Source of the DNA: a virus
Taxonomy: Duplodnaviria > Caudoviricetes
Virus record (IMG/VR): IMGVR_UViG_3300027792_000002
Location: 617 to 64,616 of that record
Length of the DNA: 64,000 bases
Reading direction: 5' to 3' (one strand)
Each line of letters begins with the position of its first letter. Position 1 is the first letter of the stretch. The notes below the pieces were generated by a model. The model was not told the origin of the DNA. It did no database searches and saw nothing but the letters and a program-made list of their open reading frames with translations. Positions 1 through 64,000 of this stretch are shown here, piece after piece. The position numbers and the translations under genes are program-made.

Positions 1-353
1 ATGATTTTTGTCATGTTTTTTATCGAAAAACATTTCCCATTGCAGATTCCTTAAATTCAATCGGTATAGGTTGCGATCTGTTTTAATAAATACTTTTATG
101 CCTTTTATTTCGGCTAAAATTATTTTTTCGTAGTTCCAATTGCCGACCCGGTAATTTATCCAGTCGAAACCTTTATTGTCTGAAAACGACAAGAACCCGG
201 TTTGCTGGTCGTAAGCTAAAATCCAATAGCTCCCCTTTGATTCGATAGTAGTATTCAGGTTTACCCAATCCGGGATAGCCCTTGTTTTGTCAATTTGCCC
301 GTTTGCATATATGCAAATTATTAGGCAAAAATGCAATATTAAAAATAGTTTTT

Positions 354-581
354 TCATTTTTTGTAATTTATAAGCGGGAATTTAACCCCGCCAATTTCTA
401 CGAATTTAACTCTTTTCTCAGAAATTGCATAATATACAGCCCGTTTTTTTTTGCCTAATACTTGGCAATACTCTTCAACGGATACAGCACCCAAGCAGTT
501 TGCACAAATATGCAGAATCTCAATAAGCGTATCTGTGTCTAGTCTAGCTAGATTCTTTATTTGTTTTGGTGTAATAGGCAT
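354..581 (-). CDS. Small HTH DNA-binding protein (excisionase-like) at left flank of array A
   Basis: SVEEYCQVLGKKKRAVYYAI HTH-like pattern followed by a beta wing. Confidence 0.5.
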   Translation of the reverse strand: MPITPKQIKNLARLDTDTLIEILHICANCLGAVSVEEYCQVLGKKKRAVYYAISEKRVKFVEIGGVKFPLINYKK

Positions 582-698
582 TATATCAATTAATTATAGT
601 ATTTGCGCGATTGTGCATTACACATATAAACGAGTTACCGTGCAGTTTGAAAAAAACAGATTAAAATATGATTGTATATAATACTAAATAATTAATTT

Positions 699-1034
699 AT
701 GAAATATTTTACACCAATAGCATCAAATGATGAGGATGGAGAGAAATGGTGTAATTTTTTTAATGAAAAATCAAACCAAGACAATCCAGATAAGTTTAAA
801 AAGAGAGTTTTCTCTGTAAGTCAAATGAATGTTAAATTAGAACTTATTCATTATGACAAAATAGACGGTAATTTCCCAGACAGCAAAATCCCAATTGTAG
901 CAATTATTGAAACAGACACTACATTTGACATCTATGGACTATCTGTAAGAGAAATTAATGGGAAAGACAACTGTAAATATCATGTTCATTCTATCCAGAA
1001 GAGCTTATTTGTTGTTCCAGAATATTTTGATTAA
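699..1034 (+). CDS. Hypothetical protein; the only clearly sense-oriented cassette gene
   Basis: 111-aa ATG ORF inside cassette 634-1208. Confidence 0.65.
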   Translation: MKYFTPIASNDEDGEKWCNFFNEKSNQDNPDKFKKRVFSVSQMNVKLELIHYDKIDGNFPDSKIPIVAIIETDTTFDIYGLSVREINGKDNCKYHVHSIQKSLFVVPEYFD

Positions 1035-1201
1035 CAAATTTATTTCTAAACCTACGCTTAGTTTTATCTGGCATGTTTTTTAATAAATCTGCCATTATTT
1101 TTGGAACAATGTAAGAACGAACTTCAATGATACATTTTTTATTCGATTTATTCATATAATAAAATTAAAATGATTAATAATAAAAAAAATAAAAACCGAC
1201 A

Positions 1202-1332
1202 CGGTAACAAAGTGCAAATTTCATCCCTGCTATGGCGGTAAATTCATGTATTTCATATCGCTAAATATTTTATATTTAATTGAAAAATCAAAGTACGTAT
1301 CCGGGTCGAAAATTTGCACTTGCCCGTTAGCG
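1202..1332 (+). repeat. attC-like site A1 (131 bp)
   Basis: GGTAAC-aagtgcaaattt...aaatttgcactt-gccCGTTAGC. Confidence 0.75.
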
Positions 1333-1563
1333 GTTATTAAAACGACCAAACGCATCCAAACATTCCTGAACTGAGTTATGTGTTTCAGAAAATTCAGAAT
1401 ACCATCGTTTATCCATTCTTGGTTCTTCAACTGATGCAAGGAATGTTTTGCCTCCATCCATTGTAAAAATTGAGTACTTTCTACTATCTGTTTTCTTTTC
1501 ATAAGCATAGCAGAAATCAGGTCTTTGTTTGTTTTTTACGAGTTTAAATTCTTTTAAGTTCAT
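1327..1563 (-). CDS. Hypothetical cassette protein (MNLKEF..., 78 aa)
   Basis: ORF fills cassette; stop TAA lies in the GTTA box. Confidence 0.7.
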   Translation of the reverse strand: MNLKEFKLVKNKQRPDFCYAYEKKTDSRKYSIFTMDGGKTFLASVEEPRMDKRWYSEFSETHNSVQECLDAFGRFNNR

Positions 1564-1581
1564 AATGATAAGATTAACAAC

Positions 1582-1710
1582 CGCTAACACACAATAAAAA
1601 ATATATGGGTATTAGTGGTAAATTGTGCGGTCTGCTTCTAATTTAATTCAATGCGTGGGATAAGTAACCGCTTCGAAATCCCATACATTTCTTATTGTAA
1701 AACGTTGTGT
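1582..1710 (+). repeat. attC-like site A2 (129 bp)
   Basis: GCTAAC-acaataaaaaatatatggg...cccatacatttcttattgt-aaaaCGTTGTG. Confidence 0.75.
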
Positions 1711-1767
1711 TTCATTGCGCTTGAAAATTTAGGTTTAAATGAAGTGTTTCCGCAAGCGCAACGGAAA

Positions 1768-2143
1768 ACACAACACATTATATAGGTAATGCAACGTGCA
1801 TTTAATCGGCATTTGTGCAAGTTTTATTTTTGCCTACGCTCAATTTTAGCCTTACCAATCATAAATTCAATCCCTGTTATTTTACCTTTAAGTTCCCCTA
1901 ATTTGCTATCGCTTAAAGCACTCCCAAAATTATTTAAATCTTGTTTTAGTTCTAATAATAATTTTTCTGCTGTTATGTCGCTTAGTTGTCTTTCTGGTAC
2001 TGCAACATATACAATTTTTTTCTTTCCAAACATTCTATTTAGTTTTATGCCCACGCTCAAAAATAAAACGCGAGCGGTTATACATTTAATCAACTTTCGT
2101 GAAGTTTCGAGGGTTGCACTACCCATATAATTTAACGTTGTGC
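1768..2143 (+). repeat. Long attC-like site A3 (376 bp) with an ORF in its loop
   Basis: ACAAC-attatataggtaatgcaac...gttgcactacccatataat-ttaaCGTTGTG. Confidence 0.6.
1824..2033 (-). CDS. Hypothetical 69-aa protein inside attC-like loop
   Basis: ATG ORF MFGKKKIV..., helical. Confidence 0.55.
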   Translation of the reverse strand: MFGKKKIVYVAVPERQLSDITAEKLLLELKQDLNNFGSALSDSKLGELKGKITGIEFMIGKAKIERRQK

Positions 2144-2149
2144 GTAATG

Positions 2150-2365
2150 CTAAGATTCGCACTTCGGATGCCGTTTTTTGTCTTTAACCCACTCTTTAAA
2201 TTCTTTTCTATAATGAGCAAACTCGACAATTATCCACATAGTTTTAAATCTATGACCCAATTCATCAAGTAACAATTTACCTAAATATCCAATTACTAAT
2301 ATGCTTCCAATTGTTGCAGAAAGCCAAAAAACTATTAATCCAATCCAGTAATAAATTTGTTCCAT
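2150..2365 (-). CDS. Small membrane protein (cassette)
   Basis: N-terminal hydrophobic helix YYWIGLIVFWLSATIGSILVIG. Confidence 0.7.
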   Translation of the reverse strand: MEQIYYWIGLIVFWLSATIGSILVIGYLGKLLLDELGHRFKTMWIIVEFAHYRKEFKEWVKDKKRHPKCES

Positions 2366-2388
2366 TGTTTTGATTATTAAAGCACTAC

Positions 2389-2519
2389 GCACAACACGCA
2401 ATATAAAACATGCTGGGCTTCGTGTGGTTATTGAATATTTGTTCTCGTTTCAAAATTGTAGCGGTTTGACAAGTCCGTGCTTCGTAATCCAGCACGATTT
2501 CATATTGCCATCGTTAGAG
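2389..2519 (+). repeat. attC-like site A4 (131 bp)
   Basis: ACAAC-gcaatataaaacatgctgg...ccagcacgatttcatattgc-catCGTTAGAG. Confidence 0.75.
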
Positions 2520-2646
2520 CGAAAGCCCGAAGGGATTTCGCTCTAACGGCTCCGTGCTTTGCGCGAGTCCAGCCCTCCGGGACTGTCCTCTAACACGGGC
2601 TTTGCGCACGGGCTTGCGCCTGGCGCAAAGCACGGAGCAGTTATGG
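2513..2646 (+). mobile_element. GC-rich ORF-less cassette plus attC-like site A5; near-identical copy at 46437-46570
   Basis: GTTAGAGCGAAA...TTTCGCTCTAAC hairpin followed by GCTCCGTGCTTTGCGC...GCGCAAAGCACGGAGC. Confidence 0.75.
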
Positions 2647-2681
2647 GTAAGCATATTGCAGCCTACCCATTTGATAAAGAA

Positions 2682-2903
2682 TTAAGAAGTTGGCTTCGGG
2701 TCTAAATTTGACAGAACTTCGACAGGAGTAATATCTGAATAGTGTTTCCAGAATTTATTCCCGTTCATATTCTGTATTTTAATCCATGTGCCACTTGGAG
2801 AGATTTCAAGTATTTTTATCTCTTCAACTTTTGACGAAGACGAATAACCTCGTTCTTTTTCTGTGACAAGTACTCTTTTGTGCAATAATTCAGTTACGTT
2901 CAT
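2682..2903 (-). CDS. Hypothetical cassette protein (SH3-like beta barrel?)
   Basis: 73-aa ORF, EIKILEISPSGTWIKI. Confidence 0.7.
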   Translation of the reverse strand: MNVTELLHKRVLVTEKERGYSSSSKVEEIKILEISPSGTWIKIQNMNGNKFWKHYSDITPVEVLSNLDPKPTS

Positions 2904-2957
2904 AATTTTGAAAATTTAATGATTAATGTATAAATATTTGATTAATAAATGCCTAAC

Positions 2958-3087
2958 CCATAACTTCAGCTACCCGTCAAGTGCGGCAGCAGTGGTTTTA
3001 GGTGTGTATCTTTCCGCTCAAACCGTCTTTCGGCTTGACAGGAAATCGCCCGCAGTCCGCATCTGCGTGTAGCTTCCTACGTTGTGC
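2958..3087 (+). repeat. attC-like site A6 (130 bp), related to C9
   Basis: CATAAC-agctacccg...tgacaggaaa...ctgcgtgtagct-tcctaCGTTGTG. Confidence 0.7.
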
Positions 3088-3218
3088 GTCATTTAAGACG
3101 GACACAGCACGCATCGGAAATCGTCTAAAATCATTGCAATTAAAAGTTGCCTAAAATCTGCAAGCATATCAGACCAGTTAACGCAGTGCATAGCTGAATA
3201 AACTTTCATTCGTTCAGT

Positions 3219-3407
3219 TTAAGACAGCTCAATCTCATTACCTGTGCGAGGATGGATTTTGATTAAATCAGAATCACCATCAGAATATTTATTGATGTTT
3301 AATTTACCATCAACAGATTCAGATAATCTAAACCTCTCTTCACCAATATAGATAGTAATTATTTTTACTTCAATTGGTTCTTCGTCTCTTTCTTTTTTGA
3401 ATTTCAT
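3219..3407 (-). CDS. Hypothetical cassette protein
   Basis: 62-aa ATG ORF. Confidence 0.65.
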   Translation of the reverse strand: MKFKKERDEEPIEVKIITIYIGEERFRLSESVDGKLNINKYSDGDSDLIKIHPRTGNEIELS

Positions 3408-3447
3408 AATATATTGTTTTAAAATTAGTTACTAATAAAAACCGAAG

Positions 3448-3543
3448 CGATAACACGCAATATAGCACAAAAGCCAAGTTAAGGCGGTGCTTCGTGGTGT
3501 GGTTCGGTGGTTGGCTTTAGATGCCATATTGCCAACGTTATAG
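3448..3543 (+). repeat. attC-like site A7 (96 bp)
   Basis: GATAAC-gcaatatagca..aaagcca...tggcttt..tgccatattgc-caaCGTTATAG. Confidence 0.7.
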
Positions 3544-3834
3544 ATAATGACCACCACATCTTAAGCATCTACCACTTGCACCTATTTTCCATACCGTTCT
3601 GCCTTTTTGTTCACAATTGCAAATGTCACTATCTATAACGTCCGCAGGTATATACAAGCGTTGGTGATCCATTACAAAACCATATATTTTTTCGTATGTT
3701 TTGGTCAGTATATCTGTTTTCCCCCTCAAGTAGTTTGACAGGGAACTTTGGGTTATTTTTGTACCTGCTGATATTTCGCAGTTTTTTAGCCCGGAGTTTT
3801 TTATTTTTTCGATTAATTCTTTTCGTAAATCCAT
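3538..3834 (-). CDS. XRE-type HTH protein with cassette-encoded C-terminal Zn ribbon
   Basis: LKNCEISAGTKITQSSLSNYLRGK HTH; CNC...CLRC in cassette 3537-3639. Confidence 0.7.
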   Translation of the reverse strand: MDLRKELIEKIKNSGLKNCEISAGTKITQSSLSNYLRGKTDILTKTYEKIYGFVMDHQRLYIPADVIDSDICNCEQKGRTVWKIGASGRCLRCGGHYL

Positions 3835-4156
3835 GTTTTTTTATAATCGGTGTCCATAATGTTATTTTTTCCATTGGTTATTGAATATTTTTCTCACATA
3901 GGATTGTAATGCCTCCCTGTCCTCTTTGTTTTCTATGCGCCGTATTCTTGGCATGATGTTGTTTTCGAGTTCGTTTAGTGCGTCAAAATCTTTGTGAATA
4001 TCAAATTTCCTGTTGTACATGGTGTTGTTTTTTACGGTTAATGTTTTAATTTTATGTTTTTTATGATTAACTTAGTGGTATTGCTTGCCCCGCTTCCCGT
4101 CAGATCAGCGCGCTTAGGGCAAGCCTTTTATGTTCTTTGGAATGTTGTTTTTTGCA

Positions 4157-4393
4157 TCAGCCAATTTCAAGATACTTTTTGAAACTGATTTGTTTAAACC
4201 CCTGTTTGTCGAGTTCTATGCAAAATGCAGCATAGGCCTCTATTTCCGAATTGTTAGTATTTTGTGAATTGTGGTTTTTTTGTTGTTCTGCATATTCTTC
4301 CATTGCAGCAACTATTACAGCTATTTCATCCATGTTTAAATAAAAAGCTGCTTTTGTAACTTTTTCTTGTAATATTGTAATTGCTTTTTTCAT
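4157..4393 (-). CDS. Hypothetical phage protein
   Basis: ORF from MKKAITIL; AMEEYAEQ motif. Confidence 0.55.
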   Translation of the reverse strand: MKKAITILQEKVTKAAFYLNMDEIAVIVAAMEEYAEQQKNHNSQNTNNSEIEAYAAFCIELDKQGFKQISFKKYLEIG

Positions 4394-4503
4394 TGCTTTA
4401 GTTATTAAATAAAACAAAATAGTATTTCTCCCCGGCAATCCGGGTGGCATAGTTTTGGGGATAGTAAAAGTCATAAAGTTTTGTTGTTTTCATAATAGGT
4501 TTT

Positions 4504-4704
4504 TTAGGATTCGGTATTGAAATACAATTCAAAGTTATTTATGACTGAAATTATCTGTTTCAATTCGTATTTAGACAATTCCACTACTTCACAGGGGATG
4601 AAAATCCCATCGTGGTAAACAACCCCCATCGGGTCACCTGAATCAGTCCGCAACTCGATTTTTTGCGGTTCGGATTCGTTTGATTGGTGTTTTTTGAGTT
4701 TCAT
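4504..4704 (-). CDS. Hypothetical protein
   Basis: ATG ORF with A-rich leader. Confidence 0.55.
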   Translation of the reverse strand: MKLKKHQSNESEPQKIELRTDSGDPMGVVYHDGIFIPCEVVELSKYELKQIISVINNFELYFNTES

Positions 4705-5072
4705 AATATCGTTTTTTTATGGTTGTTTTTTAAGTTTCAATAAATCTTTGTTTTGGTATTGTTGCCCTATAAAAATCTGTGTTTTTTTCATAAACATCAA
4801 CAACTATTGTCCCAATAGGATAAACAATAGATGATGTACATTTTCTTTCTTCGTTAAAATAATATTTGTTGGCTGAATATGTTTTCATAATTGTTGTTTT
4901 TTATGGGTTGATTTTAACGCCGATGGCGCAAATAAACGGCACGATAGAGGGGAACAGTGCCACAAAGCCATATAAAGGGCTTAAAAGGGCTAAAAACACG
5001 GTTGCAGCGAATAATACCGCCCCGATTGATAGCAGTACCCTGATTTCTTTCTTTGTTTCCATGGTTTTATGG

Positions 5073-5426
5073 TTACAGTTGTTTTAATTTCAATAGTTCG
5101 TTATTAGCTAAATTAATTAGCATTAAAATATTTTCTTTATCGTTTTTTACATCTTCCCATGTTATTTTTTCAAGCTCAAAGCAATAGTCCCAAAGACTAG
5201 AAAGTCCGAAAATGTTCCTTTTACCGTCAAAATAATGATCAATAACGTACCTATGAGTATTGGTTGCAGTGCATGACTGCCAGTTCCCGCTTTTTATAGC
5301 TTTCCCAAAAGCAATAAAAACAGTCGGAAATTGAATTGGTGAAGCATAATTTTTTGTTGCATCCCTTAGTTTAAATGTACCTTCAAAATAAGTCGCTTTT
5401 TTGTTTGTTTTAAAAATAGTTTCCAT
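5073..5426 (-). CDS. Hypothetical protein
   Basis: 117-aa ORF in co-oriented run. Confidence 0.65.
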   Translation of the reverse strand: METIFKTNKKATYFEGTFKLRDATKNYASPIQFPTVFIAFGKAIKSGNWQSCTATNTHRYVIDHYFDGKRNIFGLSSLWDYCFELEKITWEDVKNDKENILMLINLANNELLKLKQL

Positions 5427-5441
5427 TTATAAGACATTTTT

Positions 5442-5696
5442 TTAATTTTTAATTTTTATAAAATTTTGTTTTGTAATTTTATCCAATGAAACAGAAAAGC
5501 GTAAACTATGCCCTAATTTAGAAAAGCATTCTTCTACCTCAAAAATTGCAAAATAAGAAGAACCCCCTAAATTTCTGACTTTAGGAAGTTTTGTATATGT
5601 AACAGTTAATATTTCCCCATTAAATGTACCATCGTAGTATCCAGATAAAATATCTGGATTTGTACATTTAAATTGATCCCCTAATTTTATTTTCAT
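5442..5696 (-). CDS. Hypothetical protein
   Basis: 84-aa ORF; leader nearly identical to that of 5785-6153. Confidence 0.6.
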   Translation of the reverse strand: MKIKLGDQFKCTNPDILSGYYDGTFNGEILTVTYTKLPKVRNLGGSSYFAIFEVEECFSKLGHSLRFSVSLDKITKQNFIKIKN

Positions 5697-5784
5697 TTCG
5701 TTTGTTTTTTAGGTTTTAACGTTAATAAATATTTTTGTTTAATTCGCTTGTTTTTAGTAATTTGCAGGATGTTCTTTGACGTAT

Positions 5785-6153
5785 TTAAACTATTTCGACT
5801 GGGTTGCCCCAAATCCATCCCTCTGGAAGATGCGTAGTGGGCAATTTATACCCTATTTTTTCGAGTTGGAATTTTTTGGTCGTTATAACTCTCTTCCATT
5901 TGTTCCTGCCCGAAACTTGCAATACACCGTTTATTTTATCGAATGAATAATTTTTGTTTATCATAGTAAACGGCCTAAACATATTGCATGGATAGTTGTT
6001 TTGAAAAACAACGTGTCCGGGAGCAATCATAAATCCATCGAATCCAGATTTTATAGTAAAAACGGATTCAATTTCTTTTCCAATAAATTTTTCTATTTCT
6101 GCAATATTAACAGAAGTGCAAAGATTTGTTTTGGTTAAGTTCTGGGTTTTCAT
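5785..6153 (-). CDS. Hypothetical protein
   Basis: 122-aa ORF; leader AAAAACAAACGAAATG. Confidence 0.65.
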   Translation of the reverse strand: MKTQNLTKTNLCTSVNIAEIEKFIGKEIESVFTIKSGFDGFMIAPGHVVFQNNYPCNMFRPFTMINKNYSFDKINGVLQVSGRNKWKRVITTKKFQLEKIGYKLPTTHLPEGWIWGNPVEIV

Positions 6154-6592
6154 TTCGTTTGTTTTTAAGGTTTAAATTCAGTGGGCAGCCCGGTAACGAT
6201 CCGGCAATCCAAGACAAAGCTTGAAATGTCCATTTTGCCCTATTGAGAGTATTTTCAGAATGTTTTCTTTCGTTTTTGCAATCCTCGATATGTTGCCGCC
6301 TATCGTACGCGCTTCTCGTTTTTTTTTGGTACAGGGTGAGGTCCCTCCGAATCGGGTGAAGCTTCAACTTCGTGAGTAGCATCATTTAAGATGTGAACTT
6401 TCAATGATTAAAGATAGCAATTATTTCAATACGATTATCAAAAAAGATAATAAATTTTATATAAAAATATAACAAAATAGCGGTTTTGTAACAATTGTTA
6501 CATTTTGGCATATTTGATCCAGTACTGGTGCAATAAAACACCAAACATGACAAATATCATGGTTTATGAAAACCAAAATACACTGCTAAAAA

Positions 6593-6623
6593 TTTGCAAT
6601 ACCACAAATAATTGCTATATTTG
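6593..6623 (+). promoter_or_regulatory. Bacteroidota-type promoter upstream of terS
   Basis: TTTG (6593) ... TATATTTG (6616-6623) matching -33/-7 TAnnTTTG consensus. Confidence 0.55.
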
Positions 6624-6925
6624 CAGTTGAACATAATAATTATGTCAATGGGAGAAGGAACAGAAATAAAAAAACGGGCTAAAATCCTGAACCTGATCGA
6701 AGCACTCAGGAAACAGTGGCCTATCAGGATCGAATCGAAATTGCTAGGAAAAGAAATAAAGGTATTTTTATCTTAAATTATGGAAACAAAGAATAAAACA
6801 AAGATCAGGATAAAAAACCCGTTCAAACAAAAAAAGGCAAAGACAGCGACAAAGCCGCCAATCTTCTGCAAAACATCATTCACCCGCTCAAACGATGAAG
6901 TAATATTTACTTAACAAAAAGAGAA

Positions 6926-7462
6926 ATGGTATTTCCCAAAGGCAAAAAAAGACCAGACATGGAAAAAAACAACTATTGGAAGATCGCCGTTGAAAATGGG
7001 ACTATTGGAAACAATAAACTATATACACCAATAGAGCTAGCAAAAAAAATTAATGAATGGGTAGAAATAACATTAAATTCTGTCTGGGAAAGAGAGGACT
7101 TTATTAAATCTGGACAAGAAGCAGGGAAAAAGATTTATTTAGAAACTCCTACTCCATTCTTAATTCAAGACCTGTGTTTGTTTTTAAAGGTTAACCGCAA
7201 TTATCTGACAGATTTGAATGATAGCATAAAAAATAAAAATGATCCCGAATCAAAGGAATTTTCACGCATTATTGCACATATAGAGTTGTTAATCACAAAT
7301 CAAAAGCTCCAAGGGGCAACGGTTGGAGCTTATAACCCTACGATTGTCAGTATGTTGGAAGGGTTGAGGTATAAGGCGGATGTAACCAGTGACGGCGAGC
7401 CGTTGTCCATCAACATCAATGTAAGCTCCAACAATGTAAAGGACATCCTGAATAAGGAATGA
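6926..7462 (+). CDS. terS: Terminase small subunit (P22 gp3-like DNA-packaging protein)
   Basis: YTPIEL...PFLIQDLCLFL...QKLQGATVGAYNPTIVS...KADVTSDGEPL. Confidence 0.75.
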   Translation: MVFPKGKKRPDMEKNNYWKIAVENGTIGNNKLYTPIELAKKINEWVEITLNSVWEREDFIKSGQEAGKKIYLETPTPFLIQDLCLFLKVNRNYLTDLNDSIKNKNDPESKEFSRIIAHIELLITNQKLQGATVGAYNPTIVSMLEGLRYKADVTSDGEPLSININVSSNNVKDILNKE

Positions 7463-7511
7463 TATACTTTGTTTTGTTTGTTTCATAAGTTTTGGGTTTA
7501 GATTAGTTGGG

Positions 7512-7541
7512 AATCCGGGTTAAATTGCCCGGATTCTTTGT
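7512..7541 (+). terminator. Intrinsic terminator-like hairpin after terS
   Basis: GAATCCGGG-ttaaattg-CCCGGATTC-TTTG. Confidence 0.55.
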
Positions 7542-7625
7542 TTGAACCGGTGCCGATCCTGCATATAACATAATAAATATTTTGTTATCTTTGTGCGTTT
7601 GTCGAGGGCAAATAAACAAGAATGT

Positions 7626-7838
7626 ATGAAAACAGGTATTTTTGACAAAGGAAGCGGCACGATGCACGTGTTTAACAGCAAACAGGATGTTGCGAAGTTC
7701 CTATCAATCCACCGCAATACGTTATCATATCATCAAGCGAATAAGACCATCGAATATAGAGGCTTTTTGCTTTCGTTTGATGTAAAAGAACATAAATCAA
7801 AGGGTAAAATCAGGCAAACCCAAGCATTTACAGCGTGA
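7626..7838 (+). CDS. NUMOD1-like small HTH protein
   Basis: HVFNSKQDVAKFLSIHRNTLSYH. Confidence 0.5.
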   Translation: MKTGIFDKGSGTMHVFNSKQDVAKFLSIHRNTLSYHQANKTIEYRGFLLSFDVKEHKSKGKIRQTQAFTA

Positions 7839-8392
7839 CACCGTGTCATACAGCCACAGGAAGCCGCCACGTGCCACAGGCTGCACTCCAATAGCGAGCC
7901 TATCTAATGCAAAGGCATCGTATCATAATCCACATACAACCACAAAACAACACGATTACAAGGCATTACTGGTTGATTTACAAATAGTTGCCTGATTCCT
8001 ATTTAACACAATAACAATTATAAGACAAACAGGTGTTTGTGAGTTATGGTGGCGGTTGGGTGCGCTACCATTGCAGGGTCAATCCTATTTAACATAATGC
8101 AGGTACGTGCAGGGCTGGCATGGATACCCCCCCCCGGCAAAAATATTCCGCTTTTATTCCTATTGCCCGCCTATATATAAATAGTTTAAGGTATTCCCCT
8201 CTACCGTACTTTCAGTAGGATTGGGTTTTGGTTTTTTGAGGGGGATATGGGTTTATTTGGTATAAAGTGTTTTTGGGTAAATTGGGTAAATTGGATTTAG
8301 TGATTTGGCAAAATATGCGGGGATATTTTTGGGGTATAGGGTTTTTTATAATTTGATTGGGATAATGGTTAGAATGGGCTTTAAATAGGGTT

Positions 8393-8617
8393 TTATGGGA
8401 TAATTTTTATGTTATCGAAGTTTAATTGGTTTTGTGGTTTGTATGTAGGGGTGTATATCCCGGGTTCTGTTTCTGTTATGTCTATTATTACATCAGGCAG
8501 GATGAAGTCTTGTTTTAGGAGTTTGGTTACGGGTTCTCCTGTTTCTTGCACGGATAGTTTTATAGAAGTATTTCCGAAGTATTTTCCTTTGTCGAGTATT
8601 TCAAATTTCAGTTGCAT
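8393..8617 (-). CDS. Hypothetical protein, paralog of 9142-9354
   Basis: FEILD..IKLSVQETGEPVTKLLKQDF..IIDITETEP. Confidence 0.65.
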   Translation of the reverse strand: MQLKFEILDKGKYFGNTSIKLSVQETGEPVTKLLKQDFILPDVIIDITETEPGIYTPTYKPQNQLNFDNIKIIP

Positions 8618-8849
8618 TGTATTTCCGTTGTTTCAGGTCTTTTGCTATGTTTTGCAGTCGATTGATTTCGTTTGCCAGTCCCGTCATGTCTTTTATGAAC
8701 CCTTTTATTAGCTTTGCGGCAACCCGTGCAGACAAGACGGTGTTTTTGTCGCCGCAATTTTTAATTATTTCCTTTTCAAAATTCAGTATTGCTTTATAAT
8801 TATTGATTAATTGCCTTGATTTTTCTATTTTGGTTGGTTTTGTTTCCAT
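8601..8849 (-). CDS. Hypothetical coiled-coil protein
   Basis: 82-aa ORF overlapping next start. Confidence 0.6.
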   Translation of the reverse strand: METKPTKIEKSRQLINNYKAILNFEKEIIKNCGDKNTVLSARVAAKLIKGFIKDMTGLANEINRLQNIAKDLKQRKYNATEI

Positions 8850-8890
8850 TATAGCCGATTTAAAGTTTTATTTTGATAGTATTTGATGGT

Positions 8891-9145
8891 TCAGCGATTT
8901 CGGATAGTATCTCCGATGTTATACGATTCATAATAATACTGGTAAGTCCAAACCTTTTTTACGGTATCTCCTTTTTGGATTTCTAATGAATACCTGATAT
9001 AATTGTCTATCACTGGGTTTCCGTATGGTTTTTGTACTACGATCCAATCCGGGTATTTAGTCAGTGGTTCTGGTTTTGTGTTCGTGCAAGCCATTATGGC
9101 GATTATTGGCAAAATGCGGAATATATTGTTTAATTTTGATTTCAT
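8891..9145 (-). CDS. Putative lipoprotein
   Basis: Hydrophobic N-terminus ending IMAC. Confidence 0.6.
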   Translation of the reverse strand: MKSKLNNIFRILPIIAIMACTNTKPEPLTKYPDWIVVQKPYGNPVIDNYIRYSLEIQKGDTVKKVWTYQYYYESYNIGDTIRNR

Positions 9146-9354
9146 TGTTCGAGTTTTATTTTGCCAACATCATTCGGGTTAATCAAAATTCCGTTGGGAA
9201 AGTAACTATTGGGTTCTATTTCTGTCAGATCTATTATTTCTTCTTGAAAGGAAAAATCTTCTTTTACAAGCCCTGTTATGGGTTTTCCTGTTTCTTTTAC
9301 GGACAATTTCATGGGGTATTCATCCGTGTCGAGTATTTCAAATATTATTTCCAT
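9142..9354 (-). CDS. Hypothetical protein resembling C-terminal domain of the major tail protein
   Basis: PITGLVKEDF vs PITGLVKADF in 24999-25910. Confidence 0.6.
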   Translation of the reverse strand: MEIIFEILDTDEYPMKLSVKETGKPITGLVKEDFSFQEEIIDLTEIEPNSYFPNGILINPNDVGKIKLEQ

Positions 9355-9845
9355 GTGTCGTTAAAATGAATAATAAATAATATGCTATTTTCGCGTTTTT
9401 TTAGTTCCCTTAACCAATGGCCGTGGCTTGGGGGGTTGCAAGTCAATATTATTTGCCCTGTCGTATTTTTGTCAAAAACTTCAAAAATATCTAGATCAAG
9501 GTAATCCGCCCCTTTTATGATTGCTTTATTGTAGTAGGTTATATATGCTAAGTCATCGTATCCAAGGATGTAGATTACAGAGCTTTTTCCTAAAACGAAG
9601 GATGTTGTGGATTTATTATATTTGAATTGTTCCCCTGCTAGTATTTCGGATATAATATCTACTGCATATTGTTTATGCGGGCAAAATATCCCAAATCGTA
9701 TGCTTTTTGACAAGCAATCAATGGCTGCTTTTTGGCAGGCCGCATAGAATTTGCCTGTCCTTATTCCACCGCAAAGGATTGTATATTTTTCGTCTGATTT
9801 AATAAAGTCAGAATACTCCGGCAATACTTTAATTTTTGTTTCCAT
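9345..9845 (-). CDS. Stand-alone degenerate terminase large-subunit ATPase domain
   Basis: ILCGGIRTGKF Walker A, SVIYILGYDD, IILTCNPP...HW; Walker B eroded; no nuclease domain. Confidence 0.65.
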   Translation of the reverse strand: METKIKVLPEYSDFIKSDEKYTILCGGIRTGKFYAACQKAAIDCLSKSIRFGIFCPHKQYAVDIISEILAGEQFKYNKSTTSFVLGKSSVIYILGYDDLAYITYYNKAIIKGADYLDLDIFEVFDKNTTGQIILTCNPPSHGHWLRELKKRENSILFIIHFNDTWK

Positions 9846-10044
9846 TGTTTTCTATTTTTTTGAATTTTTTCCCATCGCTTGTCAATTCATATTGCTTCAA
9901 TAATTCCCCGGCTATATCGAATAAGGCGATTAATTTATTTTTCAGGTTTTTGTCTTCGATGCACATTGCGGCATGGATTCCATTGATTATGTCCCCCCTG
10001 ATTAGATTTATCGCTTCTGCTTCTATCCTTTTTAATTTTTTCAT
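9829..10044 (-). CDS. Hypothetical protein
   Basis: ORF from MKKLKRIE. Confidence 0.5.
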   Translation of the reverse strand: MKKLKRIEAEAINLIRGDIINGIHAAMCIEDKNLKNKLIALFDIAGELLKQYELTSDGKKFKKIENNGNKN

Positions 10045-10051
10045 TGCTTTT

Positions 10052-10390
10052 CTATTTTTTGCACAATATCCTAAACATCCATGGCATAGAAGATTTTGCA
10101 TTGTTTTTTGTTTGATGTTTCAGGTCAAGACATTCTGATTCGAGTTGGTTTATTCTTTTGTTTTTTTCTTCTATGATTTCCATCGCTTGCTTTACTGCTT
10201 CGTCCCGTGTAATGTAGGATAATTCGTAAAAATTAAGCCCATACCCTATTTTTATCGTATGGTTTTTTTCGATATCGGTTTTGAAATCCCTTAGCTCGTT
10301 GTATTCCTCCAAATTTAATATGACCGTGTTTGCTTCCATGTGTTTGTATATTTTAATTAATTGTTTCCATTTGTTTAACCATTTTATCAA
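10052..10390 (-). CDS. Hypothetical coiled-coil protein
   Basis: TVILNLEEYNELR phage-type motif. Confidence 0.6.
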   Translation of the reverse strand: MIKWLNKWKQLIKIYKHMEANTVILNLEEYNELRDFKTDIEKNHTIKIGYGLNFYELSYITRDEAVKQAMEIIEEKNKRINQLESECLDLKHQTKNNAKSSMPWMFRILCKK

Positions 10391-10812
10391 ATGTTATTCC
10401 ATGGCCAATTTTTTAGTTTTTTTTGAAAGTCTATTCCTCTGTAATAACCAGTCAACCGGATATATTCATAAAGCCCCGGTGCTATTGCTTCGCTCTTTTC
10501 TTGGAGCATTTCTATAACCGTTATGTCATAAAACAGCCTTATGCCGTCAATTTTGACGTTGGTCATCAGTTCCCCTTCCGGTTTTCCGGGCAGCCATTCC
10601 GGCCATTCCCCAGCGTTGATGAGGCAGCTTGCTACGGCTAGTTTGACAGGGTCTGTTTCCTTCCCTATCCATTCGATCATCTCCGGTGTCCAGTATTTCA
10701 GGGACGCGAATTTATCTCCTAGCCGTTCTTCCTCTTTTTTATTGGAATTGGTACGGTTGTCTGGTGTTGCCAGAGCTTTTATTTTGTTTAATATTGGATT
10801 TAATTTAATCAT
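10387..10812 (-). CDS. Hypothetical protein
   Basis: 141-aa ORF, coupled overlaps. Confidence 0.6.
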   Translation of the reverse strand: MIKLNPILNKIKALATPDNRTNSNKKEEERLGDKFASLKYWTPEMIEWIGKETDPVKLAVASCLINAGEWPEWLPGKPEGELMTNVKIDGIRLFYDITVIEMLQEKSEAIAPGLYEYIRLTGYYRGIDFQKKLKNWPWNNI

Positions 10813-11197
10813 TGTTGCCTTCGTCTATGATATATACCCTTGCTGTCTTGAAGCTGCTTGCGCGTGGTTCGCAAAACAAGTCTTTTGCCTTTATTTTTAT
10901 CTCCACTTTCTTTTCCCTCCTTAAAATCCAGTCAAAAAAAGTAGGTTTCCCAAAATTATGGCAGATAGTTCTTTCTTCTTCTGAAACAATATAAAAATAT
11001 GCTTTTAGTTGGGCTGTCAATAAATTGAACACGTAATCGTCTTCGTTTAATTCTAGTTTTGATATGGTTTTTTGTATTTCAGGCAGTTCTTCCTGTGATA
11101 TTTTTGCGTGCGTGCTTATTGAATCCCTTTTAAGTTCTACTACGTTAACCGTTTCTTTGCCGTCATCGGTCGTTTTTTTTGATTTTTTTTGTTTCAT
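10805..11197 (-). CDS. Hypothetical protein
   Basis: 130-aa ORF downstream of minus-strand TAAATTTG promoter-like motif (~11223-11230). Confidence 0.6.
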   Translation of the reverse strand: MKQKKSKKTTDDGKETVNVVELKRDSISTHAKISQEELPEIQKTISKLELNEDDYVFNLLTAQLKAYFYIVSEEERTICHNFGKPTFFDWILRREKKVEIKIKAKDLFCEPRASSFKTARVYIIDEGNND

Positions 11198-11335
11198 GCT
11201 TCAATAAGTTTATTGTTTGTTGCAAATTTACTAATTTATAGGCATTTATGCAAAATAATTGTATGTTTAACAACATGTCTTATTGTTTTGTTTTCAGCTT
11301 TTTGTTTGGTAATTTCGTATTTTAAATTGTAGTTT

Positions 11336-11554
11336 ATGTGTCAAATAGTAATATTGGGGAAAAGCGGCATAAAATGCGAAACTGTCAGCGAATTGAAACA
11401 GGCATTGCCAGATTTGAAATTAGTAAAATGCGATAGTTATGAAACTATTGATGACAATAGTTGCCTTTGCCAAGTCGATTTAGAGGAAACATTCGACAAT
11501 GCGGGGTTTGAATGGGAAAGCCGATGTATGGTTTTTACTTTAAGTGATTTGTAA
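11336..11554 (+). CDS. Hypothetical Cys-rich protein
   Basis: First ORF of divergent + run. Confidence 0.55.
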   Translation: MCQIVILGKSGIKCETVSELKQALPDLKLVKCDSYETIDDNSCLCQVDLEETFDNAGFEWESRCMVFTLSDL

Positions 11555-11575
11555 TAAAACATAAAATGACCAATT

Positions 11576-11815
11576 ATGGGATATACAATTGAAAAAAATA
11601 TTTCGCTCCCTAAAGCAAAATCAGGGGCTGAAAAAAAATACCCATTTGGAGAAATGGGTGTCGGAGATTCATTTATATGCGGGGAATATTCCCCGGTGAA
11701 CATGACTAGGATCGGCAACGCTGCGCGAAATTGGGGTAAACTTTCTGGTAGGGATATTAAATTTTGCCTTCGTAAAACCGCAGACAACAAAATACGAATT
11801 TGGAGGGTTGTGTAA
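11576..11815 (+). CDS. Small phage protein, probably DNA-binding
   Basis: KYPFGEMGVGDSF...IRIWRV motif. Confidence 0.65.
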   Translation: MGYTIEKNISLPKAKSGAEKKYPFGEMGVGDSFICGEYSPVNMTRIGNAARNWGKLSGRDIKFCLRKTADNKIRIWRVV

Positions 11816-11854
11816 TACATAATATTTATTGAAATATAATTAAGATTAAATAGG

Positions 11855-12139
11855 ATGGATAGTTTAAAAGACTGGTCTGACACTCTTTGCCGCGAATACG
11901 TGGATGAGTTCAGCAAAAAGCAGGGTCTGGCGTTCGATGGCTGGGTAGGTGACGACATAGGCGGGATAGCAAGTTTCATAGAGCAGTATTTCTTTGATTT
12001 CAGGGATATTGTTTATGATATAAATTCAGGGCAGTCAGTAGGTTTGATAATGGAGTGGCAGGACAATACGATCGAAAATGCCCGCAGCGTGATAAATTAT
12101 TATAGATATTCCAAAGGGTTAAGGTACGAAGATTTATAG
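11855..12139 (+). CDS. Hypothetical phage protein
   Basis: 94-aa ORF, WVGDDIGGIA. Confidence 0.65.
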   Translation: MDSLKDWSDTLCREYVDEFSKKQGLAFDGWVGDDIGGIASFIEQYFFDFRDIVYDINSGQSVGLIMEWQDNTIENARSVINYYRYSKGLRYEDL

Positions 12140-12241
12140 ATATAGACTTTATGAAAAAAATGACATGCGATTCGACAAATAATATGTATTGATTTTATTA
12201 AACTGAAATTGGATTTTCAAATTTAATAGTTAAATTAAGGT

Positions 12242-12619
12242 ATGTTTGATGATGAAATAAAATGCCCTTATTGTGGCGTAAAAAATGAAGTAGCGTGGAG
12301 TTTAGATCAATATTATGGTAGTTTTTATATTGAGAAATGTGAATCATGCCAGAAATATTTTAAGGTAAATGTTGACATAGATGTCAAAATAACGCCAAAA
12401 AAATTCGTTTGTGCAAACAATGGATTGCACAAATTTATATTGGTCGAAGGTCATACCCGTGAATATTGGTTACAAGGAGGGGATATAGGAATGAAGAATA
12501 CTTATTATGAGTTATGTTGCATAAATTGCAATTATAAGAGGATGGCAACCAATGCAGAAAAAAGGTTTTTAAAACAGTCCAATGAAAAATTTTATAAAAA
12601 CATAATACCCGAATTATGA
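12242..12619 (+). CDS. Zn-ribbon protein
   Basis: CPYC, CESC, CINC. Confidence 0.65.
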   Translation: MFDDEIKCPYCGVKNEVAWSLDQYYGSFYIEKCESCQKYFKVNVDIDVKITPKKFVCANNGLHKFILVEGHTREYWLQGGDIGMKNTYYELCCINCNYKRMATNAEKRFLKQSNEKFYKNIIPEL

Positions 12620-12807
12620 AAAGGAAAGATTTGTTTTTTGTTGTTTACGCATCTGTTTGGGGTGCTGTGGTTGCTGCTGTTTGGTGCGGGCTTGGTTATG
12701 GGTGGGCTTTATTGTTCACCAATATTTTTATGGCATTGTTATTTATAGTGATTTTAATAAAGACGTTTTCCATAAAATTTGACAAATGGTTGGAAGGAAA
12801 AGTTTGA
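12616..12807 (+). CDS. Small two-TM membrane protein
   Basis: Hydrophobic 63 aa, ATGA coupling. Confidence 0.55.
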   Translation: MKRKDLFFVVYASVWGAVVAAVWCGLGYGWALLFTNIFMALLFIVILIKTFSIKFDKWLEGKV

Positions 12808-13057
12808 ATAATTGGATTATATAAAAACAGTGAACGGAATGGATAACAAGATGAAATACACGGCAAACAAACCAATAGACAGGGTGACAACGGAACTGTT
12901 GGATGTGGCGTTGATGGCGGTTGGGATAAAGCTAGACCTGCCTACGATAGACAAAGTGCTGGACGTTGTGGAATTGCTGGAGGACAAAGGCTGAAATGCC
13001 AATATAAAGGATATTTTAACGCTGTATATGAAATGGGATGTTTGAATAACTTGGATT

Positions 13058-13357
13058 ATGTGCATAAGTGAAGAAGACAGGGAGTTTATAAGGATGAAGT
13101 TCGGCGGCAAATGCGCCTATTCTGGGACTGAGTTAGAGCATGATTGGCAAATAGATCATATCAAGCCAGTGGTTCGCGATTTGGTTTCTGGGGATATTGT
13201 TTTAAAAGATAATGATTGCATAGATAACATGGTCCCCGTCCAAAGGACAATCAACCATTATAAACATTCAATGGATTTGCAAACATTCAGGGTCTGGTTT
13301 CTTGGCGGGTTGGATAAAAGGCTGAAAAAATCCAGAAAAGGAAGGAATATTTATTGA
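13058..13357 (+). CDS. HNH endonuclease-like protein, possibly frameshifted
   Basis: KFGGKCAYSG...WQIDHIKPV...NMVP...INHYKH. Confidence 0.7.
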   Translation: MCISEEDREFIRMKFGGKCAYSGTELEHDWQIDHIKPVVRDLVSGDIVLKDNDCIDNMVPVQRTINHYKHSMDLQTFRVWFLGGLDKRLKKSRKGRNIY

Positions 13358-13432
13358 AAGTAGCCGGGTATTTCGGGATAACAGAGGATAAGCCATTTAG
13401 CGGCAAATTTTATTTTGAAACATTGAGCCAAA

Positions 13433-13849
13433 ATGAAAAGTAGAAATTTAGAACATTCCGACAATTGGGCTACACCAAAAGAACTATACGATAAATTAAA
13501 TGCAGAGTTCAATTTTGACTTTGATCCGTGTCCATTGCACAGTAATTTTGATGGATTGGTTATTGATTGGGGTAAAAGCAATTACATTAACCCACCATAC
13601 AGCAGACAATTAAAAGAGGCATTTGTAGTTAAAGCGATTGAAGAAAGTAAGAAAGGCAAACTTTGTGTAATGCTTTTGCCCGTGAGTACAAGCACGAAGT
13701 TATTCCATAGGTATATTTTGCCAAACGCTAGATATATTCGGTTTTTAGAAGGCAGGGTTCGTTTTTTGGGAATTAATACAAATGGCGAATATGTAACAGA
13801 CAAAACACCGATGCACGATAGCATGGTGGTCGTTTTTGGTTGCAGCTAA
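13433..13849 (+). CDS. Phage DNA N6-adenine methyltransferase (Dam-type)
   Basis: DNWATPKELY, FDFDPC, INPPYS, VMLLPVST, IRFLEGRVRF. Confidence 0.85.
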   Translation: MKSRNLEHSDNWATPKELYDKLNAEFNFDFDPCPLHSNFDGLVIDWGKSNYINPPYSRQLKEAFVVKAIEESKKGKLCVMLLPVSTSTKLFHRYILPNARYIRFLEGRVRFLGINTNGEYVTDKTPMHDSMVVVFGCS

Positions 13850-13883
13850 TTTTTAGATAAATATATAAATTTAAAACAGTAAT

Positions 13884-14138
13884 ATGGAAACGATTGAATT
13901 TAAGCCGCAATTGTTTATTTGCGATTGCACGAGCAGGGAACACCAGATAATAATGGTGGTTGACGGGGATGAAATATATTGCCACATACATTTAGCTGGT
14001 GGCGGATTTTTCAAAAGGCTGGTTGGCGGGGCGAGGCATATTTTCGGCTACCATTGCAAGTACGGGCATTTTGACGAGTTTATCCTCAATAAAAACGGGG
14101 CTAAAGATATGGTAAGATTTTTACGGACATTAAAATAA
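13884..14138 (+). CDS. Hypothetical phage protein
   Basis: ICDC...EH...FKRL...HIFGYHCKYGHFDEF. Confidence 0.65.
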   Translation: METIEFKPQLFICDCTSREHQIIMVVDGDEIYCHIHLAGGGFFKRLVGGARHIFGYHCKYGHFDEFILNKNGAKDMVRFLRTLK

Positions 14139-14143
14139 CGATT

Positions 14144-14575
14144 ATGAAAAACTTGATTTTTATCTTATTATTCGCCTTTCAAGGCGTTTGCGGCGCACAA
14201 GATATTCAATTTATTGATGCTTGTGGTTTGCCTCCTTTTTCTCCGGTCGATTGGTTTATTTATAAATCTCACCCTGATTCTGTTGCTGAATTTAGGTATA
14301 ATGGTAATGTGGCGTTGAGCAATGGTATCCCAAGCGTAAAATTGGATATTCCGATAAAATACGATTTTATCCAATTGATGTTTGAATACGAGGAGGAATG
14401 TTTGAAAGACAGCGTATTTGTCGGCTGCACTATTGAGATGTTAACAGATACACTGCCAGACAATTTAGGCGGATACGTTATTTTAGGAGAACGGAAGGTG
14501 GTTGATGTATATAAACCGAAAGACCCAACGTTTTCAGGGTTTTTGCAGTGGCTGCATAAGAAATTAATCAAATAA
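14144..14575 (+). CDS. Secreted protein, paralog of 62110-62574
   Basis: Signal peptide ending GAQ; C-terminal PTFSGFLQW. Confidence 0.65.
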   Translation: MKNLIFILLFAFQGVCGAQDIQFIDACGLPPFSPVDWFIYKSHPDSVAEFRYNGNVALSNGIPSVKLDIPIKYDFIQLMFEYEEECLKDSVFVGCTIEMLTDTLPDNLGGYVILGERKVVDVYKPKDPTFSGFLQWLHKKLIK

Positions 14576-14984
14576 ATTGTGGAATTATCAAACGAGAAAA
14601 TGGAAGAACTGGTAGAATTAAGGGAAATACTCGAAAAGGGGCGCAACGATTCCTTGGAAGATTACGAGTTCACCGAGAACCCGTTGCAAAGCAGGTACGA
14701 ACTAGGCAGGGCAAATGCTTTTAGTGAAGCCATAAAACAGATAGACAAGTTATTGGCAAAAAGGCTCAAAAATTGACAAATCATGGGTAAAAAACACAAA
14801 AATTGCATAATACCGGATAAAATGTCAAAGACGGTATATCTGACGGATGAAATCAATTTTTTCGACTTGTTGAAGCAGATGGACGAAGTTACCGGGTGCG
14901 ACTTTGACGATTGGGTTATAAGGCCGTTTGGGAATATGATGGAAAATAGTGGAGCAATGTTTTTATTTATAAAATGAAATTATT

Positions 14985-15233
14985 ATGAATAGAGGGGTTA
15001 TTAAAATAAGCGATGTGCTTATTCGCAATGATTGGGATGATATATCTGGTTTTATGAAAGATTTCCGTCCAACGCATATAGAATTTAGGCACTGGGAAAA
15101 CGATATTTGGTATTTTTACGGGGTTTCTAAAAAATTCGATCCATTAAAAGAAGGCGATGCCGTACCTGAATACCTCATGTCCTTTATGTGGGATGAGAAC
15201 GACATAAGAACGCATGAATTTAAAAGGGTGTAA
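14985..15233 (+). CDS. Hypothetical protein
   Basis: 82-aa ORF. Confidence 0.6.
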   Translation: MNRGVIKISDVLIRNDWDDISGFMKDFRPTHIEFRHWENDIWYFYGVSKKFDPLKEGDAVPEYLMSFMWDENDIRTHEFKRV

Positions 15234-15235
15234 TT

Positions 15236-15667
15236 ATGAGAACATCAGAAAATGAAAAATCGGCGTATGAAGTTATTGATTCAATTATTTTTGAATTAAA
15301 TGAAATTAAACAAATTGATAACGAAGAATCTGTTAAAAAACAACTTGATAGGTATTTAGATAAAATTCATCTTATATATCATAATAATTCTTTATTATTA
15401 GATGTTTTAAGAGCATTAACGATTAATGCAGAAGTTTTTGAATCAACATTACGTCCTAATTATCCGATTACAGAATTATACAGAAAAAAAATAACTTTGC
15501 AATATAAAAAATTTAAATCTTCTGTTTTAAAACTTGCAGGTCGCTTTCACGAATCTCCCCTTTTTGAACATATTCCTCAAGATAAGGAAGAAGAACTGTT
15601 TTTACAGAACGATGTCATTAATGCTATAAAAAAACAATTAAGCGACTATGGTTATAAAACTTTGTAA
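15236..15667 (+). CDS. Hypothetical AT-rich protein
   Basis: 143-aa ORF before terL. Confidence 0.6.
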   Translation: MRTSENEKSAYEVIDSIIFELNEIKQIDNEESVKKQLDRYLDKIHLIYHNNSLLLDVLRALTINAEVFESTLRPNYPITELYRKKITLQYKKFKSSVLKLAGRFHESPLFEHIPQDKEEELFLQNDVINAIKKQLSDYGYKTL

Positions 15668-15716
15668 TTATATATTAGTTTACCCCGATTTTATTTGTTT
15701 TTTTTGCATAATTGTT

Positions 15717-15745
15717 TATTTAACATAACTTTGTCATGTTAAATA
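15717..15745 (+). promoter_or_regulatory. terL promoter enclosed by an inverted repeat (operator candidate)
   Basis: TATTTAACAT-aactttgtc-ATGTTAAATA around TAACTTTG (-7 box). Confidence 0.55.
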
Positions 15746-15751
15746 ATATTT

Positions 15752-17587
15752 ATGTTTTCGTTATCAAAAAAACAGGAATCAGGGTTAGAGGTTTTATCCA
15801 ACCATAAATATATACTTTTTTATGGTGGTGCAAGGAGCGGAAAAACAGTTTTGATAATTTTCTATATACTTTATAGGGCTACTAAACGCAAATCCCGCCA
15901 TGCCATACTCCGGTATAGGCTTTCCCACTTGGAACAATCAATAATCCACGATACGTTCCCCAAAGTAGCAGAAATGATGGGGGTAAGCTATAAAATGAAC
16001 TACCAGAAGTATTTTGCCGTATTGCCCAATGGTTCGGAGATATGGTTCGGGGGGTTGGACGATAAGGAAAGGACTGAAAAAGTATTGGGAAACGAATACA
16101 ACACCATATTTTTAAACGAAGCATCGCAGATAAGCTATTCTGCGTATAATACGGTGCTGACGAGGCTTTCACAAAAGGTTTTGATGCTGGATAAAAAAGG
16201 CAACCCTGTCATTGGCGACAATGGTTTGCCGATAGAAATAGAAAACAAACTGATAATCGACGAAAACCCGCCTACTAAGGCACACTGGACATATAAAGTA
16301 TTCCACCTTAAAATAGAACCCAAAGAAAATGTTTTATTGAGCAGCCCTGAAAAATACGGGCATTTGCAATTAAATGCTTCCGATAATTTAGAATATATAG
16401 GCAAAGACTACCTTGAAACATACAATGACCGACCAAGGGAATACAAATTAAGGTATTTGGAGGGCGAATTTGCAGACGAGGTAAAAGGTGCTTATTTTAC
16501 GGAAGCAAATTTCAATAAATACAGGGTAACGCAACAAGGGTTGCCCGAAATGAAAGAAATAGTTGTGGCTATAGACCCGGCTGGGACTACCGGGGCAGGG
16601 TCTGATGAAACAGGGATAATCGCAGTTGGCAAATCTTTTGATGGGCATGGGTATTTATTGGAAGATGCAAGCGGCAAATACAGCCCTGCCGAATGGGCAA
16701 AGGTCGCCTGTAATTTATATGATAGGCTAGGCGCAAGGTACATCATCGCAGAGGTTAACCAAGGGTGGGACATGGTAAAGCATACGATTCAAACGGAATC
16801 TGAATCCGCAAGGGTATTGGAAGTACGAGCCACAAAGGGCAAATTAGTGAGGGCAGAGCCAGTATCCGCGCTTTACGACAACGGGAAAATACACCATGTG
16901 GGCGGATTCCCTGACTTAGAAACAGAGATGGCTACATATACTGGTGAAAAGGGCGAAAAATCTCCTAATAGGATGGATGCGGCAGTATATGGCTTTGTCC
17001 ATTTGTTCCCATCTGGGGTATTGTCCGATTCCGAGAATTTCTCTAAAGGGAGGCTCAATTATTTCGATGAGTATGATTTTACTGGAAGCGTGGATATTTG
17101 CTACATAAAAATAGCCAGTATTGCCGCGAAAGTTTCCCCTTCCTATAATTTTTCAGCTATTTTCGCCAGCATAAAAGACAACAAGGTATTCGTCAGGGAT
17201 TGTTTGTTCAATGACTGCCTACCTTCCGAAAATATTGATTCTTTGGCTAATGGCATAACCAAGTTCCAAAGCCAAAAGGTGTTCTTGGAGTGCAATGTTT
17301 CGTTTCTGTCGTTTATGCCAGAATTGAGGCACGCAGCAAACAAGCAGATATGGACTATAAAAGAGTTCAGCAAAGAGGACAACAGGATAATCACAGAAGT
17401 AAACTTCATACGCAACTCGTTTGCCTTCGACAAATCCAATGATTCTATCGGGTATAGGGACTTTATGCGGCAATTGAACTCATATACTAATATTTCCGGG
17501 GAAAATGAATCTTTTGCCCCTGCCGTGCTTTCCAGCATATCCTATGTTGCCAAAAACATGTACGGCAAATTATTGGCAAAAAAATAA
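15752..17587 (+). CDS. terL: Terminase large subunit with extra C-terminal domain
   Basis: YGGARSGKT, IFLNEASQ, DENPP..HW, VVAIDPA...DETGI, SPNRMDA. Confidence 0.93.
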   Translation: MFSLSKKQESGLEVLSNHKYILFYGGARSGKTVLIIFYILYRATKRKSRHAILRYRLSHLEQSIIHDTFPKVAEMMGVSYKMNYQKYFAVLPNGSEIWFGGLDDKERTEKVLGNEYNTIFLNEASQISYSAYNTVLTRLSQKVLMLDKKGNPVIGDNGLPIEIENKLIIDENPPTKAHWTYKVFHLKIEPKENVLLSSPEKYGHLQLNASDNLEYIGKDYLETYNDRPREYKLRYLEGEFADEVKGAYFTEANFNKYRVTQQGLPEMKEIVVAIDPAGTTGAGSDETGIIAVGKSFDGHGYLLEDASGKYSPAEWAKVACNLYDRLGARYIIAEVNQGWDMVKHTIQTESESARVLEVRATKGKLVRAEPVSALYDNGKIHHVGGFPDLETEMATYTGEKGEKSPNRMDAAVYGFVHLFPSGVLSDSENFSKGRLNYFDEYDFTGSVDICYIKIASIAAKVSPSYNFSAIFASIKDNKVFVRDCLFNDCLPSENIDSLANGITKFQSQKVFLECNVSFLSFMPELRHAANKQIWTIKEFSKEDNRIITEVNFIRNSFAFDKSNDSIGYRDFMRQLNSYTNISGENESFAPAVLSSISYVAKNMYGKLLAKK

Positions 17588-17694
17588 ATTTATTGTATAA
17601 TAATATATTTGTTACTTCATCAATATCAACTACTTGCGTTTTATGGTTGCATAATCTTTCATTTTTCGTGCATAAAAAATGGAAAAATAATTTT

Positions 17695-17746
17695 ATTTAA
17701 CATAATTATTTAATAGTTTTGTTGTATTATTTTAATTATGTTAAAT
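17695..17746 (+). promoter_or_regulatory. Head-gene promoter enclosed by related inverted repeat
   Basis: ATTTAACATAATTA...TAGTTTTG...TAATTATGTTAAAT. Confidence 0.5.
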
Positions 17747-18008
17747 GGAACATGAAGAAGTAACTTTGTCGCTTGCAAGGTTTTTGTCCATGAAACAAAA
17801 AGAGGATTTCTTTGATAGCGAATATGTCGCCATGAGATGCCCTTTCCTTATCGGGTTCAACCCTGATGCCTCCCAAATGTGGGTCAAAGACGAAGTTTTG
17901 TCTGAATTGGAAAAAGAATACAGGGCGGAAGCAGCAAAGCATAAAAAGCGTTTCCGTTTTATGTTTAAATTCTGGAAGTGGCGGGTAATCGTAAAATTGT
18001 CGAAATGA
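17745..18008 (+). CDS. Hypothetical protein
   Basis: 87 aa; ATGA-coupled to portal. Confidence 0.55.
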   Translation: MEHEEVTLSLARFLSMKQKEDFFDSEYVAMRCPFLIGFNPDASQMWVKDEVLSELEKEYRAEAAKHKKRFRFMFKFWKWRVIVKLSK

Positions 18009-19405
18009 TACTATCCGACAAAGAAAAATTTGAATTGAGGCTTAAAAACCTGAATGTTGCCGAAAAACAATTCAATATTCAGCAACAATACCCGAATATA
18101 TCTACTATTGTAGGCAAAGATGCGTGGTTCCCTGATTTTGGCAATGCAAAAAATTTAGAAAACGAATACCTTTCCAACCCTGTGTTAAATGCAGTTATAA
18201 ATATGAAGGCTTCTTTTGAGGCAAACGTAAAGGTATTCATACGCAACATAAAAAACGGCGAAATAATAACAGCAGAAAAATATAGGCGTGGGCTTACAAA
18301 AGACAAAGACGTAAACAAGCTTTTGCAGTTAATCAACAACCCAAACCCGTTGCAATCCACAAAAGAATTTTTATTAATCAACTCTATATTAAAATCTGTT
18401 TTTGGCAATGCCTATATATACGGCAATTCTGCAAATGGGAAAATAGATTTCAACAACGTATATTACCTGTGGAACGTATGGCCGCAATATATGAAACCCG
18501 ATTTAACAGAAAGGGATTATTTCAGTCAAGTTTCTGGGATAGGGATGGTGAAAAGGTGGGTATGGAACGGGCTGAACAATGAAAAATATTTTAGTACCGA
18601 CGAGATACTCCACCGGAAAGAACCAAATATACGGTTGAGAAGCAATGTGGATTTGATACTCGGAGAATCTAAGCTTGTTTGTTTGTCTTACCCATTGTCA
18701 AATATAAAAATAGCTTATGAAAGCCGTAATTCCATAGCGCAGAATATGGGCATGATGGGGATAATATCAAGTAACCGGAACGATGGGAATATGGGTGCTA
18801 TGATGTTGGACGATGAAGAACAAAAAGAAGTTCAGAACGACCTTTCTGATTACGGGACTAGGTTTGGGCAGAAAAAATGGCTTGTCACGAGGCACAATAT
18901 CAAATACCAGTCTGTTGACCAAGACGTAAGGAAGCTGGGGTTGTTGAATGAAATAGTTTCCGATGCGAAGATAGTATGCCATGAATTTAATATCCCCCCG
19001 CTATTGCTGCAAATGGAACAAAGAGGGGCTACATTCGAGAACCAAAGGGTGGCAGAAAGGAGCGCATACCAAAATACGGTTATACCTGAATCAGAGGATA
19101 AATTCGAGGATTTGAACAACTGGTTGCAAACAAGGGAAAAAGGATGGGAATACGTCCCGGATTACAGCCATTTGCCTTCATTGCAAGAAAATGAAAAAGA
19201 CCGCTCCGAAACTATAAAAAACACGAGCGCAGTTTATGAACGCCTATTTTTTGCCGGAGGGTGTACTTATAACCATTGGTGGCAAGCATTGGGCAAAGAG
19301 GTTATAAACGAGCCTTGGGCAAATAAAAGGATAGTAGAGATGTCTGACGAAGAAATACAGAAAATCAAAGGCAATTATTCAATAAGCATACAAAATGAAG
19401 GATAA
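18005..19405 (+). CDS. Portal protein (HK97-type)
   Basis: LINNPNPLQSTKEFL, FGNAYIY, ICHEFNIPP-like (VCHEFNIPPLLL), ATFENQ; position after terL. Confidence 0.9.
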   Translation: MILSDKEKFELRLKNLNVAEKQFNIQQQYPNISTIVGKDAWFPDFGNAKNLENEYLSNPVLNAVINMKASFEANVKVFIRNIKNGEIITAEKYRRGLTKDKDVNKLLQLINNPNPLQSTKEFLLINSILKSVFGNAYIYGNSANGKIDFNNVYYLWNVWPQYMKPDLTERDYFSQVSGIGMVKRWVWNGLNNEKYFSTDEILHRKEPNIRLRSNVDLILGESKLVCLSYPLSNIKIAYESRNSIAQNMGMMGIISSNRNDGNMGAMMLDDEEQKEVQNDLSDYGTRFGQKKWLVTRHNIKYQSVDQDVRKLGLLNEIVSDAKIVCHEFNIPPLLLQMEQRGATFENQRVAERSAYQNTVIPESEDKFEDLNNWLQTREKGWEYVPDYSHLPSLQENEKDRSETIKNTSAVYERLFFAGGCTYNHWWQALGKEVINEPWANKRIVEMSDEEIQKIKGNYSISIQNEG

Positions 19406-19488
19406 AAAAATAAATATAGAAGAAGCAAAAAAGAAATTGGCTAAAAAGCTTCTTAAACAAAAAGACGGGAAAGTAATACATAAATAAG

Positions 19489-20349
19489 ATGTACTGCAAA
19501 GCATTAAAAAAAGATTTTGCCGATAAAAGCGAGTTATTCCGCGAATTGAAGCAAAACGAGGAAAGGATAATATCATTAAAAAAGGCGCAGACATATAAAA
19601 GCGCAGAAAAAGGGCAATTAAGCATTTTCGGGGCATACCTTAAACCCGACTTAGTGGATAAATCACTAGGCATCAAACAAGGGTATGTATATCCAGTCAT
19701 AAATACCACGCGGTATATGGATTCGCATGACGATGTGCATTTTGACGGGATATGGAAAAAAACATTGAAAGAACAATCAGGCAAGATATTTTATGCTTCT
19801 GGGCATAAATTGGACATAGACAATATAATCGCATGGCCGGAAGACGTAAGGGCTTTTACTGAAACCGTGGATTGGGCAATGGTAGGCAAAGACTATCCCG
19901 GTCAAACAGAAGCGTTGATATTCGAGATAGCAGAAGAAAACATAAAAAAACCGTCTGCATTGGAAGCCATAAGGCAGCGTAGGAAAGTCCAAGGGTCTGT
20001 TTCTATGATTTATGTCAAGATAACCCTTGGCTTGAACAGCGATGAAAAAGATTATGCCGTAAACAAGGCATATTATGATTCTCACTTAAATTTAATCGCA
20101 AATAAAGAAGAAGTAGAATCGCAGGGGTATTTTTTCGGCGTTGAGGAAGCCAAGATATACAAAGAAGGCAGCCTTGTGATAGCAGGGTCGAATGATGCGA
20201 CAGAAATAATCTACCCAGAAGAAGAAGAGGAAGAAGAAAAAAAAATAATTCAGCCGGAGGAATCCACTGAAAAAAATATAGAGCCGGAAGAATCCACTCA
20301 AAGCGAGATTTATAAATATTTGTTGGAAAACATTAAAAAAATACGTTAA
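19489..20349 (+). CDS. Putative prohead protease/scaffold
   Basis: INTTRYMDSHDDVH, EGSLVIAGSNDAT, acidic tail; between portal and capsid. Confidence 0.7.
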   Translation: MYCKALKKDFADKSELFRELKQNEERIISLKKAQTYKSAEKGQLSIFGAYLKPDLVDKSLGIKQGYVYPVINTTRYMDSHDDVHFDGIWKKTLKEQSGKIFYASGHKLDIDNIIAWPEDVRAFTETVDWAMVGKDYPGQTEALIFEIAEENIKKPSALEAIRQRRKVQGSVSMIYVKITLGLNSDEKDYAVNKAYYDSHLNLIANKEEVESQGYFFGVEEAKIYKEGSLVIAGSNDATEIIYPEEEEEEEKKIIQPEESTEKNIEPEESTQSEIYKYLLENIKKIR

Positions 20350-21675
20350 ATGGAAGAAAAAGAAGCATTGCTGACCGAAATAAAAAACCTTATTTCAGAT
20401 AGCACAAAAGGGGTTGTTAAAGAGGAAGAACTAGACAAGAAAATCGGAGAGGTAAACAAAAAATTGGAAGTCCTCAACAACAAAGAAAACAACCATAACG
20501 AGATCAACGATTTGAAAAAAAGCGTTGACAACCTCGTTGAGCAGTTGAACAAAAACAGCCTTGAATTGAAGGCGTTGCAAGAAAATGGCATTAAAGGCAA
20601 ACAGGAAAACAAAACCTTGCGTGACCTTATGAAAGATGCTATTATGGAAAAACAGGATATTTTCCTGAAAGAAAAGAATGACGACTATGGGAAACGGATG
20701 TCTATGAAAGAATGGTTTTCTGAAAAAGGCAACCAAAATTCGCCGACATTTGTATTGAAAGATGCCGTAGATATGCTGCAATCAGCAATCAACGGGAATT
20801 ATGTAAACTACCACCGCTTGACGGAATTAGATCCGATGAGGGTAGGCATCCCATTGACTATTTACCCGCACGTTTTGGGTGCAATGAGGTCAAAAAGGAT
20901 TTCCAAGCCTTATATGGCTTTATTGGTAGTATATACCTATACTGACGGCACTGGCGTAAAAACAGAGGGTTCTGCATCAAGCAAATCAAGTTTCTTGCTG
21001 AAGACAGTAAATTTCCCGGCTTTCTATATCGCTACTTATTTTACGTTGTCCGATGAAACAATGGATGATTTAGAAGAAGTATTGGATGAAATCAATGCCA
21101 CCGCACCCGACAAAGTACTCGATAAAATTGACGAGTTTGTATTGGGGACTACCGGGGATGATTCGACTGCAATCGCAGGGCTGTTTACATCTACGAAACA
21201 TACTGATTTCGATACTACTACTTATGCTAGTTTTGCTGAAAGCGCGACTATTATTGATGTTATCGCTGCTGCAAAAGCACAGGTAGAGGCTGCAAAATAC
21301 AAACCAGATGCCGTGTGGATGAACCCGCTTGATTTTGCGAAATGGGGAGCATTGAAAAATTCATTGGAAGATTCATTGAATGACCGAAGGGTTGCGTTCA
21401 ACGCGCTTGGCGAACCTATTAGTGTTTGCGGGTTGCTTGTAAGGAAATCTGCTTATGTTACCGCAGATACATTGGCTGTTGTGGACAGCAACCAGCTTTG
21501 GATCGGTGTCCGCAAGGATATGACTATGGAAATAGGAAACAACGGCACTGATTTAGTAGAAGGGCAAAAAACAGCCGTCCTGAAAATCAGGGTTGCTTTT
21601 GGTGTCCGCGACAAAGCAGGTGTTGTTTATTCAGATGCTGTCACTGCTAACGCAAATACAATTTCAATTACGTAA
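20350..21675 (+). CDS. Major capsid protein (HK97 fold)
   Basis: Coiled-coil delta domain, TEGSA, IATYFTLSDETMDD, VWMNPLDF. Confidence 0.88.
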   Translation: MEEKEALLTEIKNLISDSTKGVVKEEELDKKIGEVNKKLEVLNNKENNHNEINDLKKSVDNLVEQLNKNSLELKALQENGIKGKQENKTLRDLMKDAIMEKQDIFLKEKNDDYGKRMSMKEWFSEKGNQNSPTFVLKDAVDMLQSAINGNYVNYHRLTELDPMRVGIPLTIYPHVLGAMRSKRISKPYMALLVVYTYTDGTGVKTEGSASSKSSFLLKTVNFPAFYIATYFTLSDETMDDLEEVLDEINATAPDKVLDKIDEFVLGTTGDDSTAIAGLFTSTKHTDFDTTTYASFAESATIIDVIAAAKAQVEAAKYKPDAVWMNPLDFAKWGALKNSLEDSLNDRRVAFNALGEPISVCGLLVRKSAYVTADTLAVVDSNQLWIGVRKDMTMEIGNNGTDLVEGQKTAVLKIRVAFGVRDKAGVVYSDAVTANANTISIT

Positions 21676-21677
21676 CC

Positions 21678-23591
21678 ATGAGAAAGCTGATAATTCTATT
21701 AGCGTTGATCGTTGTAGCAATGGTCAGCATGGCGGCAGACCGCACGGGTGTTATTCGTACTGGTAAAAATACCATTAATTCGCCGTTTGCCCTTAATGCA
21801 AGCGATACGATAAATGAAAGCGACACTGTTACGTTTACTATTACCAATATCCAGCCATATTCACAAAACCAAGTTTTTACAATTGGCTTGGATTCTGTTT
21901 CTGGCACTCCTGGGGTAACGATTACTGCTTACGGGAAAGTAACGAGTTCAGGGAGTTGGGTCGCTATCGGTTCTGCTATTACGTGGACTTCGGATTCAAA
22001 TGATGGGTCTATTACATCTACAAGCCCGATTAATTATAATTATTTAAAAGTCGAATTTATTTCCGATGCCACAGACCAGCAGACGTTGATTGATGTATTT
22101 CAGGTAAAAACTTCCAATGCGTTCAGCATACCTGCAAGTTCGGGGACGTTGACTGTTTCTCGTTCCGATGCTGGCACTGTTACTATTACAAGTGCAGACA
22201 ATGATGCAAATGCAGCGTTGACTGTTGCGGCAGGAGGGACTGGGGCATTGACTTTAGGGGATGCTGGCTCGACTACTGCGATTACTTCAAGCGATTGGGC
22301 AATCGGGGCAACTGGTGCAATGACTGGCATAGGCGCAATCACAGCAGATGGTTTGATTACTGCAAACGCAGGGGTTACTTTAGGCGCTGGGGACGACCTT
22401 ATAGGTTCGTCCACTTCCGATATTACAATCAATACCGACAAGTTCACCGTAGCAGGTGCTACTGGCAATACATTGATTGCTGGCACTTTGGATGCAGACG
22501 GCGTTTCGACTTTCAGTTCTGCAACGCCTATCGTATTTGACGGGACTGTAACCAAAGGGCTTAATTTTGCCAGTGTCACCCCGTCTTTTACCGATGCAGA
22601 CAATGCGTGGTTTGCCGCAGGGACTTGGAACGATGCAATTGAAATCAGTTCGCAGACTGAACATTTTGTCCCTATACAGGTAAACTTAAAGAGTAAATCG
22701 AGTATCGCAAAGGATATTGCGGCTGCACGGTTCAGGGTAAATACCGATGCTGTCGGAGGCACTGCCAATACTTTGACAAATGTCAATGTCTTGGAAATGC
22801 GTTCAAAGCTGGAAGTTAATACCGGGAGCCATGCAAACTTGCAAGTATCGACAGAGGTAAGCGAAAACATTACCAATACCGGGGATTTGCTCGTTGGCTA
22901 TTTCAGTTTGCAGGGGGACGGGAATATTACTTCCGGCAACCATGTAAACGTTTTGGAAGCTACCAATACGCATACGGGGACAGGTGTTGACAACGTTGCA
23001 CATTTTACTGAAAATGGCACGGGTGGTACTATTACCAATATTTTAAAAGTAGAGGGGATTGCCGGGACTGCTACAAATCTAGCTGCATTGGTAAATACCG
23101 GGGCAACTGTTACAAGCGGGCTGGATATTTCCGGGACATTGACCAATGACATTGTTTTGCAGAATGACGAAACTATCGCAAACAGCACAGACGGTACTGT
23201 CGCTGTAAGCGGGGTACTTTCAGCAAATCTACGTGCCGCAACAATAGTTGTCAATACAGATGAATCAGAAACGTTGACTGCTGCCCAATCAGGGGCTTTC
23301 GTGACTTTTGACGGCGCAGGTACTGCGACTATACCAGATCCGTCTGCTGCAACAATAGGGGTAATCTATTATTTGCTCCAAACTGCCGATGCAGACCTGA
23401 TAGTGACTTCTACTACTGCCGACAACAATGCTTTTATTGCCGACAATGTAGCTACATCGGATGCTGTAACCATGACAGGGGCTGGGCATAAGCTTGGCGG
23501 AGGCATGATGGTAGTAGGCGTTTCTGCGACCAAATGGTTTTGCGTTGCATTGAACCCTGAATCAGAATTGACACCAGAAGCAGCAGACTAA
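21678..23591 (+). CDS. T/G/A-rich putative head decoration or fibre protein with signal peptide
   Basis: Directly after capsid; MRKLIILLALIVVAMVSMA; fibre-like repeats. Confidence 0.6.
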   Translation: MRKLIILLALIVVAMVSMAADRTGVIRTGKNTINSPFALNASDTINESDTVTFTITNIQPYSQNQVFTIGLDSVSGTPGVTITAYGKVTSSGSWVAIGSAITWTSDSNDGSITSTSPINYNYLKVEFISDATDQQTLIDVFQVKTSNAFSIPASSGTLTVSRSDAGTVTITSADNDANAALTVAAGGTGALTLGDAGSTTAITSSDWAIGATGAMTGIGAITADGLITANAGVTLGAGDDLIGSSTSDITINTDKFTVAGATGNTLIAGTLDADGVSTFSSATPIVFDGTVTKGLNFASVTPSFTDADNAWFAAGTWNDAIEISSQTEHFVPIQVNLKSKSSIAKDIAAARFRVNTDAVGGTANTLTNVNVLEMRSKLEVNTGSHANLQVSTEVSENITNTGDLLVGYFSLQGDGNITSGNHVNVLEATNTHTGTGVDNVAHFTENGTGGTITNILKVEGIAGTATNLAALVNTGATVTSGLDISGTLTNDIVLQNDETIANSTDGTVAVSGVLSANLRAATIVVNTDESETLTAAQSGAFVTFDGAGTATIPDPSAATIGVIYYLLQTADADLIVTSTTADNNAFIADNVATSDAVTMTGAGHKLGGGMMVVGVSATKWFCVALNPESELTPEAAD

Positions 23592-23812
23592 TGGAAGCAA
23601 TCCTTAAATCAGGCAAGATAGTCAAAGGCAAAGCAGCAGAGGTATTTGTCAGGATAGGCATAGCAAAAGAGGTATTGAAGCCTATGATGCCTATCGAGGC
23701 AAAAGAAGTTGCATTGCCAGTAAAAGAAGAAAAAGCAGTATTGGCTACCAAAGAATTTAAGGTAAAAATTGCTGCTAAAATACCTAAAAAAAGGGGTAGG
23801 AAGAAAAAATGA
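23591..23812 (+). CDS. Small basic protein
   Basis: TAATG coupling; KKRGRKKK tail. Confidence 0.6.
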   Translation: MEAILKSGKIVKGKAAEVFVRIGIAKEVLKPMMPIEAKEVALPVKEEKAVLATKEFKVKIAAKIPKKRGRKKK

Positions 23813-24441
23813 GCCAGATAGACTACACATATTTCATCCGGGAGATAAACATCCAATTGAACAGTTTTTCGGCGACAGACCCTGTTTATGCGGCATTGGT
23901 AAATGCTATCAGCAGGTACGAGGACGAGGTATTGAAAAAAGCCCTTGGTTATGCTTTATGGAAAGAATATACAGATGCTTACGCAGCTTCGATAGCTACG
24001 CCGCCGACAGCGTTAGCCCAGAAATGGTCTGACCTGAAAAACGGGGCGGAGTTCTCATTTGATTACTATGGGCATACGATAACCGAAAAATGGGTAGGGT
24101 TTACTAACAGCGACAAAATATCGTTGATAGCGAATTACGTATATTATCAACACAGGATGAATATTGAAACGTCTAATACTGGCATAGGAGAAAGGAAGGC
24201 AAAGGGCGAAAACTCTGTTGCAGCGGATGCAAAGCCTAAATTGGTAAAAGCATGGAACGGGATGGTAAAATTGTACGGGGAAACGCCAAGGGAATACATC
24301 TACAAGGATTATTTTTTGGACAATGCCAATTACGAGCATTTTGACACAGAACCGTCATTGTACAATTTCCTCCTTGCTAATCTATCCGATTACAGCAATT
24401 GGGTTTTTACCCCTTTGAAACTTAAACATAGTATGTGGTAA
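23809..24441 (+). CDS. Putative head-tail adaptor
   Basis: Position; IDYTYF...LIANYVYY. Confidence 0.6.
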   Translation: MSQIDYTYFIREINIQLNSFSATDPVYAALVNAISRYEDEVLKKALGYALWKEYTDAYAASIATPPTALAQKWSDLKNGAEFSFDYYGHTITEKWVGFTNSDKISLIANYVYYQHRMNIETSNTGIGERKAKGENSVAADAKPKLVKAWNGMVKLYGETPREYIYKDYFLDNANYEHFDTEPSLYNFLLANLSDYSNWVFTPLKLKHSMW

Positions 24442-24995
24442 TGGCAATAATGAAAGTGATACCAAGTGCGACCATAATAAATATCGTTGATGTCATCAGC
24501 GATATAGTAACGGCAGTCAGGGCAGAATACGATACTGTAAACAGCCCCGCCGAAACACCTTATTATATGCACGGTGCTTGGATGGAAATCGAAAATACTT
24601 TAAAAGAAAAAACCGAAGCTGGGAATGAATTGAAATTCAAAAAATACCCTGCAATCATACTTTTAGAAGATATAGATTCTAAAGGGGCAGATGGGATATT
24701 TGCTTTTAAAGCAAAACTCAACATTGTCATAGCTACGAACTCTACTGATTACTACAAGGCAGATGATAGATATACGAATACTTTCGACACGGTTTTGACG
24801 CCGTTGTATAAGTTGTTTATGAAACATGCCTTGAGGTCACTGAAACTCCATAAACAAAATGGGGTCATACAGCACGAGCCCATCAACAGGATGTCTTTGG
24901 GCAAGTCTAATATTTATGGCAAAGATGCCACTATCCCAGACGATTATGTCGATGCGATAGAAATAAAAAATTTTGATTGTAAAATTTATAGATAA
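24435..24995 (+). CDS. Putative tail terminator/completion protein
   Basis: KKYPAIIL, position before tail tube. Confidence 0.55.
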   Translation: MVMAIMKVIPSATIINIVDVISDIVTAVRAEYDTVNSPAETPYYMHGAWMEIENTLKEKTEAGNELKFKKYPAIILLEDIDSKGADGIFAFKAKLNIVIATNSTDYYKADDRYTNTFDTVLTPLYKLFMKHALRSLKLHKQNGVIQHEPINRMSLGKSNIYGKDATIPDDYVDAIEIKNFDCKIYR

Positions 24996-24998
24996 ACC

Positions 24999-25910
24999 AT
25001 GACAGTACAAAAATTAATTTCAAGTTCATTGTCTAACCTCGGGTACGGTGGGGCAACGCGGGAAAATCCATTCGTGGATATTGCCGGGCTTGTAGCCACC
25101 ACTACTGCGTTCAACCTTACTTCCCTTGCGCTTGCCGCAACGGAGGCTACGTGGACTGCTGGGGTAAAGGCAAAAACCGTATTCCCATTCCCTAAAATAT
25201 GGGATGTAGAGGATGTTTCGGAAGAAATAAAAGTAGCTACTTCCACAAGTGGCAAAAACGTAAAACGCACTGCAAACAGGGTGATTAAAAAACGTTTTAT
25301 GTTTGATGCTACAATGGATGTCAACAAAGCGTTGAAATCGTTTGACAATGCTGCGGTAAGGGTATTTATGTTTGATTCGAGCAACAATATCAAATTTTAC
25401 CTTAATAGCGCAGTCCCTACGGGGTTCTCTGTTTCCAGCATTGTTTTTGAGGGACAGAAAGATGCTCCGCAAGATGGGAGCAAACCTTCTTTGGCTTCGG
25501 TTCTGATCGCCTTTAAGGACAGCGAAGAATGGGATCAGTACGGGCATTATGTCTGCCCTACATGGCGTATTGCCGATGTCGAGCCGCTTACCGATGTTTA
25601 CATCGAACAGGTAGGTACATTTGCTGCGACAGGCGGGACGGTACGGGCTTATTCGTATTCCAACTATACTTCGGCAGGGGCTATCAATAAAATCCCGATC
25701 ACTGGGTTGGTCAAAGCCGATTTTATCGCGCTTACGGCGGCTGGTGCAAGCCAGACTTCTGCTATTACTGGATCGGTTACAGACAACGCAGATGGTACTT
25801 ATACCATGATTTGCACTGGTTTTGCAACCGGGACTATTGATTTGACGACCCCTGCGGCACTCAGCAATGGGTACTTTGACGGGGTAGCCGGGACTATAAC
25901 AGTAACCTAA
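24999..25910 (+). CDS. Major tail (tube) protein with C-terminal Ig-like domain
   Basis: Position, composition, DNADGTYT, followed by terminator. Confidence 0.65.
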   Translation: MTVQKLISSSLSNLGYGGATRENPFVDIAGLVATTTAFNLTSLALAATEATWTAGVKAKTVFPFPKIWDVEDVSEEIKVATSTSGKNVKRTANRVIKKRFMFDATMDVNKALKSFDNAAVRVFMFDSSNNIKFYLNSAVPTGFSVSSIVFEGQKDAPQDGSKPSLASVLIAFKDSEEWDQYGHYVCPTWRIADVEPLTDVYIEQVGTFAATGGTVRAYSYSNYTSAGAINKIPITGLVKADFIALTAAGASQTSAITGSVTDNADGTYTMICTGFATGTIDLTTPAALSNGYFDGVAGTITVT

Positions 25911-25937
25911 TAAAAGGGGGCTAACGACCCCCTTTTA
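25911..25937 (+). terminator. Intrinsic terminator
   Basis: AAAAGGGGG-ctaacga-CCCCCTTTT. Confidence 0.7.
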
Positions 25938-25940
25938 AAA

Positions 25941-26435
25941 ATGGAATTGCAACAATTTGCCACAAATTGCGAAACGCTGAACCCTTGGGAGGTGCTGATG
26001 CCGATATTGGAAAAATATTTACCTGAAATGGTTGAAAAAAATAAAGACAATCTTTGGGATGGCAAAACATCCACTGGATCGAATATTATTCCAACTTATT
26101 TAACAGACCCGTATTTTCCACATACAACACCGGGGGGAAGGGTTATAACGGCAAAGGCATATATGGCATGGAAATCCAGCCCCGGTTACATGCAGGGTTC
26201 GTCAAGAAATAAGGAAACTCCGAATTTGTATATTTCGGGCAAGTTTTACAGTGAAATAAGCGCGGTTGTAACAGGGTTGGGGATTGAATTTGATGCAGAA
26301 ACATCATTAGGAAGCGCAATACAGGCAAAATTTGGCAATAAGGTTTTGGGTATTACAGACAAAGATTGGCTTCCTATACAGGAAAAAGTAATACCTGAAT
26401 ATGTAGAGGCACTAATACAAAAACTATTAACATGA
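25941..26435 (+). CDS. Putative tail completion/morphogenesis protein
   Basis: PNLYISGKFY...KFGNKVLGIT. Confidence 0.55.
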   Translation: MELQQFATNCETLNPWEVLMPILEKYLPEMVEKNKDNLWDGKTSTGSNIIPTYLTDPYFPHTTPGGRVITAKAYMAWKSSPGYMQGSSRNKETPNLYISGKFYSEISAVVTGLGIEFDAETSLGSAIQAKFGNKVLGITDKDWLPIQEKVIPEYVEALIQKLLT

Positions 26436-26698
26436 ATTTATCAGAATTATCTTATTCAGACCTTAATCATTTATTAACCGATTTAATGGAAAGTCGCCAT
26501 TCTATTATGGAATATTTATGGAAATTAACGGGCAATTCTTCTAAAAATAATCCATACAAGGAATACCGTAAACTAAAACCAGCACCACAAGAAGAAATAG
26601 AATTAGCAGACAAAGATGTGGGCGACCACAATTTTAAAATAGCAAAGGTTATTGATAGGATAACGTTTTTGATGAATGATATTGATTACGAAAAATAA
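26432..26698 (+). CDS. Hypothetical protein
   Basis: ATGA coupling. Confidence 0.55.
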   Translation: MNLSELSYSDLNHLLTDLMESRHSIMEYLWKLTGNSSKNNPYKEYRKLKPAPQEEIELADKDVGDHNFKIAKVIDRITFLMNDIDYEK

Positions 26699-26703
26699 TT
26701 GCT

Positions 26704-26928
26704 ATGGAATTAAACGGGCATGAACTCGAAATGGAATACGTGGGCTACAAGACCCAACTTGGGTTGTTCAAAAAAGGGCATTACGGGAGGAATATCTGGC
26801 ATTGGGTAATCCGTCTGTATCTGCGCTTTATGTTGGTAAAACGTTTTTTCAAGTTAAGGAAAGACTTTAAATCCGGGTTTATCGAACCGGAGGCATACAA
26901 GATTTACAAAACAATGTTAATACACTGA
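26704..26928 (+). CDS. Hypothetical protein
   Basis: 74-aa ORF in operon. Confidence 0.5.
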   Translation: MELNGHELEMEYVGYKTQLGLFKKGHYGRNIWHWVIRLYLRFMLVKRFFKLRKDFKSGFIEPEAYKIYKTMLIH

Positions 26929-26930
26929 TT

Positions 26931-27227
26931 ATGATAGGAAAAGAAATATTTAAAAACTTGGGTTATGTCAGGGAAATGGCGAAGGCACAGGCTCAGAAGC
27001 TTGGGGTCGATATGGCAATATATAAAACAAAAATCGGGGGTGACGAAGTTTTCCAAATCACTGAAACAACGAACCCTGCGGCGGGGACTGTCGAAATTGT
27101 ACGCTACGCCAAGCCAGTTGATGATAGAGCCGTTCTACGAGATGATGAAAACGTGGGATTTGAGCCTGTTGAAGAAAAACCCAAAGGCAAAGGTAAGCAC
27201 AGAGTTGTTGTTGATGACATGGAATAA
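26931..27227 (+). CDS. Hypothetical protein (possible tail assembly chaperone)
   Basis: Upstream of tape measure; overlaps next ORF. Confidence 0.5.
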   Translation: MIGKEIFKNLGYVREMAKAQAQKLGVDMAIYKTKIGGDEVFQITETTNPAAGTVEIVRYAKPVDDRAVLRDDENVGFEPVEEKPKGKGKHRVVVDDME

Positions 27228-27654
27228 CCTGCGGGAGTATTATTTTTTGAATACCAATAAGCAAAATTGGGAAACTTTTATCGACAACTTGAAAAAAATT
27301 GCCGCCATAGAAAACGAAATTACTTCGTGCAAGGCAGGTGCTATTTTAGTTAAATATGGGCATGAATCAGGGAAAGATGTTTTGGGGTATTGGGGCATAA
27401 ATACGACAGACGAAAGTTTGATTAGGAGCGCAATATTGCAACGGGAAACAAAGAAGAGGTTGATTGAGGCCCGGATGAATAAAAACGATAAACAAGAGAG
27501 ATTCGATTTTTACGAGATGTTGGCAAATATCGAAATGAGCTTGCCACACCAAATAGACATTAAAAATACAAGTTTAGAGAGATGGTGCGGGATATTAAAA
27601 GGCATAAATTCAAAGAACAAGATAGAAAAAGCGGCATACAATAAAAAGAAATGA
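26965..27654 (+). CDS. Pre-tape-measure protein (start uncertain; ATG at 27121)
   Basis: ATGA-coupled to tape measure. Confidence 0.55.
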   Translation: MSGKWRRHRLRSLGSIWQYIKQKSGVTKFSKSLKQRTLRRGLSKLYATPSQLMIEPFYEMMKTWDLSLLKKNPKAKVSTELLLMTWNNLREYYFLNTNKQNWETFIDNLKKIAAIENEITSCKAGAILVKYGHESGKDVLGYWGINTTDESLIRSAILQRETKKRLIEARMNKNDKQERFDFYEMLANIEMSLPHQIDIKNTSLERWCGILKGINSKNKIEKAAYNKKK

Positions 27655-30600
27655 GCAATTTAATTACCAAAGAAAAACTTATTGACGAACCGGGGATAAT
27701 GAAGTCCCTGAAAAATATTGCCAATGGGATAAAAAAATTAAATACTACCATTGAACAAATTGGCTCGTCTGGGAAAAACGTATCTTCTTTGGTTAAACTT
27801 GCAAAATCCTTGAACGACATAGCCACAGCAACAGAAAGGGTAAAAACAAATAGCGAAAGGTTAGCATCGACAACTGAAAAATTAACAAAAGAGGAGAAGA
27901 ATTTTTTGGAGTTGATGAATAAAATCAACAATGCTGAAAGGATAGCCGCAAACGCACAGGCAGCAAAAACACGGGCAGACATAGCAGAAACAAATGCCAT
28001 AAAAGCCAAAACACAGGCTAAAATAACAGATGAAAGGCTGACACAAGCCCAGATACGGACAACAAAGATGTCAACGGATGCAACAGCAAAAAAAACATCA
28101 TCCTTGACCAACCTAATAAAATCAATAGGGGTTTATGCAGCCGCTATGTTCGGTATCAATAGGCTCATCCAATTTTTCTCCCGCGATTTGTTGAACCTTA
28201 TAAGGCAACTGGATTCATTGGGTTTTGCAATGAAAACAATTATAAAGGATTCTGGTGAGTTCGCACGGACACAGGCATTCCTTTCAAAGACTGCCATTGA
28301 TTACGGTATGGATGTATTGACTTTGACGGAAAGGTATATAAAATTCAGGGCAGCATCTATGCAATCTAATATGTCTGCATCCGACACGATGAATATCTTT
28401 AATTCGCTTGCAAAGGCAGCAGGGGTATTGGGGCTGAAAACAGACGAAGTAAACGGGGTATTCCTTGCATTGGAACAGATGATTTCAAAAGGGACGGTTA
28501 CCACCGAAGAGCTTAGGAGGCAATTGGGCGAACGTCTTCCGGGTGCGTTTGGTATTATGGCAGATGCTTTGGGGGTTTCTGTAAAAGAACTGAATAAGAT
28601 GTTAAAGGCTGGGTCGGTATTGTCTTCCGATGCTTTGCCTAAATTTGCTGTTGCCTTAGAAAAAGCTTATGGCATAGAAGCTATAAAAAAAATAGACACC
28701 CTTGCTGCCGCACAAGGAAGGTTAAAAACAGCATGGGTTCAATTTATAGATTCGCTGAATATTTCCAATTTATATAAAAATATTATATCAGGAATAGCAG
28801 ATACTATTTCAGACTTTGGCGATATAATAAAGTCAAATTCTAAAACATTGGCAGAATATTCAACAGAAATAAATGAATTAGATAAAAATTTAAACCCGCT
28901 TCTTATTACATATAAAGAATTAAGCATAAAGCAATCATTATCTGAATCAGAGCAAAAAAAATTGAATGAAACTATTATGGGCATAGGGAATGTAGTACCT
29001 TATGCAATAACAAAATTTGATGAATATGGAAATGCTATTGAAATAAATACTGATAAAATAAATGAATACAAAAAAGCCATTAGTGCTATGTATTTAGAAG
29101 AAAATAAAAAAGTAATATCGACTAAAGAAAAAGAATTAAAAAGAGCAAATGAAGAATTAATAAATTTAGAAATAAATTTGAAAACAATAGATATAACATC
29201 TCCGGCAGTTAAAGCAAATATGAATTGGACGGTAAAAAGAATGGAATTGCTTAATCAAAAAATAGCAACAACAAAAAACTCTATATTAGGATTAGAAACG
29301 CTTTTAAAAAAATTAAAAGGAGAACCATTGCTTCCAGATGAAAGCTCTGGGATAAAAATGTTCGATTCGTCAGATGTAGAAAAACAGATAGATGCAACAG
29401 AAAAAATGTACAAGGAATTTTCTTCTGTCAATAGAAAGGAATTAAATAAAGAATCACTTGACTTATTGATTGAACTTGAAAAAAACGGCAAAACATTCAA
29501 AGATTATCTGAAAAATAAAATCAAAGAGAAGGATAGCCAAATCAAAGAATCCGATGAACAATATAAAAAAGAAAAAGAGTTATATGAAAAATACCGCGAT
29601 GGAATAGAAAAAGTCGATGATGAAACCCTTGCAAAACAATTTAAACGTTACGAAGATTCTGGCATTGTTGTAGAAGAATATTCTAAAGCACAATTTGCGT
29701 ACCAGATTAAACTAAATGAACTTGTAAACAAAGGGGCAAAAAAATCATCACAAGACAAGTTGAAAATAATGCAAGATGAACAGGCTGCCAAACGGGAAAT
29801 AATGGAGCAGGGATTTGAGTTGGAATTATCTAAAATGGATACGGAAGGTGAAGCAATGCTACTTAAACAATTTACTTTTGGGCAAAAATTATTGGAACAA
29901 AAGAAGCTCGACTTAGAGGCTCAATTAGAATTAGTAAAAGGGGACAAGGTTTTAGAAGCCGATATTTACCGCCAAATAGAAGCAACAAAGACACAAATTG
30001 CAATCGATGGCAATAAATACAGGATTGCAGCACAAAAACGTGCAGATAAAGAAGCTTCCGACAAGTTTATGTCCGACTTAGAACATAAAAACAGCGAATA
30101 CGAAACGGCATTGACCATCCAATTAAACAACGACCTTAAAAAAGTCGCAAGCGCAAAGGATGCACAGCAGAAAATGCTGGATTTGGAATATGAATACAAC
30201 CAAGCGGTTTTAAAATACAGGAAGCAGGAATACCAAGCCGCGATTGACGGGGACAAGATTACTGTCGAACAAAAAGAAAAACTGAAAGAACAGATAGACA
30301 AAATAAACCAATCGCTTGCTGAAAACAGCGTAAAATACACAAAGGATTCCGGGAAAACAGAAGTCAAAGACCAAAAGCAGAAAATCCGCGACATGGGGGA
30401 TATGGTCAACGAAGGCTTTAATTTCAGGAACGCCTTATACGAAGGTTTTCTTGAACGCGCACAAGAAGCATACGACCTAGAAACAAAGATGGCCGGGGAC
30501 AACGTAGAAAAACAGATTATAGCCAAACGCAAATTCGAGAAAGAAGACAAAAAAATAAAACGCCAAATGGCTATTTCCGACAAGCTACAAGCATTGTTCA

Positions 30601-31037
30601 ATATCGGGCTTACATTGGCAACAGCGAGTGCAAAATTAAATACTTTCCAGATCGCAGCAGCAATTTTGGCTGCTGCAACCGTAATTGCTACCCCTATACC
30701 TGCTTATGCAAAAGGGGTTGAAAATGCGGAAGATATGTTTTTTGCAGGGGAAGAAGGGAGCGAATTGATACTAAAAGACGGAAAGGCTACGATAACCCCC
30801 AATAAAACGACTTTATTCAAAGGGTTCGGAGGGGCGGAAGTATTGCCCCACGATGAAACGCAAAAGTGGCTGGCGAATTATGCCATGAAACAGTCTTACG
30901 ACATAATAGACATGTCGCAAACGAACAGCTATTTGAAAAGCATCGACAATAAATTAGGGGCAAAAACAGAAACAAGTATTTTGCCCAACGGGAAAATAAG
31001 GATTAAACGGGGTCATGTAATAAGTACGATAGGATGA
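27651..31037 (+). CDS. Tail tape measure protein
   Basis: 1128 aa helical; ALEQMISKGTVTTEELRRQLGERLPGA; AGEEGSELI. Confidence 0.92.
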   Translation: MSNLITKEKLIDEPGIMKSLKNIANGIKKLNTTIEQIGSSGKNVSSLVKLAKSLNDIATATERVKTNSERLASTTEKLTKEEKNFLELMNKINNAERIAANAQAAKTRADIAETNAIKAKTQAKITDERLTQAQIRTTKMSTDATAKKTSSLTNLIKSIGVYAAAMFGINRLIQFFSRDLLNLIRQLDSLGFAMKTIIKDSGEFARTQAFLSKTAIDYGMDVLTLTERYIKFRAASMQSNMSASDTMNIFNSLAKAAGVLGLKTDEVNGVFLALEQMISKGTVTTEELRRQLGERLPGAFGIMADALGVSVKELNKMLKAGSVLSSDALPKFAVALEKAYGIEAIKKIDTLAAAQGRLKTAWVQFIDSLNISNLYKNIISGIADTISDFGDIIKSNSKTLAEYSTEINELDKNLNPLLITYKELSIKQSLSESEQKKLNETIMGIGNVVPYAITKFDEYGNAIEINTDKINEYKKAISAMYLEENKKVISTKEKELKRANEELINLEINLKTIDITSPAVKANMNWTVKRMELLNQKIATTKNSILGLETLLKKLKGEPLLPDESSGIKMFDSSDVEKQIDATEKMYKEFSSVNRKELNKESLDLLIELEKNGKTFKDYLKNKIKEKDSQIKESDEQYKKEKELYEKYRDGIEKVDDETLAKQFKRYEDSGIVVEEYSKAQFAYQIKLNELVNKGAKKSSQDKLKIMQDEQAAKREIMEQGFELELSKMDTEGEAMLLKQFTFGQKLLEQKKLDLEAQLELVKGDKVLEADIYRQIEATKTQIAIDGNKYRIAAQKRADKEASDKFMSDLEHKNSEYETALTIQLNNDLKKVASAKDAQQKMLDLEYEYNQAVLKYRKQEYQAAIDGDKITVEQKEKLKEQIDKINQSLAENSVKYTKDSGKTEVKDQKQKIRDMGDMVNEGFNFRNALYEGFLERAQEAYDLETKMAGDNVEKQIIAKRKFEKEDKKIKRQMAISDKLQALFNIGLTLATASAKLNTFQIAAAILAAATVIATPIPAYAKGVENAEDMFFAGEEGSELILKDGKATITPNKTTLFKGFGGAEVLPHDETQKWLANYAMKQSYDIIDMSQTNSYLKSIDNKLGAKTETSILPNGKIRIKRGHVISTIG

Positions 31038-31807
31038 TATTGGCGCAATTGAACATATTAGGGTTTTACTCGGTTAAGGCTTCGAGGCAATGGGACAATA
31101 CCGCAAACAAAGAATTGCATATTGTTTTCCTCGAAACGAACCATGTCCCGGCAGTACAATTGGCAGTAAGCGCAGGGACGGCAGCTACTATACAGCTTTA
31201 TACATATTTGGACATAGCTGCTGGCGACCCTATAAATATGGTAGTAACAGACCTTACGGATTACGTGAGGCTCAATTATTTGGGCGAAACATTGACGGGC
31301 GGCGATGTCTTGACGGACGGGTATTATTATATGAAAATCACCAATGGGGGATATTCTTATTATTCTGATATGTTCGCATGGACTTCCGATGTCACGGAAT
31401 TATTGAAGGTTTCGGCAGTTTCTTCTAATATAAGCCATGGCGGGTATATATTCGATTTGACTAATTTTACTTATTTGTGCTATTTAAACGCCGAAAAATT
31501 AACCCCGCAACCGGAAAATGAAGAGGATGCAGAAACGGACAATGGGGTTGTTTCGCCTTATTATTCCAGTTTATCAATAACTAGGCAATGGAAGGTCTGG
31601 GGGTGCGAACACATATATTTGTTTTTATTGAGGTTGAGGCAATTCGATACAAACGGGACGGTTACAATAACATGGAATTATATTGCATATACGGCAAACG
31701 ATATATTGGTAGAGATAGAAACAGACCACGCGGATGGCGACTTATTGGACATATCATTGAAGATAAAGCCGCCTGACGAGGTAACGAAAGTAATAAACAC
31801 TATTTGA
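31034..31807 (+). CDS. Putative distal tail protein
   Basis: Immediately after tape measure. Confidence 0.55.
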   Translation: MILAQLNILGFYSVKASRQWDNTANKELHIVFLETNHVPAVQLAVSAGTAATIQLYTYLDIAAGDPINMVVTDLTDYVRLNYLGETLTGGDVLTDGYYYMKITNGGYSYYSDMFAWTSDVTELLKVSAVSSNISHGGYIFDLTNFTYLCYLNAEKLTPQPENEEDAETDNGVVSPYYSSLSITRQWKVWGCEHIYLFLLRLRQFDTNGTVTITWNYIAYTANDILVEIETDHADGDLLDISLKIKPPDEVTKVINTI

Positions 31808-34422
31808 TGGAAGGCAGCGTTTACATAAAATTTGGCATTACAGGGACTTATTTCCAAGTCGATCCTGAAAAAGTGAACCCGTTCAGCGATGAGTTGATTG
31901 ACGGGATGCCTATCAAGCGCAAAAAATGGGACAAGGTAATAATCAAGAACAAGCCTTACAATTATAGCAATTTAGACCTTGAAACCGCCACAGAAGCAGA
32001 AATAAACCGGGAGAAGCTTTATGACGTGATAATGGATACCTCCCCGACTACCGAAATATACATAAAGTACATTGCACCCAATTTGACAGAAATAGAAGGC
32101 TATTTCGGGGTAATAGACTGCGAAATAAACGACTATAAGACATTCATAACCATAACGCCTACCATTTACGACCAATACACTGATTTCCTTGAAAACAGGG
32201 AAACCAAAGTAAATGTATTCGGCGGCAACGATTTAATTGTAAACGGCAATTTCGACAGTTGGACAAGCGGGTTGCCAGTAGGGTGGGAATATGAATATAA
32301 CGAACCTGAATTTAATTCTGTATTAAGTAAAAATTGTGCATCATTATTAGCAAAAACCAGATTTACTGATGTAAAATCAATTATATATCAAAATATTGAA
32401 AATATACAAGAAGGCAGTAGTATTTTATTTAGTTTTTATTATGAATTGATCGGAGAAGATGATGTTAAAGAAAATTTAGGGTTGCGTATTAAATTAACAG
32501 ATGGCATCAATACCAAATATGCAAGCAGGGATGGCAATTGGGGAGATGATGAAAACAAATTTAATTATGTAACCAATAAAACAGCAATACCAGAATCAAG
32601 TCTTTCTTCTTTTAAATACATACAAATAGTAATCGACCCTGCACCAATAAGCGGTGATTTAGAAATTAAATTTTATCACGAATACAATACTACAACATGG
32701 TTTGAAAGCAATTTAATTATTTCTAATGTAGAGGCATATTCTTCTGATATACCTTTTATAGACCTTAATCTTCAATTGCTCGCAGACAACCTTGTAATAA
32801 AGCCGCAAAATGAATTGCAAAAAACAGACGGCTCTTATTTCAGCCGCTTTTGGGCTGACCCTGTGGTATGGAGGTTGGTAGGCAGCGACCCGGAAGTAGA
32901 TTTATTGGATTATTTCGATGAAAACGGAGTACCCGAAAGCGCATATTTGTCGCATGGGCAATATGGGCCACGGGAAGAGGAAGGGCTGTATTATACGGAT
33001 TTGATTACAGAATTTGACACAGATGACGAACATAGCAAATTTTACAAAGGAGAAATTTGCAAATTGACTTTGTATAAAGGGAAAAGGTATGGCTCTGCGA
33101 CAAAAAAACATAGGCACATAGAAGCAATCGCAGAATTTGCAAGGGATGAATACAGGAAAGTTGACGAACCGGACGGGGAAGGCGGGTATGTGCCACCAGA
33201 AGAAGATGTTGGCTGGGTGCGGACTGTGGACAAAAACGACAAGGGCAATTTGTGGGTACGCAAACCGTTCAATGGGGTAGTCACAGAATGGTCTTTAGGG
33301 GAATTGAATACAACAAGTGGCAGGATAGGAAGTTTTGACTATATAGAATCATTGGTATCAACCAAAGTTTACCCATATAATGAATCTTCGATAGAACTAA
33401 GCGCAGGTGTGGATTTTAAAGAAATTGTAAAAAAGGTTTACAGGAGTACCCATTCCTCTTTAGCAGGGAAAGAAGTATATTCTACTTTCTTTTGGGGTGA
33501 CGAACCAGCAGGGGCTTATACCGATGCTTTGAAAGAACATATCCCTAGGTATTCTTCCGGGATAAATTATTATACGATGGAAGACAATTACCTTTCAAAA
33601 ATTGCCGCTATACATACGTTTCAATTCAAGACAGACAAATCGGAAGATTCTGATGATGCGACTTTGTATTTGAGTTCAAAAGATGTCCTTGATAATTTAA
33701 TGAATTTGCCAGCGCATTTATTTTGGTTTATAGACGCAGACAAAAATTTGCATATAGAACATATTTATTATTTGGACATCATAAACGACTTCGTAAACCT
33801 CGAATCTTTGCCTGATACTTATAAAGCATGGAAGTACGACAAAGAAAAAATGTTTGCTACAATTGAACACAGGATGGCAAATTCCGGGTATTCTGATTTT
33901 TCGTTTACCAAATTCACGTTCGACAAAATTGTAACGAATAAGAGAAACCAAGATATTAAAAGCAATAAAAAAACAGAATATTTGACTACTGACATCCAAT
34001 ATTGCATAGAAAACCCGGATGATTTGGAGAACGGTATCGTATTGGTAAATTATGAAACAATAGGCGGCGAAAACAATGTAAAATACGGCACTGGTTTTAT
34101 TTCAGGCAAATCTATACCTAACGGGCTATTGTCTTTGTCAAACCTTGCAAAGACATTCGGCGATTATGAAGGTACATGGGAAAACGGGAAAATAAACGAT
34201 GAAGACGTAGAGTTCAAATATACTTTGCGGGTAAAAGAAGGGCTTGAAGAAATAAATTTATCAGGGGTATATGAAGAGGATTATTATTTGAACGATTTAG
34301 GGATAGGATTTGCAAAAACAAAAACTATCGACTACGAGAAGGGGACTACCACGGTAAACCTTGTTTATAGGTATGTCGATTGGTATATAATTGTTGAAAC
34401 TGACAATATAATTGATATGTAA
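31804..34422 (+). CDS. Putative tail tip/hub protein with carbohydrate-binding-like insert
   Basis: 872 aa; LIVNGNFDSW...PVGW; LHIEHIYY. Confidence 0.6.
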   Translation: MMEGSVYIKFGITGTYFQVDPEKVNPFSDELIDGMPIKRKKWDKVIIKNKPYNYSNLDLETATEAEINREKLYDVIMDTSPTTEIYIKYIAPNLTEIEGYFGVIDCEINDYKTFITITPTIYDQYTDFLENRETKVNVFGGNDLIVNGNFDSWTSGLPVGWEYEYNEPEFNSVLSKNCASLLAKTRFTDVKSIIYQNIENIQEGSSILFSFYYELIGEDDVKENLGLRIKLTDGINTKYASRDGNWGDDENKFNYVTNKTAIPESSLSSFKYIQIVIDPAPISGDLEIKFYHEYNTTTWFESNLIISNVEAYSSDIPFIDLNLQLLADNLVIKPQNELQKTDGSYFSRFWADPVVWRLVGSDPEVDLLDYFDENGVPESAYLSHGQYGPREEEGLYYTDLITEFDTDDEHSKFYKGEICKLTLYKGKRYGSATKKHRHIEAIAEFARDEYRKVDEPDGEGGYVPPEEDVGWVRTVDKNDKGNLWVRKPFNGVVTEWSLGELNTTSGRIGSFDYIESLVSTKVYPYNESSIELSAGVDFKEIVKKVYRSTHSSLAGKEVYSTFFWGDEPAGAYTDALKEHIPRYSSGINYYTMEDNYLSKIAAIHTFQFKTDKSEDSDDATLYLSSKDVLDNLMNLPAHLFWFIDADKNLHIEHIYYLDIINDFVNLESLPDTYKAWKYDKEKMFATIEHRMANSGYSDFSFTKFTFDKIVTNKRNQDIKSNKKTEYLTTDIQYCIENPDDLENGIVLVNYETIGGENNVKYGTGFISGKSIPNGLLSLSNLAKTFGDYEGTWENGKINDEDVEFKYTLRVKEGLEEINLSGVYEEDYYLNDLGIGFAKTKTIDYEKGTTTVNLVYRYVDWYIIVETDNIIDM

Positions 34423-34424
34423 TT

Positions 34425-34832
34425 ATGAGTTTAACGCAGACACGGCCTAAAGATTTGGTTGCATACGACCCTGATGCAGAGGGCGCACCCGATGTTACGG
34501 AATTAGAGTTCGTAGTTGACCACAGCACTTTTGCGAAGCCAAAAAGTTTTAGCCAAATGGCAATGTCGAGTTTGTTGGGGCATATAGAAAAAGATAGGTT
34601 GACAAATTTATCTAGCGCATCTGTAAGCGTGGTGTTCGGGTCTGCTTTTTCTTCTGTTCCTACTGGCGAAGTGCGAGTTTATAGGATGGACCCAATGGAC
34701 GGCGGGTATATAAGGCAAATGGTAAATTGGGTATTTGACGATATAAACCAGCCTTCAACCACTGGGTTTAATTTGACTATTAATAGTTCAGAAAGTTTGA
34801 CTGGGGTTGTTTTAGAATATAATTTTCAATAA
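34425..34832 (+). CDS. Putative minor tail protein
   Basis: VVFGSAFSSVP...STTGF H-lectin/gp53-like pattern. Confidence 0.5.
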   Translation: MSLTQTRPKDLVAYDPDAEGAPDVTELEFVVDHSTFAKPKSFSQMAMSSLLGHIEKDRLTNLSSASVSVVFGSAFSSVPTGEVRVYRMDPMDGGYIRQMVNWVFDDINQPSTTGFNLTINSSESLTGVVLEYNFQ

Positions 34833-34835
34833 AAT

Positions 34836-37601
34836 ATGAAAAAATTAATTATTGCTATATTATTTTTAGCTGCTTCGGTTTTTGCACAGGCACAAATCAA
34901 AGGATATACGGTAAGGGGGACTATATCTGTTACGGCTGATTCATTGTTGGTATTCAACGGCGACACGCTAAAGGGGACTACCCAGATCGCATTGACGGAT
35001 ACATTGGTGGTCACTGCCGATTATTTGGCGGCGCAATTGGCAGCTTCTGGCATGGATTCGCTTTACTTCAACCCCAATTCAGGGTATATAAGCGCATACA
35101 ACAACGGGGCGTTTATTGATTCTGCAAGCATAGACGACAGGTATCTATTATTGTCTGCTTTCGGGGACAGCCTTTCCGTGCATTTTTTAACGGAACTTGA
35201 TTCAACTGGTTTCACGTTAGGTGCTTCGCAGGTAACTGATTTCCAAAGTTCGGTAGAGGCTTATTCCATAAACGAGGAAACCTTGTTTATAGGCGATTCT
35301 GCGAACATAGTCCATTGGGGGGACACTGTTTCGGATATTGCGACAAAATACGATATAGATACTATTGCCCGGTTTTCTGGGGACTATGGCGATTTGGACA
35401 ATATCCCTGCAACGTTTGCCCCGGCAGTGCATGGCAATGAGGCGCATACGGATACTTATATATCCGTAGAATTGGACGGCGACCCGACAAACGAATTGCA
35501 GGACTTGACACCTTATGTCCAATATACGGATTCCGGTACTGTATTCCCGACAGTTTACCAATTGGATACGGCAAAGGCGAACATCCGGGGGGAAATTCCA
35601 GATACTTCCGGGCTTTGGCATTTAAACAGAAGTGTTTTGGATTTGATAGAATCAGCTTATTTAGATGCAGATTCTATAAAATTGGCTGGCATAGAAGCAG
35701 GGGCGACAGGCGACCAAACAGGGAGTGAAATAGAGGGGTTATTAGATACCGAACTTGCAAATACTGATTGGAAAAAAGCCATCGGGATTGTAGCCGGGAC
35801 GGTTGCGGCTGGTGATGATTCCCGTTTCCACGATTCTGTCACCGTATCCGGTGAGGATTACGCAGCGATAGCAGGGAATCAAAACATTGTTTTTTCAGAG
35901 GTCGATACTTCAAATATAAATACAGCGAATTTTATTTCTTTGATTGAGGCAAATTCCGGGAGTGCAAGCAATACGGAGAATGTTACACAAACGGCACATG
36001 GTCTGTCGGTCGGGGATTGGATAAAGCATGACGGGGTAAGCTATTCGCTTGCACAGGCGGATGCAGCAGCCAATGCAGGGGTTATCGGGGTGGTGTCAGA
36101 CAGTGTTGATGCAGACAATTTCACATACCAGTTCGCTGGGGTTTATTCTGGTGGGACGTGGACATTGGGGGCTAACTATTTCCTTTCTGTCGATAACGCC
36201 GGGGTTGCTGAAACTGGCATAACCTATGTATCCGGGAATATCCGGGTATTCGTGGGGACAGGGGTCGCCGGGGGGCTTCTATTGGAAATTGACGTAGGTA
36301 CGGAAATAGCGGCGGTAAACCCGTCAGTGGATTCATTGATAGCGGGGGACTTGGTAGATTTGAACCAAGGTTCTGGCGATGTTACAGTAAGCGTTGACTT
36401 GTCGGAACTTGTAGGTGATGAAACTGCTGCGTTGACGGATTCTATACCATGGATAGATGCAAGCACCGGGCAAAAAAAGATGCTTTTAAGCACCCTGAAA
36501 ACTTTAGTTGCTGATGGTACTGGTACGGATGACCAAACAGCAGCAGAAGTATCAATAGCAGATGCAGGTGGCATAATCACAGCAACCGATGTAGAGGGGG
36601 CTTTGCAAGAAAATAGGACTGCAATTAATTTGAACACGGCGAAGGTTACCAATGCAACCCACACAGGCGATGCAACCGGGGCGACAGCCTTAACGGTTGT
36701 CGCTTTAAACGGGACTAATCTTGCAGCACTGGGGACAGGGTTGATAAAGAATACTACAAGTACTGGGATACCTTCGATTGTAACCGACAATTCAAGCAAC
36801 TGGAATACCGCTTATACGGATAGGCTGAAATGGGACGGCGGGGCGACAGACTTAGTGGCTGCAACGGGGAGGACTTCGTTGGGGGCGACAACGGTTGGTG
36901 GTAACCTGTTTACTTTGACAAACCCTTCAGCAATAACATTTTTGCGTGTAAATGCTGACAATACGGTTACCGCCCAGAGTGCGGCTGACTTCAAAACATC
37001 GCTTTCTTTGAATAGCGTGGAAAACACGGCAATATCCACTTGGGCTGGGAGCGCAAATATAACAACTTTAGGGACGGTGACTTCCGGGACTATCGGGGCA
37101 AGCTCGGTACTCGGAGGGGTTACGATGACATTGGGTTCTGATGCAGATGGGGATATTTATTACAGGAGTTCCAATGTTTTGACAAGATTGGCAAAAGGGA
37201 CTGCAACCCAAGTGTTGACGATGAACGCAGGTGCAACCGCCCCGGCTTGGTCAACTGTTTCACAGGATAACCATACCACGCAGACATTGACTGTCGGCAC
37301 TGATACTTTGGACTGGGTTTCCGGGGCTGATGGCTACATAAACGAACTTTCGGGCAACGCTACTGTAAAAGTCCACAATGTCCCGGACGGCAAATCAGGG
37401 ACTATTCTAGTAATCAGGGATGCGACAAATACCGAAACATTCACGGTAAATGTGTATTCGGATGCTGGGAGTACGGAACTCACCCAGAAAATCATCGGGG
37501 CAAACAACGCTATCACGGGTACTGCAAGCAAAAGCAGCACTATCACATATAAACGGTTTGGCACAAACGTAACATTGGTATATGGGCATGAATACGAGTA
37601 A
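34836..37601 (+). CDS. Tail fibre-like protein with signal peptide
   Basis: MKKLIIAILFLAASVFAQAQ; KLAGIEAGAT fibre repeat; modules shared with 39010-41964. Confidence 0.7.
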   Translation: MKKLIIAILFLAASVFAQAQIKGYTVRGTISVTADSLLVFNGDTLKGTTQIALTDTLVVTADYLAAQLAASGMDSLYFNPNSGYISAYNNGAFIDSASIDDRYLLLSAFGDSLSVHFLTELDSTGFTLGASQVTDFQSSVEAYSINEETLFIGDSANIVHWGDTVSDIATKYDIDTIARFSGDYGDLDNIPATFAPAVHGNEAHTDTYISVELDGDPTNELQDLTPYVQYTDSGTVFPTVYQLDTAKANIRGEIPDTSGLWHLNRSVLDLIESAYLDADSIKLAGIEAGATGDQTGSEIEGLLDTELANTDWKKAIGIVAGTVAAGDDSRFHDSVTVSGEDYAAIAGNQNIVFSEVDTSNINTANFISLIEANSGSASNTENVTQTAHGLSVGDWIKHDGVSYSLAQADAAANAGVIGVVSDSVDADNFTYQFAGVYSGGTWTLGANYFLSVDNAGVAETGITYVSGNIRVFVGTGVAGGLLLEIDVGTEIAAVNPSVDSLIAGDLVDLNQGSGDVTVSVDLSELVGDETAALTDSIPWIDASTGQKKMLLSTLKTLVADGTGTDDQTAAEVSIADAGGIITATDVEGALQENRTAINLNTAKVTNATHTGDATGATALTVVALNGTNLAALGTGLIKNTTSTGIPSIVTDNSSNWNTAYTDRLKWDGGATDLVAATGRTSLGATTVGGNLFTLTNPSAITFLRVNADNTVTAQSAADFKTSLSLNSVENTAISTWAGSANITTLGTVTSGTIGASSVLGGVTMTLGSDADGDIYYRSSNVLTRLAKGTATQVLTMNAGATAPAWSTVSQDNHTTQTLTVGTDTLDWVSGADGYINELSGNATVKVHNVPDGKSGTILVIRDATNTETFTVNVYSDAGSTELTQKIIGANNAITGTASKSSTITYKRFGTNVTLVYGHEYE

Positions 37602-38424
37602 GGTTATATTTGGGCTATTGTTGTTCTCTTTCTACTCTTTCGGGCAGGACGACATGTTTTATTTGGCGGGGCAAAGCGGGTTTACTTACGACCTAACCGA
37701 TGGCTTGATCTCCCTTTGGGAGCTTGATGAAACAAGCGGGACAAATGCTGCTGATGCACATGGGAGCAATGACGGGACTTATACCAATAGCCCAACTCTG
37801 GCTCAAAGTACGGTTGCAAACTTGGGCTATTCCTGTCAGCTTGACGGGACTAATGATTATGTGCAAGTAACTAGCAATGTAACGGGTTATGCTTCAGCAA
37901 TAACTATATCAAGTTGGGTTAAGCCAACAGACAATGCAAATAAACATATATTTTTCCTAGTTAAACGCACATCATCAGATGTTGAATGTTTTCAATTTTA
38001 CAAATATAAATCTACTTCTGCAATAACGTTTCATCAAAGCGCGGCTAATTATGCTAATTCAACGAGTACGCTAGCAATAACTAACAATGTTTGGTATCAC
38101 ATAGCTGTAACATACGATGGAAGTTATGTTAGATTCTATGTGAATGGTTCGCAACATGGCAATGCGGTTGCAAAAACTTGGACGTTTTCAGAATCGGATT
38201 ATGATACTTTTATTGGAACTGACAATGCTGGGAATTATACGGCTGGGTATTTTGACCAAACAGCCATTTGGGGGAGGGCTTTGTCTGCTGATGAAATGAC
38301 CTTCCTAAACGATAGCCAAAGCGGCCGCCCTTACGTGAACTTCACAGCTTGTACCCATATGTTGTGGGATGACTTGCTAGATAGGAAATTTGGGTTTAAA
38401 TCATTATTAAAAATAGCAAGCTAA
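37582..38424 (+). CDS. LamG/ConA-like lectin domain protein with signal peptide
   Basis: WYHIAVTYDGSYVRFYVNG, IWGRALSADE. Confidence 0.85.
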   Translation: MGMNTSKVIFGLLLFSFYSFGQDDMFYLAGQSGFTYDLTDGLISLWELDETSGTNAADAHGSNDGTYTNSPTLAQSTVANLGYSCQLDGTNDYVQVTSNVTGYASAITISSWVKPTDNANKHIFFLVKRTSSDVECFQFYKYKSTSAITFHQSAANYANSTSTLAITNNVWYHIAVTYDGSYVRFYVNGSQHGNAVAKTWTFSESDYDTFIGTDNAGNYTAGYFDQTAIWGRALSADEMTFLNDSQSGRPYVNFTACTHMLWDDLLDRKFGFKSLLKIAS

Positions 38425-38425
38425 A

Positions 38426-39013
38426 ATGAAAACAATAAAACTAAAAATAAAAAGCTTTTTACATGATTTAAAATTAATGCTTAAATATTTAGCCATGAAA
38501 ACACTAGTCGTAATATCAATGATATTCTTAGCCTATAATATACAGGCTCAAACAGTAGAACAGTTAAAAACTTATGTTGACAGCCAGAAAACAACCGTCA
38601 ATGAAAAAGTTGGCGAAAAGTGGCAGCCAATTTATTCAGACAGCACGTATTACCGTGCAAAGGCGGGTGATTCGATCTGGTATTCTCAGGAATCGCAGGA
38701 TTTGTCATTGAAAGGGAAAGCATTGAAAAATAGTTGGTCGAAAAATGACACTGTCTATGTCCCCCAGATTACCCGGCACTCATTCCAAGAGGAATGGCTA
38801 TACAACGGGGTTGTCATATATAAACAAAAAATAGGCATATATGCAAATGTGGTGAAACAAAAACCCCAAAAAGAACAGTTGATAGACTGGCTTAAATATG
38901 CCAAAACAAACGATATAAAAAGCAATAATGTTATATTGATAGGCGACTACATATTAGGTAAAAACCAACCTGTCATACAACAGGACAGCATAATTAAAGA
39001 AATCAAGAAATGA
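38426..39013 (+). CDS. Hypothetical secreted protein
   Basis: MKTLVVISMIFLAYNIQAQ (internal start likely). Confidence 0.6.
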   Translation: MKTIKLKIKSFLHDLKLMLKYLAMKTLVVISMIFLAYNIQAQTVEQLKTYVDSQKTTVNEKVGEKWQPIYSDSTYYRAKAGDSIWYSQESQDLSLKGKALKNSWSKNDTVYVPQITRHSFQEEWLYNGVVIYKQKIGIYANVVKQKPQKEQLIDWLKYAKTNDIKSNNVILIGDYILGKNQPVIQQDSIIKEIKK

Positions 39014-41964
39014 AAAGGCTATTATTCATATTGTTGTTTGCCCCGGCGTGGCTATTCGCACAAGACCGGGCGACATCGCAGCAGATACTTTCCGGTAGCG
39101 GCAACGTGGGGACGGTTACCAGCGTAACTAGCGCAAACTCGGATTTGGCGACAGTGGCGAATACTACCTCTACTCCGTTGATTACTATAATCACAGGGGC
39201 GGTAGTGGATGATGGCACGGGGTTGAGTACGCAAGACCAGATACATGATTATATCGCTTCGCAGATAGCCAATTTCATAACCAAAGCACAAACCACAGAC
39301 AGTTTAAATACCCGGTTGGCTAGCTACCTGCCTAAAATAGACGTGGGGGATTCGATAAATGTTTATATAGCAGGAAAGGTAAACTATACGGATTCGGTTA
39401 CAAAATATGTAACCCCTACTCAATTGGAAACTGAACTAAATGCTTTGCCGGGCGGGCATGATGCTGTAACATTAGCCGGGGAGGACTACCTTTCTTTGAG
39501 TACGCAGCAAATAACAGCAAACGAAATAGATACGGCAAACATAAACATAGCCGAATTTTCTACATTCGTATCCAACCATTCATCGGTATCAAGCATAACT
39601 GGAAATGAAAGCGCGTTTGACGGATGGGACAAAGATTCATCTGATGACTTTGGAGGGGCTTATTCCAGCCTCTCCGGGATACCATCGACTTTTGCCCCGG
39701 CGGCACATACGTTTGGTTCTCATTCAGACGTTACAATAACATCAATCGCTTCTGGTGAAATATTCAAATGGGATGGGTCAAAAGTAATAAACAATACCCT
39801 TGCAGAAGCAGGTATACAACCAGCAGGGAGCTATTTGACATCAGAAACAGACGGGTCGGTATCGAATGAAGGCTCTTTTACCGTATCGGCTGGGGCTTCA
39901 AATACATCGGTCTTAAACTCGAATACTTCCGGTTCGACAGCAGTGACTTTACAAGTAGCCGGGATAAATACTATTTCCGAAGCAGGGAATACTATCACAA
40001 TAACCGGGACGGAAGTCGATGGAAGCACCACAAACGAAATTGAACTCCCATCGCAGACAGGAAACAACGGGAAATATCTGACCACAGACGGCTCTAATTC
40101 AAGTTGGGCGACAGTAGCAAGCGGGGTGACAAACCATAGTTTATTATCAAGCTTGGATTATGCAAGCGCAGGTCATACAGGATTCCAGCCTACCCTTGTA
40201 TCCGGGACAAGCATAAAAACAGTAGGCGGGGTGACTTTGCTAGGTTCTGGTGATATAGGGATAATAGGTTCTGCTTACGGTGGCACGGGCAACGGGTTCA
40301 CGAAATTTTCAGGTGCAACCACAGCAGAAAAAACATATACATTGCCGGATGCAAGCGCGACATTATTGTATTCAGGCGGGGCTTTAGGCACTCCATCATC
40401 AGGGACTTTGACGAATTGCACTTTCCCAACGTTCAATCAAAATACTTCCGGCTATGCTGAATCATTGAAAAGCGCATCGACAACCGGGTTGTTCAAAGTA
40501 ACAGGGATAGCGGCAGGTGCTACAAGGACGAAAACAACAAGGGATGCAGATGATACGTTTTTAGAATTAGGCGGTTCTTATACACCTACTGGGACTTGGT
40601 CATGGACAAGCGCATCGGTGACATGGCCTACGTTTAACCAGAATACTTCCGGGACGGCGGCTGGGCTTAGTTCTACATTGGCTATCGCAAGCGGGGGGAC
40701 TGCCAAGACATCGTTTACTGCCTATATGCCTATCACGGGAGGCACGACCACAACAGGGGCGTTGCAATCAGTGGCAACGGGTACTCAGTATTACCCATTA
40801 TGTTATAATACGTCTTCGAGCCTGCCATCTTTCCAATTATTGCCAGTTGCAGGGGGCGGGACAGGCAAAGCAACCGTAACAGCCAATTCATACCTAAAGG
40901 GCAACAATACTTCTGCTCTCGTAGAAAGGACTTATGCAGAAGTAAAAACAGATTTGAGCCTTAACCTTGTCGAAAACACGGCTTTATCTACTTGGGCTGG
41001 GACTACCAACATAACCACGATAGGCACATTGACAAACGACTTGACCGTAAGCGGCAAACTCACACCCTTATTGATAACCCAATCAAACTCTGCAACATCC
41101 GTCAATAGCGGGTTGCTGGTAAAGAAAGCAGCAGGTACAAGCGCAGCTTATTTCAGCTACGATGAAGCAAATGCAGCAGTAGAAATAGATAATCAAGCAA
41201 ACGTAGCCACCAATTTTCAATGGAGCGGTTCTACTAAGATTTCTATCAGCAACCAAGCAGCGATAACCTTAAAACATGTGATTGACGAGCCAGCGACCCC
41301 TGCATCCGGGTACGGCGTGTTTTTCTCTTATAACGATGCACCATATTGGAAGGACGACAACGGCACTTTGACAAGCCTATTACCGACAAGCGCAGCACCT
41401 ACAAATGCTACTTACATAACCCAGACAACAAACGCTACATTAAGTGCAGAACAGGCATTGAGCAGCCTTTCAACTGGGTTATTAAAGAATACAACCGGGA
41501 CGGGAGTATTGTCAATAGCAGCAGCAGGTACGGATTATCAAGCGGTACTTGTTTCAGGCACAAATATCAAAACAGTAAATTCCACTTCTTTGCTTGGGAG
41601 CGGGGATATTGCCATAAGCGGAAGCACAACTTTGACGGTACAAACATTAACATACAATGCTACCAATACGACTATGGACTACAATAGCGGTGCAGCAGGT
41701 CTGTTGACTTTGACTGGCAATGTAACTACTTTGACACTTTCAAACGTACCGGACGGCGGTTGGGGTGATATTATAATAATACAGAACGCCACCGGGGGAT
41801 ACGGGGTTTCGGACATTGCCCATTCCGGGTTGACATTAAGGTATAAAGACGGTCTTCACCCGACAGCCGGGAACATCAGTTCTGCTGCAAGTGGAAGGAC
41901 AGTATTGAGCTATATACGAAGGGGGAGCTATTTGTACATAACATTCGGGAGGTTCACAGCATGA
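39010..41964 (+). CDS. Tail fibre-like protein with signal peptide
   Basis: MKRLLFILLFAPAWLFAQ; LPSQTGNNGKYLTTDG, LVSGTxIKTV x2, GGTG repeats. Confidence 0.7.
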   Translation: MKRLLFILLFAPAWLFAQDRATSQQILSGSGNVGTVTSVTSANSDLATVANTTSTPLITIITGAVVDDGTGLSTQDQIHDYIASQIANFITKAQTTDSLNTRLASYLPKIDVGDSINVYIAGKVNYTDSVTKYVTPTQLETELNALPGGHDAVTLAGEDYLSLSTQQITANEIDTANINIAEFSTFVSNHSSVSSITGNESAFDGWDKDSSDDFGGAYSSLSGIPSTFAPAAHTFGSHSDVTITSIASGEIFKWDGSKVINNTLAEAGIQPAGSYLTSETDGSVSNEGSFTVSAGASNTSVLNSNTSGSTAVTLQVAGINTISEAGNTITITGTEVDGSTTNEIELPSQTGNNGKYLTTDGSNSSWATVASGVTNHSLLSSLDYASAGHTGFQPTLVSGTSIKTVGGVTLLGSGDIGIIGSAYGGTGNGFTKFSGATTAEKTYTLPDASATLLYSGGALGTPSSGTLTNCTFPTFNQNTSGYAESLKSASTTGLFKVTGIAAGATRTKTTRDADDTFLELGGSYTPTGTWSWTSASVTWPTFNQNTSGTAAGLSSTLAIASGGTAKTSFTAYMPITGGTTTTGALQSVATGTQYYPLCYNTSSSLPSFQLLPVAGGGTGKATVTANSYLKGNNTSALVERTYAEVKTDLSLNLVENTALSTWAGTTNITTIGTLTNDLTVSGKLTPLLITQSNSATSVNSGLLVKKAAGTSAAYFSYDEANAAVEIDNQANVATNFQWSGSTKISISNQAAITLKHVIDEPATPASGYGVFFSYNDAPYWKDDNGTLTSLLPTSAAPTNATYITQTTNATLSAEQALSSLSTGLLKNTTGTGVLSIAAAGTDYQAVLVSGTNIKTVNSTSLLGSGDIAISGSTTLTVQTLTYNATNTTMDYNSGAAGLLTLTGNVTTLTLSNVPDGGWGDIIIIQNATGGYGVSDIAHSGLTLRYKDGLHPTAGNISSAASGRTVLSYIRRGSYLYITFGRFTA

Positions 41965-43676
41965 TAAACCAAATATTCATACTATTCTTTTTGCTGGATT
42001 TTTTCAGCCTTAACAACATCCCGCAACCAGCAGAGATATTGCAGACTAGCGCAACAGGGATATTCAACCAAGCGCACTCGTCTTGTATCCGGGGGGACAA
42101 AATATATTTAGGAGAACGGTCAACAACCCCTAAAGTAGTCCGATTCAACGACCTTGACGATTTGAGCGATTATACGTCGCAGACAATATCCGGGACGCAG
42201 GATTTGGAATCAATGGTTTACGACCCTGTTACAGACAATATCTATGCAACAGGGTACGACAATACCACAAATTATTACCTTGACATAGTAGAAATTGACC
42301 CGGTAACGCTATCAACTTATACGGTTCACCACATAACGAACGGGGGGAGCAGCTACGTTGCTTATTCGGGACCGTCTATTTGCACAGATGGTACATATAT
42401 ATACGGCGTGACCTATGAATATGGCGGCAGTTGCGAATTTTTCAAGATAGACATGTCAACGTGGACGATAGTAGATACCCAAGAATGGACGAACGCAGAC
42501 CGGGGACATTCCTGCCAGATAAACATAGCAAGGGGCGAAATGTATGTGACTTCCTTCGGTGACAATATGTTTGCAAAAGTAAGCCTATCAGACCTTAGTT
42601 ATTCGGAAGTTGACATGTCGAGCTATGTGACCAATCCGACAGATGATTTCTGCTATTATGATGACGGCACGACTTGCAGGTGCTACATCGCAGGGGAAAA
42701 CTGGACTGCTGGGAATACGGGGGGCGTGGTAGTCACGACTACAAGCTCAAATGCTTTGTCTGCATTGTCGTTTACGAAAAGCTATGGTGTTTACAGGTAT
42801 GGCACTACTGTTTTGAATATGGGTTACAAAGGCGAGTGCGTACAAACGGTGGATGCTACCGATTATGGCACGACTGAAACATACCCTGTCGAAACATCGG
42901 GCTATGTATTGAATGAAATGGTAGTATTGAACGGGAGGATATTTGCTACGCACTGGCACGCTTCTGCTTCTGTCTTATTAGAATTGTTGATAGGGGATAT
43001 TGGCATAGAGGGGAGTTACCCGGAATTTGCCGATTATAATTGGAATTTTTCAAACACATCTACCACTGGCAACGCATCGACAACGTACCCATTGACACAA
43101 AACAACGATCTTTTGATAATGTGCTACAATTCAGAAGTCAGCACATTGCCGTCAACACCTTCTGGATGGACGCTAGACGGATATATCCAAGACAACGGCA
43201 TTTCTGCCGGGTTCTTTTGGAAACGTGCAGATGGCACTGAATCCGGTTCTCAAATCATTAGCGGATTCCCAACCAACAAAATAGTTATGACAAATATATT
43301 AGTATTTAGGAATTGCATAACTACTGGCACTCCTTTTTCTGGATTCGATTTAAATAATGAATATTCCACCCCGACTACAACTGTAACTGCCACATTGCCG
43401 ACTTCTGCTTTTACATACCTAAATACAGTAGTCCTTATATATACAGTAAGCCCAACAAATATTTATCAGGACATTGATAATTTAACGAATGGGATAACAT
43501 TGAATTATAGGCTGAATAATGGTTGTACATTGGCTAGCGGCGAACACGGGCAAATAGCAGTACAAGACTTAAATAGGGACGTAGTTGGGTCAACAGTAGA
43601 TGTAAGTACTACGTTAGATAACAGCGCATATTACGTGACTTTTAATTTCAATTTATTGTCGCCTTATAGTGAATAA
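41961..43676 (+). CDS. Beta-propeller-like putative receptor-binding protein
   Basis: Repeated beta-rich blades; TPSGWTL C-terminal domain; hydrophobic N-terminus. Confidence 0.55.
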   Translation: MINQIFILFFLLDFFSLNNIPQPAEILQTSATGIFNQAHSSCIRGDKIYLGERSTTPKVVRFNDLDDLSDYTSQTISGTQDLESMVYDPVTDNIYATGYDNTTNYYLDIVEIDPVTLSTYTVHHITNGGSSYVAYSGPSICTDGTYIYGVTYEYGGSCEFFKIDMSTWTIVDTQEWTNADRGHSCQINIARGEMYVTSFGDNMFAKVSLSDLSYSEVDMSSYVTNPTDDFCYYDDGTTCRCYIAGENWTAGNTGGVVVTTTSSNALSALSFTKSYGVYRYGTTVLNMGYKGECVQTVDATDYGTTETYPVETSGYVLNEMVVLNGRIFATHWHASASVLLELLIGDIGIEGSYPEFADYNWNFSNTSTTGNASTTYPLTQNNDLLIMCYNSEVSTLPSTPSGWTLDGYIQDNGISAGFFWKRADGTESGSQIISGFPTNKIVMTNILVFRNCITTGTPFSGFDLNNEYSTPTTTVTATLPTSAFTYLNTVVLIYTVSPTNIYQDIDNLTNGITLNYRLNNGCTLASGEHGQIAVQDLNRDVVGSTVDVSTTLDNSAYYVTFNFNLLSPYSE

Positions 43677-43704
43677 AATTAATATAAACTAAAAAATAAA
43701 GATT

Positions 43705-44163
43705 ATGCCTAACGAAGAACCAGTATTCATACCCCCGAAGCCGGGGGGCGACAAAAGTGCAAAGCTGCAAGAGCCGCAATTGATAAAAAAGTGGATGGTC
43801 TATACGGTCATGGGGATTTCCGTGTATTACCTCTTGGTGTATGTATTCATTTCCATCTATTATTATTCTGGGATGGGCAAACTGAATGAATTGTATGCCA
43901 TATCCTCTAATCTGTCATTGGCAGGGCTGATGTTCGTATTCTTGCGGCTTTTTGAAAAAGGGAAGATAAATTTACATATAAGGGCAGTGATTTTAACAAG
44001 CGTGATATTCTTTGCTTCGCTTTCGATGATATACCTAGTGCAATGGGTAATCTATGGCAAAAGCTATACTTTGAGCAAACAGGCATTGATATTGAGCTTA
44101 GTGGCAACCTTTATATACATTGTTTATGATATTGTTAGAACTCATTCAAATCGAGCCAAGTAG
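43705..44163 (+). CDS. Four-TM membrane protein
   Basis: Four hydrophobic segments; lysis region. Confidence 0.6.
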   Translation: MPNEEPVFIPPKPGGDKSAKLQEPQLIKKWMVYTVMGISVYYLLVYVFISIYYYSGMGKLNELYAISSNLSLAGLMFVFLRLFEKGKINLHIRAVILTSVIFFASLSMIYLVQWVIYGKSYTLSKQALILSLVATFIYIVYDIVRTHSNRAK

Positions 44164-44446
44164 CGTGATTAGTTTTTTAGTCGGAATATCCGGGTTGATC
44201 GGCGTGTTTTATGGCGTAAAATCGTATTACAAGAAACACAAACCAGTCGAAATGGCCGACATAGAGGAAGTAAAAAAAGAAACGATGGATCGTGTCAAAT
44301 TGGTAGAGGCAGACGTAAAGTGCAAGGCAGATAAAACGTATGTCGATGATCGTATAGAATCTATCTATAAACGGTTAGACCGTGATGCCGACAATATCGA
44401 CAAAAAATTGAATATCATAATAGGGTTTTATGAAAGGAAAAAATAA
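44126..44446 (+). CDS. Single-TM coiled-coil protein (holin-like)
   Basis: TM then coiled coil; TAATG-coupled to endolysin. Confidence 0.5.
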   Translation: MILLELIQIEPSSVISFLVGISGLIGVFYGVKSYYKKHKPVEMADIEEVKKETMDRVKLVEADVKCKADKTYVDDRIESIYKRLDRDADNIDKKLNIIIGFYERKK

Positions 44447-44787
44447 TGAATAATTTGACGTTAAGGCAAAAGCAAAGCATATTCTTAAAAAATGCAGCTA
44501 AATTGATTCTTTGGGCATTTGAAAACGGGTTTGAACTTACTGGGGGAGAACTTTTACGTACCGAATCACAACAAGCAGAATACGTTAAAACAGGCAAATC
44601 AAAGACAATGAATAGCCGACACCTGCAAAAGTTGGCTATCGACATTAATTTGTTTGTCGATGGCAAATATAGGTATGACAAAGAAGCATACAAACTCCTT
44701 GCTGAATATTGGAAAACATTACACCAAGACAATGTTGCGGGGTACGATTGGGGCTGGGATGCAAACCATTTTGAAATGAAACCTTAA
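44446..44787 (+). CDS. Endolysin, peptidase M15 family
   Basis: RTESQQ, SRHLQKLAIDI, WDANHFE Zn ligands. Confidence 0.85.
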   Translation: MNNLTLRQKQSIFLKNAAKLILWAFENGFELTGGELLRTESQQAEYVKTGKSKTMNSRHLQKLAIDINLFVDGKYRYDKEAYKLLAEYWKTLHQDNVAGYDWGWDANHFEMKP

Positions 44788-44797
44788 ATATTAAATT

Positions 44798-45067
44798 ATG
44801 AGTTGGTTTAAAAAAACATGGGAATTTTTAAAGAACAAAAAAACCTATTTGACCGTAGGCGGGTTCTTGTCATGGAAAATAGTCAATGCTTTTATAAATA
44901 CGGGGGTAACACAAGAACAGGAAACAGTGATCGACCTTGCGTTTGAAACATTGATGGGTTACGGGTTATTCGACAAGTTGAGGCGGAATGAGAAAGAAAA
45001 CAATACTATCGGTAAAACAATCGAAAATGCAGGGAAAATTTTTAAACAAAACCGAAAAAGAGATTGA
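44798..45067 (+). CDS. Putative holin
   Basis: FLKNKKTYL N-terminus, small, after endolysin. Confidence 0.45.
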   Translation: MSWFKKTWEFLKNKKTYLTVGGFLSWKIVNAFINTGVTQEQETVIDLAFETLMGYGLFDKLRRNEKENNTIGKTIENAGKIFKQNRKRD

Positions 45068-45136
45068 GAGCCTGATAAAATTCAGGTTCAAAATAAATAT
45101 AAACATTAATAAATTAATAAAGAAAGCGAGGAAGCT

Positions 45137-45493
45137 ATGGGAGAAATTGAAAAATTAGGCATTGATGTCTTGGAAAAAGACTTGGTAGTCTTGGCAAAAC
45201 TTACCGGGGCAATCGACAAAGCCCTGGAGGACGACAAAATTAGTACCGGGGAATGGATTGGCATCGGCTTTAAAGCCGTTGACTTGGTAGGCGTTTTCAA
45301 AAACATCAAAAAAGCGAAAGCACAATTGATGAATTTGGACTTGGAAGAAAAAGAGCAACTAAAATCGACTTTTGTCAAAGAATTTGATATTTCAAACGAC
45401 AAAGTAGAGGAAGTTGTCGAAAGCATTATTGTTATAGCCATTGATTTGGCTGTCGGAATGGAACTTATTGGAGGAAATGCAAAAGCTGCATAA
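45137..45493 (+). CDS. Hypothetical lysis-region protein
   Basis: ALEDDKISTGEW motif. Confidence 0.6.
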   Translation: MGEIEKLGIDVLEKDLVVLAKLTGAIDKALEDDKISTGEWIGIGFKAVDLVGVFKNIKKAKAQLMNLDLEEKEQLKSTFVKEFDISNDKVEEVVESIIVIAIDLAVGMELIGGNAKAA

Positions 45494-45530
45494 GCTTCCT
45501 GTTTTCATAGTTTTAGTTTAGTTTTTGATT

Positions 45531-45560
45531 AACCCCGGAAAATTTTCCGGGGTTTAAAAA
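45531..45560. terminator. Hairpin between convergent late and early arms
   Basis: AACCCCGGAA-aatt-TTCCGGGGTT. Confidence 0.7.
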
Positions 45561-45580
45561 ACAGAAAATAATGACTGTTT

Positions 45581-45799
45581 TTAATTTAGCAACAAAACAA
45601 TATCCTTAGCGAAAATTCCGGCTACTTGGTCGAGCAGGGCAAAGTCGAGTGTTTTGCCAGCCTCGAAGTCAACATATTTGCGGAGGCTAACATTTAAGTT
45701 TTTAGCCATTTGTGCCTGCGTGCAATTTTTTGCACGTTCTATTTTTAATTGTGCAAGAATTTGCACATAATTGTTGCTTAGTTTATCTGAAACCACCAT
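45581..45799 (-). CDS. XRE HTH regulator at left flank of array B
   Basis: CTQAQMAKNLNVSLRKYVDFEAGK. Confidence 0.8.
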   Translation of the reverse strand: MVVSDKLSNNYVQILAQLKIERAKNCTQAQMAKNLNVSLRKYVDFEAGKTLDFALLDQVAGIFAKDIVLLLN

Positions 45800-45839
45800 A
45801 ATATCAGTTAGTTATTAAAAATATAGATATATAAACGAG

Positions 45840-46058
45840 TTATGCCTCATTTGTAAGACACAGTAATCTAAATATCACACCATCTAATTTTTGTGCTGAT
45901 GCTTCATCGTCTCGATTTCTTGCTTCTACCTTCAATTGTTCTAAATCTGTTATGATTTGATTGTCTCTTTGTAAAACAGCTTTACGAGAAAAACGAGGCA
46001 TAACAGCACCTATACCCAATTGGGCAGTTTCTTGGTTATTCAAATTTTCGTGTATCAT
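45840..46058 (-). CDS. Cassette protein starting inside attC-like loop
   Basis: ETAQLGIGAVMPR encoded by the attC arm; stop in GTTA box. Confidence 0.6.
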   Translation of the reverse strand: MIHENLNNQETAQLGIGAVMPRFSRKAVLQRDNQIITDLEQLKVEARNRDDEASAQKLDGVIFRLLCLTNEA

Positions 46059-46130
46059 ATTTACTTTATTTTAAGTTGATAATTTTCTGTTTCAAATTGC
46101 CAAACTGGGCATAGCTGCGAACCGTTAGCG
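45998..46130 (+). repeat. attC-like site B1 (133 bp)
   Basis: CATAAC-ctatacccaattgggcagttt...aaattgccaaactgggcatag-..CCGTTAGC. Confidence 0.75.
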
Positions 46131-46388
46131 TTCAGTTTGCTGATGTTTGCAAGTTGCTTTATAATAACAAATATGTGTTTTGGGTGTATGAAAATGGCAT
46201 TCCATAGCATTGTGATCGCAAACCGTTCGCTTCGAAACGCTAACATTTTGCAAATCCAATATTTTTAACTCACAGACGTATAAAATCATGTCTTTTTCTT
46301 CCTGTCCGGGGTAATCACTAACGGTTACATCTTTTATAAAATTTTCTAATCGTTTCCAAAATCCTAATTCTTTCGTGTAATCCTTCAT
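46125..46388 (-). CDS. Cassette protein spanning attC-like arm
   Basis: LQNVSVS at the junction; Cys/His-rich C-terminus. Confidence 0.6.
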   Translation of the reverse strand: MKDYTKELGFWKRLENFIKDVTVSDYPGQEEKDMILYVCELKILDLQNVSVSKRTVCDHNAMECHFHTPKTHICYYKATCKHQQTER

Positions 46389-46443
46389 TTTATTGGTTTT
46401 TAAAATTCGTTAAAAATACTGTACTTGCAAGTTGCCGTTAGAG
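46238..46443 (+). repeat. attC-like site B2 (206 bp, weak inner stem)
   Basis: GCTAAC-ttgcaa...ttgcaa-gttgCCGTTAGAG. Confidence 0.5.
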
Positions 46444-46570
46444 CGGAAGCCCGAAGGGCTTTCGCTCTAACGGCTCCGTGCTTTGCGCGAGTCCAGCCCT
46501 TCGGGACTGTCCTCTAACACGTGCTTTGCGCCAGGCGCAAGCCCGTGCGCAAAGCACGAAGCCGTTAGGC
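46437..46570 (+). mobile_element. GC-rich ORF-less cassette plus attC-like site B3
   Basis: Near-identical to 2513-2646 with 15-bp loop inverted. Confidence 0.75.
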
Positions 46571-46576
46571 ACAATA

Positions 46577-46807
46577 CTAAGACTGCGCCCGTAACCATTC
46601 TGTAAGTTTCTTTTTTGCATCGTATCTTTCGACTTTGCCAATTTGCACATTAAATGAACCCATCCTTTGATAACATTCTCCGTAATAATTTGAAAAAGCA
46701 ACGAAGTTATTATTTCTAACAACCCAATAATTACCCCGAAATGAGTAAACCCCATCTTTTCGTGTCTTTGCCTTATCGTGCAGTAAAATAGTTTCGTCAA
46801 TTGTCAT
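46577..46807 (-). CDS. Hypothetical cassette protein
   Basis: ORF from MTIDET fills cassette. Confidence 0.7.
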   Translation of the reverse strand: MTIDETILLHDKAKTRKDGVYSFRGNYWVVRNNNFVAFSNYYGECYQRMGSFNVQIGKVERYDAKKKLTEWLRAQS

Positions 46808-46822
46808 GATAAAAAGTACTGT

Positions 46823-46951
46823 GCCTAACACTAAATATAAAATATACGGGTGTTAGTGCGTATTTGAACGGTACTACCTTTAATTAAGTGTTGTGTATCG
46901 GGATAGGATACCGCTTTTAATCCCGTACATTTCATATTTTTAACGTTAGGC
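46823..46951 (+). repeat. attC-like site B4 (129 bp)
   Basis: CCTAAC-aaatataaaatatacggg...cccgtacatttcatattt-ttaaCGTTAGG. Confidence 0.75.
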
Positions 46952-46955
46952 ACAA

Positions 46956-47237
46956 TTAAACCACCTGCCTACTATGGTCTGAATCAACAACCCGCTTAAT
47001 TGGTGTTTCATATACTTTTACTCCTGTTATAGTATCGCCTTTGTCGTTAAATGTGATATTCGTTACTACTTCGGATGGCTTCTTGCTTTCTTGTACAATT
47101 CCAATCCACCTGTGGTTTTCATTAGAGAAACTTCCGTTTTCCATTTTGAAGCCAGCACTACCAAAAGCGTTTTCTAAAACTTGGTAAAGTGTTGTTTCTT
47201 CTAATTGCCCTTTTGAGTTTTTAATATAAATTTCCAT
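46956..47237 (-). CDS. Hypothetical cassette protein
   Basis: 93-aa ORF fills cassette. Confidence 0.7.
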   Translation of the reverse strand: MEIYIKNSKGQLEETTLYQVLENAFGSAGFKMENGSFSNENHRWIGIVQESKKPSEVVTNITFNDKGDTITGVKVYETPIKRVVDSDHSRQVV

Positions 47238-47253
47238 GATAATAATTAACTGT

Positions 47254-47341
47254 GCCTAACAAGCGGTCATAAAACATGCCGCAATTAGGCGGGTTTGCCA
47301 CGCTTCTACTCAAACACGTCACCGTTAAAGCTATGTTAGCG
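47254..47341 (+). repeat. attC-like site B5 (88 bp, degenerate)
   Basis: CCTAAC-aagcggt...accgtt-aaagctatGTTAGC. Confidence 0.5.
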
Positions 47342-47346
47342 GTAAT

Positions 47347-47568
47347 TTATGACGGACATTCTAATTTGAAGCTGCCTGACAAATAACAAGCATCATCCAA
47401 ATAAGAATAGCTTACATGTTTACCAGCTAATAGCCATTTGCATTTCTTTTCGATGTGCGGGCATTTTATGTATCTTTTTTTTATAAAACTACCGTTAACA
47501 ACGTGTTCAACCAATAAAAGTGTTCCGTTGTAATCCGAAGTTCCAATTACTTTTTCAATGTCTTGCAT
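47347..47568 (-). CDS. Cys-rich protein spanning right end of array B
   Basis: EHVVNGS at the junction. Confidence 0.55.
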   Translation of the reverse strand: MQDIEKVIGTSDYNGTLLLVEHVVNGSFIKKRYIKCPHIEKKCKWLLAGKHVSYSYLDDACYLSGSFKLECPS

Positions 47569-47727
47569 ATTGATAAAATATTAAATTATAATTTTATTTT
47601 CGGCTCTCTTTGAACCTGCTTCTTCAACTACCAATATATTGCAACATTCAATGAGCCTTTGCTCCAGCCTTTTTATAGGCAATTTATTTTCCGTATATTC
47701 TTGTATTGTTTTAAAATATGATATATG

Positions 47728-48090
47728 TCATGTTTTATCTGCTTTTTTAATAGACAATGATTTGAACGATACAATGTCCCCTATTTGGAAAAACCTTGAC
47801 CCTACTTTGAATTTAGAAGAAAGTTTGCAAAATTCCTGCTCGTTTAATTTCCTTTTGAATTTATCTTTGTTGTTAAGCAAAAACATTATAAATTCATTTT
47901 GTGTCAAAGATGGTAGATAAACCAAAAAGTTGGTATTGAAGGAACAATATTCCTGCAATATATTGAGTTTTGCATTCATAGACCGTTCTTTGATAATTTT
48001 ATAAGCCAACTCATCGCTTACCAACTGTAATTCAGAAATAAGTTTACAACTTTTACAATCCTTTTGCATGTTCAAATTGTTTAAATTCAA
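47728..48090 (-). CDS. Hypothetical replication-region protein
   Basis: Overlaps helicase end. Confidence 0.55.
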   Translation of the reverse strand: MNLNNLNMQKDCKSCKLISELQLVSDELAYKIIKERSMNAKLNILQEYCSFNTNFLVYLPSLTQNEFIMFLLNNKDKFKRKLNEQEFCKLSSKFKVGSRFFQIGDIVSFKSLSIKKADKT

Positions 48091-49012
48091 GATCAGTATT
48101 AGACATCAATAGCCTTAATTTGTCGAATTGATATACAACGTCTATTATATTCCCAGAACCGCGTTTGTTTACAAGCCTCAATGCCCCATAATTATCATCG
48201 TAGCCATCGTTTTTCTCAAATAGGCTTGTTGTGATATAAAAATCAGAATTATCTATTATTTTCTCAGAACTCCTTACCATAGAACTTAAATCACGGTCTG
48301 TTTTTTTCCCACCTTTAGAAACATGGCACATCAGCAGAACAAGTATGTTCCATTTATTCGCCAAATCTTTTAGTTCCTTTGAGTGCCTTGAATAAAGTTC
48401 TGTTTCGCTTCCTTTACCTCCCATCCCGGCTATCCCATCTACTACCAATATATCAATAAATTTGCCTTGCCCTTTAAATTTTGTCAACAGTTTATCAAAG
48501 CTCTCTGCTTCCACGGATGTATTTTGCGTTATAAATAAATTATTTTTAAATGATGGGGCAAATTCTTCATCAAAAAATTTCTTTGCATCTATTTCTTTTG
48601 TCTTGTTGTTATGGTATTCGAGTTCAAAATGCGGGTTATAGTTGCCTATTGGTTCGCAAAACATATCTATAAGCCTGTTTATTATTTCTGTTGCCCCCAT
48701 TTCCATTGTAGAATACAAACAAGAACCAAACCTATTTATTATATTCTCGTAAGCAATATTTAATGCCAATAAGCTTTTTTTAGTGCCTCCATACCCAATT
48801 ATGGGGACTAATTTGCCCCTCAATTTGCCCTTAAACTCTTTGTTCCATTTTTCAAATAAAAGGCTTAACCTGTTGTTTTCTGGAAGGATTGATTTATACC
48901 ATTCATCAGACCATTGGCTGACATCCTTGCAGACTATATCGTCTTGGTATGGCTCTAATTTGTTGAACTCCTTGGAATCAATCTTAAACCCTTCTATAAA
49001 ATCTTCTATCAT
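48053..49012 (-). CDS. DnaB-like (SF4) helicase ATPase domain
   Basis: IGYGGTKKS Walker A variant, YSTMEM, LVVDG, LKDLANKWNILV, VNKRGSG. Confidence 0.8.
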   Translation of the reverse strand: MIEDFIEGFKIDSKEFNKLEPYQDDIVCKDVSQWSDEWYKSILPENNRLSLLFEKWNKEFKGKLRGKLVPIIGYGGTKKSLLALNIAYENIINRFGSCLYSTMEMGATEIINRLIDMFCEPIGNYNPHFELEYHNNKTKEIDAKKFFDEEFAPSFKNNLFITQNTSVEAESFDKLLTKFKGQGKFIDILVVDGIAGMGGKGSETELYSRHSKELKDLANKWNILVLLMCHVSKGGKKTDRDLSSMVRSSEKIIDNSDFYITTSLFEKNDGYDDNYGALRLVNKRGSGNIIDVVYQFDKLRLLMSNTDLEFKQFEHAKGL

Positions 49013-49644
49013 CTATTAATCCAATTATGCAATGTTTTGTTTAGGTTCGTATTTTTTTTATAGTATTTACCGTTTTCTATGTTTTCAACCATATCAATCA
49101 AGGATTTATTTTTTTTAGCTGCTTTATCAAGTAAGACTAAAAATTCATCAAATGTTATTTGTTTCATTGAAAGTACGCCATTCAACTTTATCCCTAATGT
49201 ATTTTCACCAAACAGTGTTTTTATGAATTTAATATAGTTTGGGTCGTTATTTGATTTTTGGATTTCTAAATTATAAAAATCTGAATATAAATAATTAGTT
49301 TCATTATCATTATCATTATCATTGTCGGGTTTTTTGGGTTTGTCTGGGTTTCCAAATATCCCATTGGGTTTTTTGGGTTTGTCTGGGTTTTTGGGTCGCC
49401 CACCTTTTAACCCATTGGTTTTATTGCGGTTGCATATATTTTCCCATATAACCAAGTCCCTTTTTAATTGTTGCTTTATTGGTTCAAAAGCAATTTGTAT
49501 TATCAAATCATCCACAATCGGATTCAAATCATTCACATATTCAAGTATTGTAACAAACAATTCCCCCGATTTTTCTTTTGGCAATTTTTTAACTGTATGG
49601 ATTAAATCAGTATATAAAAGAAATGATTTTTTATTTGTTGCCAT
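49009..49644 (-). CDS. Replication initiator (DUF6291-like N-terminus)
   Basis: KKSFLLYTD...GELF..ILEY...NGLKGGRPK, DNDNDN linker. Confidence 0.75.
   Translation of the reverse strand: MATNKKSFLLYTDLIHTVKKLPKEKSGELFVTILEYVNDLNPIVDDLIIQIAFEPIKQQLKRDLVIWENICNRNKTNGLKGGRPKNPDKPKKPNGIFGNPDKPKKPDNDNDNDNETNYLYSDFYNLEIQKSNNDPNYIKFIKTLFGENTLGIKLNGVLSMKQITFDEFLVLLDKAAKKNKSLIDMVENIENGKYYKKNTNLNKTLHNWINR
49301..49395. repeat. Iteron-like repeats within initiator gene (candidate origin)
   Basis: GGGTTTTTTGGGTTTGTCTGGGTTT at 49327 and 49366; adjacent TCATTA tandem and AT-rich tract. Confidence 0.5.
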
Positions 49645-49674
49645 GTTTACAATGTGTAATTTTTGATAAAAAAA

Positions 49675-49857
49675 TTAATCTTCTTTAAACCCAAGGCGTT
49701 TTATAGCCATCATATCATGGATTGAAAATATGTTTGAATTTAGTTTATTGCTCCATGATTGCCTTGTGATGCCTATTTCTCTTGAGATTCTCTGCCCAGT
49801 TATTTTGTTCCTGTGCATCCAAATTATTATCTTTTCGTTTGTTTTTTCAACCTTCAT
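49675..49857 (-). CDS. Cro-like HTH protein
   Basis: ITGQRISREIGITRQSWSNKL. Confidence 0.7.
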   Translation of the reverse strand: MKVEKTNEKIIIWMHRNKITGQRISREIGITRQSWSNKLNSNIFSIHDMMAIKRLGFKED

Positions 49858-50128
49858 ATTTACAATGTTATTTTTTAGTCCAAAAATACCCGAATATTCG
49901 CATACCCGGATACTTTTTATTTTTATAACAACTTCAACAAATGCAATCCAAAACTAATCAATTAATTTGAATAATTCAATATTATTTCCGTTTTTTATTT
50001 TTGTCGGTGCATTTTATTTTCGGGTTATCCTTGTAAAAGTATCTCATCAAACAATCTTGCTTCCTGCTGCAATCGCTGCACTGGTTAAATCTTACCACCA
50101 TTTTTTATGTTTTTTCTAAATCAATTGA

Positions 50129-50785
50129 TTATTTCCAAGGATTTTCCCATTTTCGTTCAATCAATAATCCTTCAAATTTATTTTTCCAGTATTCTTTGTA
50201 CGTTTCAAAATAAATAGCATCGGCTCGGCAGATGTTGTTTTTCCTGATGTATAATTCATCTATTTGTTCTTTGCCATGCTTTTTTTCAAGGAATACGCGC
50301 ATCAAATCTTGGCATCCCCCTTTGTAATTGTTGCACTCCGAACATTGAGGGGCTGCGTTTATAAAATCAAGGGCTACCGAATAATGGGTCTTAGTGCCGT
50401 CAAAAACCTTTATTAAATGACCGCAATGTGATTTTTTTGATTTGAGCAAAAGAGGCTTCCCGCAGGTGGAACAAAATACCATAACCCCGTCTGGGGAATA
50501 AAACAATAAAACATACCTTGAAAAGTAATACCATGTTGTCGAGCCATAAAACGTTTCTGATGCTGTTTTTTTGCCTTTTGAGGCACTCTTGCCAAAAGTG
50601 GCATTATCCCCAGATTTAAACTTATTCTGCTTATTTTGCCCTGCTTGTGCCGATCTAGCGAGTAATTTTTTATTGTCTTTGATTCTCTTGCACGATGGAC
50701 ACTCTTTGTCCCGGATAGTGGAGTTGAACCTAAGAGGTATTTCCCTGCCGCAATGACAAAATTTATATGTTGTTTCTTTTTTCAA
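50129..50785 (-). CDS. ninG: NinG/Rap-like recombination nuclease
   Basis: FSRYV, CSTCGK, HCGHLI, NAAPQCSECNNYKGG. Confidence 0.8.
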   Translation of the reverse strand: MKKETTYKFCHCGREIPLRFNSTIRDKECPSCKRIKDNKKLLARSAQAGQNKQNKFKSGDNATFGKSASKGKKTASETFYGSTTWYYFSRYVLLFYSPDGVMVFCSTCGKPLLLKSKKSHCGHLIKVFDGTKTHYSVALDFINAAPQCSECNNYKGGCQDLMRVFLEKKHGKEQIDELYIRKNNICRADAIYFETYKEYWKNKFEGLLIERKWENPWK

Positions 50786-51009
50786 TTTGCAACCTTCCCT
50801 AATACATTAACACAATTTTCTTTTATCCATTTTTTAGTCCTATACTTCCCGTTGCAGAAGTAACAAAAACTGCCCCCTATTAATTGTTCCTTTAGTTTTC
50901 TTTCTAATAGGGTAAATACCTGATTATCAATAGAAATATAAATATCAAAGCACATAAATTTAACATATTTTTCAGAATTTTCAAAAATTTCTTTTTTTGT
51001 TAATAGCAT
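50782..51009 (-). CDS. Hypothetical protein at left flank of array C
   Basis: 75-aa ORF coupled to ninG. Confidence 0.55.
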   Translation of the reverse strand: MLLTKKEIFENSEKYVKFMCFDIYISIDNQVFTLLERKLKEQLIGGSFCYFCNGKYRTKKWIKENCVNVLGKVAN

Positions 51010-51058
51010 AAATGTTTAATTATTAATTATTTAATCTATAAAGTAAATTTACATATTG

Positions 51059-51400
51059 TTATAGCCAATTAAAAGGAACGTCTAAATAATTTTGATTGTT
51101 ATTTAACCAAAATAAATAGTCCTTTGTTATTTCTGTTTCATAAATAGAATCAATAATTTCATTAGCTTCGTAATATTTATACATTTTAGGGTCACAAGAA
51201 TTTCCTCCACAATATTTTACAACAAGAATTTTATTTTTTTCTTGTTTAAATTTTTCATATCTATTCCATAGCATATCTTTAATATTATGCTCTGAAACTT
51301 CCATAAAACTTAACGCATGATTTATTCTATCTATTTCGTTTTTCAACTTTAATCTTTCAGCGTATAATTCTTCACGTTTTAATTCATAATAATTTTTCAT
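51059..51400 (-). CDS. Hypothetical cassette protein
   Basis: 113 aa; stop in GTTA box. Confidence 0.7.
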   Translation of the reverse strand: MKNYYELKREELYAERLKLKNEIDRINHALSFMEVSEHNIKDMLWNRYEKFKQEKNKILVVKYCGGNSCDPKMYKYYEANEIIDSIYETEITKDYLFWLNNNQNYLDVPFNWL

Positions 51401-51418
51401 AATTGAATAATTAACTGG

Positions 51419-51511
51419 CTATAACAATCAATATAAAACAGTTGCCAGAAAACTGCATCATATTTTGAAACATCTTACAAGGCAACCGTTTCATATTGCC
51501 GACCGTTAGTA
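51419..51511 (+). repeat. attC-like site C1 (93 bp)
   Basis: CTATAAC-caatataaaacagttgcc...ggcaaccgtttcatattg-ccgaCCGTTAGT. Confidence 0.75.
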
Positions 51512-51559
51512 GCAAGGCAAAGACGCTCCGAATGAACGTCCGTGCCAAGCATTAAGATT

Positions 51560-51682
51560 TTAGTCTGTGATAATTGACAATTGTCCACAGGCTGCACCGT
51601 TTTCAATCTCACTTTGAGTTGCTACGGCAACGGCAAAATCATAACCGTTTTCTTCTAATTGACTTTTAATTTGTTCAGTCAT
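51560..51682 (-). CDS. 40-aa peptide equivalent to RlmN/Cfr C-terminus (GAACGQL)
   Basis: MTEQIKSQLEENGYDFAVAVATQSEIENGAACGQLSIITD, translated by hand. Confidence 0.7.
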   Translation of the reverse strand: MTEQIKSQLEENGYDFAVAVATQSEIENGAACGQLSIITD

Positions 51683-51693
51683 TGCTTTATGTA

Positions 51694-52476
51694 TTAAATT
51701 AAATTAATTCCCTCTACTACTCCACTTCCAAGCCCATTCTTTTCAGAAGTAGTATTCGGGTTTATTGGGCTTATTTTTATGAAAAATTTATCCTTATCGA
51801 AATACTGTTTAATCTTTTCAATATCAAAGTCTTTTTCTTCTACCAAAGTTAAATTTATGGTAGTTTTCAAATTGCTTTCGGTTCTTACATTTCCAAGTTG
51901 CTCAATGGTCATTTTATTTTTGTAAGGTATTAGCCAATTCCTATGCTCTTCATCTAAGCTATGCAAAGAAAGTTGCAGCGTTACATTGTCTTTTATCCAA
52001 GTAAAATCGGCATCTTTCAAACCAATAGTTGAAATGTAGTGGTGTGTATTTGGGTAGTGTTGGCTTATTTTTTCAATTGCCTTTTTAACGTTTTCAATAT
52101 TTAAAAACGGCTCTCCCATTCGAGTATAGTTTATTTTAAATTCTTTACTATTCAATGGGTTTATGTTGTTTTTAGCAATTATAAACTCAACTTGTGTTGT
52201 AATTTCTTGCCAAGTCAAATTACGCCAACTTTTCATTTGTCCAGTTGCACAAAACTTGCATCTTACAGGGCAACCACTCATTACACTTACCCCAATCATC
52301 CAACGTTCTGAACGGTCGCTTAATTCGTAGTTCTCGAGCATATTTTGTTTTCTACCTATTGCATCTTTTGTATAAAAAGGCAAAAAGGTATCAGTAGTTT
52401 CAATCAACATTCCGTCCTCTAATTCGAGGCAATAAACTCTACCGTTTTTAAAGTTCTTTTGTTTTTTAATTTTCAT
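51694..52476 (-). CDS. RlmN/Cfr-like radical SAM protein lacking C-terminal segment
   Basis: SVMSGCPVRCKFCATG, MGEPFLN, ISTIG, LQLSLHS. Confidence 0.85.
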   Translation of the reverse strand: MKIKKQKNFKNGRVYCLELEDGMLIETTDTFLPFYTKDAIGRKQNMLENYELSDRSERWMIGVSVMSGCPVRCKFCATGQMKSWRNLTWQEITTQVEFIIAKNNINPLNSKEFKINYTRMGEPFLNIENVKKAIEKISQHYPNTHHYISTIGLKDADFTWIKDNVTLQLSLHSLDEEHRNWLIPYKNKMTIEQLGNVRTESNLKTTINLTLVEEKDFDIEKIKQYFDKDKFFIKISPINPNTTSEKNGLGSGVVEGINLI

Positions 52477-52509
52477 TGTATAAATATTTTAAGATTAAAA
52501 ATGCCCAGC

Positions 52510-52638
52510 TACTAACACCGTATATAAGTAATTGGGGTTTAGCTTGTTAATTAATCATTCTGCCACGTATTTAGGTCTGTATATTTTGATAGGTTCGCTC
52601 TTCGCATTCCCCAACTACTCATATACGAACCGTTACCG
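52510..52638 (+). repeat. attC-like site C2 (129 bp)
   Basis: ACTAAC-cgtatataagtaattgggg...ccccaactactcatatacg-aaCCGTTACC. Confidence 0.78.
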
Positions 52639-52642
52639 CCAA

Positions 52643-52984
52643 TTAAAACGAAATCTGAAACATTATCCCCTTTTCGTCTTTGATTAGGTCAGGTCTATCT
52701 GTTGCCCATAAACCAACTGTTGTATCCTTGTGATGTTCAAGTTTTTTGATATATCCAATATCTTTTAAATATTGTAAATATTCTTCTTTTGAGTTTACAT
52801 TATCAGGAATATAATATTTCTGGTTTTCATTTTCAATAGGGTCAGGTACAAATACCCATTGCTTTCTGTAATTATTTTCTTTTGAGTCAGAAAATTCATA
52901 CATAAATCCACCTTCTACTCTCATTTTTCTAAAAAGAAATTTTCCTGAATCTTCGTGTACATCAATAATTTTGTGTAATTCCAT
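52643..52984 (-). CDS. Hypothetical cassette protein
   Basis: RKMRVEGGFMY...VFVP. Confidence 0.7.
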   Translation of the reverse strand: MELHKIIDVHEDSGKFLFRKMRVEGGFMYEFSDSKENNYRKQWVFVPDPIENENQKYYIPDNVNSKEEYLQYLKDIGYIKKLEHHKDTTVGLWATDRPDLIKDEKGIMFQISF

Positions 52985-53004
52985 TTTGATTAAAAATTAA
53001 CTGG

Positions 53005-53096
53005 CGGTAACAACAGCTATATGTTATTGCCGTCAAAGTTTAGTGTTGTTTTGAAAGTTTATCGTTTGGCAACAACACATAGCCAAAACGTTAAGT
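53005..53096 (+). repeat. attC-like site C3 (92 bp)
   Basis: GGTAAC-gctatatgttattgcc...ggcaacaacacatagc-caaaaCGTTAAG. Confidence 0.75.
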
Positions 53097-53249
53097 GCAA
53101 CTCCGCTGTCGCTGCGTTGCACTTAACGGACTCCCGGCAAGCCGGTGCCAAGCTCCGCTCCGCTCCACTTAACACCCGGTTGGTGCAATCCAGCCAAGAC
53201 TGAGCCGGCTCACGGGGCTGGACAGACACCAACCGGGAGCCCGTTATGC
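53090..53249 (+). mobile_element. Second family of GC-rich ORF-less cassette plus attC-like site C4
   Basis: GTTAAGTGCAAC...GTTGCACTTAAC, second CACTTAAC, CCCGGTTGGTG...CACCAACCGGG. Confidence 0.7.
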
Positions 53250-53255
53250 ACAAGT

Positions 53256-53570
53256 TTAAGAAGCTACCCATATCTGCGATGGTCTTTCAAATTCTTTGCA
53301 TCCTACATTTGCATCGGTATGATAATCATTTGTCTTATCGTTGTTCGGTTTATTTTCACATCTAATTGCATAATGAACTTGACACCCTGCAATTATTACA
53401 TGATTATTTTCACTACCAACTTTTGCAAACCAGTTAGAGCTATTCCTATTGGTTTTTAAACCAAGAAATGTATCTTCAATTATTTCAACTTCACCCCAAA
53501 CAGCTCTATATTGTTTACCATCGGGGGCTAAAAACCAAGCATCTGTTGTTATTAAATATTTTCCTTTCAT
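53256..53570 (-). CDS. Hypothetical cassette protein
   Basis: MKGKYLITTDAWFLAPDGKQYRAVWG. Confidence 0.75.
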   Translation of the reverse strand: MKGKYLITTDAWFLAPDGKQYRAVWGEVEIIEDTFLGLKTNRNSSNWFAKVGSENNHVIIAGCQVHYAIRCENKPNNDKTNDYHTDANVGCKEFERPSQIWVAS

Positions 53571-53608
53571 ATTGTTTATTTTTAAATGATTACTAAAAAA
53601 AACCCTGT

Positions 53609-53703
53609 GCATAACCGCACCTATAAGCAAGTTTGCGGACAGGGTTTCTGTAACTTGACACATGCTGCAACGCAAACCTGCTCATAGCTGCAACACGTTA
53701 GCG
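53609..53703 (+). repeat. attC-like site C5 (95 bp)
   Basis: GCATAAC-ctataagcaagtttgcg...cgcaaacctgctcatag-..aCGTTAGC. Confidence 0.75.
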
Positions 53704-53709
53704 TTCATG

Positions 53710-53868
53710 CTAAAGAGACAACCCATTAGATTCTTTGAACGCTTTTTCTTGTTGATAAATTGACTCCCAATATTCGGTTTCCTTAAAATCGTTTCCCCAA
53801 ATAAATAGTTTCCATCCCATTGATGCTATTTTCATTTTTAATACTGTAATAATTGATAATTTGCCCAT
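53710..53868 (-). CDS. Small hypothetical cassette protein
   Basis: ORF from MGKLSII. Confidence 0.6.
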   Translation of the reverse strand: MGKLSIITVLKMKIASMGWKLFIWGNDFKETEYWESIYQQEKAFKESNGLSL

Positions 53869-53914
53869 TTTGTTTCTATTTTTAAAAGTTATTAATCTGA
53901 AATAAAGCACGAAA

Positions 53915-54044
53915 CGCTAACAATGTGTATCATCAATAAGGGTTTCAGTGCAATTAGTAAGGTCTGTAATCCGCTCAAACGTTGGTATAATTCGATTGGA
54001 ACTGCCACGCAATCCCTTACTGAATGATACACCAACCGTTAGCA
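53915..54044 (+). repeat. attC-like site C6 (130 bp)
   Basis: GCTAAC-gtgtatcatcaataaggg...cccttactgaatgatacac-caaCCGTTAGC. Confidence 0.78.
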
Positions 54045-54049
54045 GTAAT

Positions 54050-54283
54050 TTAGGATTGTGTTCCAAAATCAAGGCTGTCAACTTTCTTTTTTAATTCCTC
54101 ATCTTTACCCATCCAAGCAAAGGCAATATCATAATAGGTATCTAAATCCCAGCCTTTCAACTGTGGGTTTTTAAGTTTAGCGTGTTCTTCCAATTTGTCG
54201 ATTAGTGAATAAAAACTACTGCTAACATCACCTATACCAAATTTGGCAGCGTGTGCAGTTCTGATTTTTTTTACCTTATCCAT
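54050..54283 (-). CDS. Cassette protein starting inside attC-like loop
   Basis: AAKFGIGDVSSS encoded by the attC arm. Confidence 0.65.
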   Translation of the reverse strand: MDKVKKIRTAHAAKFGIGDVSSSFYSLIDKLEEHAKLKNPQLKGWDLDTYYDIAFAWMGKDEELKKKVDSLDFGTQS

Positions 54284-54351
54284 AGTTTTGTATGTATTTG
54301 ATTATTAATTTCTTTTAAAGCCAAACTTGGCATAGCTGAGTACCGTTGTGT
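54220..54351 (+). repeat. attC-like site C7 (132 bp)
   Basis: GCTAAC-ctataccaaatttggc...gccaaacttggcatag-..aCCGTTGTG. Confidence 0.75.
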
Positions 54352-54401
54352 GCAATAGCCTTTCTTCGTAGCAAGGTTAGTGCTTAATAAATCTTTTTGT
54401 T

Positions 54402-54563
54402 TTATTTTTTGCCAACGCTCTTTGGCTTTTTCAAAGCCATTAAGTATGAATCCACCAAATACTCAACGAACGAACTAAACGAACGGCGTTCTTTTACCGC
54501 CTGTTCTTCCCCTGCTTTTGCAATATCCTCGTCAATTGTAATGCTTTTGTTTATTTTTCCCAT
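54402..54563 (-). CDS. Ribbon-helix-helix (CopG/Arc-like) protein
   Basis: KSITIDEDIAKAGEEQAVKERRSFSSFVEYLV. Confidence 0.7.
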   Translation of the reverse strand: MGKINKSITIDEDIAKAGEEQAVKERRSFSSFVEYLVDSYLMALKKPKSVGKK

Positions 54564-54759
54564 TTCAGTATATAATAAAAAAGGCTGCCGATGCAGCCCT
54601 GTACAAAACATTGAGTTAATTAACTACCACTCTAAAAACTTTTTCAGGGGTTTAAAAGAACTTTACACTTTGCATTTTAATCTTTAAAGCGTAAGAACTT
54701 TTAATTTTAACCTTTGCACTTTGAACGTTAATCTTTAAACTTTTCGGTTTTTTTACTTT

Positions 54760-54859
54760 TGCTCTAACCAACTGAGCTAACAAACCCGAAGATTTGTGAA
54801 GGACTTGAACCTCCGACCTCTCGATTAGCAATCGAAGTAACCCACATTTCGCTACCACC
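54760..54859 (-). ncRNA. Permuted tRNA-like RNA (Y RNA/YrlA-like); 3' end uncertain
   Basis: GUAGCGA..GUUACUUC leader, anticodon-like arm, GGAGG-UUCAAGU-CCUUC T arm, acceptor closed by UUCG, then UAGCUCAGUUGGUUAGAGC D arm. Confidence 0.65.
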
Positions 54860-54866
54860 AAGAATT

Positions 54867-54933
54867 TTGCAAGGGAAAAATGAACAATGTGTATTTTCAT
54901 CCAAAGAAGTAACATTATTCTCGCCACTCGCAA
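54867..54933 (-). ncRNA. Short Y RNA-like stem without tRNA domain
   Basis: GUGGCGA..GUUACUUC leader; ends pair (UUGCGAG/CUUGCAA, GAAUAAUGU/ACAUUGUUC). Confidence 0.45.
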
Positions 54934-54941
54934 TATTTTAA

Positions 54942-55071
54942 AAAAGCAGAGTAAATTTAACAGGGAGCTTTATTATTTTGCTCTACCAACTGAGCTACTT
55001 TCCGAAGAAAGAAAGGGTTCGAACCTTCGACACAAATATCTGTGAAGTAACCCTATTATCGCTACTGCTTT
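54942..55071 (-). ncRNA. Permuted tRNA-like RNA (Y RNA/YrlA-like)
   Basis: Ends pair (AAAGCAG/CUGCUUU, AUAGGG/CCCUGU); T arm GAAGG-UUCGAAC-CCUUU, CUUUC-UUCG-GAAAG, D arm UAGCUCAGUUGGUAGAGC. Confidence 0.68.
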
Positions 55072-55220
55072 TTATTTTTCTCAAAGAACTTTATTATAAT
55101 GTACCGCACAAAAGAAGAAATTGTTGTAAACCCGTGAGCCTTCATATCTTTTTTTAGTCTATCGTACCATTCTTGCTCAATAAATAAGTGAAATCTTCTC
55201 ATACTGCTTTTGTGTGTCAT
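55062..55220 (-). CDS. Second RHH-like protein (52 aa, not in ORF track)
   Basis: MTHKSSMRRFHLFIEQEWYDRLKKDMKAHGFTTISSFVRYIII. Confidence 0.55.
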   Translation of the reverse strand: MTHKSSMRRFHLFIEQEWYDRLKKDMKAHGFTTISSFVRYIIIKFFEKNKKQ

Positions 55221-55228
55221 TCATGGTA

Positions 55229-55262
55229 CAAATATACACATTTATTTTAATATCCAAACAAA
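55229..55262 (-). promoter_or_regulatory. Bacteroidota-type promoter inside cassette C8
   Basis: TTTG...TATATTTG on minus strand just before RHH ATG. Confidence 0.55.
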
Positions 55263-55348
55263 AACAAATAAAAAAAATGCCCTCCCTAAAAAATATTAAA
55301 AATTTGTTTCGTACTCGTATCAAATTTGTGGGATAAAAAACAGCCAGC

Positions 55349-55477
55349 GTACAACCCAACCTATAACCAATAAAGGTTTTAGTGGTTAATCCAAAGTTGC
55401 AGCTCGCATCAGCTTTTGTGTATTTTGATAGGCACGAAGCCCGTAATCCTTTACTGGTCATAGCTTCAACGTTGTAA
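55349..55477 (+). repeat. attC-like site C8 (129 bp)
   Basis: GTACAAC-ctataaccaataaagg...cctttactggtcatag-cttcaaCGTTGTA. Confidence 0.75.
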
Positions 55478-55518
55478 CCAATGCTAATCGCTTTGTTGAA
55501 ACGACTAGCACTGAGATT

Positions 55519-55845
55519 TTAGTTAATTTCTATGCAATCAGATTTACGATTAATCATATAATCAGGATCTACTATTTTATCATTCATGTGTTCATATCTC
55601 CATTGCAATGTATTGATCATTTCCGAGTCGTTCTTATGAGTAGATTTATATGTCTGTGTAATTGGGACTTCATGTCCATTTACAAAAACAGTATAAGCAC
55701 TTCCGATTGATTTAATTATTATTGAATCGTTCACTATAAATTCATTACAATTTTTTGGATTTACATATCCTGAATTGACCCATTTTTGACCTTTACTACA
55801 GGACAATAGGCATACTACCATTGTTAAAAACATTAATTTTTTCAT
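55519..55845 (-). CDS. Putative lipoprotein (cassette)
   Basis: MKKLMFLTMVVCLLSC lipobox. Confidence 0.7.
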   Translation of the reverse strand: MKKLMFLTMVVCLLSCSKGQKWVNSGYVNPKNCNEFIVNDSIIIKSIGSAYTVFVNGHEVPITQTYKSTHKNDSEMINTLQWRYEHMNDKIVDPDYMINRKSDCIEIN

Positions 55846-55900
55846 CTTGTGTAATTTTTAAATATTTGACAATTAATTATTTGACTAATAAAGCACTAGG

Positions 55901-56030
55901 TTACAACTTTAGCTAACCCGCAAGTCAGGCAACCGTGGTTTCCGAGCATTGCAGCCCGTATTAACTTTTGCTCTGACAGGAAAGGTGTGAGCCTCGCACC
56001 CTGCCCTGCGTGTAGCCATCAGCGTTGTGC
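55901..56030 (+). repeat. attC-like site C9 (130 bp)
   Basis: TTACAAC-gctaacccgca...tgcgtgtagc-catcagCGTTGTG. Confidence 0.7.
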
Positions 56031-56031
56031 C

Positions 56032-56457
56032 TCATGCAAGGATAGCACCGTGCATAATGACAAAGTATAGTTTATTTGGTTCTGCTCCCCATTCAGGGTT
56101 GCCTGTTCTGATTTCAATTCCTTTATGTTTAAGTTTTAAAATACGTTCTGAATCGGTTGATTTTGGATAACCTAAAGTCATTACGTTTATATCAAACTTT
56201 TTACTGTGATTTTTAACTAAGTAATTTTGGTCAATATGTTTTAAAATACCATCAATGGCATCCTGTTCAATCGGATAAATTGCATTATATCGCTCTGACA
56301 TTAGTCTTTTAATCCAATAATGATTAACTTCCCGATAGTCCTCTCTCTTTATTCCTGCTTTTGTCATTTCAAACCATTTAGTTTTTAAAGATAAATGCAG
56401 GCACGAAGGCATAACACTATGTTTATGCAATTGGGGGTTTTGTTCGTTATTCATCAT
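56032..56457 (-). CDS. ASCH/PUA-like domain protein starting in attC-like loop
   Basis: LHLSLKTKWFEMTKAGIKREDYRE..YW..RL; GNPEWGAEP. Confidence 0.75.
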   Translation of the reverse strand: MMNNEQNPQLHKHSVMPSCLHLSLKTKWFEMTKAGIKREDYREVNHYWIKRLMSERYNAIYPIEQDAIDGILKHIDQNYLVKNHSKKFDINVMTLGYPKSTDSERILKLKHKGIEIRTGNPEWGAEPNKLYFVIMHGAILA

Positions 56458-56538
56458 TGTATCAATTTATTAAGTTACTACTATTTTGACAGTGCAGTGG
56501 TTTCTACTCCCCAACTGCACAAACATTTAACGTTATAA
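56409..56538 (+). repeat. attC-like site C10 (130 bp)
   Basis: GCATAAC-atgtttatgcaattgggg...ccccaactgcacaaacat-ttaaCGTTATA. Confidence 0.78.
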
Positions 56539-56778
56539 AACAGTTTTCCAACCGTTGCCGCAGTTAAGGCAAATCTGTTCGGTTGTGTTATTATCTGTTT
56601 TATGTGGTTTGTTACATTCAGGGCAAACCGATTTCATAATACTTTGTAAATTGTATAATTTTACTATTTCGTCTGCAATTGTTTCAAACTGTGTTTCATC
56701 AACGTTATCAAAATCAGCGTGCATATTCATTGAACATTCAGCTTTTTTCTTTAGTATTTTAATTATTTTTTCTTTCAT
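56533..56778 (-). CDS. Protein with cassette-encoded C-terminal Zn ribbon
   Basis: CPEC...CLNC within 56532-56640. Confidence 0.65.
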   Translation of the reverse strand: MKEKIIKILKKKAECSMNMHADFDNVDETQFETIADEIVKLYNLQSIMKSVCPECNKPHKTDNNTTEQICLNCGNGWKTVL

Positions 56779-56798
56779 AAGAAGTTATTTTAATATGT

Positions 56799-57311
56799 TT
56801 AAAAACAACCTATGCCTATTTTTGAATGTATTTTGTTTATAATATTTTCAAATTCTAGCTTGTATTCACGCCTCCACCCGTTTAATTTTGAGTTGTTTAT
56901 TTCTTTGAGCGAATAGGAAACAGTCGAATGGTGTTGGCTAAATTCAGCACCTATTTTTGCAAGCGAATGGGTAGAAAATGTTTTCATATAATAAAAAACC
57001 AGCCACCTTGCAAAAACATATTCTTCTTTTTTTGTTTTTGAATATAACCCCTCTGTGATCGTCATGCAACAATTAGCGGCAATACGGACAACCTCTGTTG
57101 TTGGCAGTATTTTTTCTTCCTGTTTTTCATTGAAACACCCGAATATTTCCAATGCCTGTTCCCCAGAGAAATCCTCTATTAATATATTCTTGTAGAATAT
57201 CTGCAAAGACCTTTCTTTTTGTTTGAACCGATATGTAAATTCGGATATTCCGGGCATGTTGTGCTGGTGTTCTGTCACCAATATTTTTGCCTCGTTGAAT
57301 GTAAAATCCAT
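56799..57311 (-). CDS. Protein with DnaA C-terminal-like HTH
   Basis: EYVFARWLVFY...SLAKIGAEFSQHHSTVSYS. Confidence 0.7.
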   Translation of the reverse strand: MDFTFNEAKILVTEHQHNMPGISEFTYRFKQKERSLQIFYKNILIEDFSGEQALEIFGCFNEKQEEKILPTTEVVRIAANCCMTITEGLYSKTKKEEYVFARWLVFYYMKTFSTHSLAKIGAEFSQHHSTVSYSLKEINNSKLNGWRREYKLEFENIINKIHSKIGIGCF

Positions 57312-57817
57312 TGTTGATAATTTTTATTGAAGTTAGCAAAAATTGTTCACTTTACGAAAAGTTATAAACAATTTTTTATACCTGTCTGTTGATTATATAT
57401 TTGTTAAACCAATGGTTAAGGCAGGATTCGATCTCCACCTGAGCCATACCTGAATCCATTTCATCTCTAATACTTTGATTATTAGTCTATTAATTCACAC
57501 GAATCGTTATATTGTTCCCATTCCGATTCCATTATGATATATCCGCAATTATTGCATTTATGGATATATGTTGGATAAGGAAATGTTCCTTTTATTATTG
57601 CCTCTTGGATAGCATAACATTCCGGGCAAATTATTTTTTGAATAATTTCTTCCATTTTAATTATTATTATATTATTATCATTAAAAATATTGTCGCTATA
57701 ATCAGTATTATGCCGTAGAATACTGCCCTTTCTGAATATTCTTGCTTATTCATGTCTAATACCTTAAATCTGTCCAGTGAACTCTTGTGAAAATGGTAGT
57801 ATCATCTTGTTTGTTTT

Positions 57818-58309
57818 TTATTTGAGTTTCGCTAAAAATTTTTCAAACTGGTCTTCGATGGTTTGTATGATAGTATCGTATTTTTCGCCTTTGTAAAATA
57901 CACCGACAACATTTTCATAAATCCAAGGCAATTGTTCCCGGATATAATCCTCAAATGATTTTTGGCTCATTTTCCCAAATGCTATACTATCATACTCTAC
58001 CTGTTTTGTCCCATCTTTAAATTCAAATATAACAGCATATTCCCCTTTCAAATGTTTCAACCAATAATAAAATTTGTCTTGGTGTATCGTATTTTTAAAA
58101 TTTATAGGCATATATCCCCAAATAAAATTCAACAATAGAAAATAGCACCTGTGGAATTTTATATCCCTATCCGAAATTTCAACCATTGGGATAATTTCTC
58201 CAATCCCTAATTGATGCGAAAATTCGATAGCATTTTGGTTGTATGGGATAAAGCCGCCGCCTTGGTAGGCAAATTCCATTATTTTATTGTCGTAGTCTGA
58301 TTTTTTCAT
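57818..58309 (-). CDS. NinB/DUF1367-like phage protein
   Basis: RDIKFHRCYF...SIAFGKMSQKSF. Confidence 0.6.
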   Translation of the reverse strand: MKKSDYDNKIMEFAYQGGGFIPYNQNAIEFSHQLGIGEIIPMVEISDRDIKFHRCYFLLLNFIWGYMPINFKNTIHQDKFYYWLKHLKGEYAVIFEFKDGTKQVEYDSIAFGKMSQKSFEDYIREQLPWIYENVVGVFYKGEKYDTIIQTIEDQFEKFLAKLK

Positions 58310-58379
58310 GCTAATTGGGCTTTATTTGACAAGTCATATAGTGACATTATTTTATATGTTTTAAGACCAAAAAAATTAT

Positions 58380-58580
58380 CTAAAGCGTCTTGTCAACAAT
58401 TCCCATATATATCATAAACATACCCACTACTGTAACTATAATCCCTATATATATAACGAATCCTCTCATTTCCCACTTCCAATAAGTTAAGCATCCTATG
58501 ATTATCAGTGCTGCAAATGCCGTCAATACCCATACTGTCGGGAATTGTGTCGTTGAATCAATATTTAATACATTTTTCAT
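58380..58580 (-). CDS. Small two-TM membrane protein
   Basis: Hydrophobic 66 aa. Confidence 0.6.
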   Translation of the reverse strand: MKNVLNIDSTTQFPTVWVLTAFAALIIIGCLTYWKWEMRGFVIYIGIIVTVVGMFMIYMGIVDKTL

Positions 58581-58591
58581 CGTATTCTTTT

Positions 58592-58906
58592 TTAGTTAAA
58601 TTTGTTAATTTGATTTAGCAATATTTGAACTTCCGGTTCTTCTTCAAAATACATGCTGTCTATTTTATTGACATCAATAAAAATTTCATTATTAGAGCAA
58701 TATTTTATTACTTGTAGCCTATATATTTCCTTTGAAATTGCTTTTTCTTGGAGTATTGTAATTTCATTCGCTTTAATACCAAGGTAATTGTCTTCTGCTG
58801 AATTGCGGGATGGTTTGATTTTAGTGGTTGTATCCAAAACATAACCCAATAAATAGCCTAAAATCACACAAAAAACAAACCATGCTAAAATTTTAATTGC
58901 TTTCAT
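58592..58906 (-). CDS. Membrane-anchored hypothetical protein
   Basis: N-terminal TM helix. Confidence 0.6.
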   Translation of the reverse strand: MKAIKILAWFVFCVILGYLLGYVLDTTTKIKPSRNSAEDNYLGIKANEITILQEKAISKEIYRLQVIKYCSNNEIFIDVNKIDSMYFEEEPEVQILLNQINKFN

Positions 58907-59318
58907 TTTTTTTTGTTCTTAAAATCTGATATAACTTTTTCTCCCCTGAACCCCTACATTATAATAGGAATCCAGTTTATTAAGATTTACGAGTACATCT
59001 CTTAATCAGGCTAAGTATTTAGGAAATAGCCCCTGTACTATATCAAAGCAAATTGCCTTTTGTTCAGTCGCCGGATGTGAAGTTCCACACATTCCCCGGA
59101 CTTTATGCAACCCCCTGATGCTTTGATACCTAAAACCGCCACCCATCTTTTAACCCTGCCTGTATGCAAGGAGGCAAAGGACATCGAACATAACCTATAA
59201 AAAAAATACCCGCCAAAATAATTGAACTTTGACGGGCATATATGAGATGTACTATTCTTGCCTCTGCAAGAAAAAACATTATAATTAATATTTTTATTTG
59301 TTTTGTACATCTCGATTG

Positions 59319-59349
59319 CAAATATAGGTATTTGTTTTGAATTATCAAA
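59319..59349 (-). promoter_or_regulatory. Bacteroidota-type promoter
   Basis: TTTG...TATATTTG on minus strand. Confidence 0.5.
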
Positions 59350-60130
59350 ATGGTGCGCTGCCACCTCCTAAATAATTTTCAGGTATTTCTTCGTTATCGA
59401 AAACAAATTGTTCCCTGCTGTTTGGCTTGTCATTGTAGATTACTTGGTTGCCTTCCGGCAATGGCTGCTCTTCTGGTTCTGTTTGTCTGATTTCTTTGTT
59501 AACGTTCAAACCATTGTGGAAATATGCTTTGAAATATTCCTGCAACTCGGCATCAAGCCCTATCGCTTTCTGGTCTGTGGCTTCGCTGACCTCTGTAAGT
59601 ACGAATATAGGCATAGTAAATTCCACTTTGCCTTTTTTGTCTGTTTTAAACTCTTTTACAGACACCGCCCCTTTATAGATGTTGTTTGCTTTTTTAAATT
59701 CAAACCATGCCCCAAGTGCTGCTCCTGTAAGTTCTATTTTGCCAATCGTTAATTCTGTACCCTCAAAATAAGCAATATAAACTGATTGGCAAAACTTTGC
59801 ACCTATGCAATCTCTATCTGTTATTATATTTTTATATAATCCAGTTGCACAAGTTTTTATTTTGCCATTTTGCCCTTTAATTTTTACATTTAATTCTTCT
59901 TCGCGTGTATCGCGTATTTCATTCGACCAATAACCTGATTTTTCATTATCGTTGAATCCACGAATACAAATTAATTCATCCAATACTAAGAATTTAAAAG
60001 GTAATATATTCTCAATATTTTTACCTTTTTCTTCATTTTCGCCTTTTTCATAATGTATAAAACATTTTTCAGACCACTTAAATGTTTTTACTGCCGGATT
60101 TTTTACATCCGTGTTGTTTGACCTACTCAT
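59345..60130 (-). CDS. Putative ssDNA-binding/annealing protein
   Basis: Next to exonuclease; acidic tail ending APF. Confidence 0.55.
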   Translation of the reverse strand: MSRSNNTDVKNPAVKTFKWSEKCFIHYEKGENEEKGKNIENILPFKFLVLDELICIRGFNDNEKSGYWSNEIRDTREEELNVKIKGQNGKIKTCATGLYKNIITDRDCIGAKFCQSVYIAYFEGTELTIGKIELTGAALGAWFEFKKANNIYKGAVSVKEFKTDKKGKVEFTMPIFVLTEVSEATDQKAIGLDAELQEYFKAYFHNGLNVNKEIRQTEPEEQPLPEGNQVIYNDKPNSREQFVFDNEEIPENYLGGGSAPF

Positions 60131-60133
60131 ATT

Positions 60134-60952
60134 TTAAATATTTAAAGTTAATTCTGTCGGGTAAATTTCCCTCATGTATTTTAAATTTGGGTATTCGATT
60201 CTAAACAAAGTATTGCAAGCCTCGAATCCTTTTAGTTTTTCCTCTGTATCGGTTACTTCTGTCAACCTCCATCCTTTTTTTGTTTGGACGTTTAAAAGCA
60301 ACAAAAAACATGAAGTCGATTTTATTTTCTCTAATATGCTATCATTTGCCCCGATTTGCCCGTTTAAGTACGATACAAGCCTTTTAGAGTAATTATCGGG
60401 TTTTTCTACCATTTCGACAAGCATGTCCTTATATGCGCTTATTTGCCATAAATAATCCGTGTATGCGGCCGCGCTCCTTTTCAAGTCTATAAGCGCAAAA
60501 ACCGGGTTTTTAAGTTCCTTTGGCTGTATGGTGCAGAATAAATCCAATGTCCCGGCGCACCCCATCCGGTTGCTCCAAATAGTCTGCTCTATCAAAATTG
60601 GTTTTATATCCAATTCTTTGTAAGCATCTACGAACCTGCATATAGGCAGCCATTCCCCCCAGAAGTCGTAATCTTCGGAATAGGATATTTTTTGCCCCGA
60701 CATAAGCATCTCTGCGGCGTTATGTACTGCCGAGCCTTCATCCATCATTTTTTGCCCTAATTCTTTAGGGTCTATCCCTGCTTTGGCTACCTGCGTTTTC
60801 CAGTTTTCAAGCCCCTGTTTAGACTTGATTTGGAGTATAGTCGTAACGGAAGGGTAAGCAATACCTGTTTTTTCGTAGTCCCCTATTTCGTACCATCTAG
60901 AGTTTGGCACGTGTATTTTTTTTGCGTTTAAATCGACAAAAAATTGTTTCAT
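60134..60952 (-). CDS. PD-(D/E)XK exonuclease
   Basis: YPSVTTIL, GSAVH, AGTLDL, LIDLK, QISAY. Confidence 0.8.
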   Translation of the reverse strand: MKQFFVDLNAKKIHVPNSRWYEIGDYEKTGIAYPSVTTILQIKSKQGLENWKTQVAKAGIDPKELGQKMMDEGSAVHNAAEMLMSGQKISYSEDYDFWGEWLPICRFVDAYKELDIKPILIEQTIWSNRMGCAGTLDLFCTIQPKELKNPVFALIDLKRSAAAYTDYLWQISAYKDMLVEMVEKPDNYSKRLVSYLNGQIGANDSILEKIKSTSCFLLLLNVQTKKGWRLTEVTDTEEKLKGFEACNTLFRIEYPNLKYMREIYPTELTLNI

Positions 60953-61190
60953 ATCAATTGTATATTTCAGGTTGAAGATAATTGTAGCTCCTTAAAAATA
61001 TTGTGCAATAAGGTTGGCACAATTTCTTGAATTTCCTTATTTCGTTTTTTGCCAAGTGTTCGCCGGGGTAGTATTCCCGGAACTTGAATAAAACTAGCCA
61101 TTTTTTAGAGTGTATTAGTTCCATTTGTTTTTAGTTTTATTTTTGGTTGTAAAACATTTGCCCACGCACACAAGGTTTTTGCAAAACCTT

Positions 61191-62120
61191 TTAGATTCTT
61201 TCTACAATAAGCGGATTTTCCCACAAACTATTCCTATATCCTCCAACTGGTTTTTTAGTCTTTATCCCTTTTCTTACAGTGCTGTCTCCAATCATTTTTT
61301 GCAATCTTAAGTCTTTTGTATTCTTAAATAAATATACTTCTCCAGTCACAGTATCAGTAACTTTAATATTGCCTTTATTTGTTCCACTTTTTAAAGAACG
61401 GTACTCTTTTTCTGGAATAATGCAATCAATTTCTTTTGCTCCGTCTGATATTCTTTTTTCTGTTGTAGTTGTTGGTATATTATAATTTGATTCAACATAC
61501 CTTGCAAAATCTGCAATAGTTAAAAATTCATTTCCATCTAAAAACAAAATAGGCTTTCTGTTTTCAATAATTTCGTTTCTTAATTGCTCCATCACGTCAT
61601 TAGTAAATTCAGTAATTCCAATTCTTAAACCATATTGTCTAACATAGAAGTCTCCAATTTCATTTTTTTGTTTTTGCAAATATTCGCCATGCAGTCTATT
61701 TGAACATTCATAACAATTATTTGAATATCCCTCATATCCAGTAACGCTTTTTGAATACGCAGTAAGTGGCTTTGTTTCCTTACAAACGGAACACCGTCTA
61801 AACCCTTTTTTAAAAATATCCTTTGCGTATCTTACTTTTCCAATTTCAATTATATCAGCTTCTCTCATTTGGCAGTCACGGCAATAACTACATCGCCTTC
61901 CTGTTTCTTTATCTTTTACATAAAATTCTTTAATCGGTAGTTCTTTAAAGCACTTGCTGCATGTTTTAGTTTCTTTGTATTTATATATTTTCTGATTATT
62001 CCTTATAAATATCTGATATTCGTTAAGTTTTGAAACATCAAAGTCTTTATTTTTTGGATACTGCTCAATAGAATATCTCATTTTAAAATCCCTCCATTTT
62101 TTTATTTTGTTATAATCCAT
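61191..62120 (-). CDS. Zn-binding repeat protein resembling homing-endonuclease DNA-binding parts
   Basis: Two CxxC...CxxC modules; NUMOD-like C-terminus; no clear nuclease motif. Confidence 0.55.
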   Translation of the reverse strand: MDYNKIKKWRDFKMRYSIEQYPKNKDFDVSKLNEYQIFIRNNQKIYKYKETKTCSKCFKELPIKEFYVKDKETGRRCSYCRDCQMREADIIEIGKVRYAKDIFKKGFRRCSVCKETKPLTAYSKSVTGYEGYSNNCYECSNRLHGEYLQKQKNEIGDFYVRQYGLRIGITEFTNDVMEQLRNEIIENRKPILFLDGNEFLTIADFARYVESNYNIPTTTTEKRISDGAKEIDCIIPEKEYRSLKSGTNKGNIKVTDTVTGEVYLFKNTKDLRLQKMIGDSTVRKGIKTKKPVGGYRNSLWENPLIVERI

Positions 62121-62574
62121 ACGTTTTTTCTTTCCATTTGATATAGCCTAAAAATGTTGGTTCTAATTCCATCTTGATTTTTTCGCACCGTATATAGGCA
62201 AGGTTATTGGTATATGGTTTGTGATTATAAGGGTACGTATATCTCATGTATATACTTTCTTGTTCTTGTCTGTTCCATTCCCATATATATTCTTCCTCAA
62301 AAGCATAGCCTGATGGGGCATAGGTTATGTGTTCTTTATCTAAAAGCAAATATGTGTATTCGCGGTCAAATATTTCAAAACAAGAAAACCATTTGCCAAG
62401 TTCATTGCCCCCTTCATCTGTTATAAAGCGGAAACCAACCACAACTTTGTTGCTGTCCGCTTTCAAATAATTCAGGTATTCTTTTTGTAGTTGGCTTTCG
62501 CTTTTTTGCCCGAATGAAATAAATGCCATTGATAATATCAAAACAAAGCTTGATATTTTAGATAAAATTTTCAT
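62110..62574 (-). CDS. Secreted protein, paralog of 14144-14575
   Basis: Signal peptide ending SFGQ; PTFLGYIKW. Confidence 0.65.
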   Translation of the reverse strand: MKILSKISSFVLILSMAFISFGQKSESQLQKEYLNYLKADSNKVVVGFRFITDEGGNELGKWFSCFEIFDREYTYLLLDKEHITYAPSGYAFEEEYIWEWNRQEQESIYMRYTYPYNHKPYTNNLAYIRCEKIKMELEPTFLGYIKWKEKTYGL

Positions 62575-62635
62575 AATTGTTTTTTTTGATTACACCAAAA
62601 TTAAACATTGATTTGCTTTCAAAACATGACGAAAA

Positions 62636-63004
62636 TCATACTAATAGTATTGATTTTTGGAATTTCTCCAATAATTCCGGGCTTTCCTTTTTCAGGAAGG
62701 CGCATAATTTTTGGTATTTTGTAGATTTTTCACGTGGAAACAATTCAGGCTCTAAGTTGAGGTAATATACAGTCACAGGGTTGTTTTCTTCGATTACAGT
62801 GTAAAGAGGCTCGAATAAGTGGCTGTTTGCCTTGTCCGACACCCTGCGGTGTACTGCGTGGTATTCGATGCCCGTCCACCTCGATATTTGGCGGCACGTC
62901 AATTGCTTCCTTTCTTTTAGGCAGCGGACAATCCTTCCTGTATGACTTTTCCATCTCCGTTGGTTGGATTCGTCAAAATAAGTTGCCAAACTGTTGTTGT
63001 TCAT
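62636..63004 (-). CDS. Winged-HTH protein
   Basis: LTCRQISRWTGIEYHAVHRRVSD. Confidence 0.65.
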   Translation of the reverse strand: MNNNSLATYFDESNQRRWKSHTGRIVRCLKERKQLTCRQISRWTGIEYHAVHRRVSDKANSHLFEPLYTVIEENNPVTVYYLNLEPELFPREKSTKYQKLCAFLKKESPELLEKFQKSILLV

Positions 63005-63172
63005 AATTTTAAGTTTTATCGTGGCTCATATCAGTATCATTTGTTTCATATTGATTGCATAAATGTTCAAATTCTTTATCGTAAATCACTATATTAAATA
63101 TCTTTAAACATTCGTAATATGTTTGTCCACCCAATTTAATTTCTTTAAGGTGTTTGCAATGTCTGCATTTTA

Positions 63173-63403
63173 TCATATCCTTTCACTATTTAATATTTGT
63201 TGCAAAATGGTTTGATAACGAAGCACTAGCCTTTCGATGCACCTATTTATAGTATCAATATCATTTATATATTTCAGGCGCAATTCAGGAAATGTTCCGG
63301 CAAATCCATTTATGCTTTCGATCTTGCGTTCCTTTTTTTTCTCGAAATGTTTGATGCCTTCAAGTATTTCGATACACGATTGATGTTTTTCAATTGGGTT
63401 CAT
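63173..63403 (-). CDS. Hypothetical protein
   Basis: ATGA coupling. Confidence 0.6.
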   Translation of the reverse strand: MNPIEKHQSCIEILEGIKHFEKKKERKIESINGFAGTFPELRLKYINDIDTINRCIERLVLRYQTILQQILNSERI

Positions 63404-63684
63404 GGCAAAAAGGTTTTTATGTTTTCTTCATCCATTTCAATAGCCTCGTCCTCGAAATAGGCAATTGCCGAATCAATAGAAACTGATTCTCCAAAAATAC
63501 GTGTTTCAGCAGGGTTTGTATGCGTTGCCCAGGTGGTTATATAGTCTGTTGATTTATAACCCCTTATTTCAATACCGCACTCCTCAAACTCGAAACTCAT
63601 TTTCAACATTCCGTCATCGGACATGGCTATCTCGTTTTTTATTGTAAATGCGTCGTAAGGCTGATTTTTTTTGTTTGCATCCAT
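63400..63684 (-). CDS. Hypothetical acidic protein
   Basis: 94-aa ORF. Confidence 0.6.
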   Translation of the reverse strand: MDANKKNQPYDAFTIKNEIAMSDDGMLKMSFEFEECGIEIRGYKSTDYITTWATHTNPAETRIFGESVSIDSAIAYFEDEAIEMDEENIKTFLP

Positions 63685-63690
63685 GGTTTT

Positions 63691-63843
63691 CTATAATTGG
63701 TTTAATTCTTCTTCATCGTCAAATTCTAAATAAACATCCTCTTTTTCTTCGTAGAATGAGTATATTTTCACAAGTCCGTAAAAGGCATAGCCGAATATAG
63801 CCGAAGATATGGCTACGTAAACAATGATTTTTAATGTTTCCAT
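63691..63843 (-). CDS. Small membrane protein
   Basis: METLKIIVYVAISSAIFGYAFYG. Confidence 0.55.
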   Translation of the reverse strand: METLKIIVYVAISSAIFGYAFYGLVKIYSFYEEKEDVYLEFDDEEELNQL

Positions 63844-64000
63844 TTTATTTATTTTAATTTGATATGATTCGTAAAAAAAAGGGGACAAAAATTGAAACCC
63901 AGTAACGCCCTCTGGCGTTATATGGTAGGACGTCCCCTTTTTAAATGTCTTTTGTGCATATCTAAAACCTTTCGTAATACTTTGCCACCTATATAATAAT

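What the first reader, a model, noticed from the sequence alone, without database searches (positions are those of the whole stretch)
51560..52476. Split RlmN/Cfr-like radical SAM enzyme: catalytic ACGQL on a separate peptide, resolving Cys missing
Seen: a 260-aa ORF has CxxxCxxC, MGEP and SLH motifs but stops early. Eleven bp later, in another frame, a 40-aa ATG ORF ends GAACGQL. Both sit in one cassette. The residue matching E. coli RlmN Cys118 (CVSSQVGC) is Gly here (GVSVMSGC). Known: RlmN methylates Cys355 (ACGQL), forms a covalent adduct with adenosine C2, and needs Cys118 to resolve it; C118 mutants stay crosslinked to RNA. Inference: the peptide may be a consumable co-substrate that is S-methylated or covalently attached to an RNA/DNA base, which would be new chemistry rather than a pseudogene.
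Basis: partly seen in the sequence, partly recalled or inferred. Interest (0 to 1): 0.82.

Follow-up and report, generated by a model that had tools for sequence, protein, structure and literature searches.

The report
Two-piece phage RlmN-like radical SAM enzyme
This phage makes a relative of the RNA-methylating enzyme RlmN as two separate proteins, a 260-residue body that lacks one of RlmN's two key cysteines and a 40-residue peptide that carries the other; many unrelated phages keep this layout, but what it modifies is unknown.

Summary
ORF1 (51694-52476, minus strand, 260 aa) is a radical SAM protein whose nearest sequence and fold relatives are RlmN and Cfr. ORF2 (51560-51682, 40 aa) starts 11 nt later in another frame and ends GAACGQLSIITD.

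The split is not an error or a pseudogene:
- A separate peptide gene is present in 79 of 80 IMG/VR loci and 19 of 20 bacterial-genome loci.
- It occurs in all three relative frames. It lies 9-77 nt downstream, or about 1.2 kb downstream behind two extra genes.
- It is also present in cultured phages of Bacteroides, Moorella, Vibrio, Pectobacterium and Yersinia.
- ORF2 is under strong purifying selection.

Gly replaces the RlmN C118 position in 120 of 120 close homologues.

A complex model places ORF2 as the missing last helix-strand unit, with its Cys loop at the cluster. This may reflect memory of solved RlmN structures.

The "consumable peptide" reading is neither shown nor excluded. Natural fusions, and single-chain relatives that also lack that Cys, argue for an ordinary two-subunit enzyme. 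A tandem two-module peptide under selection and a methyltransferase-peptide fusion hint at a carrier.

The target is unknown. I found no paper on it. This scan has reported the same family on other DNA many times.

The parts
51694..52476 (-). ORF1, 260 aa: the radical SAM body (large subunit). It is RlmN/Cfr-like but lacks the N-terminal RNA-binding domain, the Cys at -7 and the C-terminal Cys loop.
   Evidence: PF04055, E 3.3e-10; TIGR00048, 78 bits against a cut-off of 290. RlmN 6fz6 at E 3.3e-24, Cfr 9p0p at 9.8e-19; pLDDT 88.7; ranks 1-11 are all RlmN or Cfr.
51560..51682 (-). ORF2, 40 aa, acidic (pI 4.05): the small subunit. It consists of a helix, a strand and the GAACGQL loop with Cys32.
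   Evidence: (pN/pS 0.13).
51683..51693 (-). 11-nt spacer between the ORF1 stop codon and the ORF2 ATG. Its length varies among natural variants.
   Evidence: spacers of 9-77 nt in all three relative frames; the indels listed within or next to the two genes all lie at 51683-51692; the others lie in the 51452-51461 intergenic element.
52249..52272 (-). Codons for C69-P-V-R-C73-K-F-C76, the [4Fe-4S] cluster motif.
   Evidence: These residues are invariant in alignments A1 and A3.
52291..52293 (-). Codon for Gly62, the position of RlmN Cys118.
   Evidence: alignment. Gly in 120 of 120 close homologues and in 27 split-type representatives.
51578..51598 (-). Codons for G29-A-A-C32-G-Q-L35, the loop matching the methyl-carrier Cys loop of RlmN/Cfr.
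   Evidence: Invariant in 21 of 21 aligned peptides. Aligned to the AACGQ of the fused relative P0182.
52429..52431 (-). Codon for Cys16, the only other Cys of ORF1. It is clade-specific and lies at the modelled interface.
   Evidence: Cys in about 110 of 120 close homologues, but His, Ser, Ala and Ala in the Moorella, Pectobacterium, Yersinia and Vibrio phage homologues. Residues 14-16 are in the contact list.

Best explanation
ORF1 and ORF2 are two separately translated subunits of one RlmN/Cfr-type (class A) radical SAM enzyme. It is carried by a complete 64.6-kb phage with terminal repeats.

Shown or modelled:
- ORF1 is the [4Fe-4S]/SAM partial barrel.
- ORF2 is homologous to the last helix-strand unit plus the Cys loop of single-chain relatives.
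- In the model, ORF2 docks its strand next to ORF1 strand 231-235 and lays its GAACGQL loop against the cluster loop.

Inferred by homology:
- Cys32 of ORF2 is S-methylated by SAM.
- A 5'-deoxyadenosyl radical turns it into a CH2-S radical.
- That radical adds to an sp2 carbon, most likely C2 or C8 of an adenine in RNA or in a nucleotide.
- The step done by RlmN Cys118 (proton removal that releases the product) is done by some other residue, so the enzyme turns over.

The pair is a self-contained accessory module of phages. Its target is unknown.
For: The split is conserved.
- A separate peptide ORF is present in 79 of 80 IMG/VR loci plus the window and in 19 of 20 loci from bacterial and archaeal genomes.
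- Relative frames are 0, 1 and 2 in 4, 29 and 47 loci. Spacers are 9-77 nt in 59 loci and 1171 nt in 21.
- The split is also present in cultured phages at 70% to 36% identity: Kehishuvirus, Moorella MTATph1, Vibrio D479, Pectobacterium Arno162 and Yersinia P778.
- 0 of 120 best homologues contain CGQ, and 119 of 120 end at the same x-N-(L/I)-x point.

ORF2 is a real gene.
- Pooled pS is 0.77 against pN 0.10. Variable sites by codon position are 12, 8 and 33 of 33 codons.
- Shine-Dalgarno-like motifs precede its ATG in the Moorella and Yersinia phages and in L089.
- A 1228-nt contig from another study covers 51499-52596 with 50 substitutions and no gap. Indels among variants of the two genes fall only in the spacer.

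Family and fold. ORF2 homology.

Complex model:
- Score 0.76, best of 3 controls 0.01. The mark was reached by 58 of 80 solved complexes and 2 of 110 mismatched pairs.
- The runs agree in at least 63% of contacts, and the partner pLDDT is at least 64.
- This is a split of a solved fold, so the pass may come from likeness to RlmN structures.

Natural fusions place the module on the enzyme: P0182 and P0232 at the C-terminus, P0127 and P0147 at the N-terminus. This matches the modelled contact of the ORF2 tail with ORF1 residues 4-16.

20 of 90 classified representatives are single-chain with CGQ but without Cys at -7. Passages of PMC9692996 describe C118 as a general base.
Against: - No second Cys is conserved across the family. 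Cys16 is absent from 10 of 120 close homologues and from all four distant phage homologues inspected. The replacement for C118 is therefore unidentified.
- Separation is kept even where the genes are in frame and 9-30 nt apart, which suggests selection for two chains and not merely tolerance of them.
- The Vibrio phage D479 peptide holds two modules that differ at 19 of 87 bases but at only 1 of 29 residues. A static 1:1 subunit does not need that.
- In about a quarter of loci the peptide gene lies behind a second radical SAM gene and a small methyltransferase gene. One protein (P0121) fuses that methyltransferase to the peptide.
- ORF1 lacks the N-terminal domain of RlmN, so an RNA target is an assumption.
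- There are no biochemical data, and the complex pass may be memory of solved structures.
Confidence: 0.65

Rival explanations
1. The peptide is a dissociable carrier or single-use co-substrate. ORF2 is S-methylated, by ORF1 or in the four-gene variants by the small methyltransferase. It visits ORF1 for radical activation. It is then spent, or stays linked through a thioether to the target base, because no resolving Cys exists.
For: - Gly at the C118 position in 120 of 120 close homologues and in 27 split-type representatives.
- C118A RlmN stays cross-linked to tRNA (PMC9692996 passages; PDB 5hr6/5hr7 titles).
- The split is kept in all frames, including 4 in-frame loci.
- The tandem two-module peptide in Vibrio phage D479 shows 18 synonymous against 1 non-synonymous difference between copies. 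Tandem forms make up 2 of 116 peptide clusters.
- The peptide gene can lie one or two genes away, or behind a methyltransferase. P0121 fuses methyltransferase and peptide.
- The peptides are strongly acidic, with a median charge of -6.5.
Against: - The model shows barrel completion by strand pairing, as in single-chain RlmN.
- Fusing a consumable to its enzyme would make the enzyme single-use, yet P0127, P0147, P0182 and P0232 exist.
- 20 of 90 representatives are single-chain and also lack that Cys.
- C118 is now viewed as a base, not necessarily a disulfide partner.
- The whole peptide is conserved, not only the loop. Its helix and strand residues are invariant in 21 of 21 sequences.
- A tandem peptide could equally bridge two ORF1 molecules.
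Confidence: 0.2
2. ORF2 is itself the substrate. It would be a RiPP-like precursor that ORF1 modifies at or through Cys32, with the product being a modified peptide.
For: It is a small peptide gene next to a radical SAM gene. Some relatives add a second radical SAM enzyme and a methyltransferase.
Against: - The peptide is homologous to an integral part of the enzyme fold and to its catalytic loop.
- It is conserved over its full length, with no variable core.
- No protease or exporter gene recurs nearby. Only ORF1 is found in 81 of 81 loci, and the next most frequent neighbour is in 29.
Confidence: 0.04
3. The split is an artefact or a dead gene: an assembly indel, a recent frameshift pseudogene, or a gene joined again by programmed recoding.
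For: The two ORFs lie 11 nt apart in different frames in this window.
Against: - The same stop point occurs in 119 of 120 homologues.
- Separate ATG-started peptide genes occur in all three frames and up to about 1.2 kb away.
- Both ORFs are under purifying selection.
- An independent contig shows no gaps.
- GenBank phage records annotate the two genes separately.
Confidence: 0.01

Closest known systems
RlmN (23S rRNA A2503 / tRNA A37 C2-methylase; TIGR00048; PDB 3rf9/3rfa, 4pl1/4pl2, 5hr6/5hr7, 6fz6)
   Same: - Best sequence and fold match.
- CxxxCxxC cluster motif, MGEP and SLH motifs.
- AACGQL Cys loop (on ORF2), preceded by a helix-strand unit.
   Different: - Two chains instead of one.
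- Gly instead of Cys118.
- No N-terminal domain: ORF1 residue 17 already aligns at about residue 100 of 6fz6.
- Scores 78 bits against a family cut-off of 290.
- Carried by phages; target unknown.
Cfr (23S rRNA A2503 C8-methylase; TIGR04432; PDB 9p0p)
   Same: Same class A architecture. Matched at E 9.8e-19 by profile and at rank 11 by fold.
   Different: Same differences as for RlmN. Nothing ties this gene to antibiotic resistance.
Single-chain phage RlmN-like proteins with both Cys (Stenotrophomonas phage ANB28, 319 aa; Salmonella phage Arash, 309 aa)
   Same: Phage-borne and also lack the N-terminal domain; 32% identity to ORF1. The ANB28 gene sits among tRNA genes, a hint that phage relatives may act on tRNA.
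   Different: They keep Cys at -7 (ICCSTQSGC, MCVSTQAGC) and a fused GGGCGQLW tail.
Single-chain relatives without the Cys at -7 (P0182 347 aa, P0232 337 aa; the 'SNCGQ' group such as P0190 and P0204; PHROG 24834, function unknown)
   Same: They lack the C118 equivalent and keep the Cys loop. P0182 aligns with both ORF1 and ORF2.
   Different: One chain. Only 29-32% identical to ORF1.

Membership tests
Class A radical SAM methylases (RlmN/Cfr) | Radical SAM CxxxCxxC cluster motif in a partial barrel | tested here: met
   C69, C73 and C76. PF04055 at E 3.3e-10. Invariant in alignments A1 and A3.
Class A radical SAM methylases (RlmN/Cfr) | Score above the curated family cut-off (TIGR00048 290 bits; TIGR04432 550 bits) | tested here: not met
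   78.3 and 51 bits.
Class A radical SAM methylases (RlmN/Cfr) | Fold closest to solved RlmN/Cfr structures | tested here: met
   Model pLDDT 88.7. Foldseek ranks 1-11 are RlmN or Cfr, with E 1.5e-11 to 8.1e-7 and TM 0.58-0.67. The next family (TYW1) is at 5.6e-5.
Class A radical SAM methylases (RlmN/Cfr) | Methyl-carrier Cys (RlmN C355, Cfr C338) in a C-terminal loop of the same chain | tested here: not met
   ORF1 stops before the loop. The loop (GAACGQL, Cys32) is on ORF2. 0 of 120 homologues contain CGQ.
Class A radical SAM methylases (RlmN/Cfr) | Second Cys seven residues before the cluster (RlmN C118, Cfr C105) | tested here: not met
   Gly62 aligns with it. Gly in 120 of 120 homologues.
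Class A radical SAM methylases (RlmN/Cfr) | N-terminal helical RNA-binding domain | tested here: not met
   ORF1 residues 17-36 align at 6fz6 residues 100-119. Only 16 residues precede that stretch. The domain's role in RNA binding is recalled, apart from the figure legend seen.
Class A radical SAM methylases (RlmN/Cfr) | Methylation of adenine C2/C8 through an S-methyl-Cys intermediate | not testable with these tools
   Needs biochemistry.
Two-subunit (heteromeric) enzyme | The two chains form a specific complex | tested here: inconclusive
   Model score 0.76 against best control 0.01; the mark was reached by 58 of 80 solved complexes and 2 of 110 mismatched pairs. The pass may come from likeness to solved single-chain RlmN. 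No experiment has been done.

The most novel reading that the evidence does not exclude
The 40-residue peptide is a free, exchangeable methyl(ene)-carrier protein, a protein-derived co-substrate. It is charged on Cys32 and radical-activated on ORF1. It is then either recycled off the enzyme or left joined to an adenine of a host or phage nucleic acid or nucleotide. That would be radical SAM chemistry without a resolving residue, with tandem carriers and a dedicated methyltransferase in some phages.
Probability: 0.18. Interest if true: 0.9.

Novelty: new variant of a known kind. Interest (0 to 1): 0.7.

Why it matters
RlmN and Cfr are the textbook case of methylation through a protein S-methyl-cysteine radical, and both cysteines are held to be essential. 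This is a large natural family: 2023 homologues in one search and 2936 in another, spread over phages of at least three bacterial phyla. It puts one cysteine on a separate 40-residue chain and drops the other.

If the pair is catalytic, it shows that the product-releasing step can be done without Cys118. It also gives enzymologists a ready-made two-piece system for loading, labelling and swapping the methyl-carrier loop. If the peptide is consumed or becomes attached, it is a new kind of chemistry.

The gene is also a common phage accessory module whose target is unknown. The target could be host tRNA or rRNA, phage nucleic acid, or a nucleotide. Cultured phage-host pairs exist in which this can be tested.

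Tried and rejected
- Frameshift, pseudogene, assembly error and recoding: rejected.
- A universal partner gene besides ORF2: none. I clustered same-strand ORFs of 81 loci. Only ORF1 is in all 81. The next clusters are in 29, 25, 24 and 22 loci and follow phage relatedness.
- Terminal inverted repeats around the pair as a mobile cassette: 53 distinct flank pairs were scanned and only 1 had an exact repeat of 10 nt or more, while shuffles reach 8-12. Not supported as a general feature.
- ORF2 profile against solved structures: no RlmN hit at E up to 10. Its homology had to be shown through fused relatives.
- ORF2 in Pfam, NCBIfam and PHROGs: no family.
- Search for ORF1-ORF2 fusions through the peptide, option 'longer': 3 proteins among 7 candidates, none a fusion with ORF1. 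This is weak evidence because the search works by shared words.
- Cys16 as the universal second Cys: rejected, because it is not conserved.
- Rfam and tRNA scans of the window: nothing found.
- Distant loci: the search for related loci with P0129 found none and with P0157 found one.
- RNA-library contig: it covers 51651-52425 and runs on into a diverged ORF2. It comes from a relative at about 90% identity, and DNA can be present in such libraries, so I do not count it as proof of transcription. Parts of the stretch without cover in some runs mean nothing.
- Literature: four searches found no paper describing a split or phage-borne C118-less RlmN/Cfr relative. The library holds open-access papers and bioRxiv only.
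  - PMC9692996: passages seen.
  - PMC13255074: passages seen, nothing relevant.
  - PMC13001441, PMC5130265 and PMC10838301: listing and start of abstract only.
  - Supplements were not consulted.
- In one search my script took an internal Met as the start in three loci (L005, L006, L063), so their spacers are overestimates.
Full report
**What is there.** On the minus strand, ORF1 (51694-52476, 260 aa) is followed after an 11-nt spacer by ORF2 (51560-51682, 40 aa) in another frame.
- ORF1 has the cluster motif C69-x3-C73-x2-C76, RMGEP and SLHS. Its only other Cys is Cys16.
- ORF2 ends GAACGQLSIITD and is acidic (pI 4.05, against 8.5 for ORF1).
- The window is almost all of a 64,616-bp virus record with direct terminal repeats, rated 100% complete.
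- The pair lies in the minus-strand early region near a DnaB-like helicase and a NinG/Rap-like nuclease.
- The window has no tRNA gene and no Rfam match.

**Family and fold.**
- ORF1 hits Pfam Radical_SAM. Its best NCBIfam matches are RlmN (TIGR00048, 78 bits, cut-off 290) and Cfr models, all far below their cut-offs.
- A profile of 32 homologues finds only RlmN structures (6fz6 at E 3.3e-24; 4pl1, 5hr6/5hr7 and 3rf9/3rfa at about 5e-22) and Cfr (9p0p, 9.8e-19) with strong scores.
- An AlphaFold model (pLDDT 88.7, pTM 0.87) has RlmN and Cfr chains as its eleven best Foldseek matches, with E 1.5e-11 to 8.1e-7 and TM 0.58-0.67. The next family is at 5.6e-5.
- In the alignment, Gly62 sits on the Cys of VCVSCQVGC in 6fz6 and on the mutated Ala of the C118A entry 4pl1.
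- ORF1 begins only 16 residues before the stretch that aligns at about residue 100 of 6fz6, so the N-terminal domain of RlmN is absent.

**The split is real and old.**
- Of the 120 best of 2023 homologues (71-96% identity), none contains CGQ. 119 end at the same x-N-(L/I)-x point and all 120 have Gly at -7. The three long ones inspected carry N-terminal extensions only.
- In 80 IMG/VR loci, 79 have a separate ATG-started peptide gene of the form '..IK.QLE..GYDYAVAIAT.(S/A)EIENGAACGQL.II.E'. The exception (L077) has lost it together with part of a neighbouring gene.
- Counting the window, the peptide gene is in relative frame 0, 1 or 2 in 4, 29 and 47 loci. It lies 9-77 nt downstream in 59 loci and 1171 nt downstream in 21.
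- In 20 loci from species genomes (Bacteroides, Segatella, Lepagella, Odoribacter, Clostridia MAGs and others), 19 have it. In the twentieth, the contig ends about 720 nt after ORF1.
- Cultured phages show the same layout at much lower identity:
  - Kehishuvirus 'tikkala' (70%; annotated as 262 aa plus 43 aa);
  - Moorella phage MTATph1 (43%; 274 plus 40 aa);
  - Vibrio phage D479 (39%);
  - Pectobacterium phage Arno162 (38%; peptide two genes away);
  - Yersinia phage P778 (36%; peptide one gene away).

**ORF2 is a translated gene.**
- Over 33 codons and 36 distinct DNA versions, pooled pS is 0.77 and pN 0.10. All 33 third positions vary, against 12 first and 8 second positions.
- Shine-Dalgarno-like motifs precede its ATG in phages of hosts that use them.
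- A contig from a different study covers 51499-52596 with 50 substitutions and no gap. The indels listed within or next to the two genes among metagenomic variants (a 1-nt loss, a T insertion and an ATTAA insertion) all fall in the 11-nt spacer.
- A contig in an RNA library spans ORF1 and runs into a diverged ORF2. This is at most a weak hint of co-transcription.

**ORF2 is the missing piece of the fold.**
- In alignment A1 the split proteins stop exactly where fused relatives (P0182, P0232) continue through a linker into '..ESGFAYAYAPAIDEEIRHQAACGQ'.
- The ORF2 profile aligns to that segment (probability 94%, E 1e-7).
- The complex model scores 0.76 against a best control of 0.01. That mark was reached by 58 of 80 solved complexes and 2 of 110 mismatched pairs. 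The runs share at least 63% of contacts and the partner pLDDT is at least 64.
- In the model, ORF2 residues 14-18 pair with ORF1 strand 231-235, and the ORF2 helix packs on ORF1 217-223.
- ORF2 residues 24-38 touch ORF1 4-16, 24-32, the cluster loop 75-81 and residue 118.
- Because this is a solved fold cut in two, the pass may come from likeness to RlmN structures. It shows compatibility, not binding.

**The missing Cys.** I classified 90 of the 150 listed representatives (those of 225 aa or more with a cluster motif):

| Residue at -7 | Cys-loop status | Count |
|---|---|---|
| Cys | fused C-terminal CGQ | 24 |
| Cys | no CGQ | 9 |
| Gly | no C-terminal CGQ (one has the module at the N-terminus) | 27 |
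| other | fused C-terminal CGQ | 20 |
| other | no CGQ found | 10 |

- Gly at -7 therefore goes with the split without exception. Loss of the Cys, however, is also common in single-chain relatives.
- Cys16 is present in about 110 of 120 close homologues and lies at the modelled interface. It is His, Ser, Ala and Ala in the Moorella, Pectobacterium, Yersinia and Vibrio phage proteins.
- Among 102 short peptides of a wider peptide search, 23 have a second Cys four residues after the first (CGQxC). This window has Ser there.
- Passages of the review PMC9692996 state three things. C355 carries the methyl group. C118A gives the cross-linked RlmN-tRNA seen in 5HR7. C118 is now thought to act as a general base whose proton removal triggers radical fragmentation to a Cys355 thiyl radical.
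- A different base could therefore replace C118. I could not identify one. The family-specific invariant ETTDTFLP segment (E26, D29) lies in the modelled contact zone, and that is a guess.

**Fixed subunit or carrier?**

For a fixed subunit:
- the barrel-completing model;
- conservation of the whole peptide (22 invariant columns in 21 sequences);
- natural fusions at either end. P0127 has the peptide module, a linker and then the enzyme. P0147 has the module, the enzyme and a second radical SAM domain in one 695-aa chain. P0182 and P0232 are C-terminal fusions.

For a carrier:
- The separation is kept even in 4 in-frame loci.
- The Vibrio phage D479 peptide holds two modules that differ at 19 of 87 bases (16 at third positions) but at 1 of 29 residues, so both copies are kept by selection. 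Tandem forms are rare, 2 of 116 clusters, and could also bridge two enzyme molecules.
- In 21 IMG/VR loci and most of the Clostridia-type genome loci, the order is ORF1, a second radical SAM gene (255-263 aa), a small class I methyltransferase-like gene (147-148 aa), then ORF2, with overlapping stops and starts.
- One protein (P0121) fuses that methyltransferase to a peptide 93% identical to this window's ORF2.

I weigh this as about 65% ordinary two-subunit enzyme and about 20% carrier or consumable.

**Target.** Nothing here identifies it.
- By homology, an adenine C2/C8 in RNA is the default.
- The lack of the RNA-binding domain, and the nucleotide-type partner enzymes in the four-gene variants, leave a nucleotide or small molecule open.
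- A single-chain two-Cys phage relative sits in a tRNA gene cluster (Stenotrophomonas phage ANB28).
- Genome-wide DNA modification seems unlikely for a slow enzyme that spends two SAM per methyl group. That is my inference.

**Novelty.**
- Four literature searches found no description.
- GenBank records call these genes 'hypothetical protein' or 'radical SAM protein'.
- This scan has noted the same family before on other DNA: 46 findings in at least 31 genomes, with the same two-piece reading and no known target. I reached my reading before seeing those notes.
- What I have not seen in the summaries of those notes: the tool-based C118 alignment; the Gly/split association table; the single-chain C118-less clades; the N-terminal fusions; the selected tandem peptide; the spacer indels among natural variants; and the intein-bearing homologue.

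Noticed in passing
window 51055-51428 and 52632-53011; also 51441-51486 and 52519-52627: Two neighbouring 113-aa genes are each bracketed by their own long terminal inverted repeat starting GTTA and ending TAAC: 18 nt at 94% complementarity and 15 nt at 93%. Imperfect palindromes lie between the units. This matches a first-reader note on integron-like cassettes in this window.
   Followed up: partly
window 51400-51522: In two metagenomes the summed contig depth over this intergenic stretch is 170-560, against about 5-95 over the radical SAM genes. Several contigs break away from the window at 51499-51508. The element looks like a widespread repeat or recombination site.
   Followed up: no
window 53012-53290: A GC-rich island (50-57% GC in a genome of about 30% GC) folds far better than shuffles on the minus strand: -116 kcal/mol, z -6.25, 0 of 200 shuffles as good. 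It has no Rfam match even at E 1. It may be a structured RNA or a palindromic site.
   Followed up: partly
L027 3780-4968; L100 3786-5001: Relatives carry a four-gene operon: ORF1, a second radical SAM gene with an unusual Cx11Cx2C spacing (weak MoaA/viperin-like hits), a 147-148-aa class I methyltransferase-like gene, then ORF2. Stops and starts overlap.
   Followed up: partly
P0125 (601 aa, 59% identical to ORF1): This homologue is interrupted at the third cluster Cys by an intein-like insert of about 340 residues with a LAGLIDADG-type motif (..CAF|CLLPES...VLVHN|C..). Such inserts usually mark a conserved, functional site.
   Followed up: no
L085 3857-4081 (Vibrio phage D479): The small protein contains two tandem copies of the peptide module. 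The copies differ at 19 of 87 bases but at only 1 of 29 residues.
   Followed up: yes
L081 955-2172 (Kehishuvirus); hits H12 and H25: An SPFH/band-7 gene lies two genes upstream of the pair in Kehishuvirus. The matches in Stenotrophomonas phage BUCTxx99 and Xanthomonas phage JGB6 are annotated 'prohibitin family protein'. This could be a fusion or a mis-annotation.
   Followed up: no
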